The notes beneath the pieces were generated by a model. The model made no database searches. It saw only the letters and a list, made by a program, of their open reading frames with translations, and was not told the origin of the DNA. Source: Enterococcus columbae (GTDB lineage Bacteria > Bacillota > Bacilli > Lactobacillales > Enterococcaceae). Taken from it: a stretch of 64,000 bases of DNA. The position numbers and the translations under genes are program-made. The stretch covers positions 19,552-83,551 of the forward strand of contig DYWZ01000018.1 in assembly GCA_020742395.1 (NCBI GenBank), given 5' to 3'. Positions 1-64,000 of this stretch are shown here, piece by piece (position 1 is the first letter of the stretch; every line of letters begins with the position of its first letter).

Positions 1-1050
1 AATGGTGGCGTAGAGGCGGTAGTTGGTCGTAGAGGGGAATATACTTTCTTAGGCTATAATTTTGCCACCCAGATGAAACGTTCACCGGGCTCAACAATCA
101 AACCGCTAAGTGTCTATGCAGCAGCTTTGGAATCAGGCTATCAGCCAAGCAGCCTGTTAAAAGACGAGCCGCTTAGCTTTTATGATGCGAAAAATTATGA
201 TGGCACCTATGCTGGCGAAGTCCCTCTTTATCAAGCAGTGGCTCAAAGCTTAAATCTGCCAGCAGTTTGGCTATTACATGAAATCGGCTTAGATAAAGGG
301 TATAAAAAGGCAGAGGAATTTGGCTTATCCCTTGATGAAAAGGACCGATACTGGGGCTTAGCACTGGGCGGTTTACGTTACGGAGAAAGTCCTCAAACGA
401 TGGCGAATGCCTATGCTGTCTTTGCCAATGGAGGGACTTATTATGAAAGTCATTTTATCGCCAAAATTATAGATGCCACGGGAGCGGTTATTGTGGATAA
501 TACTGGAAAGAAAGGTACACGTATCTTATCAGAAAAAACCACTGATGAGATGAATAGTATTTTGCTAGGAACCTTTTCTAATGGAACAGCTGTCAATGCA
601 CAACCTTATGGCTATCAAGTCGCAGGCAAAACCGGAACTACCGAAACGAATTTTGATGCAAGTAAGGTCAATGATCAATGGATTGTCGGCTATACGCCAG
701 ATGTAGTGATTTCCACTTGGCTTGGTTATGAAGAAACGACCAATCAACATTATCTCACCTCAACAAGTGGCCAAGGAGTCGGGCAGATCTTTAAAGCCGA
801 GGCACAGGGGATTTTACCTTATACGAAAAATACTAGCTTTAATGTGGTAGATGCCTATCAGACAGATGGTAAGGTGATGACTCCAGAACAAGCCAATAGC
901 CAAAATCAAACCACTGAGCAAGAGGTCAAAGATAAGGTAAATGATTTCGCTCAAAAAGCGAAAGAAGGCTTGGACGACTTTGGACAGAAGGTAAAAAATG
1001 GCTTTGATCAATTAGTTGGTGGCTTAATCGATAAAATAAAGGGACAATAA
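1..1050 (+). CDS. pbp2a: Class A penicillin-binding protein (PBP2A-like), C-terminal transpeptidase part; 5' end lies outside the window
   Basis: Frame is open from base 1 (NGGVEAVVGRRGEYTF...); SxxK (GSTIK), SLN and KTG motifs. Confidence 0.85.
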   Translation, partial: NGGVEAVVGRRGEYTFLGYNFATQMKRSPGSTIKPLSVYAAALESGYQPSSLLKDEPLSFYDAKNYDGTYAGEVPLYQAVAQSLNLPAVWLLHEIGLDKGYKKAEEFGLSLDEKDRYWGLALGGLRYGESPQTMANAYAVFANGGTYYESHFIAKIIDATGAVIVDNTGKKGTRILSEKTTDEMNSILLGTFSNGTAVNAQPYGYQVAGKTGTTETNFDASKVNDQWIVGYTPDVVISTWLGYEETTNQHYLTSTSGQGVGQIFKAEAQGILPYTKNTSFNVVDAYQTDGKVMTPEQANSQNQTTEQEVKDKVNDFAQKAKEGLDDFGQKVKNGFDQLVGGLIDKIKGQ

Positions 1051-1105
1051 ATGCGTAAATATGTTAAAATAATAGTCAAATAGATCAATCTACGGAGGGA
1101 CTAGT

Positions 1106-1444
1106 ATGATTAACATTTATGACACAGCGAATCAATTAGAGCGTGAATTACGCCAAACAGAACAATTCAAAGCTTTAAAAGCTGCTTTTGAAGAATTAAA
1201 GCAAAACGAAGCTGCCTATGCTCTGTTCAAAGAATTCCAAGCTTTCCAACAAGCGATGCAACAAAAAATGATGGCTGGCGAAGAAATGAGTGATGAGGAT
1301 GCGACTAAAGCGCAAAATCTAACAGAAAAAATTCAACAAGAAGCCTTAGTTTCAGCCTTAATGATGAAGGAACAGGCTTTCAGTCAACTAATTAATGAGC
1401 TAAACCGAATTGTTTTAGCTCCAGTTAACGAATTATATCAATAG
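1106..1444 (+). CDS. YlbF/YheA (DUF964) family regulator
   Basis: [17 protein letters not shown]-terminus, helical 112 aa, GGAGG RBS. Confidence 0.8.
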
Positions 1445-1471
1445 CCGATAATTCATTTGTAAACGAACGAG

Positions 1472-1510
1472 AATCCCTACAAACAATGATTCAAAATGTT
1501 TGTGGGGATT
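1472..1510 (+). terminator. Rho-independent terminator after the ylbF-like gene
   Basis: AATCCCTACAAACA / TGTTTGTGGGGATT stem followed by T run. Confidence 0.7.
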
Positions 1511-1531
1511 TTTTCATACCGACCAATATTG

Positions 1532-1596
1532 ATTCAGGAAGGATTTTTGCCATTTCAGGAAGTTTTTTCCTCCTTTCCTTAAGCATCTATTATGAT
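1532..1596 (+). promoter_or_regulatory. LytTR-activated promoter of the pheromone-kinase-regulator operon
   Basis: TTCAGGAA direct repeats at 1533-1540 and 1554-1561 (21-bp period); -10 TATGAT at 1591-1596. Confidence 0.75.
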
Positions 1597-1629
1597 AAGA
1601 GCATATCAATCATTGGAAGGATGAAGAAA

Positions 1630-1773
1630 ATGAAAAAAATGGATTTAAAATGGAAAAAATACTCAGAGAAAGAATTAATAAGGGTTATTGGTGGGAAAAA
1701 TGCGAAAGAAAAAGGAAAACCTGCTTCAAATTTAGCTCAATGTGTGTTTTCTTTTTTTAGAAAATGTGAATAG
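1630..1773 (+). CDS. Bacteriocin-inducing pheromone precursor, EntF-like (leader MKKMDLKWKKYSEKELIRVIGG; mature KNAKEKGKPASNLAQCVFSFFRKCE)
   Basis: GG leader; mature 25-mer shares GKPASNL..CVFS.F.KC with enterocin induction factor EntF (recalled); directly upstream of HK and RR; GGAAGG RBS. Confidence 0.9.
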   Translation: MKKMDLKWKKYSEKELIRVIGGKNAKEKGKPASNLAQCVFSFFRKCE

Positions 1774-1810
1774 AGTCAATTTTTAAATAAAATTAGGGAG
1801 AGAACTTTAA

Positions 1811-3109
1811 TTGTTAATAATTGATACTAAGGCTTATTTATTAAGAATGTTGCTAGGAGAATTTATTTTTGTTTATTTTTTTTATAAAATAAATAATAAA
1901 ATACAAAATAAACTATACTGGTTTATGATTTTAATGGTACTAGTTGAATTTTTTACAGGTTTATTTGTTTGGATTACAGAGTATATACCGATTATTTTTG
2001 GATATTATATTTTAAAAAAATCAAAAATTGAAAAAACATTAGCTATAAATAAAGTTTTGGTATGTTCATTATTAACATCTGCTACATTTATAATTAGCTC
2101 TACTCTAATAGATAATTGGCCATCATCTTATCATAAAGTTGGTTTTAGCTTTGTTTTTCAAAATCTTGGGATAGATTATTTACTAGCATTTATATTTATT
2201 TATTTATATAAGAGATTTGATATAGAAAGAATAATAGAAAAATATAGTTCAACATTAACAGTATTTTTGGAAATATACATTGTTATTGTTATTGAATTTA
2301 TTAGCTATACTGCTCATAAACGAGAGATTTTCGATCAATTTGTACTAGGTATTTTAATATTTTTGGTGCTTCAAACCCTTTTTGTTTCAGTTTTGGTTAT
2401 TTGGTTGACTATAAAGCAAAAAGAAAAATATGAACAAAAGGTAAAAGATAAGGAACTGATTTATCTAAAAAAATATACCGATTCTTTAGAAAAAGATCAG
2501 GAACAATCAGCCAGATTTAGACATGATTATAAAAATTTACTTCTAAGCTTGAAGGAACGCGCTACCCTTCATCAAGATTTAGCATTGAAGGAACAAATAG
2601 AATCACTGGAACATTACTCCCAGCCTTATTTAACCGATAAATTTGCCTATCGTTATTTAAAAAATGTGAAAAATGAATATGTTAAAAGTTTATTACTATC
2701 AAAAATGTATGAGGCAAGCCAACAATATATTCACTGCACCTTTGAATGTCCTAATGTGATTCAAAACATACCGATGGATATCTTTGATTTTGTGAGGGTT
2801 CTAGGTATTTTAATTGATAATGCGCTAGAAGCTGCGGAAGAAAGTGAACAAAAAGAGCTAGCCATTGCCATTTATCAGGATAAAGAACAAATGGAAATCT
2901 CTATCATTAATAGCTGCAATCAAGCTAAAAAATCGATTAACCAATTAACACAAAAAGGGGTTACCACCAAAAAAGGGCATAGTGGCTTAGGTTTATCGAA
3001 TATAGAAGAAATTAATAGAAAAAATGAAAATATGTTTGTCAATTATCAAATGGAAGCAGAACAATTCATTGCCCATGTTGTTCTTATAGCAAAAGAGGAG
3101 GACTTATGA
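1811..3109 (+). CDS. AgrC/EntK-type (GHKL) sensor histidine kinase
   Basis: Polytopic N-terminus, FRHDYKNLL H-box, ILIDNALEAA N-box, TKKGHSGLGL G-box. Confidence 0.93.
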   Translation: MLIIDTKAYLLRMLLGEFIFVYFFYKINNKIQNKLYWFMILMVLVEFFTGLFVWITEYIPIIFGYYILKKSKIEKTLAINKVLVCSLLTSATFIISSTLIDNWPSSYHKVGFSFVFQNLGIDYLLAFIFIYLYKRFDIERIIEKYSSTLTVFLEIYIVIVIEFISYTAHKREIFDQFVLGILIFLVLQTLFVSVLVIWLTIKQKEKYEQKVKDKELIYLKKYTDSLEKDQEQSARFRHDYKNLLLSLKERATLHQDLALKEQIESLEHYSQPYLTDKFAYRYLKNVKNEYVKSLLLSKMYEASQQYIHCTFECPNVIQNIPMDIFDFVRVLGILIDNALEAAEESEQKELAIAIYQDKEQMEISIINSCNQAKKSINQLTQKGVTTKKGHSGLGLSNIEEINRKNENMFVNYQMEAEQFIAHVVLIAKEEDL

Positions 3110-3855
3110 AATACCCAATTATTTTATGCGAAGATGACCTTTTACAATTACATCAGTTAGAAAGAGTGATTGATAAATTTATACTTTTCCATGATGAAAT
3201 CTTTGAAGTCGTGTTATCTGCGCAAAAACCTTCAGAAGTGGAGACTTATTTAAAACAATTTCATCCCAAGCAAGGCATTTATTTTTTAGATGTAGATTTA
3301 AAAGCAGAGATGGATGGAATGGAATTAGCGCAAATGATTCGAAAACATGATGTTCAGGCTAAAATTATTTTTGTAACTACTCATGATGAAGTACTACCGA
3401 TTACCTTCAAAAGAAAACTAGAAGCATTAGGTTTTGTTCAAAAAGACCAAGATTATGATGAATACAAAAAAGAAATTGTCGAATTATTATTGTTAGCGCA
3501 AGAAAGAATTGATGCAGCGAAAGTTTCAAAAAATCAAGCCTTTGTATTTTCGATAGGTTCACAAACCTTTACTTTTGACATCAATGACATTTATTTTTTA
3601 GAAGCTTCTCCTATGCCGCATCGCTTATCTTTGATCACTAAAAATGGTCAGTATGAATTTTATGGTAAATTAACCGATTTTGAGGAGAAATACGAAGCGC
3701 TGACTAGAATTAATCGTTCATGTTTAGCCAATCTGAAAAATGTTCAAAAAACTGACTTTAAAGCAAAAGAAGTCTATTTCACTGAAGAGGTCCATCGAAG
3801 CTTTTCATCATCAAAAACCAAGTCGATTAAAGCGTTTCTGAATACCATGTTTTAG
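3106..3855 (+). CDS. LytTR-family response regulator (EntR/AgrA/BlpR-type)
   Basis: CEDD, FLDVDL and IIFVTTH receiver motifs; C-terminal LytTR domain (FYGKL, RINRSCLANL). Confidence 0.93.
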   Translation: MKYPIILCEDDLLQLHQLERVIDKFILFHDEIFEVVLSAQKPSEVETYLKQFHPKQGIYFLDVDLKAEMDGMELAQMIRKHDVQAKIIFVTTHDEVLPITFKRKLEALGFVQKDQDYDEYKKEIVELLLLAQERIDAAKVSKNQAFVFSIGSQTFTFDINDIYFLEASPMPHRLSLITKNGQYEFYGKLTDFEEKYEALTRINRSCLANLKNVQKTDFKAKEVYFTEEVHRSFSSSKTKSIKAFLNTMF

Positions 3856-3949
3856 GATGCTTCCTTTATTCTTATACGTTAAAAGAATATTCAATGCTCA
3901 TTTGTTTTGGCTTGACTATTCTTTTTTTATTCCCTAAAATATTTTTTAT

Positions 3950-4144
3950 TTTTTTTGAGCGAATTTTGTCATTTTCCTCTAAACCCATAAAAAATCTCCC
4001 CAAAAATATTCCTGAACACCCACAAATCTATTCTTGAACGAAAAACTCAGAGAATGATATCTCTTAAAAGAAAGATTTTAAGCAGTTTAAGAACGATTTC
4101 CCCACTCGCTCAATGACTATGCAATAATATGATTGTCAAAGAGA
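3950..4144. repeat. Copy 1 of a ~195-bp duplicated promoter module
   Basis: Near-identical to 5287-5480; contains TTCCTGAA (4009) and TTCTTGAA (4031), TAAAAGAA/TTTAAGAA (4065/4086), and -10 AATAAT at 4123. Confidence 0.85.
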
Positions 4145-4173
4145 CAATACTATAGATAATGGAGGATTATATT

Positions 4174-4404
4174 ATGAAAACAAGAGAATTATTAACAGAA
4201 AAACAAATGAAGAGAGTTGTAGGAGGAGGTCCTGCAAAGAATTTTATTTATGGAATGGGCTAAGGTGCGATGGGAGGTGCTGGTTTAGGAGCTGCAATAT
4301 GTGCCCCGACAGGAGTAGCAGCTGGAGCTTGTGCTGTAGTAGGTGGCTTTTATGGTATGGCGTTAGGAGCATTAGCAGCAGGAATTGATACGTTTAAAAA
4401 GTAG
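4174..4404 (+). pseudogene. Class IIb bacteriocin alpha peptide (lactacin F LafA-like) with in-frame TAA at 4261-4263
   Basis: GGAGG RBS; MKTRELLTEKQMKRVVGG leader, then GPAKNFIYGMG*GAMGGAGLGAAICAPTGVAAGACAVVGGFYGMALGALAAGIDTFKK; absent from the ORF track. Confidence 0.85.
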
Positions 4405-4424
4405 AATCATTTAGAAGGAGAATA

Positions 4425-4637
4425 ATGATGGTAACAGTAAAAAAATATAAAAAATTAGTAAATAAAGAATTATCAAATATAACAGCTAGTGGTAAAGCTA
4501 TGAATACATTAGCGGGCGCTTTTACTGGAGCAACAACCGGAGTAAAGTACTGTACTCCTAGTGGACCATGGGCTATGGCTGGATGTGGTCTAGTAGGTGG
4601 TTTAGTAGGTGGTGTTATAGGATATAATGCTCCATAA
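4425..4637 (+). CDS. Class IIb bacteriocin beta peptide (LafX/GatX-like); leader ends in AS instead of GG
   Basis: GATTGVKYC..GPWAMAGCGLVGG..GG.IGY matches the LafX family pattern; leader KELSNITAS. Confidence 0.8.
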   Translation: MMVTVKKYKKLVNKELSNITASGKAMNTLAGAFTGATTGVKYCTPSGPWAMAGCGLVGGLVGGVIGYNAP

Positions 4638-4842
4638 GATAATAAAGTATTTACTTTTTTTAAAATTAGATAAATTAGATAAATTAGATATTTTTATAAT
4701 TTCTTATACTTTAATCGTTTTACTAGGATTATATAATCCTTTTAGTAACAAAGAACATTTTTTAACGTATTTATTTTTTGATTTATCAATACCGTTATTA
4801 ATAATGGTTGGGCTAATTCACAGTAAGAATAAATATAAATAA
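4627..4842 (+). CDS. Putative bacteriocin immunity membrane protein
   Basis: Small, hydrophobic, cationic; overlaps the bacteriocin stop; contains 3x AAATTAGAT. Confidence 0.6.
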   Translation: MLHKIIKYLLFLKLDKLDKLDIFIISYTLIVLLGLYNPFSNKEHFLTYLFFDLSIPLLIMVGLIHSKNKYK

Positions 4843-4847
4843 TAAAG

Positions 4848-4884
4848 TCAAACTCCTTGCTACCATTCAAGGAGTTTGATTTTT
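4848..4884 (+). terminator. Terminator of the bacteriocin operon
   Basis: TCAAACTCCTTG / CAAGGAGTTTGA stem plus T5. Confidence 0.85.
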
Positions 4885-4887
4885 ATG

Positions 4888-5180
4888 GTGTACCAAGTAT
4901 GGTGCACTTTCTTTCTGGTGTAAGTACAGACACGGGTATTTACTACCAAGTATAACGAATCACAAGCCGACAGCATTAGTGTCTAAGGGTAGAAAGCAGT
5001 ATAGCAAAGTCTACAATCCTGCGAACAGAAAATGAAAACAGGCTAATGGTGGATGAGATTGCTTAATAAATCGAAGTCTTGAAGGTAAATATAAAAACAA
5101 GACAGGTCGTGTGACGAAAGAATTATATCTTACCTTGGGAGATTCAGATAGCATGAATAATTTTAAGTGCGTCTCTATCA
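4888..5180 (+). mobile_element. Degenerate 5' fragment (domain I, part of II) of a group IIC intron; no RT ORF
   Basis: Starts GTGTACCAAGTATGGTGCA 8 nt after a terminator stem; contains CTGGTGTAAGTACAG, GGATGAGATTGC and GAAAG..TCTTACCTTGGGAG motifs like those of IIC introns (recalled). Confidence 0.65.
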
Positions 5181-5286
5181 GTAAAAATTTTTTAGAAATG
5201 ATGTTTCAGGGATTTTGAGTGATAACATACAAAATTGTTCAAAGTGGAGTTATATTTTATTAGCTAATACAGCATTTTATAAAAAA

Positions 5287-5480
5287 TTTTTTTGAGCGAA
5301 TTTTGGCAATTTTCCTCTAAATCCATAAAAACCCCCAAAAAGTATTCCTGAACACCCACAAATCTATTCTTGAATGAAATTTTCAAAGGACAGCATATCT
5401 TAAAAGAAGGATTTTATGCATTTTAAGAATGATTTTCCCACTCGCTCAATAACTATACAATAATATGATTGTCAACGAGA
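5287..5480. repeat. Copy 2 of the duplicated promoter module
   Basis: TTCCTGAA (5345), TTCTTGAA (5367), TAAAAGAA/TTTAAGAA (5401/5422), -10 AATAAT at 5459. Confidence 0.85.
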
Positions 5481-5505
5481 TAAATGTTTTGAAAGGAGAA
5501 CCAAA

Positions 5506-5628
5506 ATGGAAAAATATCAAAAATTAAATACCTATAAACTTGAAAGAGTTAATGGTGGAAACAATTTTTTACTAAATGCACTAAAAATCATACCTGTGCC
5601 AATTTTGTTTAGACCTAGAAAAAAATAA
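5506..5628 (+). CDS. Double-glycine peptide precursor MEKYQKLNTYKLERVNGG-NNFLLNALKIIPVPILFRPRKK (pheromone-like or antimicrobial)
   Basis: AAAGGAG RBS, canonical GG leader, downstream of promoter copy 2 and upstream of the exporter; below the ORF-track cutoff. Confidence 0.8.
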   Translation: MEKYQKLNTYKLERVNGGNNFLLNALKIIPVPILFRPRKK

Positions 5629-5734
5629 AGATTTTTGAAGGGAGTGATTACTATTTTTTATAAATTATTATCCATTATTAATCCTGGAATTAAATTTTGG
5701 TTTTAACAAATAAACTGTTTGAGGGAGACATGAA

Positions 5735-7888
5735 ATGAAATTCACTAAGAAACATTATAGACCACAAGTGGATATGCGTGATTGTGGCGTAGCTTCTCTA
5801 GCAATGATTTTTGGCTACTATGGTTCCTATTATTCCTTGGCAACACTAAGAGAAAAAGCCAAAACAAACTTGGAGGGTACCACCGCTTTAGGCTTAGTGA
5901 AAGTTGCTGAAGAATTGGGCTTTGAAACACAAGTCATTCAAGCGGACATGACATTGTTTGATGAGCCTGATATTCCTTATCCCTTTATTGCTCATGTTTT
6001 AAAAGAAGGTAAGTTACTCCATTATTATGTAGTTACAGGAGCAGATCAGCAATATATTTATATTGCTGATCCGGATCCTTTAGTTAAGATGACCAAGCTA
6101 ACTAGAGAAGCATTTGCTAAAGAGTGGTCAGGGGTTTCTTTATTTATGGCACCTACACCTGCATATCGACCACATAATGATAAAAAAGTAGGGCTTACGG
6201 CATTTATCCCTCTACTAACAAAACAAAAAGGATTAATTGCTAACATTGTACTGGCTACTTTACTTGTGACCATTATCAACATTACGGGTTCATATTATTT
6301 ACAATCGATTATTGATACCTATGTGCCTGATCAGATGAAAAATACTTTAGGAATTATTTCAATTGGTCTGTTAGTTGTTTATGTATTGCAACAAATTCTA
6401 TCTTATGGACAGGAATATTTGTTGATTATATTAGGACAGCGTTTATCTATTGATGTGATTTTATCCTATATCAAGCATGTTTTTCAATTACCTATGAATT
6501 TCTTTGCAACTAGAAGAACAGGAGAAATCATTTCTAGATTTAACGATGCAAATAATATTATTGATGCCTTAGCTAGTACGATTCTTTCTATCTTTTTAGA
6601 TGTATCGATTGTTTTAATCATTTCAGTCGTTTTATTCTTCCAAAGTTCGACGCTATTTTTTATTAGCTTATTGGCTTTACCGATTTATTCTGTCATTATT
6701 TTTGCTTTTATGAAGCCATTTGAAAAGATGAATAATGAAATGATGGAAGCTAATGCAATCCTTTCATCATCTATTATTGAAGATATTAATGGCATTGAAA
6801 CGATTAAATCTTTAACTAGTGAACATACTAGCTATCAAAAGGTAGATAGAGAATTTGTGTCATATCTAAAGAAGTCTTTCCGCTACGCTAAAACGGAAAG
6901 CATTCAAAAAGCATTGAAAAAGTTAGCGCAGCTACTCTTAAATGTTTTTGTATTATGGATGGGAGCTAGATTAGTGATGGATAATCAATTATCTATGGGG
7001 CAATTGATTACTTATAATACGCTACTTATCTATTTTACCAATCCATTAGAAAATATCATCAATTTACAAACCAAATTACAAACTGCTCACGTTGCCAATA
7101 ATCGTTTGAATGAAGTTTATCTTGTTAATTCAGAATTTGAAGATGAAAAAGCGATTAAAGAATTACCGGATACACCGTCAACGATTAGCTTTGAAAATGT
7201 AAGCTATAAATATGGTTATGGGAGAGACATTTTATCTGGAATTAATTTAGAAATTCCAATCTATAGTAAAGTTGCGATTGTTGGCATTTCTGGTTCAGGC
7301 AAAACTACCTTGGCTAAGATGATGGTTAACTTCTATGAAGCAAATACTGGAGAAGTGCGCTTAAATAGCACGAATATGAATCAAATAGATAAGACTGCCT
7401 TACGTCGTCATGTTAATTACTTACCGCAACAGCCTTATGTTTTCAATGGAACAATTCTAGAAAACTTACTATTGGGGGCTAAAGAGGGAACAACACAAGA
7501 AGATATTTTAAGAGCGGTAGAGATTGCTGAAATTCGTACGGATATTGAGAATATGCCCTTAAACTATCAAACAGAACTAACTTCTGATGGTGCTGGAATT
7601 TCTGGTGGACAGAAACAGAGAATTGCCTTAGCAAGAGCTTTACTCACTGATGCACCGATATTAATTTTGGACGAAGCAACGAGTAGTTTGGATATTCTAA
7701 CCGAGAAGAAAATTATTGATAATTTAATGAAACTAGACAAAACAATTATCTTTATTGCACATCGATTAACAATTGCAGAAAAATCAGAACAAGTGATTGT
7801 ACTTGATCAAGGAAAATTAATTGAACAAGGCACACACGAAGAGTTATTAGCTCATCAAGGCTTTTATTATGATTTAGTGAATTATTAG
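5735..7888 (+). CDS. Peptidase-containing ABC transporter (C39 + TMD + NBD), ComA/BlpA-like
   Basis: QVDMRDCG catalytic Cys, LLHYYVV His, GISGSGKT Walker A, ISGGQKQR, LDEATS. Confidence 0.95.
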   Translation: MKFTKKHYRPQVDMRDCGVASLAMIFGYYGSYYSLATLREKAKTNLEGTTALGLVKVAEELGFETQVIQADMTLFDEPDIPYPFIAHVLKEGKLLHYYVVTGADQQYIYIADPDPLVKMTKLTREAFAKEWSGVSLFMAPTPAYRPHNDKKVGLTAFIPLLTKQKGLIANIVLATLLVTIINITGSYYLQSIIDTYVPDQMKNTLGIISIGLLVVYVLQQILSYGQEYLLIILGQRLSIDVILSYIKHVFQLPMNFFATRRTGEIISRFNDANNIIDALASTILSIFLDVSIVLIISVVLFFQSSTLFFISLLALPIYSVIIFAFMKPFEKMNNEMMEANAILSSSIIEDINGIETIKSLTSEHTSYQKVDREFVSYLKKSFRYAKTESIQKALKKLAQLLLNVFVLWMGARLVMDNQLSMGQLITYNTLLIYFTNPLENIINLQTKLQTAHVANNRLNEVYLVNSEFEDEKAIKELPDTPSTISFENVSYKYGYGRDILSGINLEIPIYSKVAIVGISGSGKTTLAKMMVNFYEANTGEVRLNSTNMNQIDKTALRRHVNYLPQQPYVFNGTILENLLLGAKEGTTQEDILRAVEIAEIRTDIENMPLNYQTELTSDGAGISGGQKQRIALARALLTDAPILILDEATSSLDILTEKKIIDNLMKLDKTIIFIAHRLTIAEKSEQVIVLDQGKLIEQGTHEELLAHQGFYYDLVNY

Positions 7889-7900
7889 GAGGAAAAATAC

Positions 7901-9247
7901 TTGGATCCACGCTATTTTGAAAGTGCCGAATTTTATCATCGTCGGTATGATAATTTTGCTAGCAAAATTATTATCCCTACCTTTTGCCTCTTTTGCTTTC
8001 TAGTAGTTTTTGCAATCTTTGCCACAAAAGAAGTCGTGGTATCTTCTACTGGTAGCATTGAAGCCTATCGTACAATTACTAATATTCAATCAACTAGTAG
8101 TAACAAAATCATTCTTAATCATCTGAAAGAAAATAAGCAAGTTAAAAAAGGCGATTTATTATTAGAATATCAGGGAAAGGAAGGCGAAATTCAGCTTTCC
8201 ACCTTACAATTGCAACAAAAACAAATAAAAGAACAAATCGATCAAATACAAATTTTATTAGATAGTTTGAATAAAGAAAAAAATTTATTTGAAGATAATG
8301 ATGCATTTGGCTATAAGCAAACCTACTTAGATTATGTTCAGCAAGTAGAGACTATTAAAAAGAGTGTTCAGCAACAAAATGCTAATATTCAAGCACAAAA
8401 TATCTCTGCAAGTCAGGCAAAGCAGGCTATTCAAAACGCTATGAATGAATTGCAAAACGAACTCAATGATTACCAGCAAGCTAAACAAGCGATACTTAAT
8501 CAAACAGCGTTAAATAAGCAAAATGCTGCATATACTTTATATCAAAGTTATCATCAACAAATGGGACAAGAAAATGCTGATAGTATCAAACAGCAGGTAT
8601 TATCACAACTTGATAGTCAAATTGCAAGTCTTGAGAATAGTTTATCAGGATATAAAATTCAATATGCTTCCTCAGGAGTTCAGCAAGCAGCGAGTGATAC
8701 ATTTGCTAATCAATCAGCTTCATTGAAAGCACAAACTATTGCAAAAACGGAGCAAGAAAAACAATCCTTACAAAAACAGTTAACCGAAGTAGAGAATAAT
8801 CTACAATTACAACAGCAACAAGGAAAATTAAATCGGATTTACGCGCAGACTGGTGGAGTTTTACATATTGTGGATACTGATAATGAATTTGTATCACCGG
8901 GAACAGTCATTGCGCAATTATATCCTATTATTACAAAAGTGAAAAGGATTAAACTAGTGTCTTATATTTCTGCTAGAGATGTCACCCATATTCAAAAAGG
9001 AATGAAGATGCGCTTTACAGCCTATGATAGTGCTAAAGACAAATTAGTATTAGAAGCAAAGGTACAAAGTATAGATACTAGTGCTACTAGAACGAAACAA
9101 GGAAACTATTTTAAAGTAGAATCATTGGTTTCCGTCAATGAGTTACAAGCAAAACAGTTATCTTATGGTTTAGAGGGGAGAGTTACACTTATTACACATA
9201 CAACCACCTATCTGAACTATTTTTTAGATAAAATATTTAATTTGTAG
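7901..9247 (+). CDS. Bacteriocin secretion accessory protein (ComB/BlpB/MesE, HlyD-like)
   Basis: ESAEFY.RRY.NF N-terminus, IQSTSSNKII, long coiled coil. Confidence 0.92.
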   Translation: MDPRYFESAEFYHRRYDNFASKIIIPTFCLFCFLVVFAIFATKEVVVSSTGSIEAYRTITNIQSTSSNKIILNHLKENKQVKKGDLLLEYQGKEGEIQLSTLQLQQKQIKEQIDQIQILLDSLNKEKNLFEDNDAFGYKQTYLDYVQQVETIKKSVQQQNANIQAQNISASQAKQAIQNAMNELQNELNDYQQAKQAILNQTALNKQNAAYTLYQSYHQQMGQENADSIKQQVLSQLDSQIASLENSLSGYKIQYASSGVQQAASDTFANQSASLKAQTIAKTEQEKQSLQKQLTEVENNLQLQQQQGKLNRIYAQTGGVLHIVDTDNEFVSPGTVIAQLYPIITKVKRIKLVSYISARDVTHIQKGMKMRFTAYDSAKDKLVLEAKVQSIDTSATRTKQGNYFKVESLVSVNELQAKQLSYGLEGRVTLITHTTTYLNYFLDKIFNL

Positions 9248-9260
9248 GAGGAAAGAAGTA

Positions 9261-9770
9261 ATGAAGAAGAGAAAATTTGTAACAGCAGTAGTAGCGTTAC
9301 TGTTGTCCTTAGCCTTTTCATCAATCGGTGTTCAGGCAGATGAAACACCCAACAATAATCCAGTAGAGGAAACAGCAGTTATTCCCAAAGTAAGTCAGAA
9401 AGAGTATTTGACTAATGTAGCTGACCTGTCTCCAATTACTACACAAGAATTCAGAAATAGTTTGCTAGAGAGTAGTATAAATGACGAATATATCTATATT
9501 GGTCGTGAAACATGTTACTATTGCAGACAATTCTCACCAGTGATTAAAGAATTTAACTTAATGATAAATCAACAATTGAAGTATTATAACACAGATTCGG
9601 ATACTTTTGGAGAAGAAGATGCTGAGTTTATTTTTAATGAAATTGGTATTCCTGGAACACCAACAATCTTGCACATTATTAATGGAAAAATTGTAGCTGG
9701 TTGGATTGGTGGAGGAGTTGATGCTAATCAATTAAAAACATTTTTTGATGAACATTTAACATTGAATTAA
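9261..9770 (+). CDS. Exported thioredoxin-like bacteriocin transport accessory protein (Bta/BlpG-like)
   Basis: Signal peptide, YIGRETCYYCRQF (CxxC), PGTPT. Confidence 0.85.
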   Translation: MKKRKFVTAVVALLLSLAFSSIGVQADETPNNNPVEETAVIPKVSQKEYLTNVADLSPITTQEFRNSLLESSINDEYIYIGRETCYYCRQFSPVIKEFNLMINQQLKYYNTDSDTFGEEDAEFIFNEIGIPGTPTILHIINGKIVAGWIGGGVDANQLKTFFDEHLTLN

Positions 9771-9786
9771 ATTGCTGTTTAAGTAA

Positions 9787-10035
9787 TTAAAAAAATATAC
9801 AAATAGAGAAAGCTACGGGGGTATAGTAAAAAAAGATTGTTTAAGTGATAATGGTTTTAATACATTAGAATATGCAATCATAGGAGAAATATCTGGCGCA
9901 ACATTGGGAGTGGGGATTGGAAATCGTGCAGTAGCATTTACTGTTGTATCCCCCCTAGCTTATCTATTAGGGAAAATTCATTCATTTCTTTCCTTCCTGA
10001 CTTTGAATGTAAGTTTTATTAGGAGTTATCGCTGA
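9787..10035 (+). pseudogene. Decayed double-glycine bacteriocin frame (brochocin A/thermophilin A-like), no usable start codon
   Basis: LKKYTNRESYGG-IVKKDCLSDNGFNTLEYAIIGEISGATLGVGIG; the KDCL.D.G motif recalls BrcA/ThmA; TAA just upstream in frame. Confidence 0.45.
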
Positions 10036-10179
10036 ATAGAGCAGGGCTAAGATTCTATTTATAGTTTTATCACTGATAAGTTATATAATATTCGATTTTT
10101 TATTGCAATGTGGTCAAGTGATTATTAGTAATTTTGTAAGTAAGAAAATCGATTTAAATATAGGTGGTAATAGTATTTA

Positions 10180-10210
10180 TTGAAATTTTTGAAAAACTTG
10201 TAAAGTGCTA
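10180..10210 (+). repeat. Left arm of perfect 31-bp inverted repeat
   Basis: TTGAAATTTTTGAAAAACTTGTAAAGTGCTA; exact reverse complement at 10659-10689. Confidence 0.95.
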
Positions 10211-10253
10211 TTAGGTAATAATAAAACGATATTTTTAGAGGAGCGTTTTCTGT

Positions 10254-10439
10254 ATGAAAAAATATCTACAATATGGTTGGGTGGCTATATTATTCTCTAT
10301 GGGAATATATAATATTTTTAATCCATCGACATTTGATAAAAATATCTGTAATTTAATAGGGTTATTATTGATAATCTTTGCAGTAGGAATGAACTTAAGA
10401 AAAAGGAAAGGTGATTTTAATGAACATGGAGAATATTAA
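10254..10439 (+). CDS. Putative immunity membrane peptide (2 TM)
   Basis: GAGGAG RBS, hydrophobic with cationic tail, overlaps the bacteriocin start. Confidence 0.65.
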   Translation: MKKYLQYGWVAILFSMGIYNIFNPSTFDKNICNLIGLLLIIFAVGMNLRKRKGDFNEHGEY

Positions 10440-10596
10440 AATGTTAGATTCAAAAGAATTAGAAAGTATTTATGGAGGGACAAATTGGACAAAGTGCTAT
10501 GCAGGAACAATTGGTTCAGCTATATTAGGTTTTGGTGCTATGGGTCCAATTGGATATTGGGCTGGTGCTGGTGTAGGATATGCTAGCTTTTGTTAA
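10420..10596 (+). CDS. Class II double-glycine bacteriocin; mature TNWTKCYAGTIGSAILGFGAMGPIGYWAGAGVGYASFC (38 aa)
   Basis: AAGGTGA RBS, leader MNMENIKMLDSKELESIYGG, GxxxG-rich with Cys6/Cys38. Confidence 0.88.
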   Translation: MNMENIKMLDSKELESIYGGTNWTKCYAGTIGSAILGFGAMGPIGYWAGAGVGYASFC

Positions 10597-10658
10597 TTTG
10601 TAAATTATTGTATAGAATCAAAGACGATTCTACATCTTAACAAATGCCTTGCAATTTT

Positions 10659-10689
10659 TAGCACTTTACAAGTTTTTCAAAAATTTCAA
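10659..10689 (-). repeat. Right arm of perfect 31-bp inverted repeat
   Basis: TAGCACTTTACAAGTTTTTCAAAAATTTCAA. Confidence 0.95.
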
Positions 10690-10820
10690 GTAAAAATTAG
10701 AATTCCACATTCTTTCTAATAGGATAATTTTTCAGCAGATTTGTATCTAAAAAATCATCCATTAGACTGATTTGGCTGGCTGTTGCAATCGATAACGATT
10801 ACTTAAAGAAGGTGTCAAAT

Positions 10821-11141
10821 ATGAAAGCGATTTATAAAGATGGAGAAGTTGCAGAGGTTTGGGAAATTAGTCGAACCAGCGAACGACCTGATTGGGTGAT
10901 TGAGGGCTTTAAAAAGAATTATCTAGTGTGGGTGGATAACAAGTTAAGAATTCTTTTAACTGGATTGAACCCATCAACTAAAGAAATGTTAAAGCTAGGC
11001 TCGATGGGTTCGGCTGGCGGTGGCGGATTCCTTGGCTATGCGATGTATTCAATAGGCTATGAAGGAGACATTATTGACTTCACACATCGCCGATTGATTT
11101 CAAAAAAGAGATTTTTAAAAGAATATACGGTAATTTCTTGA
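10821..11141 (+). CDS. Hypothetical protein
   Basis: AAGAAGGTG RBS, clean ORF; function not recognised. Confidence 0.65.
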   Translation: MKAIYKDGEVAEVWEISRTSERPDWVIEGFKKNYLVWVDNKLRILLTGLNPSTKEMLKLGSMGSAGGGGFLGYAMYSIGYEGDIIDFTHRRLISKKRFLKEYTVIS

Positions 11142-11202
11142 GATAAAGAACTGCTATCTGAATATTCGGGGGTAGCAGTTTATTTTCCCAATACAATCTG
11201 TG

Positions 11203-11269
11203 TTTCAGGAAGAAAAAATGACGGTTCAGGAATACTTTCACTACGATTAGTTGTTTTGTGGGATACTAT
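11203..11269 (+). promoter_or_regulatory. LytTR-activated promoter
   Basis: TTCAGGAA at 11204-11211 and 11225-11232 (21-bp period), TACTAT at 11264. Confidence 0.7.
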
Positions 11270-11317
11270 TTTTAGTTAATATTGATTCAGAAGTGTTTTG
11301 GGAAAGGATAGTATTAG

Positions 11318-11506
11318 ATGAAAAAGAGGAATGATTTTGCTCAGATGTCAAAAAAATTTCAATGGGCGGTACTAATCGTAGGGTTAATTGCGTTTTTTAT
11401 ATTGCAGCGTTGGTTAGTCAATGCAGTGGATCAATTAATAATGGATGCGGTAAATCATCTGGATCAAGTGGTAGCTGGTTTTGCTCAGGGGTGGGCGAAT
11501 GGCTGA
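11318..11506 (+). CDS. Small single-TM protein, putative immunity factor
   Basis: AAAGGA RBS; one hydrophobic segment; downstream of LytTR boxes. Confidence 0.65.
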   Translation: MKKRNDFAQMSKKFQWAVLIVGLIAFFILQRWLVNAVDQLIMDAVNHLDQVVAGFAQGWANG

Positions 11507-11718
11507 TTATCAATAGCTAAATGAATTTTATTGAGAGTGAGTCAGGAAGTTATTTTCCTGGCTTTTTTAGTGTAGTCAGCTACCTTTGTTTAACGATGAG
11601 GTTATTTGATTATTACTTGCTGTAAAAAAATAAAATCAGTCAATTATTGCGTATTTTGATATTGAGCTAGACTAGTTGTGAGGATTCAGTTAAACTTAAG
11701 CCAAATTTTACAAAAAAG

Positions 11719-11732
11719 CGAACAAATTTTCG
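11719..11732. promoter_or_regulatory. LexA (SOS/Cheo) box upstream of yhaO-yhaN-yhaM
   Basis: CGAACAAATTTTCG, 1 mismatch to CGAAC-N4-GTTCG. Confidence 0.55.
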
Positions 11733-11837
11733 TATAAAAAATGCTATTTTAGCCATAACATGTTATGATAGAAGCAGTAGAAAAGTCAGATATATGTAAG
11801 ACTTTCGCTAATTTCGTTCAGAGAGGGTAGATGATCG

Positions 11838-13010
11838 GTGCGATTTTTACATTGTGCAGATTTACATATTGATCGAGCTTTTGAAGGGTTACCAGAAAGC
11901 ATTACGATGCAAAATCAGCTCATGCAGGCCAATGAGCAGACGTTACAAAATATTGTTGAGTTGGCTTTAGCTGAGCAGGTAGATGCTGTATTGCTGGTGG
12001 GCGATACCTTTCATCAAAATATTCCTAGTTTATATATTCAGCATCAATTCAATCAACAGATGCAAAGATTAGCGCAGGCAGAGATTCCAGTGTTTTTGAG
12101 CTTTGGTAATCATGATTATTATACACCAGAGCGATATTGGTTTACTTTTCCTGATAATGTATATGTGTTTACGAGTGAAGCGGTACAAACCTTTACGCTA
12201 CAAACCAAAAGTGGCAAGACCTATGCGGTGAGCGGGTTTAGCTATGAGCATCCTTGGCTAGAAAAAGAGATGGTTGCAGCTTTTCCTACACGAATGGCGG
12301 TCGATTATCATATCGGTTTATATCATGGACAGCAAACAGGAAAACGTTATGCGCCTTTTCAGTTAACGAGTTTGAAACAAAAGGGCTATGATTATTGGGC
12401 GCTAGGGCATATTCATGTGCCTACTATATTATCGGAGCAAAAGCCAGTGATTCTCTACCCGGGTTGTCCACAGGGGCATACTAGAAAAGAGCAGCAGACC
12501 AGTGTAGTTTTGGCAGAACTAACTGCTCAAACTTGTCGATATGAAAAAAGGCAGGTCGCAAGTTTACCTTTTAAGCAAGTGACGCTTTCTTTAAAAGAGG
12601 TGCTAGAACAAAAGGAAGTGCCTCAGTTTTTAATGCAAGCTTTTGAGAGAGTAGCGGATGGTTTGTATCAGGTCGTTTTTACCGATACGCAAACCTTACC
12701 TAGCCAGTGGTTGCATACAGCTAATAAGGAAGATTTATTGCAACATTGTAATTGGCAATTTGCCCAACAAAAAAGAAAGGTTTATATCTATGATTGTTTA
12801 GAACAAGCGACTAACACGACGGTTTATCCGTTATTGGATCAAGCTAGTTATCAAGATTTAACAACTGCAAGTCATCAAGAAACTATGAGTCAGTTATTAG
12901 CCCAACGTTTAGGGACTTCTTTACATTTACATCAGTGGGCGATGGAAAATTTTGATGAGATTTATCAAGGGTATCTTGAGGAATTAAAAAAATATCTTAA
13001 ATCAACCTAG
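11838..13010 (+). CDS. yhaO: Mre11/SbcD-like metallophosphoesterase (YhaO)
   Basis: ADLHID, GDTF, GNHD and GHIH motifs. Confidence 0.88.
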   Translation: MRFLHCADLHIDRAFEGLPESITMQNQLMQANEQTLQNIVELALAEQVDAVLLVGDTFHQNIPSLYIQHQFNQQMQRLAQAEIPVFLSFGNHDYYTPERYWFTFPDNVYVFTSEAVQTFTLQTKSGKTYAVSGFSYEHPWLEKEMVAAFPTRMAVDYHIGLYHGQQTGKRYAPFQLTSLKQKGYDYWALGHIHVPTILSEQKPVILYPGCPQGHTRKEQQTSVVLAELTAQTCRYEKRQVASLPFKQVTLSLKEVLEQKEVPQFLMQAFERVADGLYQVVFTDTQTLPSQWLHTANKEDLLQHCNWQFAQQKRKVYIYDCLEQATNTTVYPLLDQASYQDLTTASHQETMSQLLAQRLGTSLHLHQWAMENFDEIYQGYLEELKKYLKST

Positions 13011-13063
13011 ATTCAATGATTCTCTGGGATTATCTGAATTACGATAAGAAAAGGAAATATATA

Positions 13064-15679
13064 ATGAAAATAATTCGTGTCGAGATTGCGGGATTTGGTA
13101 AATATCGTGATTTTCAGTTTGCTTTCACAACCGGCAATCAATTACTCTATGGTGAAAATGAAGCCGGCAAATCTACGCTTTATCATTTTATTTTGGCGAT
13201 GCTTTTTGGTTTTCCTAAAAAAAGTAAGCGCAAAAGAGACTACACGCCTAAAAATCATGGTCAATATGGGGGCAAACTAGTCATTGAACATCGTCAAAAA
13301 ACGTTTTGTATTGAGCGCTACAAATCAGTCAATCGAGGAAAGGCGCAAATTTTATCAGAAGGTCAGTATTATACAGAAGCAGAATTTTATCAGTTTATTA
13401 GTCCGTTGAATGAAGCATTGTTTAGACAGGTCTTTACTTTTGATCAAGAACAATTAACCGATTTGGCTCATTTAGAGGCGAATGCTTTACAATCAGCCTT
13501 GATTTCTTTGGGGATTACTGGCAGTCAACAGCTTTTTCAACAGGTCGAAGCTTATGAAAAAGAAAACCAAAAAATTTATGCTGATCGCGCCCAAAAATTA
13601 CCGATTAATCAGAAGTTAGTTGCTTATGATCAATTAAATCAAGAAATTTCACTTGCTGAACAAAAACAAGCTGCTTTAGCTAAAGAATATCAGCAATTAA
13701 AGCAATATAAAGCCAAGCAAGCTACTTTAGCTAGCGAACATCAAGCGTTGTTGGATACTAAGCAAAATTATCAACAGCAACAGTTACATTTTGCTTTGTA
13801 TGAAGAATACCAAGCTTTACAAAAACAACCACTTTCAATGGTTGATCCGCATGATTTGCAGGATTTACAGCATTTTTATCAAGAATATAGTCAGTTACAA
13901 GAACAAATTCAACAGCATGAGGCTAAGTTATCTCAATTAGAGCAAAGTCAACGTTCACAGCGCTATCTGTTTTTCTTAGAACAAGAGGCAACTATTCACC
14001 AGTTGTTAAAAAATGAACCACTTGTTTATCAAGCTGCTAGTGAGTTACAGCGTTTAGAACAAATGCTTGAGAGCACACAACAATCTTTAGCAAAATGTTC
14101 AATGCTTACAGAAGATTTAGGGACAATTGATGCGGATGATTTAAGGCAATTACGTCAAAAAGAACAGGAATACAGTCTTTTAAATGAGAAAAAAGAGTAT
14201 CTTTATCAGCAGCAAGTGAAGGCGGAAGCTACTTTGAATCAATTTGAAGCGGCCCATCCAGAAATTTTTCAATCTACACCGCCTAAAACGCCACTTTTCT
14301 TGGTAGTTGGTGCGTTAATTTTAGGAGTGTTGAGTTTTGCTTGTTTAGTCTTTCAACCTAAATGGGCGTGGCTATTCTTTCTGGCTACCATTGGGGATAT
14401 TGCTTATTGGTATTATAAAGTAAAAAAAGTTCAGCCAACTGATTTAAAACCACTATGGCAACGATACTTACAAACTTTAGACGAAGCCAGCGATCAATAT
14501 CAACAAATTATTGTCCAACTTGAAAGTTGTCAGCAAGAAACGAAACGCTTACGCCAACTTTTGCCAGCTAGTTGGCAAGAAAAAACAGTTGAAGAAATTA
14601 CGGATTTATTACAAACAGCTAATCTTCAACAGCAACAAAAAACACAGTTGGTTGCACAACAAACCCAGCTACAAGCTGAGCTAAAAAAACAGCGCACACT
14701 TTTAGAACAGTGGCAGCAAGCCTGTCGTCCTTATTATGAGTGGCTTGCGATTGCACATTTACCGATTGTTGAGCAATATCAGCAAATTCGTGAGTTTTAT
14801 GAACAAATGCAAGCTGAAAAGTTACAACGCTCTAAGCAGCCAGTGACGCAGATTGCTGAAGCATTAAATTTCACTAGACAAGAAGTGCAACGTTTGTTTA
14901 ATCAACAAAAGCCTTTACTACAAAAATATCAGATTGAACAGATTAATGATTTGCCTTTATGGTTTCGTCAACAAGCCACTAATCAGCAAATGGCGCAACG
15001 TTTGTTAGAATTAAAACCGATAGTGACACCTTTGTTTAAACAACCGATTACTAAAACACAGTTAGAAGAACAAGTCGCAATTATTAATCAACAATTAGCG
15101 GATAATCAAGAAGCTACCACTAATCAAGTAAAAGCTATCGCCCAAATCGAATTAGCTATAAAACAACAAAGTAGCGATAATCATTTATTAACGCTATATC
15201 AAAAGCAAAGTCAGTTAAAAGCCGAAATTGTTCAATTGTTAGCTCAGTGGAGTATTAATTACTTAGTGAGCCAACAATTACAAAATTTTGCTAGTCAATT
15301 ATCGACGGATCAATTTCCGCAATTACTCCGTTTAGCTAGTGAATATTTAGCTATTTTATCAAATCAAGTGCATAGTAAGCTTCATCTAAGGGATGATGAA
15401 TTATTGGTTGATGAGCAATCCTTATATCAACTATCGACTGGAACTAAAGATCAATTGATTATGGCACTGCGTTTTGCGTATTTAGCCTTACAGTTACCGA
15501 ATGTCCTTTGTCCGATTATTATTGATGATGGTTGGCTCCATTACGATTCAAAGCGTAAACAAGCCTTAGCCCAATTATTACAATTATTTGGTAAAGATTA
15601 TCAAGTTATTTGTTTGTCTTCTGATAAAGAAATGGTAAGCTATTATCAGGAATTAAATCAATCAGTGCATAGACTGTAG
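13064..15679 (+). CDS. yhaN: SbcC/Rad50-like AAA ATPase (YhaN)
   Basis: GENEAGKST, coiled coils, LSTGTKDQL, IIDDG. Confidence 0.88.
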   Translation: MKIIRVEIAGFGKYRDFQFAFTTGNQLLYGENEAGKSTLYHFILAMLFGFPKKSKRKRDYTPKNHGQYGGKLVIEHRQKTFCIERYKSVNRGKAQILSEGQYYTEAEFYQFISPLNEALFRQVFTFDQEQLTDLAHLEANALQSALISLGITGSQQLFQQVEAYEKENQKIYADRAQKLPINQKLVAYDQLNQEISLAEQKQAALAKEYQQLKQYKAKQATLASEHQALLDTKQNYQQQQLHFALYEEYQALQKQPLSMVDPHDLQDLQHFYQEYSQLQEQIQQHEAKLSQLEQSQRSQRYLFFLEQEATIHQLLKNEPLVYQAASELQRLEQMLESTQQSLAKCSMLTEDLGTIDADDLRQLRQKEQEYSLLNEKKEYLYQQQVKAEATLNQFEAAHPEIFQSTPPKTPLFLVVGALILGVLSFACLVFQPKWAWLFFLATIGDIAYWYYKVKKVQPTDLKPLWQRYLQTLDEASDQYQQIIVQLESCQQETKRLRQLLPASWQEKTVEEITDLLQTANLQQQQKTQLVAQQTQLQAELKKQRTLLEQWQQACRPYYEWLAIAHLPIVEQYQQIREFYEQMQAEKLQRSKQPVTQIAEALNFTRQEVQRLFNQQKPLLQKYQIEQINDLPLWFRQQATNQQMAQRLLELKPIVTPLFKQPITKTQLEEQVAIINQQLADNQEATTNQVKAIAQIELAIKQQSSDNHLLTLYQKQSQLKAEIVQLLAQWSINYLVSQQLQNFASQLSTDQFPQLLRLASEYLAILSNQVHSKLHLRDDELLVDEQSLYQLSTGTKDQLIMALRFAYLALQLPNVLCPIIIDDGWLHYDSKRKQALAQLLQLFGKDYQVICLSSDKEMVSYYQELNQSVHRL

Positions 15680-15727
15680 GAAGGATGTGAAGTTGTTTAC
15701 TTGTTTTTTACAGGTAACAATCCTTGT

Positions 15728-16672
15728 ATGAAAAAAATTAAAGAATATCAAGTCGATGAAGAAATGCAATTATTTGCTTTACTCAAAAATGCGGACGTTC
15801 GGATGGCAAAAAATGGGAAAAAATTTATTGCTTTTACTTTCCAAGATACTTCCGGTACGATTGATGGCAAGTTTTGGGATGCTTCAGAAGAAGAAATTCA
15901 AAAGTTTGAAGCGGGTAAAGTGGTGTTTTTAAACGGAAAACGCGAAGTGTATCAAGGCAATCCACAAGTAAAAATTTTACATCTGCGTTTAGCCAAATTA
16001 GAAGAGCCAAACGATCCACAATTATATATGGAAAAAGCGCCTCTTAAAAGAGAAACGATGGAAGCTGAAATCCAACAGGTCATTTTTGAAATTACCAATC
16101 CTAATTGGAATCGAATTGTGCGCTATTTACTGAATAAATATCAAAAAGAATTCTTTGAATATCCCGCAGCCAAACGCAATCACCACGCCTTTGCTGGTGG
16201 TCTTGCTTTTCATACTTTATCTATGTTGCGCATCGGTAAAGCCTTAGTTGCGGAATATCCTGAATTAAATGCTTCACTCCTTTATGCGGGGATTATTTTA
16301 CATGACTTAGGTAAAGTCTTAGAGCTAAGTGGTGCGATGACGACAGAATATACAATTGCCGGTAATTTGATTGGGCATTTAGTGTTAGTAGATGAAGAAA
16401 TTACCCAAGCATGTCTAGCTTTAAAAATCGATCAAAGCAAAGAAGAAATTATTGTTTTAAAACACATGGTTTTAGCCCATCATGGATTATTAGAATATGG
16501 CTCACCTGTTCGACCAAGAATTATGGAAGCTGAAGTTTTACATCAAATTGATAATATTGATGCTTCTATGCAAATGATGTTAACTTCTATTCGCCAAACC
16601 ACTCCTGGTGAGTACACTGATCGGATTTTTGGCATGGATAATCGGAGTTTTTATGTACCTAAAGAACGTTAA
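15728..16672 (+). CDS. yhaM: 3'-5' exoribonuclease YhaM (OB + HD)
   Basis: QDTSGTIDGKFW, PAAKRNHHA, LHDLGK. Confidence 0.92.
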   Translation: MKKIKEYQVDEEMQLFALLKNADVRMAKNGKKFIAFTFQDTSGTIDGKFWDASEEEIQKFEAGKVVFLNGKREVYQGNPQVKILHLRLAKLEEPNDPQLYMEKAPLKRETMEAEIQQVIFEITNPNWNRIVRYLLNKYQKEFFEYPAAKRNHHAFAGGLAFHTLSMLRIGKALVAEYPELNASLLYAGIILHDLGKVLELSGAMTTEYTIAGNLIGHLVLVDEEITQACLALKIDQSKEEIIVLKHMVLAHHGLLEYGSPVRPRIMEAEVLHQIDNIDASMQMMLTSIRQTTPGEYTDRIFGMDNRSFYVPKER

Positions 16673-16801
16673 ACGATTTAGCAAATAACGAAAATAGTTT
16701 ATGAAATTTTTACGAATTATCCATTTTAATCACAACTTTTATCTAATTTGTGGTATAGTTATGGTTGTGAATGTGAAAAAAATTTAGGAGTGTAGAAATC
16801 C

Positions 16802-17818
16802 ATGAAGAAAAAAGCTTTATTAGCTACTTTGGCGGCTGTTAGTGTTCTTGGTTTAGCAGCTTGTTCAAATAGTTCAAACCAAACTATTGCCTCAATGAAA
16901 GGGCAAACGATTACTGTTGAGGATTTTTATAATGAAATTAAATCTAATTCAACAAGCCAAAGTGTTGTACGTAGCATGATTATTTATGATGTATTTACAA
17001 AAGCTTATGGTGATAAAGTCACTGATAAAGAAGTAGATGCAAAATATAAAGAACAAGCGAAACAATACGGTGATACTTTTGAATCACAATTAAAAGCAGC
17101 TGGTTATACTAAGGCAAGCTTTAAGAAAACGATTCGTCAACAATTAGCTTTAGATGCTGGTTTACGTGCACATGTGAAATTAACCGATGCTGATTACAAG
17201 ACTGCTTGGGAATCTTTCCATCCAGAAGTAACGGCTCAATTAATTCAAGTATCTACTGAAGACGAAGCTAAAACAGTGATTGCTGATGCTCAAAAAGATG
17301 GGGCAGATTTCAGTAAAATCGCTAAAGAAAAATCTTTAGCTAGCTCAGCGAAAAAAGGTGGCGAAGTGAAATTCGACTCTACTACTGCTGATGTACCTTC
17401 AGAAGTTAAAACTGCCGCTTTTGCCTTAAAAGACGGTGAAATTTCTTCTACCCCAATCGCTGTAACTGATAGTTCAACTTATCAAACCACTTACTATGTT
17501 GTGAAAATGGTGAAAAACCAAGCCAAAGGGAACGACATGGATAAGTACAAAAAAGATTTGAAGAAAATTGCGATTGATAATAAATTAAATGATTCAACAT
17601 TCGTAACCAAAGTAATTGGTGAAGAATTGAAGAAAGCTAATGTGAAGATTAAAGATAAGACTTTTGCCGATGTATTAACTACTTACATGGATGCAACAAA
17701 GACTTCATCAAGTAAGAAATCTTCATCATCAAGCAAAGCTGAATCAAGTACTTCTTCAAAGGAATCAAGTACTTCAAGCACTGAATCATCTGAAAGTTCA
17801 ACTGCTGAATCTAAATAA
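16802..17818 (+). CDS. prsA: Foldase lipoprotein PrsA
   Basis: Lipobox LAAC, parvulin-like domain, Ser-rich tail. Confidence 0.92.
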   Translation: MKKKALLATLAAVSVLGLAACSNSSNQTIASMKGQTITVEDFYNEIKSNSTSQSVVRSMIIYDVFTKAYGDKVTDKEVDAKYKEQAKQYGDTFESQLKAAGYTKASFKKTIRQQLALDAGLRAHVKLTDADYKTAWESFHPEVTAQLIQVSTEDEAKTVIADAQKDGADFSKIAKEKSLASSAKKGGEVKFDSTTADVPSEVKTAAFALKDGEISSTPIAVTDSSTYQTTYYVVKMVKNQAKGNDMDKYKKDLKKIAIDNKLNDSTFVTKVIGEELKKANVKIKDKTFADVLTTYMDATKTSSSKKSSSSSKAESSTSSKESSTSSTESSESSTAESK

Positions 17819-17833
17819 TCAGTCATGCAATAG

Positions 17834-17868
17834 ACAAGGGATCCTTCATGGGTATCCCTTGTTTTTTT
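17834..17868 (+). terminator. prsA terminator
   Basis: ACAAGGGAT / ATCCCTTGT stem plus T7. Confidence 0.8.
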
Positions 17869-17869
17869 A

Positions 17870-18556
17870 TTGTTGTTAACACTTAATTCAAGTGGTAAAT
17901 ATTATATTTCCTTATTGTGTAACGAAGAAATCGTTGAGTTTCCTAAAACTAATTCCGCTATTGGAATTGATCTTGGTATAACTGATTTTGCGATACTTTC
18001 TAATGGTCAAAAAATCAATAACAATAGATTCACTTCAAAAATGGAGAAAAAGCTTAAACGTGAACAACGTAAACTGTCTAGGCGTGCATTATTAGCTAAA
18101 AAACGAGGTGTTAAACTCTATGAGGCTCGAAACTATCAGAAACAAAGACAAAAAGTGGCACGTCTCTACGAAAAAGTAAGTAATCAGCGTAACGACTTTC
18201 TAAATAAGTTGAGTACAGAAATAATCAAAAATCACGATATTATCTGTATAGAAGACTTAAATACAAAAGGTATGTTGCGTAATCATCAATTAGCGAAAAG
18301 TATTTCTGATGTGTCATGGTCTAGTTTTGTCGCAAAATTACAATATAAAGCTGACTGGTATGGACGTGAAATCATCAAGATAGATAAATGGTTTCCATCA
18401 AGTCAAATTTGTTCAGAATGTGGACACAAAGATGGCAAGAAACCACTCAAAATTAGAGAATGGACTTGTCCTATTTGTCATACCCATCATGACCGTGATA
18501 TCAACGCTAGTATCAATATTCTAAACGAAGGCTTGCGAATAAAGCAATCCGCTTAA
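17870..18556 (+). pseudogene. tnpB: IS200/IS605-family TnpB, N-terminally truncated (no HTH/REC region, no tnpA, no left end)
   Basis: GIDLGI, IEDL, CSECG..CPIC zinc finger, DRDINA; frame begins at [10 protein letters not shown], an internal TnpB motif. Confidence 0.9.
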
Positions 18557-18562
18557 ATACAA

Positions 18563-18713
18563 TTAAGAACCGTAGGAACTACGGGGATAGCTTGGTAAAT
18601 AAGAGACACCGCTGTTAGTGAAAAAATAAGCTATCAAGTATGCTCTATTCCCAAGAAGCTCCCACTTCAAGCGTTAAGAACCGATAGTTTTAGCTAAGTG
18701 GTGAGTAGTTCAC
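18563..18713 (+). ncRNA. IS200/IS605 right end / omegaRNA scaffold ending in TCAC
   Basis: AACCGTAGGAACTACGGGGATAGCTTGG ... GAAGCTCCCACTTCA ... AAGTGGTGAGTAGTTCAC hairpin directly after tnpB. Confidence 0.75.
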
Positions 18714-18714
18714 A

Positions 18715-18888
18715 TGGGATATTCAACAAGAGATAGCGCTCCTAACTAAAACAAAGAAAAAAGCCCGATTAATCAGTAATGCCCAATTAGATGATTTTGA
18801 ACTGTCAGCTGAAGATACGGCATTAATTCATTCATTAAATCAAGATTTACGTGTAGGACCAAATCCAGACACCTTTGATTTTAAGTAA
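18715..18888 (+). pseudogene. C-terminal remnant of an aldo/keto reductase (YvgN/DkgA-like)
   Basis: WDIQQEIALLTKTKKKARLISNAQLDDFELSAEDTALIHSLNQDLRVGPNPDTFDFK* starts right at the IS right end. Confidence 0.8.
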
Positions 18889-18917
18889 AAAAATAAATCT
18901 AGAAGTTAAGTTGTTAC

Positions 18918-19259
18918 TTAACTTCTAGATTTAAATGTTTCTAAATGCTTTGAAAGTGTGGCAAGTTGCTGATTGATACGTTCAATGCGAGGTTTAGCCT
19001 GAAATTCAAATTTTTCCAAATCTTTTTCTAGACCTTCTTGAAATTTAGGGACAACGGTTTGAACGGTTTGCGCAAGTTTTTGTTGTTGCAATTGGACATT
19101 TTGATAGCTATCTTTGACATCAGCAATTTTTTGAGTGGTTTGCTTTACTTGTTGTTTAAGTGCTTGCCGTGTTTTGTTGCCAGGCTTTTGCGTTGTAAAT
19201 AAGCTCACCAGTCCGCCAATTGTCGAACCGACAAGTAAACCTTTAATAAATCCCTTCAT
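18918..19259 (-). CDS. YtxH-domain protein
   Basis: FIKGLLVGSTIGGLVSLF..P.G. Confidence 0.8.
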   Translation of the reverse strand: MKGFIKGLLVGSTIGGLVSLFTTQKPGNKTRQALKQQVKQTTQKIADVKDSYQNVQLQQQKLAQTVQTVVPKFQEGLEKDLEKFEFQAKPRIERINQQLATLSKHLETFKSRS

Positions 19260-19271
19260 TTCTTTTGCCTC

Positions 19272-19700
19272 CTATGCTTCAAATTGAGTTTGAATACGTT
19301 TAGCGATGGCATTTAGTAATTCTGGATTATATTGATCCGTATGATTACCAAAATGCATAGAAAAATCGTCATGTTTACTATAACGAGGAATTAAATGAAT
19401 ATGTGAATGGAATACAGTTTGATAAGCAACCTCTTTATTATTATTGACGATGTTTAACCCTTGCATTTCTGGATAAGCAGCTTGTAAGGCTTTAGCAATT
19501 TTAGGAACACGTGCAAAAACTTGACTAGCTAGCTCTTCATCGTATTCAAAAATATCACTTGCATGATTTTTAGGGACAATTAAAGTATGTCCTGGTGTTA
19601 CTTGACTAATATCTAAAAAAGCATAAACGACATCATCTTCATAGATTTTATAACTTGGAATTTCTTGGTTAATAATTTTACAAAAAATACAATCTTCCAT
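19272..19700 (-). CDS. hit: HIT family protein
   Basis: CIFCKI, HSHIHLIPR. Confidence 0.92.
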   Translation of the reverse strand: MEDCIFCKIINQEIPSYKIYEDDVVYAFLDISQVTPGHTLIVPKNHASDIFEYDEELASQVFARVPKIAKALQAAYPEMQGLNIVNNNKEVAYQTVFHSHIHLIPRYSKHDDFSMHFGNHTDQYNPELLNAIAKRIQTQFEA

Positions 19701-20055
19701 AAATAAAACCCTCCTTTTATTTAATTCTACTTTAACATATTTTTGGCTGAATCGTTAGTAAATAAGTAGATTATTTCTAAATTTTCCTTTAGCGTTTTAG
19801 ATTATTTATTTTTAAAAATTCTGCTTTAAATATAGCTGAATATGCACATGAAAATATATTTAATGATAACTAAATGGACTACTATATATGTGTTTTTTTA
19901 TAATAGATATTTTTAAATAGTTGTATAAAAGAGAAGTGATTTAATCGAAAAAAATGAAAGACTTGTGATTAATTGATTTTTAACCTCATATTTCTTGCGA
20001 TAATGATGATTTCTCAGTAAAATAATTTAGGATAATATAGGGAGGAATTGACAGT

Positions 20056-20856
20056 ATGTCTTTATTTAGTTTTGATCCGTTAACACAATTAAGTGTGTTT
20101 GCTTTAAGGGTAAAAGATCGTGATGGAATGATTGATTTTTATTGTAAAATGTTAGGCTTTAAGTTAAAAACCCAAGAAAATGAATTGGCCATTTTATCAG
20201 CTGCCGATGCTAATAATGAGCGTATTTGGTTGGAAGAATCTCCAAGAGCTAAAGAGCATTTTGGTGAGGTAAAACGGTTAAATCATTATCATATCGAGGT
20301 GCCAACTTTAGCTGAATTAGCAGCAATTTATTCACGTTTAGTTCATGCTAACTATCCAATTATTGATGCTGATTTTACATCAGAAAATTGTATTTTTACG
20401 ATTATCGACCCTGAGGAGAATCGTTTGGTTTTAAGCACGACAGAAGCGATTAAAATGGATGAGGCTTCCTTATTGACCGGTGCGAATCCTGAATTGCCAC
20501 TTTCAAGTGGGGCTAGAATTAGTGGTTTGGGGCTACATGCATTAGATGTAAATGAAGAGTGTCAATTCTTAACAGAAATACTAGGTTTTACTTTTGATGA
20601 ACAAAAATCAGCGACTCAACAATTAGCCGATGGCACATTTAGTTTAGCGGTAGTTGATAGTGATACTGAAAATGTGAAAGTACCAAGTCATCAAATTTTA
20701 GGCTTAGATTTCTTAAAGTTTATTTTAACTGATGAACAATTTGAAAGTTTGTTGGCTCATTTAATCAATCAACAGCAAGAATACTATTTAGATAGCAAAA
20801 AACGCATTTTAACCATCTACGATCCAGTAGGGGTTGAATGGTGGTTCTTACGTTAA
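20056..20856 (+). CDS. VOC/glyoxalase (CppA-like) protein
   Basis: DFY..LGF, IWLEESP, DPEEN repeats. Confidence 0.7.
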   Translation: MSLFSFDPLTQLSVFALRVKDRDGMIDFYCKMLGFKLKTQENELAILSAADANNERIWLEESPRAKEHFGEVKRLNHYHIEVPTLAELAAIYSRLVHANYPIIDADFTSENCIFTIIDPEENRLVLSTTEAIKMDEASLLTGANPELPLSSGARISGLGLHALDVNEECQFLTEILGFTFDEQKSATQQLADGTFSLAVVDSDTENVKVPSHQILGLDFLKFILTDEQFESLLAHLINQQQEYYLDSKKRILTIYDPVGVEWWFLR

Positions 20857-20941
20857 AATAATGAAATCGAGTAGAGTATCAACTGTCTTTCTTATAGAAT
20901 AGGTTGATTGTACTCGATTTTTTTGATTAGGAGCGAGGTAC

Positions 20942-21964
20942 GTGTATAGCAAAACAAGACAAACAATCATCGATTATTTACATTCAGGTGTTTTTTCAGG
21001 TGTGAATTATTGGATGTTTGATCAAGGACAAATAATTAGCGAAAGTTTAGGACAATTAGCGACAATACCCGTAAGTGAACCAATGGTAGCCACAGCGCTA
21101 TTTGATGTCGCTTCATTGACAAAAGTAATCTGTACGACCAGTGTTTTACTTAGACTTTATGAAAAAGGTAGGATTTCTTGGGAAGATGCTTTGCAAAAAC
21201 ATCTGCCTACATTTACTGATGCTAAGATTACGCTAAGACATTTATTAACGCATACCGCAGCGATTAAAACGTATATTCCAAATCGCGATCAACTTGATGC
21301 CCAACAATTACGAGCCGCTTATTTAACCTTGCAATCAGGAAAAAATTTAGGCAAAGAAGTTAAATATACTGATGCTGGAACAATTTTATTGGGCTTTATG
21401 TTAGAAGAGATTTTTCAAAAGGATGTAACGACTGTTTTTCAACAAGAGGTCTTAACACCTTTAGGTATGATAGCTAGTTGCTTTTTGCCTAAGAACAGTC
21501 CCTATCCAATTGTGCCTACTGAACAATTAGCCTCGGGTCAGGTTTTAAGAGGTATTACCCATGATCCTAAAGCGAGAGTATTGGCTAGTCATGCGGGCAA
21601 TGCCGGTTTATTTGCCAATATGGCTGATTTAATTAAGTTTTGTCAAATGTATTTAGCTTATGGTGCAGATTATCTCCAAAAAGCAACTGTGCAAATGTTA
21701 CTACAAGATCAAACACCGCTAGGAAGTGGTTTTCGCTCATTAGGCTGGGATTTAAAAGGCGAAATTTCACAGCCATTTTTATTTCATACTGGCTATACAG
21801 GCACATTTTTAAGTATTGATCCATTCCATCAACAAGCCTTTATTTTTCTATCTAGTCGTGTTCATCCTCGTGATGATCGACAAGCTTATATCGAAAAACG
21901 TGATCGATTATTAGCGATATACATGCAAGAAAAACAAAACCGTTTAAAATTTAAAAATTCATAA
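20942..21964 (+). CDS. Serine hydrolase, beta-lactamase/AmpC-like fold
   Basis: FDVASLTK, LLTHT, YTD, HTGYTG. Confidence 0.85.
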   Translation: MYSKTRQTIIDYLHSGVFSGVNYWMFDQGQIISESLGQLATIPVSEPMVATALFDVASLTKVICTTSVLLRLYEKGRISWEDALQKHLPTFTDAKITLRHLLTHTAAIKTYIPNRDQLDAQQLRAAYLTLQSGKNLGKEVKYTDAGTILLGFMLEEIFQKDVTTVFQQEVLTPLGMIASCFLPKNSPYPIVPTEQLASGQVLRGITHDPKARVLASHAGNAGLFANMADLIKFCQMYLAYGADYLQKATVQMLLQDQTPLGSGFRSLGWDLKGEISQPFLFHTGYTGTFLSIDPFHQQAFIFLSSRVHPRDDRQAYIEKRDRLLAIYMQEKQNRLKFKNS

Positions 21965-22022
21965 GAAAATGTCTAGTCATTTATGCTATAATGGAGACGA
22001 TTAATTTGAAAGGGGCAATTAA

Positions 22023-22979
22023 ATGATGCAAGAGCCTTTATTTATGCAACCAGTATTCCAAGAAAAAATTTGGGGAGGCAATCGTCTACACACCGTTTTT
22101 GGCTTTGATTTACCTAGTGATAAAATCGGTGAGGATTGGGCAATTAGTGCGCACCCACACGGTAGAAGTGTGATTTTAAATGGTACTTATCAAGGAATGA
22201 CTTTAGATCAATTATGGGCTGAACATAAAGAGTTATTTGGTCAGCCAAGTGAAGAGGTTTTTCCATTATTGATTAAAATTTTAGATGCCGAAGATGATTT
22301 ATCTGTGCAAGTTCATCCAGATGATGAATACGGGAAACAACACGCAGGAGAATTAGGAAAAACAGAATGTTGGTATATTATTGATGCCAATCCAGGCGCA
22401 GAAATTATTTATGGTCATCAGGCTAAAACCAAAGAAGAATTAACGCAAATGATTCAAGAAGGTCGCTGGGATGATTTATTAAAACGCGTGCCAGTTAAAA
22501 AAGGGGATTTCTTCTTTGTACCAAGCGGCACCATTCATGCTATTGGTAAAGGAATCATGATTTTAGAAACTCAACAAAGTTCCGATACCACTTACCGTGT
22601 TTATGACTATGATCGCAAAGATAATCAAGGAAATACACGTGAGTTACACATTCAACAATCTATTGATGTGACAACTGTACCTGCTAGTACGCCACAATTA
22701 GCTGTTAAAGAGATTCGTAAAGGAAACAGCGCGCTAACTACTTATTTAGAAACTGAATTTTTCAATGTTTATGAATGGCAAGTAAAAGGTGAATTAACGA
22801 TTGACGCTAAAGGACCTTATACTTTAATGACAGTAATTGAAGGCTTTGGCTATTTAGTAGTTGATGGCAAAGAATATGAATTAAAGATGGGTACAAGCTG
22901 CATCATACCAAATGGCATCCAACAATGGCAAATTAAAGGTGATGTGAAAATCATCGCTTCTGATACAGCAAAGAAATAA
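22023..22979 (+). CDS. manA: Mannose-6-phosphate isomerase class I
   Basis: KIWGG, LSVQVHPDD, GKTECWY, ETQQSSDTTYR. Confidence 0.95.
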   Translation: MMQEPLFMQPVFQEKIWGGNRLHTVFGFDLPSDKIGEDWAISAHPHGRSVILNGTYQGMTLDQLWAEHKELFGQPSEEVFPLLIKILDAEDDLSVQVHPDDEYGKQHAGELGKTECWYIIDANPGAEIIYGHQAKTKEELTQMIQEGRWDDLLKRVPVKKGDFFFVPSGTIHAIGKGIMILETQQSSDTTYRVYDYDRKDNQGNTRELHIQQSIDVTTVPASTPQLAVKEIRKGNSALTTYLETEFFNVYEWQVKGELTIDAKGPYTLMTVIEGFGYLVVDGKEYELKMGTSCIIPNGIQQWQIKGDVKIIASDTAKK

Positions 22980-23056
22980 AAGGCTACACCTAATCGTTTT
23001 GCAATGATTAGGTGTATTTTGTATAAAAAATTATTATTTTAAAAAGGGGTTTATCG

Positions 23057-23626
23057 ATGGTTAAGACGGTTTATCTCATGCGACATGGCCAAACTTTGTT
23101 CAATGAATTAAAGAAGATTCAAGGTTGGTGCGACTCACCTTTGACCGATTTAGGCAAACAACAAGCGAGCCAAGCCAAAGGATATTTCAAAGAAGCTGGC
23201 ATTCAGTTTGGGCAAGCTTTTTCTTCGCCACAAGAACGTGCCTGTGAAACATTAGAAATAATCTGCGATTTACCGTATCAGCGGATCAAAGGATTGAAGG
23301 AATGGAATTTTGGTCGTTTTGAAGGCAAACCAGAATTTTTAAATCCTCCGTTACCGTATGGTGATTTTTTCATAGCTTATGGTGAAAAAAGTCAAGAACA
23401 GCTCATGGCTAGAATCAATCAAACTATGCTAGAGATTATGGCAACAATTGATAATGACTTACCTACATTAATTGTTTCGCATGGTGCCGCATGTCGTAAT
23501 TTTATGCGTGTTTGGGAACATTTGGCTAAAGTGGATTGCAATCAACGGTTAGGGAATTGCTCTATTTTGAAATTTAGCTATGAACAAGGTCAATTTTATC
23601 TAGAAGAAATTATCAATCCGAATTAA
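23057..23626 (+). CDS. Histidine phosphatase (phosphoglycerate mutase-like)
   Basis: MRHGQT, SHG motifs. Confidence 0.85.
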   Translation: MVKTVYLMRHGQTLFNELKKIQGWCDSPLTDLGKQQASQAKGYFKEAGIQFGQAFSSPQERACETLEIICDLPYQRIKGLKEWNFGRFEGKPEFLNPPLPYGDFFIAYGEKSQEQLMARINQTMLEIMATIDNDLPTLIVSHGAACRNFMRVWEHLAKVDCNQRLGNCSILKFSYEQGQFYLEEIINPN

Positions 23627-23718
23627 AAAAACAAAAAAATTTTAAAGTCAAGGCATTTTGTTGTTGAATTCAGCAACAATAGGTATAAAATAAAAGCATA
23701 AGAAAGAAGGGATGCACG

Positions 23719-24177
23719 ATGACAGATTATCGTAGAATTTTAATACCAGTAGATGGTTCAATCTTAGCTGATTTAGCCTATCAAAAAGCCAAACGCTATG
23801 CGATGCAAACGAACGCTCGTCTAATCGTTTTATCTGTAGTTGATACATCAGGAATTGCGATGCATGACTACGGTGGTGGCTTTGAAATCGATCCATTAAT
23901 GGTGACAGCAAAAGAATTTTTAGAAGATTATGCTGAAGATGCTGCTAAGGATCAAGTAAGTTGCGAAACGATTTTAGAAGTAGGTAGTGCTAAAAATGCC
24001 ATTTTAGAAATTGCCAAAGATCAAAATATCGACTTAATTATGATGGGGGCAAGTGGTACAAACTCATTTACTCGTTTGTTTATCGGTTCAACTACTGACT
24101 TTATTGTTCAAAATGCTAATGTGGATGTCTTTGTAGTGAAAACACATATGGATAATACCACTCGACCAACGCACTAA
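23719..24177 (+). CDS. Universal stress protein
   Basis: ILIPVDGS, DLIMMGASG, IGSTT. Confidence 0.9.
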   Translation: MTDYRRILIPVDGSILADLAYQKAKRYAMQTNARLIVLSVVDTSGIAMHDYGGGFEIDPLMVTAKEFLEDYAEDAAKDQVSCETILEVGSAKNAILEIAKDQNIDLIMMGASGTNSFTRLFIGSTTDFIVQNANVDVFVVKTHMDNTTRPTH

Positions 24178-24396
24178 TTTGTTGTTTCCAATTTGTAATT
24201 GTTTACTTCAAAAAAGCCAAATTTTCTATTTATTAATAGATTTTTTGGCTTTTTTATCGCCTAATTTTTTGCTCATTTTCTTATTACACGCAGTACATAA
24301 AGCATCGCGAATGTCTATTTACGTTGTTTTACTTTGATTTGTGATTAAGATAAAATTTCGCTATAATGAACTCATGTGAAAAAAGGAGTCGATGTT

Positions 24397-24876
24397 ATGA
24401 TTATAGCAATTTGGGCACAAGATCGTAATGGATTAATCGGTAAAGATGGCTTGCTACCTTGGAAGTTGCCTAATGATTTGAATTTTTTTAAAAGTCAAAC
24501 GATGAATGGTACGTTGGTTATGGGCCGAAAAACTTATGAAGGACTAGGTAAACGTTCTAAAGCCTATAAGCAAATTTATGTATGTACGCGTCAAAATAAT
24601 TTGTCTTTATATGAAAATGCCGCGATTATTCATTCACCACAAGAAGTCTTATCTGTAGAAAATCTACATATTGGCGGCGGTGGCGATATTTTTCGCTTAT
24701 TTTTACCTTATACCGATGTCATTTACCGTACGTTAATTGATGCAGAATTTACTGGTGATGCCTATATTGGTGAAATTGATTTTAGTGAGTTTGAATTAGT
24801 TGAAGAAATCCAAGGTGTGATGGATGAAGAGAATATCTATCCACACGTTTTTCAAAAATGGGTACGTAAAAAATAG
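24397..24876 (+). CDS. folA: Dihydrofolate reductase
   Basis: IGKDGLLPWKLPND, VMGRKTYE, IGGG, GDAY. Confidence 0.9.
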   Translation: MIIAIWAQDRNGLIGKDGLLPWKLPNDLNFFKSQTMNGTLVMGRKTYEGLGKRSKAYKQIYVCTRQNNLSLYENAAIIHSPQEVLSVENLHIGGGGDIFRLFLPYTDVIYRTLIDAEFTGDAYIGEIDFSEFELVEEIQGVMDEENIYPHVFQKWVRKK

Positions 24877-25221
24877 AAAAATACAAAATTAATCTATGGC
24901 TTTAGCGTGGATTAATTTTGTATTTTTTTACTCTTATCATTTGTTTAATTGCTATGATTCGTGGTAAAATAAGTTATCCGGATAATTTAAAGAAAGTTAG
25001 TTTTAAACTGAATTTCTGTGACAATTGATGCACCAAGTTTTCCTCTCCTTTATCTTATATTTTTTGTCAATCTTAATCATATTTAGCTCTGTAGAAATGC
25101 ATTTCTATTTTTGTAAACAACATTTGTGATAGGCATATTTAAATTTTTTAAAATGGAAAACTCAGTATACTGAATTTAATTTGACAAGAAAAATTAAATG
25201 ATATGTTAGGAAGTTGAAAGT

Positions 25222-26385
25222 ATGTTAGAACAAAATGTAATGATTCCTTTTTTGAAAAAATTTGATCAATATCCTTTTCGTGTGGTGATAAACGACAAAG
25301 AACATGTTATTGGTCAAGGAAAACCTGAATTTACGGTTCACTTTAATAAAAATATCCCCTTGAAATCATTATTAACCAGTACTTCTCTAGCTCTTGGTGA
25401 AGCCTATATGAATAAAGATTTGACAATTGATGGTGATTTATATTACGCTTTAGACCATTTTTTAGGTCAAATGGATAAATTTTCTACTGATCAATCAGCC
25501 TTAAAAAAATTGATTTATACTTCTGTAACTAAAAATAATCAGAAAAAAGAAGTTCAAAGTCACTATGATATTGGCAATGATTTTTACCAATTATGGTTAG
25601 ATGATACGATGAGTTATTCTTGTGCATATTTTAAACATCCTGATGATAGCTTGTATCAAGCACAAGTGAATAAAGTCGATTATATTTTAGAAAAATTGGC
25701 TTTACAACCAGGAATGTCTTTATTAGATATTGGTTGTGGTTGGGGCTTTTTATTAATTGAAGCAGCTAAAAAATATGGTGTAAAAGGTACGGGTATTACG
25801 TTAAGTGAAGAACAATATCGTAAAGCCAATGCACGGATTAAAGAGCTACATTTAGAAGAGCTTGTACATATTGAATTGATGGATTATCGTGACTTACCAA
25901 GTTATCATCAAACCTTTGATCGTATAGTTAGCGTAGGAATGTTAGAACATGTCGGTCGAGATAATTATGCTTTATTTATAGAATGTGCCAAGAAGGTACT
26001 AAAACCAGGTGGTGTTTTCTTACTGCATTTTATCAGTGGCATGAAAGAAAATCCTGGGGATGCTTGGATTAAAAAATATATTTTCCCAGGTGGGGTCATT
26101 CCTTCATTAAGAGAAATGATTACTTGTGCGACTGATCAAAATTTCCATATTTTAGATGTAGAAAATTTACGGTTACACTATAATAAGACCTTACTTTGTT
26201 GGCAAGAAAACTTCAATCAACATAAAGATGAAATTTTAGAAATGTTTGACGAACGGTTTGTACGTATGTGGGAATTATACCTAGCCAGCTGTGCAGCAGG
26301 ATTTCATAATGGCGTGGTGGAACTACATCAAATCCTAATGACCAATGGGATTAATAATGATTTACCAGTGGTGCGTTGGTATTAA
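25222..26385 (+). CDS. cfa: Cyclopropane-fatty-acyl-phospholipid synthase
   Basis: HYDIGNDFY, YSCAYF, LDIGCGWG, YIFPGG. Confidence 0.95.
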   Translation: MLEQNVMIPFLKKFDQYPFRVVINDKEHVIGQGKPEFTVHFNKNIPLKSLLTSTSLALGEAYMNKDLTIDGDLYYALDHFLGQMDKFSTDQSALKKLIYTSVTKNNQKKEVQSHYDIGNDFYQLWLDDTMSYSCAYFKHPDDSLYQAQVNKVDYILEKLALQPGMSLLDIGCGWGFLLIEAAKKYGVKGTGITLSEEQYRKANARIKELHLEELVHIELMDYRDLPSYHQTFDRIVSVGMLEHVGRDNYALFIECAKKVLKPGGVFLLHFISGMKENPGDAWIKKYIFPGGVIPSLREMITCATDQNFHILDVENLRLHYNKTLLCWQENFNQHKDEILEMFDERFVRMWELYLASCAAGFHNGVVELHQILMTNGINNDLPVVRWY

Positions 26386-26430
26386 TTGTTAGGCATAGAA
26401 ATTGTGTTATTGGTTGGAATCTGCTACTTT

Positions 26431-26553
26431 ACTGAAACTCAAATTATTGAAAAATTTGAAGCAGAGCAACAAAATGATCCTGCTATGTAACAAGCTGGTT
26501 GGCAAGCAATTTTAGATAATTTCAAAAATTATGTAGAATCTTTCAAAGATTAA
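26431..26553 (+). pseudogene. C-terminal remnant of an SRPBCC/AHSA1-like protein with internal TAA (26488-26490)
   Basis: ETQIIEKFEAEQQNDPAM*QAGWQAILDNFKNYVES. Confidence 0.65.
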
Positions 26554-26584
26554 TCAGACTTAAAAACGAGTGAGCTTATGAGGC

Positions 26585-26971
26585 TTACTCGTTTTTAGTT
26601 TGCTTGGTTTTATTTTGACAGAGTAAGCTTAAACGGCCGACCGCTGTTTTTTTGTCATTATCTAGATAGACACTTGCTTGCCAGACTTGTAGGGTTTTCC
26701 CAATTTTATCTGGGGTGGCGATTACGGTTAATGTTCCTGATTGCGTACTGCTTAAATGACTAACTTGTAAATCGACACCGACACAAAACTGTTGTTTATC
26801 TACGTGTAAATTAGCCCCAATACTACAAGCTGTTTCAATTAAGACGGCATTAATCCCCCCATGCACATAGCCAAAGGGCTGTTTATGTTTTTCAGAAATG
26901 GGCATCGTTAAAATGACTTTTTCAGGTGATTGTTCTTGAATTTGGATGGCTAAATGATTGAGTAAATTCAT
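26585..26971 (-). CDS. menI: PaaI-family thioesterase (DHNA-CoA thioesterase, MenI-like)
   Basis: QPFGYVHGG hotdog motif; divergent from menB. Confidence 0.75.
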   Translation of the reverse strand: MNLLNHLAIQIQEQSPEKVILTMPISEKHKQPFGYVHGGINAVLIETACSIGANLHVDKQQFCVGVDLQVSHLSSTQSGTLTVIATPDKIGKTLQVWQASVYLDNDKKTAVGRLSLLCQNKTKQTKNE

Positions 26972-27182
26972 TGTTTTTCCTCACTTTAAGTAATGATTGA
27001 TTTTAATTTAGATATTTAGTAGCAATATTCGCTTATCTTTACTATAAGTGAATGTGGCTACTTTGAAAAGTTAAGCGACGACTAGTTAAGGGAATTCTTA
27101 GGTAAATTTTAAGCGTTTTTTTCAAAAGTTGTGTATAATCTAGAATGTATGAAAAAAATAGACCGATAAAGGAGCAGTTTGA

Positions 27183-27998
27183 ATGCGAGAATGGACTACA
27201 ATCAAAACTTATGATGAGATTTTATTTGAACAACATGGCAAAGTGGCTAAAATTACTATCAATCGTCCACATGTGCACAATGCGTTTACACCCAAAACGG
27301 TAGCTGAAATGATTGAGGCTTTCACGATTTGTCGTGATCGTGCAGATATTGGGGTTATTATTTTAACAGGTGCTGGAGATTTAGCCTTTTGTTCTGGTGG
27401 CGATCAAAAAGTTCGCGGTCATGGTGGTTATGTAGGAGAAGACCAAATTCCACGTTTGAATGTATTAGATTTACAACGTTTAATTCGAGTGATTCCAAAG
27501 CCAGTAATTGCCATGGTTAAAGGTTGGTCAATTGGTGGTGGTAATGTGTTACAACTTGTTTGTGATATTACAATTGCCGCCGACAATGCTAAATTCGGTC
27601 AAACTGGACCAAATGTAGGTAGTTTTGATGGCGGTTATGGTTCAGGCTATCTAGCACGAGTGATTGGTCATAAAAAAGCCAAAGAAGTATGGTTTATGAC
27701 TCGTCAATATACTGCCAAAGAAGCTTTGGAAATGAATTGGATCAATACGGTAGTTCCATTAGAACAAGTCGAAGACGAAACGATGGCTTGGGCAGAGGAA
27801 ATGTTGAAGAAGAGTCCGCTTGCGTTACGAATGATTAAAGCGGCAATGAATGCTGATACCGATGGCTTAGCGGGTATTCAACAATTAGCCGGCGATGCGA
27901 CATTATTGTATTATACAATGGATGAAGCAAAAGAAGGGCGCGATGCCTTCAAAGAAAAGAGAGAACCAAACTTTGATCAATTTCCAAAATTCCCATAA
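27183..27998 (+). CDS. menB: 1,4-dihydroxy-2-naphthoyl-CoA synthase
   Basis: [31 protein letters not shown]. Confidence 0.97.
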
Positions 27999-29484
27999 AG
28001 AGCTGCATAGTTGGCTACAAAAACAAGCACAAAAGCACCCCGAACAAGTAGCTCTGTATGCTGAAAACCAAACTTATACCTTTAATGAATTAAATCAACG
28101 TGTGCAAAAACTTGCACACGTTTGGTTTGATTATCTACCTAAATCCTTAGATCAGAATTATCTAGCAATTCTTGGCGAAAATAGCTTGGGTTATATCGAA
28201 AATACCTTGGCTTTTTGGGAGCTAGGTTGGGCGATTCAGTGCCTCAATCGGCGTTTAAGCGTTGAAGAAATGATTAGTCAATTAAAAAATAGTCAGTGTC
28301 AAGGGTTGTTAGATTTGACGTTGGATGTTCATCGTCGAGAAAAAATCGCCAAAGCCTTACCTGAATTAAAAATTTTTACGGCGATTCCTGAGGAAGTACT
28401 AGCTAAACAACACGTCATACAACCTATCGATTTAGGGTATCGTCTAGAGCAAGTAGCCTCTTTAATGTATACGTCAGGGACTACAGCTAATGCCAAAGGG
28501 GTGCCGCAAAAATTTAAACATCATTTAGCAAGTATTCAAGCGACCAAGGAAAGTTTACAAGTGGATGCTAGTGATTGTTGGCTATGTGCAGTTCCCTTAT
28601 TTCATATCAGTGGCCTATCGATTGTGCTTAGAAGTTTAGTGATCGGACATAGCCTACGTTTATATGCTAAGTTTGAGGCAGCTAGGATTCATCAGGACTT
28701 ATTAACTGGTCAAGGGACTATTTTTTCCGCAGTTACTAAAATGCTCCAAGATTTAGTTCCGATGGTTCCTGATGAAGGTTATCCAAAAAGTATGAAGGCG
28801 ATTTTGCTTGGTGGCGGACCTGTTAGTTTGCAATTATTGCAAGAATGTCATAAAAAGCAATTACCTGTCATGCAATCTTACGGGATGACTGAAAGTTGTT
28901 CGCAAGTCTTTGCGTTACCTTTTGCTGATTCCTTAAGAAAAATCGGTTCAGCCGGCAAACCATTAGGAAAAATGCAATGCAAGATTGTACCGACTTTAAA
29001 TGATTCAAAGATTGGTGAAATTTTGTTAAAAGGGCCCAATATTGTCGATAATTATCTTCATCAACAATTTAGTGAAAGATGGCGTGAAGATGGCTGGTTT
29101 CATACTGGTGATTTAGGTTATTTGGACGAGGAAGGGTATTTGTATTTAGTGAGCCGTTTGAGTGAATTAATTATTTCTGGTGGGGAAAATATTTACCCTA
29201 ATGAAATTGAACAACACTTAATCAAACATCCCGATGTAAAAGAAGCCATAGTGGTTGGTGAAAATGATACGACTTGGGGCCAAGTGCCAATTGCTTTTTT
29301 ACAATTACATACGCAAAAGGCTGATACTTTTGATTTAACTTCCATATACGATTATTTACAGCCGCTAGCTCGTTATAAGTGGCCTAAGGCGCTATATCTA
29401 GTAAAAGATTTTCCACGAACTGCTAGTGGGAAGATTCAAAAGAGAAAACTGTTAACGCAAGAAAGAGTGAATTTCCTTGAATAA
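27943..29484 (+). CDS. menE: o-succinylbenzoate-CoA ligase (start uncertain)
   Basis: [36 protein letters not shown]. Confidence 0.88.
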
Positions 29485-30895
29485 GTCAGGTGAATATTTG
29501 ACCAACGAAAATGTAAAAGAGACTTATTATTATAGTTTCAGCGAAGAAATAGCCAAGCTAGATTTTTTAGCTTTATTTGAACAAGCCGAACAAGCACAAT
29601 GGTCGAAATTTTTTTGGCAAACGCCTAGTCAAGATGAACAATTTTTAGGCTTAGGCACATTGGCTAGTTATCAAGAAGTGAGCATTGCTGCTTTACAACA
29701 AATCAAGGCACAATTAGCTAGTCGTTGGCAAACGATTAATCCAATCAAAAATTTTGAAGAATCTAAACTACCGCAAGCGATTTTATTTGGTGGTTTAGCT
29801 TTTGATGAACAAGCCGGACAATCTACTATTTGGCAAGAATTAGCGCAAGGCTATTTTGTAGTGCCGGCTATTTTATTGCAAAAAACACCAAGTCATACTT
29901 ATGTTCATTATAATGTCCAAGCAAAAGATTTAGACAGTGCAAAAGTAGCCTATGAGCAGTTAAAAAAAGCGTTTATTACCTTACAATCTGCTAGTTTGCA
30001 AGCTAAAGTTAAATTAGCACCGGCTTTAAAAGCACCGATTACTTGGCAATATGTTGAAGAAGAGGCTTGGTTACAATTAGCTAAAAAAACCATTGCACAG
30101 TTACGCCAAAGTAATACCACTTTAAAAAAAGTTGTCTTAGCTCGACGCTTACAATTTGAAGCAAGTCATTTTAAAGCGAGTTGTTGGTTGGCCAATTTAA
30201 TTAGCCAACAACCTAATACCTATCGCTTTTTCCTTGAAGGAGCTAGTCGAATTTTTGCTGGAGCTACGCCAGAGCGTTTGTTAAAAGCGACGGCTACGCA
30301 TTTTCAAACGGCAAGTGTGGCGGGTTCGATTCGTCGAGGCAAGACTATCAGTGAAGATGAACAGCTAGCTGAACAATTACTAAATGATCCTAAAAATAGC
30401 CACGAGCATCAAATCGTAGTCGCTAGAATTGAAAGACAGCTAGCTGATTATATTGAAGGCCGTTTAACGCTTGGCAAACGGACGATTTTAAAAAATCGCA
30501 TGATTCAGCATATCTTTTTACCATTAGCAGGGAAACGTAAAGCTGAAGTAGACTTTTTAAGTGTAATCAAAGCCTTACATCCAACCCCTGCCCTAGGTGG
30601 AGAGCCTAAAAAGGACGCTATGGATTGGTTGCGCCAATATGAAGGCTTTCATCGAGGACTATATGGCGCGCCTATTGGCTGGCAGTCGATTTTAAGTGAT
30701 GAAGGTGAGTTTGCTGTGGGGATTCGCTCAGCAGTCATTGCTAAAGATCAACCAGATTCTTATGGTCAATTATTTGCTGGTTGTGGTATTGTAGCTGATT
30801 CTAATGCTGAAGAAGAATTACAGGAAACGGCCTTAAAATTTGAACCAATGAAAAGGAGTTTGGCAATCAATGAACCATCAACAAGTGATGACTGA
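29477..30895 (+). CDS. menF: Isochorismate synthase
   Basis: KVVLAR, GATPERL, LHPTPALGG, AGCGIV. Confidence 0.92.
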   Translation: MNKSGEYLTNENVKETYYYSFSEEIAKLDFLALFEQAEQAQWSKFFWQTPSQDEQFLGLGTLASYQEVSIAALQQIKAQLASRWQTINPIKNFEESKLPQAILFGGLAFDEQAGQSTIWQELAQGYFVVPAILLQKTPSHTYVHYNVQAKDLDSAKVAYEQLKKAFITLQSASLQAKVKLAPALKAPITWQYVEEEAWLQLAKKTIAQLRQSNTTLKKVVLARRLQFEASHFKASCWLANLISQQPNTYRFFLEGASRIFAGATPERLLKATATHFQTASVAGSIRRGKTISEDEQLAEQLLNDPKNSHEHQIVVARIERQLADYIEGRLTLGKRTILKNRMIQHIFLPLAGKRKAEVDFLSVIKALHPTPALGGEPKKDAMDWLRQYEGFHRGLYGAPIGWQSILSDEGEFAVGIRSAVIAKDQPDSYGQLFAGCGIVADSNAEEELQETALKFEPMKRSLAINEPSTSDD

Positions 30896-32615
30896 GTATC
30901 TTTTGGCTTTTATTGAAGGCTTGAAACAAGCTGAAATAAAAGAAGTAGTCATTAGTCCGGGTTCGCGTTCGACCCCATTGGCATTGTTATTACATCGAGA
31001 TAAGGAACTTACTTGTTATGTCGATGTCGATGAACGTTCAGCGGCCTTTTTTGCGTTGGGTCTAGCTAAAGCTAAAAGAAAGGCAGTTGCTTTATTATGT
31101 ACCTCTGGAACGGCAGCTGCTAATTTTTATCCGGCAATTTGTGAAGCCTATGAAGCTCAAGTGCCTTTGGTTGTTTTAACAACTGATCGTCCGCCTGAGC
31201 TACATCAGGTACAAGCACCGCAAACAATGTCACAAAATCAGCTGTATGCCGATCATGTGAAACAAAGTAATCAAATGGCTTTACCAGAAAATAGTCCTAA
31301 TTTATTGCGCTATAGTTATTGGCAGGCTTACCAGCTGACTTTAACCGCCAATCGCCTACCACAAGGGCCAGTGCATGCAAATTTTCCCTTAAGAGAACCA
31401 TTATTGCCAGATTTGACTTTAGCATTAACCAAAGAGCAACAACAAACCTTTACAACGCACTATTTACCGATGGTTGACGCTATGATTGCTCATTTACCGA
31501 CTGAATGGCACCAATTTTTCTCGCAAAAAGGGATGATTGTAGTAGGGGGGGAATGCACCCTTCAAGAAGCTAGATATTTACATGAGCTTTCACAAAGTCT
31601 GGCTTGGCCTCTTATCGGGGATCCATTGACGCAATTAGCTAATGTGGGTATAGATAATCCTTACTATCTAAAACAAGCGGATGTCATTTTCCAAGAGACC
31701 AATGATTTACCGACACCTGAGATTGTTTTGCGCTTTGGCAAATTACCGGTAACTAAAAATGTCATGCTTTATTTACAAAAACTCTCTTCTTTGACAACTT
31801 GTCAAATTTTAATTGATGAAAGTCAAAGCTGGCCAGATCCGTTGCATATTTGCCAGTATTTATTACCCTGGTCGATTGCCGCTTTTACACAGGCTGCTAA
31901 AACATTAGTCGCTCAGTCAGTACATTCTTTGCAACAAACATGGGGAAATTTTTGGCAACAGCGCCAACTATTAGCGAATCAAGCAGTTTCTTATCATTTG
32001 GCTAAACAATCTTTTGACGATTCTAAAGCTAGTGTGTTATTAGCGGCATTTGTGAATGAAAACGAGCATTTGTTTGTATCCAATAGTAATGCGATTCGCT
32101 TAGTGGACCGACTAGCCGAAGTTGCCAAACAGTCTTATCAAACTTGGGGGAATCGAGGAGTCAATGGTATTGATGGAATTATTTCAACCGTAGCAGGCAT
32201 TGCTAGTGCAACGCAACAACGACTTTATCTATTAGTAGGAGACTTGACCCTTTTCCATGATATGAATGGGTTACAAATGATTCAAAAATATCAACTTCCT
32301 GTAACGATTGTCTTATTAAATAATAATAGTGGTGGTATTTTTTCATTCTTATCTCAACGGCAGCTAGCACCTAGTGACTTTGATCCATTATTTGCGACTG
32401 CTTTAGATTTATCGTTTGAAAAAGTTGCTCAATTATATCAAATCCCTTATTATCAAGTAGCTAGTGAGCAAACATTTTTGACGGCCTTAGCCCAAAGTCG
32501 CGACAGTAGGCAAGCTACTTTCATTGAAGTCAAAAGTACTGCTGATTTACCGGTAGCACTTTGGCAAGATATCTTAGCGACTTATCAGCAAAATCTCCTA
32601 AAAGTAAAGGAATGA
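30870..32615 (+). CDS. menD: SEPHCHC synthase
   Basis: SPGSRSTPL, DERSAAFFALG, NRGVNGIDG, GDLTLFHD. Confidence 0.95.
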   Translation: MNHQQVMTEYLLAFIEGLKQAEIKEVVISPGSRSTPLALLLHRDKELTCYVDVDERSAAFFALGLAKAKRKAVALLCTSGTAAANFYPAICEAYEAQVPLVVLTTDRPPELHQVQAPQTMSQNQLYADHVKQSNQMALPENSPNLLRYSYWQAYQLTLTANRLPQGPVHANFPLREPLLPDLTLALTKEQQQTFTTHYLPMVDAMIAHLPTEWHQFFSQKGMIVVGGECTLQEARYLHELSQSLAWPLIGDPLTQLANVGIDNPYYLKQADVIFQETNDLPTPEIVLRFGKLPVTKNVMLYLQKLSSLTTCQILIDESQSWPDPLHICQYLLPWSIAAFTQAAKTLVAQSVHSLQQTWGNFWQQRQLLANQAVSYHLAKQSFDDSKASVLLAAFVNENEHLFVSNSNAIRLVDRLAEVAKQSYQTWGNRGVNGIDGIISTVAGIASATQQRLYLLVGDLTLFHDMNGLQMIQKYQLPVTIVLLNNNSGGIFSFLSQRQLAPSDFDPLFATALDLSFEKVAQLYQIPYYQVASEQTFLTALAQSRDSRQATFIEVKSTADLPVALWQDILATYQQNLLKVKE

Positions 32616-32619
32616 AACG

Positions 32620-33462
32620 ATGAAAATAATCATTCGGAAAGCCGAATATGCGTATGAATGGCTCAATGGTTTTGAAGTGAATCGGCCCACAGTTATCTGT
32701 TTACACGGTTTTTTGGGGACGAGTCAGACATTTGCTTGCTTAAAAAATCAAAGCTTTGCGAATATTTTAGCGATTGATCTACTAGGGCATGGGCAATCTA
32801 GCATTTATCTTCCGGCTTATCGCTATGCCATGAGTGAATTAATTGCTGATTTATCGTCATTAACCCAACACTTAGAATTAGAAAACTATTATTTACTAGG
32901 CTATTCCATGGGCAGTCGAGTAGCTTTAGCTTGGAGTTTAACGTATCCTAACAAAGTTTTAGGTCTAGTGATGGAAGCAGGAATTCCTGGTATTAAGGGG
33001 GCAGAAGATCGAGTGAAACGTCGTAAGCATGATCAAAAATGGGTGAACGCTTTAAAAAGTCGCTCGATGGCAGAGTTTGTGACCAAATGGCAAGCGCAAG
33101 CTTTATTTAACAGTCAGCGCAATTTACCCCTAGACATACAACAAGCGAATTTTTTAAGTAAAGTTAGTCAATCAGCCTATGGGATGCAGATGAGTTTAAT
33201 GCAGATGGGTAGCGGTGCCCAGCAAAATTATTGGCCTCAATTATCTCAAAAAGGCACATTTCCATTACTTTATCTAGCAGGCAACCTTGATAGCAAATAT
33301 TGTTCAATTGGTAAGCAAGTAGTTGCTGCTTGGGCTCATCCTAAAGCAAGTCTTGAAGTGATTGCACAGGCCGGTCACTGTGTGCATTTAGAACAACCTG
33401 AAAGCTTTAAGCAAACAGTGATGCAATGGCTAAAAACAATCCATGAAAACCAACCGAGGTGA
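32620..33462 (+). CDS. menH: SHCHC synthase (alpha/beta hydrolase)
   Basis: LHGFLG, GYSMGSR, AGHCVH. Confidence 0.9.
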   Translation: MKIIIRKAEYAYEWLNGFEVNRPTVICLHGFLGTSQTFACLKNQSFANILAIDLLGHGQSSIYLPAYRYAMSELIADLSSLTQHLELENYYLLGYSMGSRVALAWSLTYPNKVLGLVMEAGIPGIKGAEDRVKRRKHDQKWVNALKSRSMAEFVTKWQAQALFNSQRNLPLDIQQANFLSKVSQSAYGMQMSLMQMGSGAQQNYWPQLSQKGTFPLLYLAGNLDSKYCSIGKQVVAAWAHPKASLEVIAQAGHCVHLEQPESFKQTVMQWLKTIHENQPR

Positions 33463-33466
33463 ATAG

Positions 33467-34582
33467 ATGAAAATTATAGCCGTTCAGTATTATCAATTAA
33501 AGATTCCTTTTAAGGCACCGATTCAAACGAGTTATGGCTGCTTAAATGATAAATATGTGGATATCCTTGTATTAGTTGATGAAGAGGGCCAAATCGGTCT
33601 AGGTGAGTTAACTGCTTTACAACATCCTGATTATATCGACGAATATTTAATCGGAGAGCGCCAAATTATACACAATTATTTAATCCCTTGGTTATTTCAG
33701 CAATCTTGGGCAACGGTTGAAGACTTTTGTTTACAAATGCAAAAAATTCGCGGACATCGGATGGCTAAAGCGGCCGTAGAAATGGCTCTAATGGATTTAC
33801 AAGCAAAATTAGCTAAGAAAAGTTTGGCCGATTATTTGCCGGATAGTCAGCCTTTTTTACAGCCTGGGATTAGCTTAGGCATTGAAACAGATTTAGCTAA
33901 ATTATTGGCAAAAGTTGATCAAGCTATTGCTCAAGGTTATCAACGGGTGAAATTAAAAATTCGTCCAGGCTATGATTATCAACCATTAGCGTATATTCGC
34001 CAAAAGTATCCTGATTTATGCTTGATGGCCGATGCGAATTCCGCTTATCAAGGGCAAGCGCAGGAGTTAAAAGCGTTAGATGAGTTAGCTTTAGCAATGA
34101 TTGAACAACCTTTAGCCATTGATGATTTCACTGAGCATGCCCAATTACAAAGAGTTCTGAAAACGCCTTTATGCCTCGATGAAAATGTCCGCTCTTTAGC
34201 TGATTTACAAACCATCGTGGCCTTGGGGAGTGCGCAAGTGATTAATCTAAAAATTCCGCGTGTAGGTGGTTTATTAAATGCTCAGACTATGCTTAAATTT
34301 TGCCAAGAAAATGGCTTAAAAGTTTGGGTAGGGGGTATGTATGAAGCGGGTATTGCTCGAGCTTTTCACTTACATTTTGCTGCCCAAAACCATTTTAGTT
34401 ATCCAACCGATTTAGCAGGTTTTGATCATTATTTTGCCGAAGATATTATCACTGAACCTATTCGTATGCAATCCGGTAAAATCCAAGTGCCTAGATCACT
34501 TGGCATTGGTGTACATTTAGATGAAGAGAAAATTGCTAAGTACTGTTATCAAAAACAAGAATTTTTAGCGGGAAAATCATAA
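33467..34582 (+). CDS. menC: o-succinylbenzoate synthase
   Basis: KLKI, DAN, IEQP, LDE, NLK enolase-superfamily motifs. Confidence 0.9.
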   Translation: MKIIAVQYYQLKIPFKAPIQTSYGCLNDKYVDILVLVDEEGQIGLGELTALQHPDYIDEYLIGERQIIHNYLIPWLFQQSWATVEDFCLQMQKIRGHRMAKAAVEMALMDLQAKLAKKSLADYLPDSQPFLQPGISLGIETDLAKLLAKVDQAIAQGYQRVKLKIRPGYDYQPLAYIRQKYPDLCLMADANSAYQGQAQELKALDELALAMIEQPLAIDDFTEHAQLQRVLKTPLCLDENVRSLADLQTIVALGSAQVINLKIPRVGGLLNAQTMLKFCQENGLKVWVGGMYEAGIARAFHLHFAAQNHFSYPTDLAGFDHYFAEDIITEPIRMQSGKIQVPRSLGIGVHLDEEKIAKYCYQKQEFLAGKS

Positions 34583-34672
34583 AAAAGCGTATTCATAAAA
34601 GTGGAAAAGTGCTATGATTAATCTATTCGTGTAACTATACACAAATAAATATTATTTTAAGGTGGAAGATGA

Positions 34673-36202
34673 ATGGATATTTTAGCTTATCAACCATTAA
34701 ATTTGTATACCAATTATCAACAAGCCAGTCAACAATCTCCTGATGTACCTATTATTTTGGATGAAATGTTGCCGGCATTTCCAGAATTAGGCCTAGCTAG
34801 TACTTACCAAGCTAGCCATGAAGTCATTTTAAAACGTGCTTATCAATTAGCTGCTTTAGGGGTCAAAGCTAAAGATAAAGTGATCATGTATAAAAGTCCT
34901 AAATTTGATACTTATTTACTAGCAGTAGCAGCCTCTTATCTAGGGGCAGTTCCTGTAATGATTTCCTATCATTTTCCAACTGAAACCATGGAAGTCTTTG
35001 CCCAACGTTTAGAAAATCCTTTTATTATCTATGATGATGAGACCAAAGAACGTGTTTTGGCCATTAGTAATTTAGGGATTGATTGTAAAATTGCTGTTAG
35101 CCAACTTCTGGCAAGTCCTGCTACACCAGTTGAGCAGGTAACTTTAGGTCCTGATGAGATTGCCTATATGACCCATACCTCTGGCACAACAGGGATTCCT
35201 AAATTAATTTGTCATTCCTATCATTCAATGGGTTGGCGAACTACCTGGCAAAAGACCGTCTTTACCAAAATAGCTGAGAAAAAATTGGTGGCCTTTCATA
35301 TTTCGCCGGTTCATTCTCGCTTTAATATCGGGGTGTCTTCATTGATGGCGATGGCTTTTCCAATGATGCCTTTAGCGACTGCTGATGGTGAAAAGGTTGC
35401 ACAGCTTTTGGCTAAACATCAACCGATTGCTTTAGAAACGCATCCTAATAATTTTGTCCAATGGAGTTTTACTGCCCAAAAACAACCGGCAAGCTTTGCA
35501 AGCGTTCGTTACTATCACTCAACTTTTGATGCTATTAACAACAAGACCATGGAGACTTTCTTAAAAGCTAGTCAACAAGTTGATCCAATCTTTTTACAAG
35601 TTTACGGTCAAAGTGAATGTGGTCCAATGATTTTAAAAGCACATACACTTGAAAGTTTACCAACGGACAATGCTCGTGATATGGGCGTTGGTTTAGGTGA
35701 TTTAACCAAAGCTAGAATTGCCGATGAAAAAGGCAATGTCTTACCACCCAATCAAGATGGTCATATTCATTTCTTATCTAAAGGTAGAGCTTTAACTTAC
35801 TATAAAGAAGATCAACGTTTTAATGAAAATGTTTATGGTGCATGGTGGGATAGTGGCGACTATGGCTGCATGGACGAACAAGGCCATCTGTATTTAAAAG
35901 ATCGTCAGGTTGATTTGATTGAAAACATCGATAGTAATCTAGCGTTAGAAGATTTCTTATTAGATCATTTAGATTTCTTATCAGAAGTCGTTTTAGTTCG
36001 CGATAAACAAGGTCACGCCCAACCAGTAATTGCCTTAGCTCCTGATTGTGAGATGGATTGGGAAGCTTGGTGGCGACAAGTAGAGGACTTGCCTCATTTA
36101 AATGCGCCAATTATCCGTGATTTTGAAGACATCCCGCGCACCGCTACGATGAAGGTTCGTCGTTTATACATTGAGGAATTATTCAAACAAGAGCAAAATT
36201 AA
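34673..36202 (+). CDS. AMP-binding (acyl-CoA synthetase-like) enzyme
   Basis: THTSGTTGIPK, YGQSECG, SGDYG, PRTATMK. Confidence 0.85.
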   Translation: MDILAYQPLNLYTNYQQASQQSPDVPIILDEMLPAFPELGLASTYQASHEVILKRAYQLAALGVKAKDKVIMYKSPKFDTYLLAVAASYLGAVPVMISYHFPTETMEVFAQRLENPFIIYDDETKERVLAISNLGIDCKIAVSQLLASPATPVEQVTLGPDEIAYMTHTSGTTGIPKLICHSYHSMGWRTTWQKTVFTKIAEKKLVAFHISPVHSRFNIGVSSLMAMAFPMMPLATADGEKVAQLLAKHQPIALETHPNNFVQWSFTAQKQPASFASVRYYHSTFDAINNKTMETFLKASQQVDPIFLQVYGQSECGPMILKAHTLESLPTDNARDMGVGLGDLTKARIADEKGNVLPPNQDGHIHFLSKGRALTYYKEDQRFNENVYGAWWDSGDYGCMDEQGHLYLKDRQVDLIENIDSNLALEDFLLDHLDFLSEVVLVRDKQGHAQPVIALAPDCEMDWEAWWRQVEDLPHLNAPIIRDFEDIPRTATMKVRRLYIEELFKQEQN

Positions 36203-36330
36203 ATCTATCAAATCAATACATCCGTTAATCAACGTATTTTTAGCGGGTGTATTTTGTTTACATCGTAAGCCTTGCACGTAGGTAAAAATATGCTAAAATG
36301 TTAAAACAATGACCTAAGGAAGTGAAGCAA

Positions 36331-36687
36331 ATGAATATCTCACAAGTGGCTGAAAATTTAGATTTAACACCGGCGACCTTACGCTATTATGAAAAAATTG
36401 GCTTAATTCCTGATATCCAGCGCAAAAATGGCGTTCGTAATTATAATGCCCAGGATTTAGATTGGATTGAATTTATCAAGTGCATGCGCAGTGCAGGTCT
36501 ATCGATAGAAAGCTTGATAGATTATACGCGTTTATATCACGAAGGTCCACAAACGGCTGATGAACGAATGAAAATATTGATTAAAGAACGTGAATTGCTG
36601 TTTGAACGTTATCAAGAATTAAAGGATACTTTAGAACGCTTAGATGAAAAAATCGACAAATACCGTCGTGGAGAATTTTCAAAATAA
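36331..36687 (+). CDS. MerR-family regulator (AdhR-like)
   Basis: TLRYYEKIGLI, WIEFIKCMRSAGLSIE. Confidence 0.9.
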   Translation: MNISQVAENLDLTPATLRYYEKIGLIPDIQRKNGVRNYNAQDLDWIEFIKCMRSAGLSIESLIDYTRLYHEGPQTADERMKILIKERELLFERYQELKDTLERLDEKIDKYRRGEFSK

Positions 36688-36775
36688 AAAAACAAAGCGC
36701 TGAACCACAGAGATGAAAGTGGTCTAGCGCTTTATTATTTCATAAAAAGGGTAAGTGGTATTTGCTAAAATCCAA

Positions 36776-37339
36776 TTATAGTGGACAGTATACAATGGTT
36801 AAATTTGGCCAAATTTGCTGCCAATTCTTTTTCTTAACTCGCTGATTATAAAGCTTTCTACGATTAGTATCGGCCAAAAAGTAAGGAGTGGGTGCCACAA
36901 CAAAATTAAAGAGGTCCTCTACACCATATGGAATGAATAGCTCCAAAGAATGGTTCGTATTTAGCCGTGCAGCAATTGCTGTACATTTTTCGGGAAATTT
37001 AGCGATGGCATCTGTTGCACTTAGATAGGCGTTTGTATTTGGACTATGAATATGCATATAGCATTGATTCTTAATCTCCCAATTATATTGTGGATATTGC
37101 TGTTTTATTTTTCTTTCTAAGGCTAGTGTTTGGTTATAACTGATTGTTGGATCGAAAAAAACCACATCAATGTCAGAATGCTGCAAGCTGGCAGTTTATT
37201 TATTGTCACTTAAATAATCCCAAATATAGTTACGAATACATCCTGCACATAGCCAACAATCAGGTAGCTGGAAAGAACGAATAATTTCTAATAATTCTAG
37301 TAATTCTTGATTGGCTTGCAGTATTTTTTCAATCGTCAT
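36776..37339 (-). pseudogene. Nucleotidyltransferase-family (DUF925) protein with in-frame TAA at codon 48 (37198-37196)
   Basis: MTIEKIL...WLCAGCIRNYIWDYLSDNK*TASLQHSDIDVVFFD; same frame before and after the stop. Confidence 0.85.
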
Positions 37340-37498
37340 TTAGATTCCTTCTTTTTTATAGTTCAGGTTTTAAATTAAAGCTAATCTCATTCTAGAGGTA
37401 GCTAATCAATAAAGCAATATCAAAAATGAATTGAATAAGAAGAGAGACTAAAAATAGTCAGTATGAATGGCTCAGTTTGCAATCATACTGGCTATTTT

Positions 37499-38512
37499 TT
37501 ACTCTTTGATAGCAATCACTGTTTCTCGTTTGATTAATTGGTGTGGAACCACCATTCGCGCACTAGTCTGTTCATTGTTATTCAGCTTTTCAATCAGACT
37601 TTGAGTGGCCATTTTACCTAAGGCGGCTACATCGACATCGATACTGGTTAAATATGGATGAACCAAGGTAGCGAAGATGGAATTATTAAAGCTGATAACG
37701 GATAAATCCTCAGGTACTTGATAGTGGTAAAGATTGAGTAATTGGATAATCCGCATCGCAAATAAATCATCAATCACGACCAAAGCAGTAGGTTTTTTAT
37801 CCTTTAGTAGCTGTTCAAAATTAACATAATCTTCAGGTCCTTGAAAGGTTACTGCTGGATGAACGGGTAGATTGGCCAGCATCAAGGCTTTTTGGTAACC
37901 AAAATAACGCTCAAAGTAAACATTTTCTTGAGTGGTATTGGTAACAAAAAAAATGTTTTGATGTCCGTGTTGCATTAGATATTCGGTTGCTTGCTTGCCT
38001 AACAGTTGATTATCATTATCGACATAGGTAATTTTTTCTTCGTGAGTATAAGGTTGACCAATTAAGGTGAAGGGCACTTTTTCTTTCATAAGATAATTAA
38101 TAATTGGATCATGGTTATCTGAATAAGTCAAAATAAAGCCGTCGACTTGCTTTTGGCGATGCATTTGCTCCACATTGCTTAATAGGGTTTCAAAATCTAA
38201 GGCAGTTGCAATCGCGACGGTCATTCCAGCTTTACGTGCTTCTTCGTTAATCGTTTCAATCGTTTCTAAATAAAAAGGGTTGCCTAGTCGTTCTTTAGAA
38301 TCTAAAGGGGGTAGAATAATGCCAATTGCATTAGAAATCTGTTTACCAAGATTTCGCGCAGTGAGATTAGGAATATAGCCCATTTCATCCATAATGGCTC
38401 GTACTTTTTTTTTCGTTTCTTCTGAAATACTAGGATGATCATTAATCACTCGAGAAACAGTTGAAGTAGCCACCCCAGCTTTTTTGGCAACGTCTTTAAC
38501 AGTAATGCTCAT
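37499..38512 (-). CDS. malR: LacI-family maltose regulator
   Basis: TVKDVAKKAGVATSTVSRVI; next to maltose phosphorylase. Confidence 0.85.
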   Translation of the reverse strand: MSITVKDVAKKAGVATSTVSRVINDHPSISEETKKKVRAIMDEMGYIPNLTARNLGKQISNAIGIILPPLDSKERLGNPFYLETIETINEEARKAGMTVAIATALDFETLLSNVEQMHRQKQVDGFILTYSDNHDPIINYLMKEKVPFTLIGQPYTHEEKITYVDNDNQLLGKQATEYLMQHGHQNIFFVTNTTQENVYFERYFGYQKALMLANLPVHPAVTFQGPEDYVNFEQLLKDKKPTALVVIDDLFAMRIIQLLNLYHYQVPEDLSVISFNNSIFATLVHPYLTSIDVDVAALGKMATQSLIEKLNNNEQTSARMVVPHQLIKRETVIAIKE

Positions 38513-38643
38513 TTATTTTCCTCCTTGGGATAATCGTATTTATCATAGCAAAAAACTGAATAATTGCCTAGTAGATAGAATAAGAAAAAGATTATAGCCA
38601 AAGTAGTAGGACCAACTTTAGCTATAATCTAAAAGGGTGTCTA

Positions 38644-40908
38644 TTAAGCTAGGTCAATAGTGATTGTATCAACTAATTCATAAGGTTGATCGTATAGTTT
38701 GATAGTGATAGTATCTCCACTTAATTTTTTCACGGTGACTTGTTTTTGATCTACTTTAATGGCTAATAAGCGATTGCGATAATTAATATGGAAAGCATAG
38801 TCTTGCCAAGCTTTTGGTACAAATGGCGCAAAGCTTAGGGTTTCGTTTGCTGTCTTCATTTGGGCAAAGCCTTGTACAATCCCTAACCAGCTACCAGTCA
38901 TTGAAGTGATATGCAAGCCGTCTTCAGTATCATTGTTGTAGTTATCAAGGTCAAGACGTGCGGTACGTTCATACATTTCTATCGCTTTTTCTTCCATCCC
39001 CAATTCAGCTGCTAAAATAGCATGTATACAAGCAGAAAGGGAAGATTCATGTACGGTCATTGGTTCATAGAAATCAAAGTTTTTACGTTTTTCTTCCAAA
39101 GTAAAGTGATCGCCGAAGAAATAAATTCCTTGTAAGACATCAGCTTGTTTAATAAAGCATGAACGTAAAATCTTATCCCATGACCAATTTTGATTTAATG
39201 GTAAATCACTGACAGCTAAACTAGCGACTGGACGTAAATCTTTATCTAAGAAAGTATCATGTTGAACAAAGACACCTAATTCTTCATCGTAAGAGAAGTA
39301 CATTTTTTCAATGATTTCTTCCCATTTTGCTTGTTCTTCAGGTGTAATTTCAATAATCGCTTGATCGGCGAATTTACGATAGCTTTCTAGCGTATATTGT
39401 AATACCCAACGTGCGATATAGTTGGTATACCAGTTATTGTTGATATTATTTTCATATTCATTTGGTCCAGTTACCCCATGAATCATGTATTTATCTTTGC
39501 GTTTAGAATAATGCACACGATCAGCCCAGAAACGAGCAATACCAGTTAATACTTCTAACCCTTCTTTTGCTAGATAAGTGGTATCACCAGTGTAGTTAGT
39601 ATAGTTGTAAATCGCATAAGCAATGGCACCATTACGATGGATTTCTTCAAAAGTAATTTCCCACTCGTTATGACATTCTACACCAGTAAAGGTAACCATT
39701 GGATATAATGCCCCGGCTAAACCTTGTTGACGCGCATTGTGATAAGCTTGAGGTAATTGGTTATGGCGATATTTTAACAAGCTTTTTGTGACACTTGGAT
39801 CAGCTAATGATAAGTATAGTGGCACTGCATAGGCTTCAGTATCCCAATAAGTCGCACCGCCATATTTTTCACCAGTAAAGCCTTTTGGCCCAATATTTAA
39901 GCGTTCGTCTTCTCCGTAATAAGTTGAGAATAATTGGAATAGGTTAAAACGAATACCTTGTTGAGCAGCTTCGTCACCATTAATTACGACATCGGCTAAT
40001 TCCCAACGTTTTTGCCAAGCGTTTTGATGTTCAGCTTTTAAGCTAGCATAATCGCTGCCATAATTGTCAAATAGTTCAGCTACCTTAGTAATTTGTTGTT
40101 CAGGTGCAATATCGCGACTAGTTACAATAATCACTTCTTTTTCAAAAGTAACACTTTCATTTGTTTGTAACTCAAAACTAAATTGATTTGCCACCATTAA
40201 AGGCATTTCTAATAAAGCTTCACTTTCAAAATTGTGCTTCATTGCAGCAGTAACTGTAAACTGTGGCACACCAAATGGATTAGCGATTGTTTGCGCAGTC
40301 ACATAACTAAAGTTATTGCTTTCTCCTTGAGCAACTTCTTGCCAGAAGTGTTCATCATAGTTACTATCTTCGTTGGTTACATTGTTGTCTAGCATTGAAT
40401 TAATTTGAATGGTTGCCTGACCTTTTAAAACAGTAGCTTTCACTTGAATAAATGCTAATTCTTTTTTTGTAATACTTAAGAAACGTTCAAATTCAAAACG
40501 AACAGTGCAGTCATCTACATCAACGACAAAAGAACGACTTAAAATACCATTTTGCATATCTAATTCTAATAAGAAATCTTTTGGCTCAAGGGTAGCTAAA
40601 TCTAAGACGGTACCATTGATTAAAATTTCCATTGCTAGAAAGTCAATAGCATTAATTACTTTCCCAAAGTATTCAGGATAGCCGTTTTTCCACCAACCAA
40701 CACGAGTCTTATCAGGGAACCAAACACCAGCTAAATAAGTTCCTTTATGATGATCGCTACTATAAGTTTCTTCAAAATTACCTCGCATCCCCATATAGCC
40801 ATTACCAATACTTGTTAATGATTCTTGTAAACGACGATGTGTACGATCCAATTTAGTTGTACTTACTTTCCAAGGATCTACATCGAATAAGCGCATAATT
40901 TGTTTCAT
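38644..40908 (-). CDS. malP: Maltose phosphorylase (GH65)
   Basis: [39 protein letters not shown]. Confidence 0.92.
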
Positions 40909-40949
40909 ATCTTTTTCCTCCAATTGAATTAACTCACCTATATTTTAAA

Positions 40950-40963
40950 CGCAAACGGTTGCG
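40950..40963. promoter_or_regulatory. LacI/MalR operator between -35 and -10 of the malP promoter
   Basis: CGCAAACGGTTGCG palindrome; minus-strand TTGACT directly adjacent. Confidence 0.75.
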
Positions 40964-41052
40964 TTAGTCAAGCGAAAGTTAGAAAAAAATAAAAAGAATA
41001 ATTTTGAAACGAAAACTAGCTATAAATTAGCTGTTTGTTGTTGCGTAAACAA

Positions 41053-41066
41053 AGGAATCGATTGCG
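41053..41066. promoter_or_regulatory. Second LacI/MalR-type operator
   Basis: AGGAATCGATTGCG imperfect palindrome. Confidence 0.5.
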
Positions 41067-41182
41067 TTAGGTAAGTAATTTTATAAGAATTTAAGTCGTA
41101 AAGGTAATGGGATGAAGTAGAACAATTACAGAAAGATTGGTATAATAAGTATAAGTCTGAAAATTTGAAGGGTTTGAATTAG

Positions 41183-41830
41183 ATGCAAACAGTAATTTTT
41201 GATATGGATGGTGTATTGGTGGATTCTGAATATACCTTTTTTAAAAGTAAGTCAGATATGCTAAAAGAAGCAGGACATCCAGTAGCAACGAGCTATCATT
41301 ATCAATTTATGGGCACCACTTTTACTTATATGTGGGAGCAGATGAAAGCAGAATTCGCTTTACCTCAATCAGTTGAGGAATATATCGCAGAGATGAATCA
41401 AAGACGAAAAGCAATTTTCCAAGAAACAGGGGTTCGAGCAATCAAAGGTGCAGTAGAGCTGGTTCGAGCGTTACACCAAGCTAATTTTACATTAGCAGTA
41501 GCTTCAGCTTCTCCTAAAAATGAAATTGAGCAATATTTGACAGAGCTAGGGATTATTGATTGCTTTAGTGCCTATGTCAGTGCTGATGAAGTCGAACATG
41601 GCAAGCCGGCTCCAGACGTGTTTTTAGAGGCCGCTAAGCGAATTCATCGCAAGCCAAGCGAATGTATTGTTTTTGAGGATACGAAAAACGGCAGTCGTGC
41701 AGCGAAAAATGCGGGGATGTATACGATTGGCTTTGCAAATCCAGACTATCCTAAGCAGGATTTATCAGCAGCCGATGAAATTGTCAGTGATTATCAGCAG
41801 GTTGATATTGAACGTTTATTAGCTATGTAG
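41183..41830 (+). CDS. HAD-IA hydrolase (beta-PGM-like or sugar phosphatase)
   Basis: FDMDGVLVDSE, KPAPD, FED. Confidence 0.85.
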   Translation: MQTVIFDMDGVLVDSEYTFFKSKSDMLKEAGHPVATSYHYQFMGTTFTYMWEQMKAEFALPQSVEEYIAEMNQRRKAIFQETGVRAIKGAVELVRALHQANFTLAVASASPKNEIEQYLTELGIIDCFSAYVSADEVEHGKPAPDVFLEAAKRIHRKPSECIVFEDTKNGSRAAKNAGMYTIGFANPDYPKQDLSAADEIVSDYQQVDIERLLAM

Positions 41831-41975
41831 GTGTAGCAAAGCTTTGATTAAGATATTTAGTGTGGTTACTCAAACAAGAGAACGATGCTAGATATCTTTT
41901 TTTTATCCTTTATCTGGCGGTGTTTTAATCGTTAAACCTCTCATCAAGTATAAATAGAAAATACATTGCTCGTTC

Positions 41976-42050
41976 ACTTGAATAACTGTTCAAGTATCTA
42001 TTGACTTCTTTTTATCGCAGTAGTAAAATTAACATATGAACAATTGTTCA
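41976..42050 (+). promoter_or_regulatory. cad promoter with two ArsR/SmtB-type operators
   Basis: TTGACT(42001)-17-TAAAAT(42024); palindromes ACTTGAA-N6-TTCAAGT (41976-41995) and TGAACAATTGTTCA (42037-42050). Confidence 0.8.
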
Positions 42051-42084
42051 AGTATACAATTGAAATAATATCGGAGGTGATAAT

Positions 42085-42459
42085 GTGGCAAGGAAAATTC
42101 AACCAACTGAAAGATGTGACTGTGATGTTATACATGAGGATACTGTTAACCAAGTTCGAGAAAAAATGCCTCAAGAAGAAACCTTATATGATCTTGCGGA
42201 GCTATTTAAGGTCTTTGGGGATTCAACAAGAATTAAGATACTCTGGGCGTTAGATGAATCCGAGATGTGCGTTTGCGATATTGCATTCTTATTGAATATG
42301 ACCCAATCAGCAATTTCTCATCAGCTAAGAGTCTTAAAGCAGGCTGAACTAGTAAAGAGCAGAAGAGAAGGAAAGATTGTATTCTACTCCCTTGAAGATG
42401 AACATGTAAAGCAAATATTTGACCAAGGATTAATTCATATTTCAGAAGAAAGTAAGTAA
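42085..42459 (+). CDS. cadC: ArsR/SmtB metal-responsive repressor
   Basis: CDC, FKVFGDSTRIKIL, MCVCD, SHQLRVL, DEHV. Confidence 0.88.
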   Translation: MARKIQPTERCDCDVIHEDTVNQVREKMPQEETLYDLAELFKVFGDSTRIKILWALDESEMCVCDIAFLLNMTQSAISHQLRVLKQAELVKSRREGKIVFYSLEDEHVKQIFDQGLIHISEESK

Positions 42460-42471
42460 AGGTGGGTAGTG

Positions 42472-44598
42472 ATGTTAAAGAAGGAAATAATTTTAGAAGG
42501 ATTAGATTGTGCAAATTGTGCAGCTAAAATGGAAAAAGAAATAAGCGGTTTAGAAGGAGTGGAGTTTGCTGCAGTAGATTTTATTTCAAAGAAACTAACA
42601 ATGGAAATAAGTCCGAAAGTCAACCGTACTGAATTAAATGAGAAGATTGAAGGCATTGTAAAAAAAATCGAACCGGATGTAAAGATTGTTTTTGAGAAAG
42701 ATACATCTAAGGCCAACATAAAAGAAAATAATGAAGAGGAAGAAGAAGGTGTCAACAAAAAAGAAATCATAAGACTTGTGGTCGGTGGAGCAATATTTGC
42801 CGTGGGAATCATCTTTAATTTCCAAAATTGGCTTGAGCTTACCTTATTTATTATTAGTTATATTATAGTTGGTGGAGAGGTTGTCTTAAGAGCAATAAAA
42901 GGTATTGCCCGTGGACAGGTATTCAGTGAGCATTTTCTAATGAGTATTGCTACCATTGGTGCTTTCTTCGTTGGAGAGTATCCAGAAGGTGTAGCAGTTA
43001 TGCTGTTCTATCTGGTAGGTGAATTGTTTCAGGATATAGCTGTAGGTCACTCCAGAAAATCAATAAGTGCTTTGATGGATATACGTCCTGACCATGCAAA
43101 TCTTAAAGTTGGCGATGAGATCAGGAAAGTATCTCCTGAAGAGGTAAACATAGGTGACATCATTATTGTTAAGCCAGGAGAAAAAGTTCCCCTCGATGGC
43201 AAGGTTATAGAAGGAAACTCAATGGTTGACACTGCAGCGTTAACAGGGGAATCTGTTCCTCGTGAACTCGAGCCAGGAAACGATGCATTGAGCGGATTCA
43301 TTAATAAAAATGGCGTTTTGACAATAGAGGTAACAAAGGATTTTGGTGATTCAACTGTATCTAAAATTTTGGATCTGGTTCAGAATGCCAACAGTAAGAA
43401 AGCTCCTACAGAAAAATTTATAACAAAATTTGCGCGTTCCTATACTCCGATTGTAGTTTTTGGAGCATTAGCCTTAGCAATCATACCTCCATTGGTGATC
43501 CCGGGTGCAACTTTCTCTACATGGATATATCGAGCCTTAGTGTTCTTAGTTATATCTTGTCCATGTGCGTTAGTAATTTCAATACCATTGAGCTTCTTCG
43601 GAGGGATTGGTGGAGCATCGAAGAGAGGTATATTAGTAAAAGGCAGTAACTATCTTGAAGCGTTGAACAATGTGGAAACAGTTGTTTTCGATAAGACGGG
43701 AACGCTAACAAAGGGTGTATTTGAAGTTGTGAATATCAACTCTCAAATTGATTTTACAAATGAGGAATTGATTGAATATGCAGCATTTGCTGAAAGTCAC
43801 TCAAGTCATCCAATTGCACTATCCATTTTGAAAGTCTATAACAAAGATGTCGATATCGCTAAAATTGAAGACTATGAGGAAATTGCAGGTCATGGGATTT
43901 TAGCTAAAGTTGGTGGTAAAGAGATTCTTGCCGGAAATAGCAAACTGATGAATAAAGAAAACATTAAATATCAGGAAGTTGAGACTATGGGTACAATAGT
44001 ACATGTTGCAGTAGACAAGAAATATGCAGGCAATATTGTAATCTCTGACGCAGTGAAGGAAGATTCAGCTGATGCGATTAAAGGATTGAAGGCATTAGGT
44101 GTTAGAAATACGGTTATGCTTACTGGTGATTCGAAGGCAGCTGGGGAAAAAACAGCAACCCAACTTGGAATTGACAAGGTGTATACTGAATTGTTACCGG
44201 CCGACAAGGTAGAAAAAATTGAGGATCTGGAAGCTAAGAAATCTCATAAGGGGAAAATTGTATTTGTTGGAGATGGTATCAATGATGCACCAGTACTTGC
44301 GAGAGCTGATATTGGCATGGCAATGGGCGGCTTGGGGTCTGATGCTGCAATTGAAGCAGCTGATATAGTTATCATGACGGATGAACCATCAAAAATTGTC
44401 ACTGCAATTAAAGTAGCAAAAAGGACTAGGAAAATTGTGATGCAAAACATTGTGTTTGCATTAGGGGTTAAAGCCATATTCCTTGCACTTGGTGCGGTGG
44501 GAGTTGCAACTATGTGGGAAGCTGTATTCGCTGACATGGGTGTGGCATTAATCGCAATATTAAATGCAATGAGGGTAATGAATACAAAAAGTATATAA
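42472..44598 (+). CDS. cadA: P1B-type Cd/Zn-exporting ATPase
   Basis: LDCANCA, CPC, DKTGT, GDGINDAP. Confidence 0.92.
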   Translation: MLKKEIILEGLDCANCAAKMEKEISGLEGVEFAAVDFISKKLTMEISPKVNRTELNEKIEGIVKKIEPDVKIVFEKDTSKANIKENNEEEEEGVNKKEIIRLVVGGAIFAVGIIFNFQNWLELTLFIISYIIVGGEVVLRAIKGIARGQVFSEHFLMSIATIGAFFVGEYPEGVAVMLFYLVGELFQDIAVGHSRKSISALMDIRPDHANLKVGDEIRKVSPEEVNIGDIIIVKPGEKVPLDGKVIEGNSMVDTAALTGESVPRELEPGNDALSGFINKNGVLTIEVTKDFGDSTVSKILDLVQNANSKKAPTEKFITKFARSYTPIVVFGALALAIIPPLVIPGATFSTWIYRALVFLVISCPCALVISIPLSFFGGIGGASKRGILVKGSNYLEALNNVETVVFDKTGTLTKGVFEVVNINSQIDFTNEELIEYAAFAESHSSHPIALSILKVYNKDVDIAKIEDYEEIAGHGILAKVGGKEILAGNSKLMNKENIKYQEVETMGTIVHVAVDKKYAGNIVISDAVKEDSADAIKGLKALGVRNTVMLTGDSKAAGEKTATQLGIDKVYTELLPADKVEKIEDLEAKKSHKGKIVFVGDGINDAPVLARADIGMAMGGLGSDAAIEAADIVIMTDEPSKIVTAIKVAKRTRKIVMQNIVFALGVKAIFLALGAVGVATMWEAVFADMGVALIAILNAMRVMNTKSI

Positions 44599-44903
44599 GC
44601 CTACATGATTTATTAACCCCTTGATTTATTTCCTCAAAGATAAAAATTTTTAAGGAAATGGGACTTGTATTTCTTGCACACAATTTTAGAAAATTAGTAA
44701 CTAGAGTAAGGAAATATGAGGGAAAAATAATCATACAAAACCAAATATAGGGGGAAAATCCTCTATATTTCATCCAAAAAAAACAAAAATCGAAGGCATC
44801 TTTTTCATTTACCATACCACTTAACGTATTATATTCACCACTTGTCGTAAAAGGATATTTTGCTGTCCTTTTTTTGTTATTATTTTAGCGAGGTGAGTGT
44901 GTA

Positions 44904-45489
44904 ATGTACTTAATCGAAACAAAAAATCTATCAAAAAAATACGGACAACAGCTAGCTGTCAATCGACTAAATATTAAAATTGCAGCAGGTAAATTAACTG
45001 GTTATTTAGGGACAAATGGTGCTGGAAAATCAACAACGATTCAAATGCTTACTAAAACCTTAATGCCTAGCTCTGGAGAAATTCTATATGCCAATCAAAA
45101 TAAGACGATAGCGATGGGTGTGGTATTCCAAAATAGCGTTTTAGATGATGAATTGACCGTCTTTGATAATTTGTTTTTAACGAGGGCAAATGTATCAAAA
45201 AACTGAAAAACAGGCAATTATTTCATTGATGAAAAAAACAGGAGTCTATTTGTTTGCTAAAAAGAAATATAGTGAACTTTCAGGTGGCATGCGAAGAAAG
45301 GTTGATATTACCAGAGCGTTAATTAACCAACCTGCTATCTTATTTTTGGATGAACCGACAACTGGTTTAGATCCACAATCAAGAAAAGAAATCTGGGCAC
45401 TATTAACATATTTTTACGTAGAAGGGTTAGTTTCTTACAGTCTTTATCGTTACGGCGTTTGTGAAAAGTTTTGGTGTGTTAGATTTTGA
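44904..45489 (+). pseudogene. ABC transporter ATPase, frameshifted (~45180) and 3'-truncated; no permease
   Basis: GTNGAGKST in one frame; LSGGMRR and FLDEPT in the next; similarity ends after EIWALL. Confidence 0.8.
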
Positions 45490-45553
45490 TTGCGAAAATT
45501 TTTTATGTACTAAAAAACCTTACTACTAGTTTACTAGCAGTAAGGTTTTTCAT

Positions 45554-46228
45554 TTATTCAAAAGTGTCATTTGGATATTTTTTCTTTAAGGCAGTGAGAA
45601 TTAAGCGTTTAGCCAAAATTTCATTTCTAGCTAAAATAGGTCCGTGGAAATAGCTACCAAAGACATTACGATAGATGACACCTTCTGTGCCATCTTGGCC
45701 ATTATTGCCATTTCCTTGCAAGACTTTACCTAAAGGACGCTCATTTTTGCCTAAAAAGGTCATTCCATTATGATTTTCAAAACCGTAGTAGGTCTCGTCA
45801 AATTCTTCATTATAGATTTTCGTATCGCCGATAAATCGGTGATTATCTTGGCTTAAGGTATAATGATCCAATGCAGAGATTCCTTTAATTTGTTCACCGT
45901 GGGCACCAATATAATAATGACCAAGTAATTGATAACCGCCACAAATTGCTAACATCACGCCATCATTTTCAATGTATTGAATAAGGGCATCTTTTTTGCT
46001 AGGTAAATCCTCTGCAACGATGACTTGTTCAAAATCTTGACCGCCACCAAAGAAAATCAAATCAAAGTTTTCAGGTTTAAATTCTTGATGAATACTAACA
46101 ATCTCAGTGGTTAAAGTAATACCCATTTTTTTAGCGACATATTTTAACATTAAGAGGTTGCCGTTATCACCATAAGTATTTAGGAGGTTACCGTATAAGT
46201 GACAAAGATGTAATGCATAATTAGCCAC
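45554..46228 (-). CDS. gatD: Lipid II amidotransferase glutaminase subunit
   Basis: YGDNGN, GGGQD, ICGGYQ, GFENH, SYFHGP. Confidence 0.93.
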
Positions 46229-47573
46229 GATCCATTCCTCCTTTGATATAACCTTTTTCAGCTAATTTTTTACGTAATTGCAAGACTGCGGTATAAGTAG
46301 CTAAGATATAGACGTTTTCTGTTGGTAAAGTAGCAATCTTAGCGATGACATCATCTAATTCTTTCACTTCAGTTAGTTTATCTTCTTCAATGCCCGCTAC
46401 TTTTAAGCGTAAAGCCATATCTTGATGGCGTTGTCCACCGGCAATGACCTGTGGAATATCCATAGTAGCGAATGCTTCGTGATTACCATCCCAAATCCAG
46501 CTAACATCAATGCCATCTGCATAATTAGCATTTAACAGGCAGACTAAAGAAAATGGATAAGGGGATAGACCAATCATATCGATTACTTGATTGAGTCCAA
46601 CTGGGTTTTTAACTAAGACTAAGGTACAACGTTTGCCATCAATTTGAATGACTTCTTGTCGACCAAAGACTTTTTCATCATAAGCTAGACCAGCTTTAAT
46701 TTTTTCAGGACTTACCTGATAATATTGTGCTACAGCAGTTGCAGCTAGAGCATTGTAGATATTATACATTCCGCCAACTTCAATAGCATATTCATGATTA
46801 TCAATGACAAATTGTGCGGAAGTATTAGTCGTATGCACTAAGTCGGTTAATTGATAGTCTAATTCAGGACGTTTAAAGTCACAGTTTGGACAATAATATT
46901 TACCTAAATTAGCATAAGTAATCATCTTATAGTGTAAGATATGATGGCAATGTGGACATAACACACCATCAGTATTATAATGCGCCATTTGTTCTACATC
47001 TGCTTGATGATTAAAGCCGTAATATTTACGTGGATTCACGGTTTCTATTGAGTTAAAAATTGGTGAGTCACCATTAGCTAGAATAGTTGCTTGTGGTGAT
47101 TTAGCTGCACCTTCTACAATTAAGCGATAAGTCGTATAAATCTCACCGTAGCGGTCCATTTGATCACGAAAAATATTAGTAAAGACGAATAATTTAGGCT
47201 TAATATATTCAGTGACTTTACTTAATGAGGCTTCATCAATTTCTAAAACGGCAAATTTCTTTTGACCTTTTTTAGGTTTAGCCGAAAGAAAGGTCGATAC
47301 AATTCCTTGAACCATGTTTGCACCAGTAGGATTGGTCAATACTTCATTAAATTCTTGTCTTAATATATTTACAGTCAAAGCAGTGGTTAAAGTTTTCCCG
47401 TTGGTACCGGTAACCACGACTACTTCATAATCTTTTGCTAAATAATCTAAAATTTTTGGATCAATTTTTAAAGCCAATTTTCCTGGTAAGCTTGAGCCAC
47501 CTTTTAAAAAGGTCTTTAAAAACCATTGTGAGCTTTTGCCAATAAAGGTTGCTAAAAGACTCCGAATGCGCAT
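46221..47573 (-). CDS. murT: Lipid II amidotransferase synthetase subunit
   Basis: [31 protein letters not shown]. Confidence 0.93.
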
Positions 47574-47768
47574 CAAATTCCCTCCAAACATTATCTATCA
47601 TGCATAGTTTATATCATACCATAATTACTACAGAATGGATAACGCAAAATCAGATAAATAATCGTTTAAAAAGAATTAATGAAATTTTAAAATGAAGTAA
47701 TCAAGATTGTCGAATTTGCCTTTTTTTGATACAGTTAATACAAATAAATAAGGAAGATGTGAGGTTGT

Positions 47769-48341
47769 TTGAAAAATTTTTTACGCGAATGGGGCATAGT
47801 TATTGTCGCATTGTTACTGATTGGTGCAATTCGATTATTTGTTTTTGAACCTGTCATTGTTAATGGCCATTCAATGGACCCAACTCTAGCTGATGGGCAA
47901 CGTCTAGTCATTTCTAAAGTCTTTAATCCAGAGCGTTTTGACATTATTACGGTAAAAGAACCAGATGATCCCAAAACGACGGCTGTCAAACGTTTAATCG
48001 GTTTACCTGGTGATACAATAAAATACCAAGATGATCAACTATATATTAATGGCAAAAAATATAGTGAAGAATATTTAGCCGATTTTAAACAAAAATTATC
48101 AGATGATCATTTAGCTAAAGAGTATGCTTACGATAAATATTTCCAACAACGAGCAGAGACATCTAGTACATTTACCAATAATTTTGAAACCGTGGTACCT
48201 AAAGGTAAATATTTTGTTTTAGGAGACAATCGCTTAGTTTCAAAAGATAGTCGCATTTTTGGTTTTGTTGCCGCAGATCAAATTAAAGGCGAAGTTGTCT
48301 TGCGTTATTTTCCATTTGATAAAATGGGAAGTGTGAAATAA
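47769..48341 (+). CDS. lepB: Type I signal peptidase
   Basis: GHSMDPTL, VKRLIGLPGD, GDNR..SKDSR. Confidence 0.92.
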   Translation: MKNFLREWGIVIVALLLIGAIRLFVFEPVIVNGHSMDPTLADGQRLVISKVFNPERFDIITVKEPDDPKTTAVKRLIGLPGDTIKYQDDQLYINGKKYSEEYLADFKQKLSDDHLAKEYAYDKYFQQRAETSSTFTNNFETVVPKGKYFVLGDNRLVSKDSRIFGFVAADQIKGEVVLRYFPFDKMGSVK

Positions 48342-48514
48342 GAATAGATCAAGAAATGGATGAACAAGTACAGTCTAGCTCATTCATTTCTTTTTTTCTG
48401 AGAAGACACTACTTCATTATAAAATGGTAAAAGCATTGATTTTCAGAAAATATGACTATAAAAATCTTAAAATTTCAAGTATAATAGCAAGGGAATAAAT
48501 TGAGGAGTGGAAAA

Positions 48515-49105
48515 ATGGCGCAACTATTTTTTAAATATGGGGCAATGAATAGTGGAAAATCAATTGAGATTTTAAAGGTTGCCCACAATTATGAAGAACA
48601 AGATAAGCCGGTTGTTTTGATGACTAGTGGATTAGATACCCGTTCTGGTGTAGGTAATGTTGCCAGTCGCATTGGTTTAGAAAGAAGTGCAATTCCGATT
48701 TTTGAAGAAACCGATGTTTTTGAGATTGTTCGCAATCTAGATTTCAAGCCTTACTGTGTGTTGGTGGATGAAGCCCAATTTTTAAAGAAACACCACGTCC
48801 TAGCTTTTACTAAAATTGTAGATGAATTAAGTATTCCAGTAATGGCGTTTGGCTTAAAAAATGATTTCCGCAATGAGTTATTTGAAGGCTCGCAATATTT
48901 ATTGCTTTATGCCGATAAGATTGAAGAAATGAAGACCATTTGTTGGTTCTGCCATAAAAAAGCGACGATGAATCTTCATTATGTTGATGGCAAACCAGTT
49001 TATGAAGGCAATCAAGTCCAAATTGGGGGAAATGAAGCCTATTATCCAGTTTGTCGCCATCATTATTTTCATCCTGAAATGAAATATGAAATAAGGCTAA
49101 ATTGA
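48515..49105 (+). CDS. tdk: Thymidine kinase
   Basis: [15 protein letters not shown] zinc site. Confidence 0.95.
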
Positions 49106-49136
49106 TTCATCAAATACCAAAGAAAGGAAGTAAGCA

Positions 49137-50210
49137 ATGTACGATCAGTTACAAGCAATTGAAGACCGTTACGAAGAATTAGGAGAATTATTAAGTGACC
49201 CTGAAGTAATTGCCGATACGAAACGTTTCATGGCATTATCAAAGGAAGAAGCCAATACAAGAGAAACCGTTGAAACCTACCGCCGCTATAAAGAAGTCGT
49301 TCAAGGAATTAAAGATGCTGAAGAAATGCTTTCTGAAAATTTAGATCCTGAAATGACCGAATTAGCTAAAGAAGAATTATCTGACTTGAAAAAGGAAAAA
49401 GAAGTCTTAGAAGGTCAAATTAAAATTTTATTACTACCAAAAGATCCAAATGATGATAAAAACATTATCATGGAAATTCGTGGAGCTGCTGGTGGGGATG
49501 AAGCTGCCTTGTTTGCCGGTGATTTATTCAATATGTATCAACGCTATGCCGAATCACAAGGCTGGAAGGTTGAGGTAATGGACGCTAACATTACTGGAAT
49601 TGGTGGCTACAAAGAAGTTATCATGATGATTACTGGAGATAATGTCTTTTCTAAATTAAAATATGAATCTGGTGCGCATCGTGTGCAACGTGTCCCATCA
49701 ACTGAATCGCAAGGTCGGATTCATACCTCAACAGCGACAGTGGTCGTTATGCCAGAAGCTGAAGAAGTCGAAGTAGAAATTGATGAAAAAGATATTCGTA
49801 CCGATATCTACCATGCCTCAGGTGCTGGTGGTCAGCACGTCAACAAGACAGCTTCTGCCGTTCGTTTGACGCACTTACCGACTGGAATTGTAGTTGCTAT
49901 GCAAGATGAGCGTTCACAGTTGAAAAACCGTGAAAAAGCGATGAAGGTCTTACGTGCGCGCGTTTATGACCAAATTCAACAAGAAGCACGTAGCGAATAT
50001 GATGCTAACCGTAAATCAGCAGTTGGTACTGGAGATCGTTCAGAACGGATTCGTACGTATAACTTCCCACAAAATCGTGTAACAGACCATCGAATTGGTT
50101 TAACCATCCAAAAATTAGACCAAATTTTATCTGGAAAATTAGATGAAGTGATCGATGCTTTAATCGTTTATGATCAAACTTCAAAACTAGAAGAGTTACA
50201 AAATGGCTAA
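49137..50210 (+). CDS. prfA: Peptide chain release factor 1
   Basis: PST, GAGGQ, RTYNFPQ. Confidence 0.97.
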
Positions 50211-51036
50211 AACTTATCGAGAAGTCCTACAGTGGGCTTCTTCTTTTTTAGAAGAAAAACAGGTAGAAGGTAAAGCGATTGAATACGTCTTTTTAGCACG
50301 GATGGGCTGGAATAAGACGCAATGGCTCTTACATATGAATGAGCCGATTTCAAAGCAAGCTTATGAGCAAATTCAAGCTGATCTTGCCAAATTAGCAACG
50401 CATTATCCTCCACAATATTTATTGGGATTTGCCGAATTTTATGGTTATCAGTTCAAAGTGACGGAAGATACCTTAATTCCTCGCCCAGAAACCGAGGAAC
50501 TGGTCGAAAAATGTTTACAGCTTATCCCCAATGAACGAGCAATAAAGCTAGTTGATATTGGGACAGGAACCGGAGCAATTGCCCTGACGTTAAAAAAAGA
50601 ACGACCTAATTGGCAAATCAGTGCGGTTGATCTATCTTTAAAAGCCTTAGCTGTTGCCAAGGAGAATGCTGAAAAGCTCCAAACCACGATTCAGTTTTAT
50701 CATAGTGATTGTCTAAGTGAAGTGGATGAACAGTTTGAGGTGATTGTCTCTAATCCACCTTATATTAGTGTCGATGAATGGCAATTCATGGATCAAAGTG
50801 TCCGTGAATTTGAACCCAAAATGGCTTTATTTGCTGAAAAACAAGGCTTGGCTATTTATGAAAAAATCGCTGAGCAAGCTAAAGAAAAATTAACTGCTAA
50901 TGGAAAAATCTTTTTAGAAATTGGGTTTCAACAAGGTCAAGTAGTAAAAAAAATCTTCCAAGAAGCTTTTCCTACCAAACAAGTAGGCATTTATCAAGAC
51001 TTATCTGGACAAGATCGCATGATTATCGTGCAATAA
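50203..51036 (+). CDS. prmC: Release factor glutamine methyltransferase
   Basis: [19 protein letters not shown]. Confidence 0.95.
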
Positions 51037-51045
51037 TGGGGAAAA

Positions 51046-51139
51046 AGTGGAAAACTTATCCACAAATTGTGGAAAAAAACAAAAAATGTGTATAAATCAA
51101 AATAAAATGAATTAAAGGATGTGGATAACCTGTGGAAAC
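51046..51139. promoter_or_regulatory. DnaA-box cluster upstream of tsaC
   Basis: Perfect TTATNCACA at 51056(+), 51087(-), 51120(-); near-matches at 51046, 51068, 51131. Confidence 0.8.
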
Positions 51140-52154
51140 AATAATATTTGACCAACAATTAGAGCAAGCAGTTGAAGCTTTAAAACAAGGAGAAGTGGTG
51201 TCTTTTCCGACTGAAACTGTTTATGGCTTAGGGGCAAATGCATTAGATGAAAGTGCAGTCAAGAAAGTATTTGCAGTTAAAGGACGACCAAGTGATAATC
51301 CACTAATCGTCCATGTTTATGATTTTGATCAGGTGAAGCCTTTTATTCAAACCAAACATCCACTAGCTGAAAAAATTGTTGAGCAATTTTGGCCAGGGCC
51401 ACTCACTTTAATTTTTGAAATTAAACCAGAAAGTTTGCCTAAAGTCGTTACAGGCGGCTTATCAACAGCGGCTTTTCGGATGCCTAATCATCCCGTTACT
51501 TTAGAGTTATTACGGCAAGCCCAACTACCTTTAGTCGGTCCAAGTGCCAATACTTCAGGCAAGCCTAGTCCGACAAGTAGTGCGCATGTCTATCATGATT
51601 TAAAAGGGAAAATTAAAGGCATTGTAGAAGGTGGCCAAAGCCAAATAGGTGTGGAATCCACCGTCTTAGATTTAAGTAATCCTAATTTACCACCAATGAT
51701 TTTACGTCCTGGTGCAATTACCAAAGAAATGTTAGAAGCAACTTTAGGGCTAGAAGTGTTAATTGATCAACATCTAGTAAAAGAAAGCGAAACGCCAAAA
51801 GCTCCGGGAATGAAATATAAGCACTATTCACCGGATACTCCGGTAATGATGGTTGCTCCTAAAGATTTACTTCATGCAGTAAGACACTTTGGTAAAGAAA
51901 ATTACCGTCTTGGCGTGATGGCGACCCCAAGTCAAATCGCTTTAATCAAAGATCAAGTGCAAACTTGTTTTGCTTATGAGGATGAAAAAGTTCAATCCGC
52001 AGCTAAGGGCTTGTTTTCAGGCTTACGTCAATTAGATGAACAAAGTCCTAAGTTAGATTTAATTTTAGTAGTCACTTTTGAAAATAAAGGGTTAGGAATG
52101 GCCTATATGAATCGTCTAAAAAAAGCCGCTGTCCAAAAAATATATCAAGCGTAA
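51132..52154 (+). CDS. tsaC: Threonylcarbamoyl-AMP synthase (Sua5/YwlC)
   Basis: FPTETVYGLGA, KGRPSDNPLIVH, PSAN, PGMKY.HY. Confidence 0.95.
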   Translation: METIIFDQQLEQAVEALKQGEVVSFPTETVYGLGANALDESAVKKVFAVKGRPSDNPLIVHVYDFDQVKPFIQTKHPLAEKIVEQFWPGPLTLIFEIKPESLPKVVTGGLSTAAFRMPNHPVTLELLRQAQLPLVGPSANTSGKPSPTSSAHVYHDLKGKIKGIVEGGQSQIGVESTVLDLSNPNLPPMILRPGAITKEMLEATLGLEVLIDQHLVKESETPKAPGMKYKHYSPDTPVMMVAPKDLLHAVRHFGKENYRLGVMATPSQIALIKDQVQTCFAYEDEKVQSAAKGLFSGLRQLDEQSPKLDLILVVTFENKGLGMAYMNRLKKAAVQKIYQA

Positions 52155-52265
52155 ATGGATTGATTTATCATTTTATATCATTTTTCCTGACGTAATTGAA
52201 TGAATAGCTATAAAAAGCGTTCATTCAATTACGTTTTTTGTATGCAGCATAATAGTTGAACAAAA

Positions 52266-52300
52266 GTTTTATATAGTACTAAAATGGTTTTATATAAAAC
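52266..52300. promoter_or_regulatory. Inverted repeat, probable MarR operator
   Basis: GTTTTATATA-N15-TATATAAAAC before the MarR pseudogene. Confidence 0.5.
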
Positions 52301-52322
52301 AATTTTGCGAGGTAGAAGATAA

Positions 52323-52777
52323 TTGAAATCAAAGTATGGGGGTTATTTAAACCATTTGATTAAGCTGTACAATGGTAGATTATTCAATCGCTTATTATCC
52401 GAGCGAAAAGATATCATATACAATGCCGAACAAGGAAAAATTTTATCGTGTTTAAGGGATGTTTAACCTTTATCAGCGGTCGAATTAACTAAAGTAACCG
52501 GTTTGTCCAAAACAACTTTAAGTGCGATGTTGAAACGCCTGGAAGCACAAGGCTTAATCAGTAGTTATCAAGATGTAATTGATTCACGAAAAAACAATAT
52601 ACACTTACTCAATTAGGTGTTAATCAATGCAATCTTGGTGAAGAAGTTAGTCAGATATTGGCGAATATTTTTTATCAAGGATTTAACGACCATGAAATTC
52701 AAAAATTTGAGCATTATCTTGAACGAATAAAAGATAATTTACAAACTGCATTAGAAAATAAGTCGATTCATCAATAA
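52323..52777 (+). pseudogene. MarR-family regulator with TAA at 52464 and frameshift near 52595
   Basis: ...EQGKILSCLRDV*PLSAVELTKVTGLSKTTLSAMLKRLEAQGLI...DSRK / TLTQLG...; absent from the ORF track. Confidence 0.85.
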
Positions 52778-52904
52778 AAAATAGTAAATGAATAAATAAA
52801 ATAAAGCGAGTGAAAGTGTAAATATTTTATTTACATAGGATTAACTCGTATACTGAAAGCTATATCGATAATTAGCAAATTAAAGTAGATAAAGGAGCAT
52901 AATA

Positions 52905-53636
52905 ATGATTGAATTTCAGCAGGTGAATAAATTATATGAATCAAGAATGATCCTTCAAGATATATCGTTAAAAATAAATACAGGTGAATTCATCTGTTTG
53001 GTAGGACCTAGTGGCAGTGGCAAAACAACCTTACTAAAAATGGTCAATCGGTTAATCACACCAGATCAAGGCTTGATTTTACTAGATGGTCAAGATATAA
53101 CAATGCAAGCTATCCGCACGTTGCGTTTACAAATGGGTTATGTGATTCAACAAATTGCTTTATTTCCGCATATGACAGTTTATGAAAATATTATGCTTAT
53201 TCCTGAATTAAAAAAAATCCCTAAAGAAAATTGGCCACAACTAGCTGATGAATGGCTTAAAAAAGTGGGTCTTAGTCCTAAGGAAGTTCTCCATCGCTAC
53301 CCTAAAGAATTATCTGGCGGGCAACAGCAACGAATTGGCATTGTTCGGGCGTTAATCACCCAACCAAAAATCTTATTAATGGATGAGCCTTTTAGTGCAT
53401 TAGATCCTTTGAGCCGTCAACAATTACAAGAGTTGCTTAAACAATTACAAAAAGAACTCAATTTAACGATTTTGTTTGTAACTCATGATATGGATGAAGC
53501 CTTAAAGTTAGCAGATCGAATCGCTGTCTTGCAACAAGGTCGCATTGTGCAATTTGCTAGTCCACAAGTGATTCAAAGTAATCCTCAAACTGAGTTTATT
53601 TCACAATTTTTGAAAGGAAGTGAGGCACATGCCTAA
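52905..53636 (+). CDS. Osmoprotectant ABC transporter ATPase (OpuCA/ProV-like)
   Basis: [31 protein letters not shown]. Confidence 0.88.
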
Positions 53637-55128
53637 TATTTTTCAGGCAATTTTTCAGCATCTTCAACTTTCGCTGAGTGCTTTGCTTATCGCAAGCATT
53701 TTAGCAATTGGCTTAGCTTTACTTTTACAACCTTTTAAAAAAATCGTGAATGTAATTTTACAAATTACTGGAATTATGCAGACCATTCCTTCTTTAGCTT
53801 TACTTGGTTTATTTATTCCGTTTATGGGAATCGGCTTCACTCCGGCATTAGTTGCCTTAATTATTTACGGTTTATTTCCCATTTTACAAAATACTTTAGT
53901 TGGTTTAGCTAGTGTTGATCCCACCTTAGAAGAAGCGGCACAAGCTTTTGGGATGAATCGATGGGAACGACTAAAAAAACTATCATTACCCCTAGCTTTA
54001 CCAATGATTTTATCAGGCGTACGTACTTCGGCGATTATGATTATTGGAACAGCTACACTTGCGGCTTTAATAGGAGCCGGTGGTTTAGGAACGTATATTT
54101 TATTAGGTATTGATCGACAAGATAATCAACTTATCTTTATTGGGGCAGTGGCTTCGGCTGGTTTAGCAATTTTATTTAGTTTTTTACTTCAGTGGTTACA
54201 ACGTTTAAAACTAAAGCAAATTCTAATCGTTTTTACAAGTATCATTGTAATTACCGGCCTGACTTTTGTCCCTTTTACAAGTAACGCTAAGAAAGAGCCA
54301 ACGATTGTGATTGCGGGAAAATTAGGAGCAGAACCCAATATTTTAATTCATATGTATAAACTCTTAATTGAAGAGCAATCAGATATTCATGTTGAATTAA
54401 AAGAAAATTTAGGGAAAACAAGTTTTTTATATCAAGCGTTGAAAAAAGGCTCGATTGATCTTTATCCGGAATTTACCGGTACAATTACTAGTACTTTATT
54501 AAAACAAGTACCCCTAGCCTCAACGGATCCCAAAGTTGTTTTTAATCAAGCGAAAAAAGGGATTTATCAACAAGATCATTTGATTTATTTAGAACCAATG
54601 GCTTATCAAAATACCTATGCCTTGGCAGTATCTAAAGCTTATGCTGAAAAGTATCATTTACAAAAGATTAGTGACTTGCAAAAAGTCGCCAATCAAGCAG
54701 TGGCAGGTTTTACTTTAGAATTTAATCAGCGCAAAGATGGAAATCTTGGTCTTAAGGAAAAATATCAGTTATCCTTACAAGTCAAAACGATGGAACCAGC
54801 TTTACGTTATCAAGCCTTAAATCAAGGAAGTATCCAGATTGCCGATGTTTATTCAACTGACAGTGGTATTAAACGCTATGATTTAGTGGTATTAAAAGAT
54901 GATCGTCAGCTATTTCCACCTTATCAAGGAGCACCGTTAATTCGCGAGGCTACCTTAAAGCAATATCCTGAATTAAAGTCCATATTAAATCAATTAGCCG
55001 GTAAAATTACCGAAGAGCAAATGCAGCAGATGAATTATCAGGTAGATGTATTGAAAAAATCACCAGAGACTGTTGCCAAAGCCTTTTTGGTTCAGCAAAA
55101 ATTATTAACAGATAAAAGCAAGGAATAA
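53629..55128 (+). CDS. Osmoprotectant ABC permease fused to substrate-binding domain
   Basis: [30 protein letters not shown]. Confidence 0.88.
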
Positions 55129-55273
55129 ACAGGTTGAATCTCTTAAATACAAGAACAATTATTTCAATTATCAGCTTAAAATAGATTTTTTCCATACAAT
55201 AAACTAAATCTAATGATTTTCATTCGGAAATATGCTAAAATACAGACATCTGAAAAATAAGGGGTGTTCATTC

Positions 55274-56515
55274 TTGGATTTTAAAGCATTTGATAAAGAA
55301 TTATGGGAAGCAATTGATCAAGAAGCAACGAGACAACAAAACAATTTAGAGTTAATCGCTTCTGAAAACATCGTCTCAAAAGCGGTAATGGCTGCCCAAG
55401 GAAGTATTTTGACCAATAAATATGCTGAAGGTTACCCTGCAAAACGTTATTATGGTGGCTGTGAGTTCGTGGATGTCGTAGAGAGTTTAGCGATTGAACG
55501 AGCAAAAGAATTATTTGGCGCTAAATTTGTCAATGTTCAACCGCATTCTGGTTCACAAGCCAATACGGCAGCTTATCTAGCTTTAATCGAACCAGGAGAT
55601 ACTGTTTTAGGGATGGACTTATCGGCAGGGGGCCATTTAACTCATGGTTCTCCAGTTAACTTTAGTGGGAAAACTTACAATTTTGTAGCTTATGGTGTTA
55701 ATCCAACAACAGAAGTGATCGATTATGAAGTGATTCGTATTTTAGCGCGTAAACATCAACCTAAATTAATCGTAGCAGGAGCTTCGGCTTATTCAAGAAC
55801 CATTGACTTTGGTAAATTTAGAGAAATCGCCGATGAAGTAGGTGCTAAGTTAATGGTAGATATGGCACATATTGCAGGCTTAGTAGCAGCTGGGTTACAC
55901 CCAAATCCAGTGCCATTTGCTGACATTACAACCACGACTACGCACAAAACTTTACGTGGCCCACGTGGCGGTATGATTTTGACAAATGACGAAGAATTAG
56001 CGAAAAAGATTAATTCGGCTATTTTCCCAGGCATCCAAGGTGGCCCATTAGAACATGTAATTGCTGGTAAAGCAGTTGCTTTCAAGGAAGCTTTAGATCC
56101 AAGCTTTAAAACTTATGCTATGCAAGTTTTAAATAATGCTAAAGCTATGGTAGAAATCTTTAATCGCGAGCCTAAAGCACGTTTAGTTTCAGGTGATACA
56201 GATAATCATTTATTATTAGTGGACGTAACAGGCTTTGAATTAAATGGTAAAGAAGCTGAAAAATTATTAGATAGTGTCAATATTACAGTAAACAAAAATT
56301 CAATTCCCTTTGAAACGCTAAGTCCATTTAAAACAAGTGGTATCCGTATTGGTACACCGGCAATTACTAGCCGTGGCTTTAAAGAAGAAGACGCAGCTAA
56401 AGTGGCAGAATTAATTATTCAAGTATTATCTAACAAAGAGGATGCGACTGTCTTAGAAGCTGTTCGTCAAGAAGTGAAAAAACTAACTGAAAAATATCCG
56501 TTATATGCTGAATAA
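55274..56515 (+). CDS. glyA: Serine hydroxymethyltransferase
   Basis: [28 protein letters not shown]. Confidence 0.97.
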
Positions 56516-56698
56516 TATCAAAAGGTAGGTTAATTCCTACCTTTTTACATGAGCTGATACCTTGTTTAAAAGATAGAAAATGATCTTAATACAACGAAAT
56601 TATGCGAAGTAAAATTCTTTTACTAAACTTAGTTGCAACGAAGATTACTTTGCATTACAATAAAATAGAAAAAATTTTGACCAGATGAGGTGGAGAAA

Positions 56699-57328
56699 AT
56701 GGGTAAGTTTAAAGTAATTGATCATCCGTTAATTCAACACAAATTAACAATGATCCGTGATAAAAACTGTGGAACAAAGGTTTTCCGCGAAGTCGTTAAC
56801 GAAATTGCGATGTTGATGGCTTATGAAGTATCTCGTGATATGCCATTAGAAGAAACGGTAATTGAAACTCCGATTTGCAAAACTACGCAAAAAACATTAT
56901 CTGGTAAGAAAGTAGCGATTGTACCAATTCTACGTGCCGGTATTGGAATGGTAGATGGTATTTTAGAATTAATTCCAGCCGCTAAAGTTGGTCATGTTGG
57001 TTTATATCGTGATGAAGAAACTTTAGAACCACATGAATATTTCATGAAGCTACCAGAAGATATCAATAGTCGCCAATTATTTGTTGTTGATCCAATGTTA
57101 GCAACTGGTGGTTCAGCAATTATGGCGATTGATTCATTGAAAAAACGTGGTGCGTCAAACATTCGTTTTGTCTGTTTAGTTGCCGCTCCTGAAGGGGTAA
57201 AAGCATTACAAGAAGCACATCCTGATATTGATATCTACACTGCTTCATTAGATGAAAAATTAAATGAAAATGGTTATATCGTACCTGGTTTAGGAGATGC
57301 GGGTGACCGTTTATTTGGAACAAAATAA
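56699..57328 (+). CDS. upp: Uracil phosphoribosyltransferase
   Basis: [24 protein letters not shown]. Confidence 0.97.
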
Positions 57329-57490
57329 GCATTAAAAAAACTTCAAGGGATCTTTGGATTCCTTGAAGTTTTGTTTTCATGTTTTTGTTAAATAAGTTGA
57401 TAGACTAGATTTATCAATACTTAAATAACATTATGTAAGCAAACACCTTTACAAATGTTCAAATTTTCTATATAATGACTATTGTCTTAA

Positions 57491-57563
57491 GCCAGCTTAG
57501 CTCAGTTGGTAGAGCAACGCACTCGTAACGCGTAGGTCACAGGTTCGAACCCTGCAGCTGGCA
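57491..57563 (+). tRNA. tRNA-Thr (anticodon CGT), CCA not encoded
   Basis: GCCAGCT/AGCTGGC acceptor stem, CTCGTAA anticodon loop, GGTTCGAACCC T-arm. Confidence 0.95.
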
Positions 57564-57667
57564 TCATGTAAAAAGACATTTTCATTCTAATCCGCTAATC
57601 GGATGCAGAGTGGAAATGTCTTTTTTGATTGTTTAGATATATCATCAGAAGATAAAGCGTCCATTTT

Positions 57668-58147
57668 TTAGCATTGTTTTTCGTAGATAAAATCATCCAT
57701 TACAAAACCTTGTCCAATATCGACATAGCGTTCACCAATTTTTTCAAAGCCACGGTGTTCATAGACTGCAATGGCGCGCTCATTTCCTTGATTGACATTT
57801 AAATGGAGCTTGCGACCTTTAGCAAGATTTTCATACCAATTAAAGACTTGACTAGAAAGGCCTTTGCCACGGGTACTTTGATGCAGATATAATTTACTTA
57901 GATATAAATATTCTGGTTTATTTTCATAGGCAGTATAACCAACAGGCTTATTTTTATGATAAATGAGTAAATACTGGGCACCTTTTTTTAACTCTTCTTG
58001 AATGTTTTCTTTTGATTGATAGTTTGCTAGCATATAGTCTACTTGGTCACTACCAATAATTGGGGTAAAGACTTCTGTCCAAATTTCTCGCACTAAGGGC
58101 ATTAAAAGATCTAATTCTTCAGTTGTAACAGGTTTTAATTCAACCAT
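57668..58147 (-). CDS. GNAT acetyltransferase
   Basis: LSKLYL..RGKG, VN..N..AI..Y..GF. Confidence 0.85.
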   Translation of the reverse strand: MVELKPVTTEELDLLMPLVREIWTEVFTPIIGSDQVDYMLANYQSKENIQEELKKGAQYLLIYHKNKPVGYTAYENKPEYLYLSKLYLHQSTRGKGLSSQVFNWYENLAKGRKLHLNVNQGNERAIAVYEHRGFEKIGERYVDIGQGFVMDDFIYEKQC

Positions 58148-58283
58148 TATTTCACTTCCTTAAATATAGCTTTAGTTATTGCTAGTATACCACTGTTAAA
58201 GATAATTGCCAAAATGACTATAAGCACCTACTTGCTTGAGTAGCAATGCTTTTTTTACCTGAATGGATATGCTAGAATAAAGG

Positions 58284-58297
58284 GGAACGTATGTCCT
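58284..58297. promoter_or_regulatory. LexA box upstream of ruvA
   Basis: GGAACGTATGTCCT just after -10 TAGAAT (58273). Confidence 0.55.
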
Positions 58298-58329
58298 AGT
58301 ATCATAAAAAGATTCGGAAAGGAAAAAGA

Positions 58330-58938
58330 ATGTACGAATATTTAATTGGTAAAATTACGGCTATTTATCCAGCCTATGTTGTATTAGAAGTAAATGGGAT
58401 TGGCTATCAAATTGTTACCATGAATCCTTATCGTTATCATGTAGATGAGCAGTCGGTAAAAATTTATGTGCACCAAGTCATTAGAGAAGATAGTCATCAA
58501 TTATTTGGCTTTCAACACCTAACTGAAAAGAATTTATTTTTACAGTTAATCCGAGTTTCAGGGATTGGGCCTAAGTCAGCTTTGGCAATTATGGCAGGCG
58601 AAGACCATAAAGGATTAATCCAAGCAGTAGAAGCTAGCGATGTAACTTATCTAACTAAATTTCCAGGTGTGGGTAAAAAGACAGCACAACAGATGATTTT
58701 AGATTTAAAAGGCAAGTTAGATGCACTCAATCCTGAGATTACTTTATTTACTACTGAAGTAATCTCAGGAAGTATTGCCACCGAAAATCAAGCACTTACT
58801 GATGCATTAGCCGCTTTACAAGCTTTAGGCTATGCGACTAAAGAAGTGCAAAAAGTCGAAAAAGCCTTGCGTAAAGTCGAGCCTACAACAACTGATGACT
58901 ATTTACGTCAAGCATTAAAATTATTGATGAAAAAGTAA
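58330..58938 (+). CDS. ruvA: Holliday junction helicase subunit A
   Basis: VSGIGPK, PGVGKKTA. Confidence 0.96.
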   Translation: MYEYLIGKITAIYPAYVVLEVNGIGYQIVTMNPYRYHVDEQSVKIYVHQVIREDSHQLFGFQHLTEKNLFLQLIRVSGIGPKSALAIMAGEDHKGLIQAVEASDVTYLTKFPGVGKKTAQQMILDLKGKLDALNPEITLFTTEVISGSIATENQALTDALAALQALGYATKEVQKVEKALRKVEPTTTDDYLRQALKLLMKK

Positions 58939-58947
58939 GGAGTAGCA

Positions 58948-59955
58948 ATGGAAGAGCGAATGATTTCACCTGAGCAACAAGCTGAAGAACATTTTTTAGA
59001 AAAATCTTTACGTCCTCAATATTTGTCTCAATATATTGGTCAGGAAAAAGTGAAGTCGCAATTAAGCATTTATATTCAAGCGGCTAAACAGCGACAAGAA
59101 GCTTTAGATCATTGTTTATTATATGGCCCACCTGGTTTAGGAAAGACGACCATGGCGATGGTTATTGCCAATGAAATGCAAGTCAATATCAAAACGACTA
59201 GTGGTCCTACAATTGAAAAACCGGGAGATTTAGTGGCGGTGTTAAATGAGTTAGAGCCTGGCGATGTATTATTTATCGATGAAATTCATCGCTTGCCGCG
59301 AGTAGCTGAGGAATTGCTTTATTCAGCGATGGAGGATTTTTACATTGATATTATGGTCGGTCAAGGCACAACAGCCCATCCTGTCCATTTTCCTTTACCA
59401 CCGTTTACGCTAATCGGAGCTACCACGCGTGCGGGCATGTTATCTGCTCCTTTACGTGATCGCTTTGGGATTATCTCGCATATGGAATATTACCAAACCG
59501 AAGAGTTAAAAGAAATTATCTTGCGTTCAGCAGATATTTTTCAAGCAGCTATCACTAAAGAAGGGGCGCTAGAAATTGCTAGACGTTCTAGAGGTACTCC
59601 TCGAATTGCCAATCGTTTATTAAAACGCGTTCGTGATTTTGCCCAAGTGCAAGCGCAAGGTCAAATTGATCGTCCAATAGCTGATCAAGCCTTGACCCTT
59701 TTACAAGTCGATCAAGCGGGCCTTGATTATATCGACCAAAAATTATTGCGTACGTTAATAGAGGTTTATCATGGGGGACCTGTCGGCTTAAATACATTAG
59801 CGGTAAATATTGGTGAAGAACCTGATACCGTAGAAGATATGTATGAGCCATTTTTAATTCAATGTGGCTTTATGAAACGTACCGCTAGAGGGCGAATGGC
59901 TACACATTTAGCGTATGAGCATTTTAATTATCCTAAAATCAAGAAAGAATTATAA
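58948..59955 (+). CDS. ruvB: Holliday junction helicase subunit B
   Basis: [24 protein letters not shown]. Confidence 0.97.
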
Positions 59956-59970
59956 GTTGAGGTGAGAAGT

Positions 59971-60537
59971 GTGAGTGGACAGGAAAGTACTAAAATTAAA
60001 TTAGCGCAAGCATTGAAACAAGCCTGTCAAATACAACCTTTTGCCCAAATTAAAATTCAAACATTGACCGAAATGGCTGGGATTAATCGACAGACTTTTT
60101 ATTATCATTTCAAAAATAGTGAAGAACTATTTAATTGGATTTATTTAAACGAAGCACTCGTACACTTGCGAATTGACTCGCTGTCTTTGGATAATTGGGA
60201 AGAACAAGCTTTAAAAATGTTGAAAGTCATTCAAGATGATGGACTGTTTTATCAAAACGTATTGTGCACAGATCATCAATTATTTTCTAAAGGCTTTATT
60301 CAAACGGTTCAGCCCGCTTTTATCCGTCTTTTTCAACAAATGGATCGTAATCAAGAATTATCGCCAGAGGATATGCAGTTTTATAGTCTATTCTTTTCGT
60401 ACGGTTGTACCGGTATGTTAGAAACTTGGATTAGAGAGAGTTTCCCACAAAGCGCTTTTGAGATGGCGGTACAGTTATATCGCTTAGCTACGGATATTGA
60501 ATTCTTTTCTTATAATCGTTATCGTGAAAAAGAATAA
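59971..60537 (+). CDS. TetR-family regulator (DhaS-like)
   Basis: AGINRQTFYYHF HTH. Confidence 0.85.
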   Translation: MSGQESTKIKLAQALKQACQIQPFAQIKIQTLTEMAGINRQTFYYHFKNSEELFNWIYLNEALVHLRIDSLSLDNWEEQALKMLKVIQDDGLFYQNVLCTDHQLFSKGFIQTVQPAFIRLFQQMDRNQELSPEDMQFYSLFFSYGCTGMLETWIRESFPQSAFEMAVQLYRLATDIEFFSYNRYREKE

Positions 60538-60548
60538 GGAGTGAAAAA

Positions 60549-61007
60549 ATGGTAAAAGTATTATTTGTTTGTTTAGGTAATATTTGTCGTTCGCCAATGG
60601 CAGAAGGTTTAATGCGCCAATATTTAGTACAAGAAAATATTCAGGAAGTGGCAGTTTCTTCAGCAGCTACTAGCACATGGGAGCATGGCAATCCTGTGCA
60701 TCCAGGTACTAAAGCTATTTTACAAAGAGAAGGCATCGATACAAATCAGATGTTTTCCACACCAGTCAAGGCAAGTGATTTTGCCGAATATGATTTTATT
60801 ATTGGAATGGATCGCCAAAATGTAAAAGATTTAAAAGCGCGTGCACCACACGAATATCAAGATAAGATTTTTCTTTACTTAGATGCTGTTGAAGGACATC
60901 ATAATCAAGATGTACCAGATCCATGGTATACAGGTGATTTTGAAGAAACCTATCGTTTATTAGAACTAGGATTAGATCCTTGGAAAATCAGATTTTTGAA
61001 TAAGTAA
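60549..61007 (+). CDS. Low-molecular-weight protein tyrosine phosphatase
   Basis: CLGNICRS, DPWY. Confidence 0.93.
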   Translation: MVKVLFVCLGNICRSPMAEGLMRQYLVQENIQEVAVSSAATSTWEHGNPVHPGTKAILQREGIDTNQMFSTPVKASDFAEYDFIIGMDRQNVKDLKARAPHEYQDKIFLYLDAVEGHHNQDVPDPWYTGDFEETYRLLELGLDPWKIRFLNK

Positions 61008-61165
61008 AAAATAAGCAAATGTAATTTTTGATACTGAGAATGTTGAAAGAATTGCATTTGCTTTATTTGTTATTTATTTATAAGTTGTATAAGCTTTATT
61101 TTCGTGAATTTATCCTGTTTTGTTGTTATAATAAAAGTGAAATGATTTAGATGTGAGGGATAGAA

Positions 61166-62006
61166 ATAAAAAAATTCGGAAAGTTATTGTTGTTTATTAT
61201 ATGTGGATTTATGGCTTTTTTTGTTTTTTTTTTTTGCCAGTAGCAGCGGATACAAGTAATGCACAGCCAATGTATCGTTTATATAATCCGAATTCTGGTG
61301 ATCATCATTATACGACAAGTGCAGCTGAAAAGAATGCTTTAGTTAAAATCGGTTGGCGTTATGAAGGCGTTGGTTGGCGTTCGGACGAAAAAAAGTCGTA
61401 CCCCTTTATCGTTTATATAATCCAAATGTTAAAGTCGGTACACATCATTATACAACTAGCTTAGCTGAAAAGAATCATCTAGTTAAACTAGGTTGGCGTG
61501 ATGAAGGTGTTGCTTGGCATGGAGTGAGCGTGTCTCGTCAAGAGCAATATCAATTAATCCCGGCCAATGCTTCAACAATGTTAGTGAATAGTTCTATTAA
61601 TAACCAAAAAGCTTTTGCTCAAGTCTTTGGCGAAATTCTAAATCGCTATCGGGCATCGTTAAATTTACAACCTTTAACTATTGATGTCTATTTATTTGAT
61701 GCAACCCAAGTCCGCTCTTATGATTTACATCGCTTTTTTGAACATGTGCGACCAGATGGTACCCAATTTTGGACTGCTTTGGGCGATGATCGTATCTATT
61801 TTAATGTAGTCGGTGAAAATATCGAATATGCTTGGGGGTCTTATTATAATCGAAGTATCCAACAGACAGCTCAAGATATGTTTGAAGGCTGGAAAAATAG
61901 CCCTAGCCATCATCAAAATATGATTAATGATTGGCATTATTTTGGCATTGGTTTAGTGGTAGATACCAAAAATAAGACGGTAGCTTCTTCTTTATTATTA
62001 GCTTGA
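61166..62006 (+). pseudogene. Secreted protein with RLYN (DUF5648-like) repeats and C-terminal CAP/SCP domain, broken at T12 and A7 tracts
   Basis: MYRLYNPNSGDHHYT and LYRLYNPNVKVGTHHYT lie in different frames around A7 (61388-61394); GENI, WKNSPSHHQNM CAP motifs. Confidence 0.75.
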
Positions 62007-62020
62007 TTAATTAAAAAAAC

Positions 62021-62060
62021 ATCAAAGACCTTAGATCGATATCAATCCAAGGTCTTTGAT
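62021..62060. terminator. Hairpin after the CAP gene
   Basis: ATCAAAGACCT / AGGTCTTTGAT. Confidence 0.7.
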
Positions 62061-62076
62061 TTAGAAAGGAGTAAAA

Positions 62077-62193
62077 ATGAAAAAGTGTTTATATAGGGTT
62101 GTTTATTGGGATACTTATACTATAAAGAATAAATGTGAAGATTTTTTGAACGAAACATTGTCTTTTTGCAAAAAAATAGTAAAGACTAATTAA
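62077..62193 (+). CDS. Small ORF A, MKKCLYRVVYWDTYTIKNKCEDFLNETLSFCKKIVKTN
   Basis: AAAGGAG RBS; 5' part duplicated at 62319. Confidence 0.4.
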   Translation: MKKCLYRVVYWDTYTIKNKCEDFLNETLSFCKKIVKTN

Positions 62194-62318
62194 AGGGTAC
62201 ATATTTGGTTAAAACAAAAAAACAAACGCATAAGTGGCTAACGAAAAATGGGGGGTAGCTTTTACTTATGCGCTTGTCTTTAGTTTGTAAGTAATAAACT
62301 TATAAAAGGAGTTAAAAA

Positions 62319-62402
62319 ATGAAAAAGTGTTTATATAGGGTTGTTTATTGGGATACTTATACTATAAAGAATAAATATGAAGATTTTGTGAGCAAGATCT
62401 AA
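62319..62402 (+). CDS. Small ORF B, MKKCLYRVVYWDTYTIKNKYEDFVSKI
   Basis: AAAGGAG RBS; 62 bp identical to ORF A region. Confidence 0.4.
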   Translation: MKKCLYRVVYWDTYTIKNKYEDFVSKI

Positions 62403-62418
62403 GGATTTTTATAAGTAT

Positions 62419-62459
62419 AAAAAAATCTCAAGCAATCTTTGGATTACTTGAGATTTTTG
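62419..62459. terminator. Bidirectional terminator below brnQ
   Basis: AAAAAATCTCAAG / CTTGAGATTTTTT. Confidence 0.8.
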
Positions 62460-62467
62460 AGTGACCC

Positions 62468-63820
62468 TTAATTTTTAACTGTTTCTTTTTTAAAAGCTAC
62501 GACGATTAACGCTAGCACAAAACCAACAGCTGCTGGTACGACCCAGCCCATTCCTAGATCAAAGAATGGTAAATAATTTTCACCAAAATCAATAATAGCT
62601 TTGGCAAATTTGGCGTCTTTTAATGGACTATTATTAATGCCATCGATTAAAGCAGGGATAAATGTAAAGATCGTCACTATTTTGTAGACTAACGAATGAT
62701 TTTTAAATAAGGGCCCACAGACACCTAAAAATACTAAAACCATCGCTAATGGATATAAAAACATTAGTACAGGAGTGGAGTAGGTAATAATACTTGTTAA
62801 ACCAACATTTGCAAAGATACATGGTAAAATGGCTACCACAGCGATTAACTTGCTATAACTCAATTGAGGGAATAGCTCTGCAAAGGTTTCAGAGAAGGCC
62901 GTGATTAAGCCGATTGACGTCTTTAAGCAGGCGACAATGACAATTAAGGCTAAAATGATACTACCGCCAGTACCTAAATAATAATGTGCGATTTGTGCTA
63001 ATGCAATCCCACCATTTTCACTAATAGCGAATTTACCCACACTCATGGTTCCCATCAAAGATAAGAATGAATAGATAATTCCCATTAAGATAATACTTAC
63101 AGCACCTGATTTGAACATATCCGTAGTAATGGTACTTTTTTTAGTAACACCGCGAGTTTTCAAAGTATTAACTACGATAATCCCAAATGCTAGTGAAGCT
63201 AACACATCTAAGGTATTATAACCATTTTGAAAGCCTGTAAAGAAGGCATTATCTGTGTATGCTTTTTGGGCAGCTATCTCATGAATCCCAGCTAATGGTT
63301 TAACAAAAGCCATGATAATTAAGACCGCTAATAAAACTAAGAACAAAGGATTTAAAAATTTACCGACATAATCAAGTAATTTACTTGGATTACGTGAAAA
63401 CCACCAAGCTAGTAAAAAGAAAATAATACTAAAAATTGCTAAAGCTAATTTGGCTTGATTACTTGGAATAAATGGCGTTAAACCAATTTCAAAAGATGTA
63501 GCAGCTAAACGCGGTAAGGCAAAAAATGGGCCAATTACTAAGTACAATAAGACCGTAAAAAAGTAACCGTAACCTTTATTGACGCGTGAAGCTAGATCAA
63601 AAAGTCCATTCTCGCCAGAAATACCAATGGCAATAATTCCTAAAAAAGGTAAACCAATTCCGGTGATTAAAAAACCAATAATGGCTGGCCAGACATGGGT
63701 ACCTGCTTCTTGTCCCATGTGTACAGGGAAAATTAAGTTACCTGCCCCAAAAAATAAACCGAATAACATCGAACCGATATATAGGTAGTCTTTACCTGTT
63801 AATTTCTTTTCCATCTTCAA
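62468..63820 (-). CDS. brnQ: Branched-chain amino acid:cation symporter
   Basis: [46 protein letters not shown]. Confidence 0.95.
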
Positions 63821-64000
63821 CCTCTTTTCATTATGAATTGTCTAAACTTTATCAAAATTCATGAAAAATGGCAATTAAATTTATTTTAAGAGCATCTATT
63901 TTTAATTTTATTCTAATTGTTTTTAAATTATTTTATCTGATATTAAAGCTGAGGGGATATTTTTTCTCATTTATAAGCGATAAATAAGATTTTGAGAGTT

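Follow-up and report, generated by a model that had tools for sequence, protein, structure and literature searches.

What occupies the AT-rich block between ylbF and yhaO in this 64,000-nucleotide stretch of DNA (the window), and can it still make the bacteriocins that it encodes? The block, which holds the bacteriocin and pheromone genes, spans 1.5–11.5 kb of the window and has a GC fraction of 0.21–0.35, versus 0.35–0.45 in the flanks. On its left lies a core ylbF-like gene (1106..1444, + strand; Pfam Com_YlbF, 1e-25), whose protein is 100% identical to that of genome G001. On its right is a core yhaO-like gene for an SbcD/Mre11-type phosphoesterase (11838..13010, +; Metallophos, 1e-16). All listed components of the locus are on the + strand. 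They include five double-glycine-type peptide genes (pheromone, pepA, pepB, pep40, and pepC) and genes for small membrane proteins at 4627–4842, 10254–10439, and 11318–11506. Profile and family assignments recovered every component that the earlier note had claimed, with three qualifications: an in-frame TAA codon interrupts pepA, Ala-Ser replaces Gly-Gly in pepB, and the peptide genes include a sixth, which is truncated. We consider it probable that the region is a chromosomal, recombinant class II bacteriocin cluster that is run by a three-component peptide-pheromone circuit and is partly decayed.

The flanking genes are normally neighbors, as the earlier note had supposed: at the family level, the order PBP-YlbF-YhaO-YhaN, with YhaO directly after YlbF, occurs in 12 of the 29 relatives' loci. 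Within the genus the ylbF-yhaO interval is never empty, ranges from 2.4 to 18 kb, and is a recombination hot spot. It also houses orf109 (10821..11141, +), which sequence comparison identifies as a genus-conserved resident of the interval and not part of the imported cluster. At this site orf109 is 98% identical in G001 and 55% identical in G002–G007, and a 41% identical homolog lies behind a box pair adjoining an EntF-type locus in another family. Of the proposed ‘inserted’ island, the AT-rich block between ylbF and yhaO stands, but a clean insertion fits less well than replacement of an allele at a quorum-sensing/bacteriocin hot spot that already existed.

The regulatory genes open the locus. 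The precursor of the pheromone, or induction factor (1621..1773, +; alternative starts at 1630 or 1639), is of the EntF type, as anticipated (NCBIfam NF033383, 67.5 bits against a cutoff of 35; Pfam DUF5841, 49.7 bits). Its leader ends in ELIRVIGG and is followed by the mature 25-mer KNAKEKGKPASNLAQCVFSFFRKCE. Next come an AgrC/HPK10-like sensor kinase (1811..3109, +; HATPase_c_5, 6e-14) and a LytTR response regulator (3106..3855, +; Response_reg plus LytTR). EntF/EntK/EntR-type three-component regulation is known from the enterocin A locus of E. faecium and, as CbnS/K/R, from Carnobacterium. The present locus has the same parts: its EntF-family pheromone carries two Cys residues close to the C-terminus, its kinase is AgrC-like, its regulator is of the LytTR type, and its direct repeats are paired. 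A locus with this layout in a genome of the same family, G300, has a regulator, kinase, and pheromone of 60%, 42%, and 57% identity, respectively; however, its exporter and accessory protein are just 47% and 27% identical, and its bacteriocins are different. The regulator is 97–99% identical to those of the plasmid-type clusters described below and 60% identical to that of an EntF-type locus of its own family. By sequence, both the kinase and the regulator fall nearest to enterococcal EntFKR-type systems.

The kinase gene itself appears to be a mosaic. Its sensor part (residues 1–200) is 45–74% identical to other alleles, its middle is 97% identical to G001, and its C-terminus is 97–99% identical to the plasmid type. 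Among the six kinase alleles compared, every one of which comes with a pheromone of its own, identity is 45–74% in the sensor versus 96–99% at the C-terminus. We interpret these alleles as pherotypes that differ in pheromone and kinase sensor, the one here being private to this locus.

PWM scans found only four strong pairs of LytTR-type boxes in the 1.9-Mb genome, every one of them inside the locus. The paired 10-bp boxes (consensus TTCAGGAAG/T, pitch 21–22 bp) are found again in every related locus, the distant ones among them. A direct-repeat pair (ATTCAGGAAG, 11 nt, TTTCAGGAAG; 1532..1562, +) precedes the pheromone operon, and a strong forward pair that is conserved in G001 (11203..11233, +) precedes orf62 (11318..11506, +). 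The latter encodes a single-TM protein that is 100% identical in G001, has no match among Pfam/NCBIfam-type profiles, and is followed by a terminator at 11539–11564; the box pair upstream makes it a probable regulon member. Two promoter modules (copy 1, 3950..4147, +; copy 2, 5287..5483, +) form a direct repeat (D1/D4) with 85% identity, and each combines a strong box pair on the minus strand (4039–4008 and 5375–5344) with weak forward boxes (4064–4094 and 5400–5430). Because the strongest boxes face away from pepA and pep40 and the forward boxes score weakly, we can only infer that these two operons are induced. The RNA runs searched for the locus do not contain it.

The first of these operons encodes a two-peptide bacteriocin. 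pepA (4174..4404, +), a LafA-like class IIb peptide gene, contains an in-frame TAA at 4261–4263, where its relatives have CAA (Gln). Public runs differ at this codon: X1, X2, and X4 read C, whereas X28, X29, X31, and X32 read T. The TAA allele, missing from plasmid copies but seen in the latter four public runs, is a circulating nonsense allele. pepB (4425..4637, +) is LafX-like and has Ala-Ser where its relatives have Gly-Gly. A 71-aa protein with two TM segments (4627..4842, +) is the putative immunity protein of the pair, judging from its position and hydrophobicity. It matches no Pfam/NCBIfam-type profile and is 94–100% identical across all related clusters. A bidirectional intrinsic terminator is predicted after the operon (4848..4879, no strand assigned).

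The earlier note had likened this pair to Lactobacillus lactacin F, the LafA/LafX bacteriocin known from the L. johnsonii group. The likeness holds for pepB, which is a homolog of LafX (47% identity across 58 residues, E 4e-16): Cys spacing is the same in the two, both have a GxxxG-rich tail, and the AS of pepB aligns to GG. The matching LafX comes from a Lactobacillus-type genome in which the exact LafA/LafX pair is present. pepA has a short core in common with LafA (14 of 29 residues, E 2e-4). The nearest relatives, however, are enterococcal (65–73%) and not Lactobacillus. Genomes of the same family reach 71–73%, and pepB is 65% identical to an E. faecalis ‘Blp family class II bacteriocin’ that is encoded in an integrative element and has a leader ending in GG. 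pepA is 55% identical to the partner of that peptide. Here, unlike in lactacin F, pepA is interrupted and pepB lacks Gly-Gly.

Downstream of the terminator, a decayed 5′ fragment of a group II intron (4880..5129, +) scores 31.2 bits against Rfam RF02001 at 4969–5129, where the gathering threshold is 32; a terminal copy on contig C56 shares 80% identity with it and scores 56.1 bits. The exporter operon begins with pep40 (5506..5628, +), which encodes a double-glycine leader and a 22-aa cationic peptide, NNFLLNALKIIPVPILFRPRKK. Its relatives among 5.8 billion proteins are all unnamed (83–95% identical), and in every case pep40 lies directly upstream of the exporter gene. The exporter (5735..7888, +; TIGR01193, 1112 bits) is a ComA-type C39 peptidase/ABC protein that aligns without gaps over 716 residues to S. 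pneumoniae ComA (PDB 8HF7; 1239 bits) and keeps Q11, C17, H96, and D112. It is 73–79% identical to exporters in Streptococcus genomes (78–79% to mitis-group ComA, with about 79% for that of S. pneumoniae) versus 44–48%, and in one case 65%, in its own family, and the four same-genus species sampled contain no match at E 1e-100 or better. The ComB-type accessory protein (7901..9247, +; TIGR01000, 429 bits) is 74% identical to the plasmid type; its best outside matches are from Streptococcus (41–43%), and its own family has none at 1e-40. These comparisons bear out the proposed ComAB type of the exporter pair and place it, by sequence, in the streptococcal ComAB lineage (PDB 8HF4–8HF7). ComAB is a promiscuous exporter that accepts many double-glycine cargos (PMC6016807). 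Unlike in S. pneumoniae, the pair here lacks comCDE and a competence context, and stands in an enterococcus behind an EntF-type circuit and a private pep40.

Further right lies a gene for a secreted, thioredoxin-like CxxC (C-Y-Y-C) protein that resembles PedC/BrcD (9261..9770, +; TIGR01295, 73.7 bits, under the cutoff of 120; Thioredoxin, 23.0). The protein is 71% identical in L038 and 45% identical to a PedC-like protein adjoining a pepC homolog. Behind it is the sixth double-glycine peptide gene, a 5′-truncated remnant (9787..10035, +) whose translation (...SYGG|IVKKDCLSDNG...) has no start codon; in L038 the thioredoxin gene is followed by an intact peptide, YSDKDCL, that the remnant resembles. 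Perfect 31-nt inverted repeats (10180–10210 and 10659–10689) then bound a cassette (10180..10689, no strand assigned) of which JGI metagenome contigs contain no copy; its right arm lies within sequence common to G001, diverged there. Within the cassette, mem61 (10254..10439, +) encodes a 61-aa protein with two TM segments. Homology suggests that it is an immunity protein: an ORF that precedes the E. faecalis pepA/B-like pair is 70% identical to it, and one that follows a pepC homolog is 36% identical. The adjacent pepC (10420..10596, +; Pfam Bacteriocin_IIc, 39.8 bits, gathering threshold 27.1) is a bacteriocin candidate with the mature peptide TNWTKCYAGTIGSAILGFGAMGPIGYWAGAGVGYASFC (Cys6 and Cys38) and unnamed relatives of 66–80% identity. 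It is the only bacteriocin in the locus that looks intact.

Comparison with E. cecorum plasmids clarifies how the locus was assembled. Window positions 1613–9246 are colinear, at 86% DNA identity, with pEC65 (CP144501.1), CP144497.1, and abundant chicken-gut contigs; the matching metagenome contigs are flanked by relaxase and resolvase genes. Gene order is shared (pheromone, kinase, regulator, pepA, pepB, immunity, intron fragment, pep40, comA-type exporter, accessory), and identity is high for the regulator (97–98%), pepB (99%), the immunity protein (94–100%), and the ABC exporter (95%). The plasmid cluster, however, is flanked by relaxase, resolvase, and primase genes, has another pherotype (pheromone 51–53%, kinase sensor 57%), an intact pepA (CAA), an accessory protein of merely 74% identity, and another peptide set after the accessory gene. 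The thioredoxin gene, the remnant, and the cassette do not occur on the plasmids. Sliding identity to the plasmid type is 54–74% at 1601–2600, 98–100% at 2800–3800, and 95–100% at 4200–5800, then 81–91% across the ABC gene and 66–76% at the end of the accessory gene. Identity to G001 is 98–100% up to 1600 and then 55–72%, with a patch of 95–98% at 2401–2800; leader and promoter show no difference from the allele resident on the G001 chromosome.

By this comparison, the sharp breakpoints indicate that the locus was built by recombination, and the core apart from the pheromone and kinase sensor matches the plasmid-type cluster. The discordant affinities of the modules uphold the mosaic reading. 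The plasmid-type cluster of E. cecorum and a resident locus of the chromosome appear to be sources, together with an exporter near-identical in design to pneumococcal ComAB. As sequences go, the cluster is of a well-known kind and not an unseen system: colinear plasmids and chicken-gut contigs are already in GenBank and metagenomes. We found no published characterization of the plasmid-type cluster, whose records are machine-annotated only. Very improbably, the locus is an assembly chimera in which the assembler joined a plasmid-borne cluster to the chromosome via shared leader/promoter sequence. The draft source genome, 90% complete, is in 106 contigs, plasmids carry the closely related clusters, contigs of other runs end near 1523–1632, and none of those runs yielded an independent contig across the left junction (1523–1760). 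However, the pheromone/sensor segment matches neither the plasmid type nor G001 (54–74%), a contig in run X1 spans 8973–10561, the right-hand part is missing from plasmids, and the near-complete G001 carries at the same site a diverged pheromone-kinase-regulator set with thioredoxin and immunity gene fragments.

Homology suggests that the ComA-type C39-ABC pump, with its ComB-type partner, would cleave the EntF-family precursor behind Gly-Gly and export it, and that the thioredoxin-like protein probably closes Cys-Cys bridges in exported peptides. The multi-pass kinase would sense the mature 25-mer and phosphorylate the LytTR regulator, which would bind the paired 10-bp boxes. These would turn on the pheromone-kinase-regulator operon (autoinduction) and orf62, and presumably the pepA-pepB-immunity and pep40-exporter-accessory-thioredoxin operons, the last of which probably reads through into mem61-pepC.

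How much toxin would result is the point on which the remaining explanations differ. That all five peptides are made, with pepA and pepB active despite TAA and Ala-Ser, seems unlikely. The immunity gene, regulator, and exporter are intact, pepA has its own ATG at 4270 downstream of the stop, and Ala-Ser is conserved in every plasmid-type copy, so that it may be processed and tolerated rather than disabling. Against this, the TAA separates the pepA leader from its hydrophobic core, which would leave the downstream ORF without a signal for export; the PCAT cleft is Gly-Gly-specific and secretion needs cleavage (PMC6959990); and the pair decays independently in relatives, with pepA::pepB fusions in G003 and G006. 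The description ‘multi-bacteriocin’ was overstated: of the toxin peptides, two look disabled and another is only a remnant. Somewhat less doubtful, though still improbable, is a ‘cheater’ that senses pheromone and protects itself but makes no active toxin, as in blpA-defective pneumococci. Three toxin genes are eroded, the scan found no box pair upstream of mem61-pepC, and G001, G003, and G006 retain the kinase, regulator, and immunity gene with no exporter match at E 1e-100 or better. Yet the present copy retains an intact exporter, accessory protein, thioredoxin-like protein, and pepC; the last is a Bacteriocin_IIc member with a membrane partner alongside, and terminator prediction gave nothing between the thioredoxin gene and pepC. 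Under the preferred reading of a partly decayed recombinant, the lactacin F-like pair is most likely dead in this copy, through the pepA nonsense codon and the Ala-Ser of pepB, and what remains is predicted to be regulation, export, immunity, and one bacteriocin (pepC). The cell is thus probably an immune signaler that produces one toxin at most.

The pneumococcal blp locus offers a parallel. There, too, pheromone and kinase sensor are polymorphic as pherotypes, the bacteriocin/immunity region varies, loss-of-function alleles are frequent while immunity is kept, and recombination takes place at a fixed chromosomal site (PMC6016807). It differs in its pheromone family and regulator lineage (about 30% identity), and in that exchange here is with plasmids.

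The ylbF-yhaO locus belongs to a well-known kind, in functionally reduced form, and combines modules that lack one common history. From 1.1 to 15.7 kb every gene is on the + strand, and the components that the earlier note listed at 1.5-11.5 kb (EntF-family pheromone, kinase, LytTR regulator, exporter pair, CxxC protein, peptides and membrane proteins) are all present. The left flank consists of the C-terminus of a penicillin-binding protein (PBP) and a YlbF-family gene (1106-1444; Pfam, 1e-25). A double-glycine pheromone precursor (1621/1630-1773), an AgrC-like kinase (1811-3109; Pfam HATPase_c_5, 6e-14) and a regulator with Response_reg and LytTR domains (3106-3855) follow. The first peptide operon contains pepA (4174-4404), the adjoining pepB (4425-4637) and the gene for a 71-aa two-helix membrane protein, here called the immunity protein (4627-4842), and ends at a bidirectional terminator. 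The exporter operon opens with pep40 (5506-5628), which encodes a 40-aa double-glycine peptide, and continues with a C39-ABC exporter, an accessory protein and a thioredoxin-like protein that has a CYYC motif and an N-terminal segment resembling a signal. The right end comprises, as listed, a 61-aa membrane protein (mem61), pepC, orf109, orf62 and SbcD-like yhaO (11838-13010). A 5'-truncated sixth peptide gene at 9787-10035 adds to the peptides first noticed. GC content is 0.21-0.35 within the block and 0.35-0.45 outside it, as expected of the AT-rich block described from the sequence.

The induction peptide carries a double-glycine leader and belongs to a recognised family (NF033383 EntF, 67.5 bits, cutoff 35), which bears out its proposed EntF type. 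Directly downstream, the kinase and LytTR response regulator match the full-length AgrC and AgrA models, with scores below the equivalog cutoffs. The kinase shares 66-84% identity with relatives within the genus, 42-47% with those of EntF-type loci in enterococcal and neighbouring families, and ∼31% with Streptococcus kinases. The kinase sensor varies among six alleles (45-74% identical), each of which encodes its own mature pheromone; the kinase C-terminus is 96-99% identical among five of them and ∼62% in G001, a near-complete same-genus genome with a resident chromosomal allele at the same interval. The locus is a pherotype system, as are the agr, com and blp loci. Against G001, DNA identity drops exactly at the boundary between pheromone leader and mature peptide. 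Opposite window position 1650, the G001 pheromone gene has one extra A in an A-run of the leader, which shifts the frame; its leader is otherwise identical, and its mature peptide is very different and has no cysteines. The gene could be a pseudogene or phase-variable, or the extra A an error of sequencing. Beyond family membership, we infer the mechanism from sequence; when we sought RNA evidence among public runs, none contained more than 53% of the sampled words of the locus, and no RNA run was among them.

The exporter contains C39 (Pfam, 1e-41), six-helix membrane (ABC_membrane) and ATP-binding (ABC_tran) domains and scores 1112 bits against TIGR01193 (cutoff 524). It aligns without gaps to Streptococcus pneumoniae ComA (PDB 8HF7; 1239 bits), with Gln11, Cys17, His96 and Asp112 kept. 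The adjoining ComB/LcnD-type accessory gene scores 429 bits against TIGR01000 (cutoff 259). Three MAG contigs encode a 95% identical exporter, and S. timonensis, S. pseudopneumoniae and S. azizii encode exporters with 77-79% identity. When 400 genomes of the order were searched, a single genus supplied all of the best outside matches (73-79%), while own-family exporters reach only 44-48%, with one at 65%. We take the best-matching genus to be Streptococcus because one such locus is 94.7% DNA-identical to S. pseudopneumoniae. In the four same-genus species sampled, nothing matches the exporter at E 1e-100 or better. The accessory protein is 41-43% identical to streptococcal ComB and has no match in its own family at 1e-40. 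The likeness to ComAB that was first proposed thus stands: the exporter is gapless to ComA and closer to Streptococcus than to its own family. It is nearly identical in design to the S. pneumoniae pump, but it is not partnered with comCDE or a competence-stimulating peptide: the genome's single HPK10 kinase is the EntK-like kinase of this locus, and the pheromone is of EntF type. The pump would therefore work like ComA, but it is not a competence component.

Window 1613-9246 is colinear with plasmid-type elements, a cluster type found on two complete E. cecorum plasmids from chicken, CP144497.1 and CP144501.1 (pEC65; 86.8% identity over 74% of the query). In sliding comparisons with this plasmid type, DNA identity is 54-74% over the pheromone and kinase sensor (1601-2600), 98-100% over the kinase C-terminus and regulator (2800-3800), 95-100% from pepA to pep40 (4200-5800), 81-91% in the ABC gene and 66-76% at the end of the accessory gene. 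Against G001, identity is 98-100% up to 1600, 55-72% over 1601-2400 and 95-98% over 2401-2800. The modules do not share one history; the outcome that would have refuted the earlier note did not arise. In G300, an own-family genome with an EntF-type locus, the regulator (60%) and kinase (42%) are related to those of the window, but the ABC exporter and accessory protein reach only 47% and 27%; S. azizii shows the reverse, with 78% for the ABC exporter and 41% for the accessory protein against 29% for the kinase and 32% for the regulator. The exporter pair is closest to Streptococcus, and the kinase and regulator are closest to enterococcal systems. The mosaic proposed in the earlier note proves correct and can be drawn more sharply, as a resident chromosomal allele, a plasmid-type cluster, a ComAB-lineage exporter and a private pherotype. 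Its suggestion that the system is possibly undescribed holds in part: the closely related E. cecorum plasmid clusters are already machine-annotated, with PGAP labels 'EntF family bacteriocin induction factor', 'bacteriocin' and 'comA', but are apparently unstudied, and our literature searches found no described E. cecorum bacteriocin cluster. The locus offers a tractable system for the rewiring of modules from different genera and for strain competition in the chicken gut.

How the locus came to lie between ylbF and yhaO bears on its description as an inserted island, which we do not uphold. The flanks are normally adjacent at the family level, as first stated: of 29 relatives' loci, 12 have PBP, YlbF, YhaO and YhaN side by side. 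Within the genus, the interval is always occupied and variable. It spans 2.4 kb with only an orf109 homologue in G005, 8.4 kb with a different LytTR two-component system in G003, and 18 kb in G007. G001 lacks an exporter here; its interval contains a pheromone-kinase-regulator set that has diverged (62-68%), fragments of the thioredoxin and immunity genes, and a second two-component system. This second LytTR system, unrelated to the first (∼30% identity), occupies the interval in G001, G003, G006 and G007 and is absent from the window. At the borders we found no integrase, transposase or target duplication, nor any such gene in 1445-11800, and the borders fall within sequence homologous to both the resident allele and the plasmid type. 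These observations rule out integrase-mediated insertion, and the homologous borders point to homologous recombination; the interval is a recombination hot spot rather than a site of site-specific insertion. A residual risk is that an assembly chimera placed the locus here, since we saw no independent contig across the left junction; against this, G001 carries homologous remnants at the same site. The E. cecorum group, which includes gut commensals and a poultry pathogen, carries a blp-like, pherotype-polymorphic bacteriocin and quorum-sensing locus that moves back and forth between plasmids and one fixed hot spot in the chromosome.

The pepA-pepB pair had been likened to lactacin F. The sequences of its peptides, LafA and LafX, occur letter for letter in two genomes of the Lactobacillus-like genus g25; the presence of the exact pair in both validates the comparison. 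PepB is clearly homologous to LafX (47%, E 4e-16), and pepA matches LafA weakly (14/29 residues, E 2e-4); both fall below every Pfam and NCBIfam cutoff. The likeness is real for pepB, but its closer relatives are enterococcal: a 'Blp family class II bacteriocin' of E. faecalis (65%) and proteins of own-family genomes (71-73%). The window does not encode the two intact precursors of a class IIb pair, as pepA has a TAA at codon 30 and pepB has Ala-Ser at -2/-1. The cleft of peptidase-containing ABC transporters is described as too narrow except for Gly-Gly, and secretion needs cleavage (PMC6959990). The pepB leader ends in Ala-Ser in the window and in every plasmid-type copy, which rules out a recent private mutation, and in Gly-Gly in LafX and the E. 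faecalis and own-family relatives. In pepA, the window has TAA where plasmid copies have CAA. Contigs of three runs have C at this site and contigs of four other runs, from other studies, have T. A sequencing error is thus ruled out, and the pepA nonsense allele is real and circulating. The immunity protein is 94-100% identical in all related clusters. The pair is eroding via several independent routes, and the locus is well suited to studying repeated toxin-gene loss with immunity and signalling kept.

Two same-genus genomes, G003 and G006, carry a pepA::pepB hybrid ORF (L070 6225-6449 and L071 11355-11579, respectively), a fusion that arose by deletion between GTAGGTGG repeats common to both genes. 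These loci lie elsewhere in the genome; their immunity gene is 100% identical, and nothing in them matches the exporter at E 1e-100 or better. In E. faecalis (L075-L078), the pair resides on a small integrative element with Rep_trans, Tn916-type Xis and integrase genes, whose insertion sites differ between genomes. This element combines a mem61 homologue and the pepA/pepB-like pair with a non-EntF pheromone, a kinase (26%), a regulator (28%) and an ABC-C39 exporter (65% to the window), and represents further module shuffling.

PepC is a Bacteriocin_IIc protein (Pfam, 39.8 bits, gathering 27.1) with a double-glycine leader ending in ELESIYGG; its relatives are unnamed and 66-80% identical. The thioredoxin-like protein has a CYYC motif, scores 73.7 against TIGR01295, the model for PedC/BrcD-type disulfide isomerases of bacteriocin maturation (cutoff 120), and falls just under gathering for the Pfam thioredoxin models. 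It is 45% identical to a PedC-like protein encoded beside a pepC homologue. There, next to a BlpAB-like exporter, the genes for a 61-aa protein (36% to mem61) and for the PedC-like protein come after the pepC homologue, a neighbourhood that supports reading pepC, mem61 and the thioredoxin-like protein as a putative toxin, immunity and disulfide-helper unit. The stretch from the thioredoxin gene to pepC has no predicted terminator, which makes it plausible that transcription of the exporter operon reads through. All genes lie on the same strand, which rules out simple inversion of a pepC-immunity-thioredoxin unit as the source of the cassette order. As uncharacterised candidates, pepC, pep40 and the intact plasmid alleles of pepA and pepB may have new specificities, either antimicrobial or in signalling. 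Mem61 and pepC are flanked by a perfect 31-nt inverted repeat (10180-10210 and 10659-10689); its arm occurs nowhere else in the genome, and an exact scan of the JGI metagenome contigs did not find it. Because G001 has a diverged version of the sequence around the right arm, the left arm seems to be the one copied, in inverted orientation, from native sequence. One bird-gut run contains a G001-like form that lacks pepC. Just past the terminator that closes the first peptide operon lies the decayed 5' part of a group II intron (4880-5129), which plasmid-type clusters also keep. Contig C56 of this genome carries a better copy at its end (RF02001, 56 bits), which suggests that a multi-copy intron breaks the assembly.

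Putative regulated operons are preceded by paired direct repeats with a pitch of ∼21 bp. We made a weight matrix from the obvious repeats of the locus, and its recovery of those same boxes is circular; the four strong box pairs it finds in the entire 1.9-Mb assembly all fall within the locus, and the informative part of the scan is that no further strong pair occurs elsewhere. Two pairs are forward, upstream of the pheromone operon (1532-1562) and of orf62 (11203-11233). The other two are reversed, on the minus strand at 4008-4039 and 5344-5375, one in each of two ∼200-bp promoter modules that are 85% identical and precede pepA (3950-4147) and pep40 (5287-5483). Both modules also contain weak forward boxes with the geometry of the pheromone promoter. 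Every related locus, even the distant EntF-type loci of other genera, repeats both the consensus and the orientations, so these LytTR-type boxes are probably real regulatory elements. The strongest pairs of both modules point away from pepA and pep40, an orientation kept in all plasmid-type copies. Leftward transcription from the first module would be antisense to the regulator operon, and from the second would stop at the bidirectional terminator (4848-4879).

The conserved double-glycine peptide pep40 would yield a cationic product of 22 residues with RKK at its C-terminus, and its gene is always first in the ComAB-type exporter operon. Among 5.8 billion proteins, its relatives are unnamed and 83-95% identical, and none occurs outside this cluster type; on their contigs this cluster recurs, with resolvase, relaxase, NikA-like and primase genes around it. 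One could imagine that pep40 is not a toxin but a second, orphan CSP-like signal that arrived with the captured ComAB pump and acts on the kinases of foreign strains or species, as cross-talk or interference, while the reversed strong boxes drive pheromone-induced antisense transcripts that damp the circuit. We consider this combination decidedly improbable.

Two small ORFs complete the right end. Orf62 (11318-11506) encodes a single-TM protein, 100% identical in G001, that belongs to no family and lacks a double-glycine leader; the best of the box pairs lies upstream of it, and a terminator of its own follows. Orf109 (10821-11141) has no known family and no TM segment and is kept in the ylbF-yhaO interval across the genus. 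It is ruled out as a member of the plasmid cluster, as the 108-aa plasmid ORF is unrelated. In a genome of another family (G031, L073 6301-6600), orf109 has a LytTR box pair ahead of it and diverges from a pheromone gene of EntF type, and may therefore belong functionally to these regulons.

Follow-up and report, generated by a model that had tools for sequence, protein, structure and literature searches.

A double-glycine peptide gene ahead of a C39 exporter in Enterococcus columbae and the remnant of a second peptide gene behind it

The small ORF and the operon that it heads

The locus described here lies within a 64-kb stretch of Enterococcus columbae DNA, and we refer to this whole stretch as the window. 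A regulatory module with its own peptide gene is followed by two copies of a regulated promoter module, and the second copy precedes a small ORF and the genes of a peptidase-C39 exporter. The features are as follows.

1630-1773, + strand: EntF-family induction peptide gene, presented as the cognate pheromone of the sole local kinase (NCBIfam NF033383, E 6.9e-19; Pfam DUF5841, E 2.1e-13)
1811-3109, + strand: HPK10-type histidine kinase (PF14501)
3106-3855, + strand: LytTR response regulator (PF04397, PF00072)
3950-4147: regulated promoter module, first copy, upstream of the lactacin-F-like pair (repeat search families D1 and D4)
5287-5483, + strand: regulated promoter module, second copy, 85% identical to the first copy (3991-4147)
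5404-5435, + strand: two 12-nt direct repeats, AAGAAGGATTTT and AAGAATGATTTT, with starts 21 bp apart, the presumed site of the LytTR regulator (pattern search)
5492-5498, + strand: Shine-Dalgarno (SD) sequence AAAGGAG, 7 nt upstream of the ATG
5506-5559, + strand: double-glycine (GG) leader MEKYQKLNTYKLERVNGG, 18 codons (sequence; PF10439 matches the leader only)
5560-5628, + strand: mature 22-mer NNFLLNALKIIPVPILFRPRKK and TAA stop (sequence, translation)
5735-7888, + strand: peptidase-C39 ABC exporter (PCAT; PF03412, E 9.8e-42, with PF00664 and PF00005)
7901-9247, + strand: LcnD/ComB-type accessory protein (PF13437; LcnD and ComB_N families on orthologues)

The kinase and the LytTR regulator are the sole copies of each within the window. 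The earlier note on this DNA had counted only one kinase and had given it an EntF-type ligand; both statements agree with our searches, the product of 1630-1773 being the ligand in question. The first promoter module is followed by the lactacin-F-like pair and an immunity gene, and the lactacin-F-like gene of the window is interrupted by an in-frame stop. A terminator at about 4848-4908 separates these genes from the second promoter module. The direct-repeat pattern occurs at two sites in the 64 kb (4068-4099 and 5404-5435), against 0.01 expected, and TACAAT at 5456-5461 is the probable -10 element of the second module. We also considered ComR-type control of this copy of the ORF, but the window contains neither a ComR-box beyond chance nor a ComR-like gene.

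The small ORF is real in sequence and translation: it starts with ATG at 5506, ends with TAA at 5626-5628 on the + strand, comprises 40 codons, and encodes MEKYQKLNTYKLERVNGG as the leader and NNFLLNALKIIPVPILFRPRKK as the mature part. The earlier description of a 40-aa ORF with a strong ribosome-binding site and a GG leader is thus borne out. The leader of 18 residues (...LERVNGG) falls within the usual range of about 15-30 residues ending in GG, GA or GS, and hydrophobic residues fill positions -4, -7, -12 and -15 (V, L, L and Y, respectively). These four positions have been shown to govern secretion by exporters of the ComAB/BlpAB type (PMC7018657). In Pfam, PF10439 aligned with residues 1-20 of the prepeptide only, and the match was sub-threshold (13.4 bits, cut-off 27.1); neither TIGR01847 nor PF10439 was reached above threshold, and no NCBIfam family matched at E <= 1. 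Judged by its anatomy, the ORF is a true gene for a GG-leader prepeptide.

The mature 22-mer contains three Lys, two Arg and three Pro, has a charge of +4.8 at pH 7 (about +5) and a computed monoisotopic mass of 2603.6 Da, and lacks Cys and Gly; it therefore has no GxxxG. The composition is as the earlier note gave it, and the peptide is indeed unlike the bacteriocins nearby, which are rich in Gly. AlphaFold2 predicted, with moderate confidence (mean pLDDT 69.6), a helix up to residue 28 of the prepeptide and coil over PVPILFRPRKK; the predicted helix spans mature residues 1-10 (pLDDT about 70).

The next gene is the exporter, a PF03412 protein of the kind that processes GG peptides, and no immunity gene follows the ORF in the window. 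The interval between the ORF and the exporter contained no terminator, no attenuator, no stable fold (z-score -0.15) and no Rfam family. Because a regulated promoter lies upstream and no terminator intervenes, the inducible exporter transcript probably has the ORF as its first cistron, in agreement with the earlier placement at the head of the exporter operon, and the ORF would be co-transcribed with the C39 exporter. Beyond the LcnD-type gene lie a PedC/BrcD-like thioredoxin-fold protein gene and then an immunity-plus-bacteriocin cassette.

A headless peptide gene behind the ORF and its sister loci

After the TAA of the ORF, the next 25 codons in the same frame are open (5629-5706), so that the translation reads ...RPRKK, stop, RFLKGVITIFYKLLSIINPGIKFWF, stop, and this open stretch is present in 14 of 15 haplotypes. 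The read-through sequence, used as a query, recovered a separate 37-aa GG peptide, here called P0008 (leader MKKYSKLSSTSLASIHGG, mature part TTIFYKLLSIINPGIKFWF), which is indexed in 68 blocks. The 106 nt between the ORF and the exporter can accordingly be divided into three parts.

5629-5646, + strand: junction of 18 nt, RFLKGV in frame, with an SD-like GAAGGGAG at 5637-5644 but no usable start codon
5647-5706, + strand: fossil of the P0008 mature part, ITIFYKLLSIINPGIKFWF and a stop, in the frame of the ORF, with no start codon or leader (read-through translation)
5707-5734, + strand: spacer with the exporter's SD sequence GAGGGAG (5721-5727), in the same layout as the P0008-exporter spacer of the type C loci described below

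Positions 5649-5740 of the window are 97.8% identical to locus L032 from P0008 mature codon 1 through the exporter start, whereas the SD sequence and leader of the ORF are only 70.6% identical in DNA to those of P0008, and the 22-mer has no counterpart there. Since the close homology begins at mature codon 1, the break lies within 3 nt of the GG cleavage site. Read in frame, the stretch has accumulated about two synonymous to eight non-synonymous substitutions, as a fossil predicts. On the sequence evidence, the 'spacer' is what is left of P0008, a second GG peptide gene cut down to its mature part. The ORF is always accompanied by this fossil, and it therefore sits at a recombination scar. 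P0008 and the ORF occupy the same position directly 5' of the same exporter, with homologous SD sequence and leader; P0008 differs in being hydrophobic (+1.4), in its mature length of 19 residues and in its ComR-box promoter, and the mature parts are not significantly similar.

Other readings of this stretch fared less well. A tiny ORF in the spacer (GTG at 5644, VITIFYKLLSIINPGIKFWF) has ATA as its start in L002 and ATG in L031 and begins 2 nt from the SD core; as the start is unconserved and too near the SD sequence, and given the substitution pattern above, the stretch is better read as a fossil. Slippage by +1 or -1 on the A7 run misses the fossil frame, and nothing supports read-through of the TAA. 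A tandem duplication, with the 22-mer as a diverged copy of the P0008 mature part, was also rejected as unsupported, the ungapped score being significant at offset 0 only (p = 0.027) and not once offsets were allowed (p = 0.38). Short-word blastn of the 22-mer DNA against all 39 loci gave poly-A matches only.

Three architectures occur among the loci. In type A (the window, the E. cecorum plasmid pEC67 and many contigs), the EntF-type peptide, kinase and regulator genes are followed by bacteriocin genes, the LytTR promoter, the ORF with the fossil, and the exporter. Type C loci are plasmids with Rep3, resolvase and relaxase genes, and have a ComR-like regulator in place of the kinase module; an intact P0008 lies 28 nt ahead of the same exporter gene. 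The ComR-like regulator comes first in them, then a ComR-box-like palindrome (GTGACATTAATGTCA) accompanied by a T-run and TATAAT; next are a small ComS-like ORF (MKGRNKLKKKSYLPNKYLLFFIFDVFIWFTI), a 73-aa ORF, P0008 and the exporter. Type B, on the E. cecorum chromosome, has both regulator modules and no C39 exporter. Here the 5' end of the ORF is swapped at the ATG for the leader start of another bacteriocin (MIMEEKYQKLN...), without an SD sequence, and behind the fossil lies a 47-aa membrane ORF whose SD sequence and ATG are those of the exporter. Contig L030 combines the type A promoter with a 10-nt deletion, which shifts the frame of the ORF leader, and the same 47-aa ORF. We did not accept this membrane ORF as the immunity partner of the ORF: only the two derived arrangements, type B and L030, have it behind the ORF, as a secondary junction in which it takes the exporter's SD sequence and ATG, and it is absent from the window.

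These arrangements indicate that gene starts and the leader/mature boundary act as recombination joints. Because the change of a complete gene into a fossil is simpler than the reverse, the order from a C-like locus to A and then to B appears most parsimonious. One exporter core is found behind two quorum-sensing front ends, EntF-peptide/kinase/LytTR and ComR-like/ComS-like, and the precise decapitation of a peptide gene is a datable scar of the swap between them. A 'conserved spacer' or an 'orphan' peptide in loci of this kind may likewise be the remnant of a pair.

All plasmid-type loci have, after the LcnD gene, two further peptide genes, alpha2 and beta2. The alpha2 product (leader MNKFKRINESELQNINGG, mature part RNDFIQGILDGLRLSRFVKRKK; WP_171300933.1) is annotated as 'bacteriocin', a name derived solely from its leader, which passes TIGR01847, unlike the ORF prepeptide. 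The adjoining 38-aa gene beta2 encodes MDKFKKLEEKQLYSIHGG followed by SSLGYKVGKAIGFMYGIIFG. The properties of the four mature peptides are listed below.

ORF 22-mer: 22 aa, charge +4.8, GRAVY 0.20
alpha2: 22 aa, charge +4.8, GRAVY -0.69
P0008: 19 aa, charge +1.4, GRAVY 0.86
beta2: 20 aa, charge +1.5, GRAVY 0.84

The alpha2 prepeptide has 18 + 22 = 40 residues like that of the ORF, and both genes end in RKK-TAA. In the alpha2/beta2 pair, an SD sequence and a short hydrophobic GG peptide follow, so that gene order and physico-chemistry match the ORF with the P0008 fossil; the leaders of beta2 and P0008 share 10 of 18 residues and both end in SIHGG. The similarity between the mature 22-mer and mature alpha2 is weak (shuffle p = 0.0045; overall identity about 30%): BLASTP aligns mainly the leaders, and the likeness is largely N-x-F and the RKK tail. 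The two pairs differ in that alpha2 and beta2 are both intact, lie downstream of the LcnD gene and have GxxxG, whereas the 22-mer has no Gly and its partner is headless. From the parallels in length, charge, order and tail, the ORF with its fossil has the look of a second alpha-beta tandem, now decayed. The word 'orphan' in the earlier note therefore needs qualification: the peptide does stand alone at the operon head in the window, but the remnant of a second GG peptide gene behind it had been missed, and this remnant, together with the parallel between alpha2 and its hydrophobic partner, suggests that 'orphan' most likely means that a partner was lost.

The features that mark class IIb two-peptide bacteriocins were compared with the locus. 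Instead of two adjacent intact GG genes, the second gene is a mature-part fossil. Instead of GxxxG (or AxxxA/SxxxS) in both peptides, P0008 contains a single Gly and the 22-mer none. Instead of an immunity gene, the exporter gene lies directly downstream in the window, and the 47-aa membrane ORF is found in type B and L030 only. As the 22-mer and P0008 lack the GxxxG of alpha2 and beta2, we do not place them in class IIb.

Distribution, variation and possible roles of the 22-mer

Four of the eight genomes examined from the genus have the ORF peptide, and all 53 genomes of more distantly related Lactobacillales lack it. The named carriers comprise E. cecorum, Candidatus Enterococcus stercoripullorum and two chicken-gut MAGs. 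A homologue with 92.7% DNA identity lies on E. cecorum plasmid pEC67 (CP144497.1), where PGAP annotates it as a 'hypothetical protein' (XBG87348.1). The peptide also occurs in several hundred contigs from chicken-gut metagenomes; the commonest allele alone is found in 229 indexed blocks, and over 200 metagenome blocks show the same synteny. The record comprises about 27 variants of the protein, which all come from the E. cecorum group and have an intact 40-codon core. The mature positions that vary are 1, 5, 6, 12, 13, 15, 17, 18 (R/G/I), 19 and 22. Outside its own cluster, a profile search of 1.84 billion representative proteins gave no relative apart from a spurious repeat protein, searches of Pfam, NCBIfam and the PDB with the ORF peptide matched no family or structure, and a metagenome scan for distant relatives yielded one more locus. 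We found no paper carrying the sequence of the ORF peptide, P0008, alpha2 or beta2.

The reading that we prefer, to which we would give slightly less than an even chance, is that the ORF encodes an inducible, exporter-dependent cargo GG peptide of the bacteriocin type that lost its hydrophobic partner. The EntF-type peptide would activate the kinase and the LytTR regulator, and transcription would start some 35 nt ahead of the ORF, near 5468. The resulting prepeptide of 40 residues would be cut after Gly18 by the adjacent C39 ABC exporter, which would export a 22-residue peptide whose N-terminal half is helical and hydrophobic and whose tail is cationic and rich in Pro. The exported 22-mer would be cargo and not the signal of the system, most probably a small unmodified membrane-active peptide of the bacteriocin type; among the candidates of the earlier note, the membrane-active peptide comes closest to this. 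It would be the 'alpha' member, the cationic one, of what was once an alpha/beta unit, the gene of its hydrophobic P0008-type partner having presumably been decapitated by the recombination that placed the ORF cassette before the exporter, and alone it may be weak or inactive. The case for a function comes from the design of the gene (promoter, SD sequence, leader and exporter), the always-intact frame and the parallel with alpha2.

An unlikely but serious alternative is that the ORF is a functionless by-product of recombination, in which promoter, SD sequence and leader were fused to 22 codons that happened to be open, and whose product is perhaps exported but drifting. The ORF has five synonymous and nine non-synonymous substitutions (dN/dS about 0.49, indistinguishable from neutral with 14 events), whereas the first 312 nt of the exporter have 40 and 3, respectively (dN/dS about 0.02); the two ratios differ (Fisher p = 3.6e-5). 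As the dN/dS of the ORF is not separable from neutrality, its conservation is no proof of function. Silent-site diversity is also lower in the ORF (5 changes in 24 sites) than in the adjacent exporter (40 in 68), which fits a young cassette spread across older exporter alleles. A by-product would further agree with the constant company of the fossil at the scar, with the decay of the window locus seen in the lactacin-F-like gene, with the type B copies that lack both SD sequence and exporter, with the frameshifted leader of L030, and with the absence of any homologue or family elsewhere in the profile and NCBIfam searches; from base composition, the chance of a 22-codon open stretch in such AT-rich DNA is about 0.15. 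Against it, the 40-codon frame is complete in each of the roughly 27 variants, hardly any variation affects the 12-residue core ALKIIP.PILF, and SD sequence, ATG and promoter are intact throughout the type A loci. The match of alpha2 in length, charge and RKK end, with its small shuffle p, also speaks against chance, and the N-terminal half may be weakly amphipathic (mature residues 1-11, muH 0.52, reached by 7.5% of shuffles).

Several of these observations also count against the preferred reading of a bacteriocin-type cargo peptide: the neutral-like dN/dS, the R/G/I flips at residue 18, and the lack of an immunity gene and of GxxxG. The same applies to the lack of relatives outside the clade and of a family match, to type B without SD sequence and exporter, to the leader deletion of L030, and to the alpha2 likeness being largely a matter of N-x-F and the RKK tail.

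Less probable still is that the 22-mer is a second signal of the CSP, SilCR or BlpC kind, directed at a kinase elsewhere in the genome or at other species (as a cross-talk signal or jammer), or that it supplements or counteracts induction through the local kinase. The earlier note had pointed to a CSP-type resemblance; size and RKK tail do agree, but neither a ComC model nor any other family matched (ComC NF033214 and EntF NF033383, NCBIfam, E <= 1). In favour of a signal, the ORF belongs to the conserved core beside the exporter while the downstream bacteriocin cargo differs between loci, type A loci have no attached immunity gene, and the exporter-co-transcribed SilCR is likewise a short cationic peptide with an RKK tail (PMC4162386). 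The evidence is against a role as ligand or antagonist of the local kinase. The EntF-type peptide, the canonical ligand, has at least five pherotypes across loci, and the first 200 residues of the kinase are 56-74% identical where alignable without gaps, compared with 90-93% in the catalytic half. The 22-mer is identical at 19-21 of 22 positions across the loci, one allele is found with different pherotypes, and its alleles track neither the kinase sensor domain nor the EntF pherotypes. No second kinase or regulator was found in the window, and the pEC67 locus is self-contained with one kinase. The lack of co-variation, the single kinase and the self-contained plasmid locus together argue against action at the local kinase, and the radical R/G/I change in the tail and the relaxed dN/dS do not suit a signal either.

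We consider it improbable that the 22-mer and the 19-mer of P0008 are two halves of one two-peptide unit split between versions of the island. Kinase-regulated type A would then make the cationic half only and ComR-regulated type C the hydrophobic half only, and activity would appear only where both carriers or elements meet, as a population-level bacteriocin that works by cross-complementation. An interspecies signal or jammer that lacks a receptor, another candidate of the earlier note, is about equally improbable. The idea that the ORF is a regulatory upstream ORF or mRNA element that tunes exporter expression, with the peptide irrelevant, can draw on its place in the 5' part of the exporter transcript and on the highly conserved 106 nt up to the exporter, but is very hard to credit, because the P0008 fossil and a recent origin account for that conservation, the interval has no terminator or attenuator, no unusual fold and no Rfam match, a 106-nt gap speaks against translational coupling, and a canonical GG leader would be superfluous.

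Significance and relation to known peptide systems

E. cecorum is a chicken gut commensal and an opportunistic poultry pathogen. The ORF adds an uncharacterised, lineage-restricted GG peptide to its bacteriocin islands; peptides of this sort may shape competition in the gut. The evolutionary result, namely the front-end swap with the decapitated gene, is more useful than the ORF peptide on its own. Four very short peptides (22, 19, 22 and 20 residues) are attached to the exporter core and are cheap to synthesise.

Plantaricin A and carnobacteriocin B2 are cationic, partly helical GG-leader peptides exported by C39 transporters within three-component bacteriocin regulons. The gene of PlnA, which is an inducer, lies directly upstream of its kinase gene, and CbnB2, a pediocin-like bacteriocin of 48 aa, is accompanied by an immunity gene. 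The ORF shows neither arrangement: the first cistron of the kinase-regulator operon is the EntF-type gene (1630-1773), so the place of a PlnA-like peptide is taken, and a pediocin-like gene with immunity is not present there.

SilCR of the sil locus of S. pyogenes is a 41-aa GG prepeptide with a short mature peptide (17 aa) that ends in ARKK; it shares one mRNA with its ABC exporter genes, and two direct repeats in the promoter are bound by a LytTR regulator (PMC4162386). The ORF resembles it as a short, cationic, RKK-ending GG peptide linked to an exporter and placed behind a LytTR-type direct-repeat promoter. SilCR differs in being the sole pheromone of sil and the ligand of SilB, a role that the EntF-type peptide fills in the window; the two have no sequence homology, and the ORF peptide does not co-vary with the kinase. 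In pneumococci, the rtg locus encodes the short GG peptides RtgG, RtgT and RtgW, which have no known function and share their regulation with the dedicated C39 exporter that secretes them; this locus is a mosaic, frequently in decay, and the peptides are suspected by the authors of the study to be bacteriocins (PMC7018657). The rtg system differs in its Rgg/SHP control, a point on which it is closer to type C than to the window, in a special N-terminal leader motif, and in the immunity-like genes behind most of the rtg peptides. SilCR and the rtg GG peptides are the closest functional analogues of the ORF peptide, which is a lineage-restricted addition to the known class of double-glycine peptides and not a new kind of system.

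Pherotypes and possible promoter exchange

We compared window positions 1630-3109 with the sister loci L009, L019, L024 and L029 and found at least five pherotypes in the clade, each formed by an EntF-type peptide together with the sensor half of the kinase, while the catalytic half of the kinase is 90-93% identical across pherotypes. This pattern is classic pherotype diversification. Among the type A loci, which carry the EntF-type peptide, kinase and LytTR genes as the window does (window 5506-6046), the silent-site diversity of the 40-aa double-glycine (GG) peptide gene is about threefold below that of the exporter gene over its first 312 nt, suggesting that the cassette of the peptide gene and the fossil (the headless mature part of GG peptide P0008) is younger than the adjoining exporter alleles.

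The direct-repeat boxes at window 5400-5440 were compared with those of L002, L029 and L031 and with window 4068-4099. In some sister loci, the boxes ahead of the peptide gene are letter-for-letter the variant found ahead of the window's bacteriocin operon, AAGAAAGATTTTAAGCAGTTTAAGAACGATTT, which suggests that one promoter copy has converted the other. Window 4969-5129, which lies after the terminator of the bacteriocin operon and before the second promoter module, matched Rfam group-II-D1D4-3 with 31.2 bits against a gathering score of 32 (E 5.6e-4) and is possibly part of a group II intron.

Bacteriocin-like genes of the window and the plasmid-type loci

Window 4159-4404: lactacin-F-like alpha gene, with an in-frame stop at 4261-4263
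L016:11845-12099 and L019:16066-16317: alpha2 and beta2, two very short GG peptides, directly 3' of the LcnD gene

Orthologues of the lactacin-F-like alpha gene without the interruption are present on pEC67 and in L016 (81 aa, including NFIYGMGQGAMGGASLGAAICAP). In every plasmid-type locus the LcnD gene is directly followed by alpha2 (mature part RNDFIQGILDGLRLSRFVKRKK) and beta2 (mature part SSLGYKVGKAIGFMYGIIFG, with repeated GxxxG), which are 95-100% conserved and found in this clade only. They are absent from the window, where a PedC/BrcD-like thioredoxin-fold gene takes their place. The pair may be an unusually small two-peptide bacteriocin.

The exporter operon in type B and type C loci

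L009:9621-10000 (minus strand) and L020:7698-8077: type B chromosomal locus of E. cecorum
L032:6754-8114: type C plasmid locus with a ComR_TPR-family regulator

The type B locus has no C39 exporter, and its peptide gene lacks an SD. A 47-aa membrane ORF (MNIIHKELFIALIYLVSLLTTFYFIKDKKKRKITIATLTMIYLMRFI), found solely behind the peptide gene and fossil, starts there at the position that, in type A, is taken by the SD and ATG of the exporter. L030 (672-1070) combines the type A promoter, a leader frameshifted by a 10-nt deletion and the 47-aa ORF, and looks like a type A/B intermediate or recombinant, although its coverage is low (1.7x) and an assembly error is possible.

In the type C loci (L032; also L033-L039) the kinase module is replaced by the ComR_TPR-family regulator. 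The perfect palindrome GTGACATTAATGTCA forms the end of the regulator gene and precedes a T-run and TATAAT. Downstream lie, in order, a ComS-like small ORF (MKGRNKLKKKSYLPNKYLLFFIFDVFIWFTI), a 73-aa ORF, GG peptide P0008 and finally the C39 exporter that the window also has. This arrangement is a ComR-driven exporter operon in Enterococcus, resembling the rtg locus.
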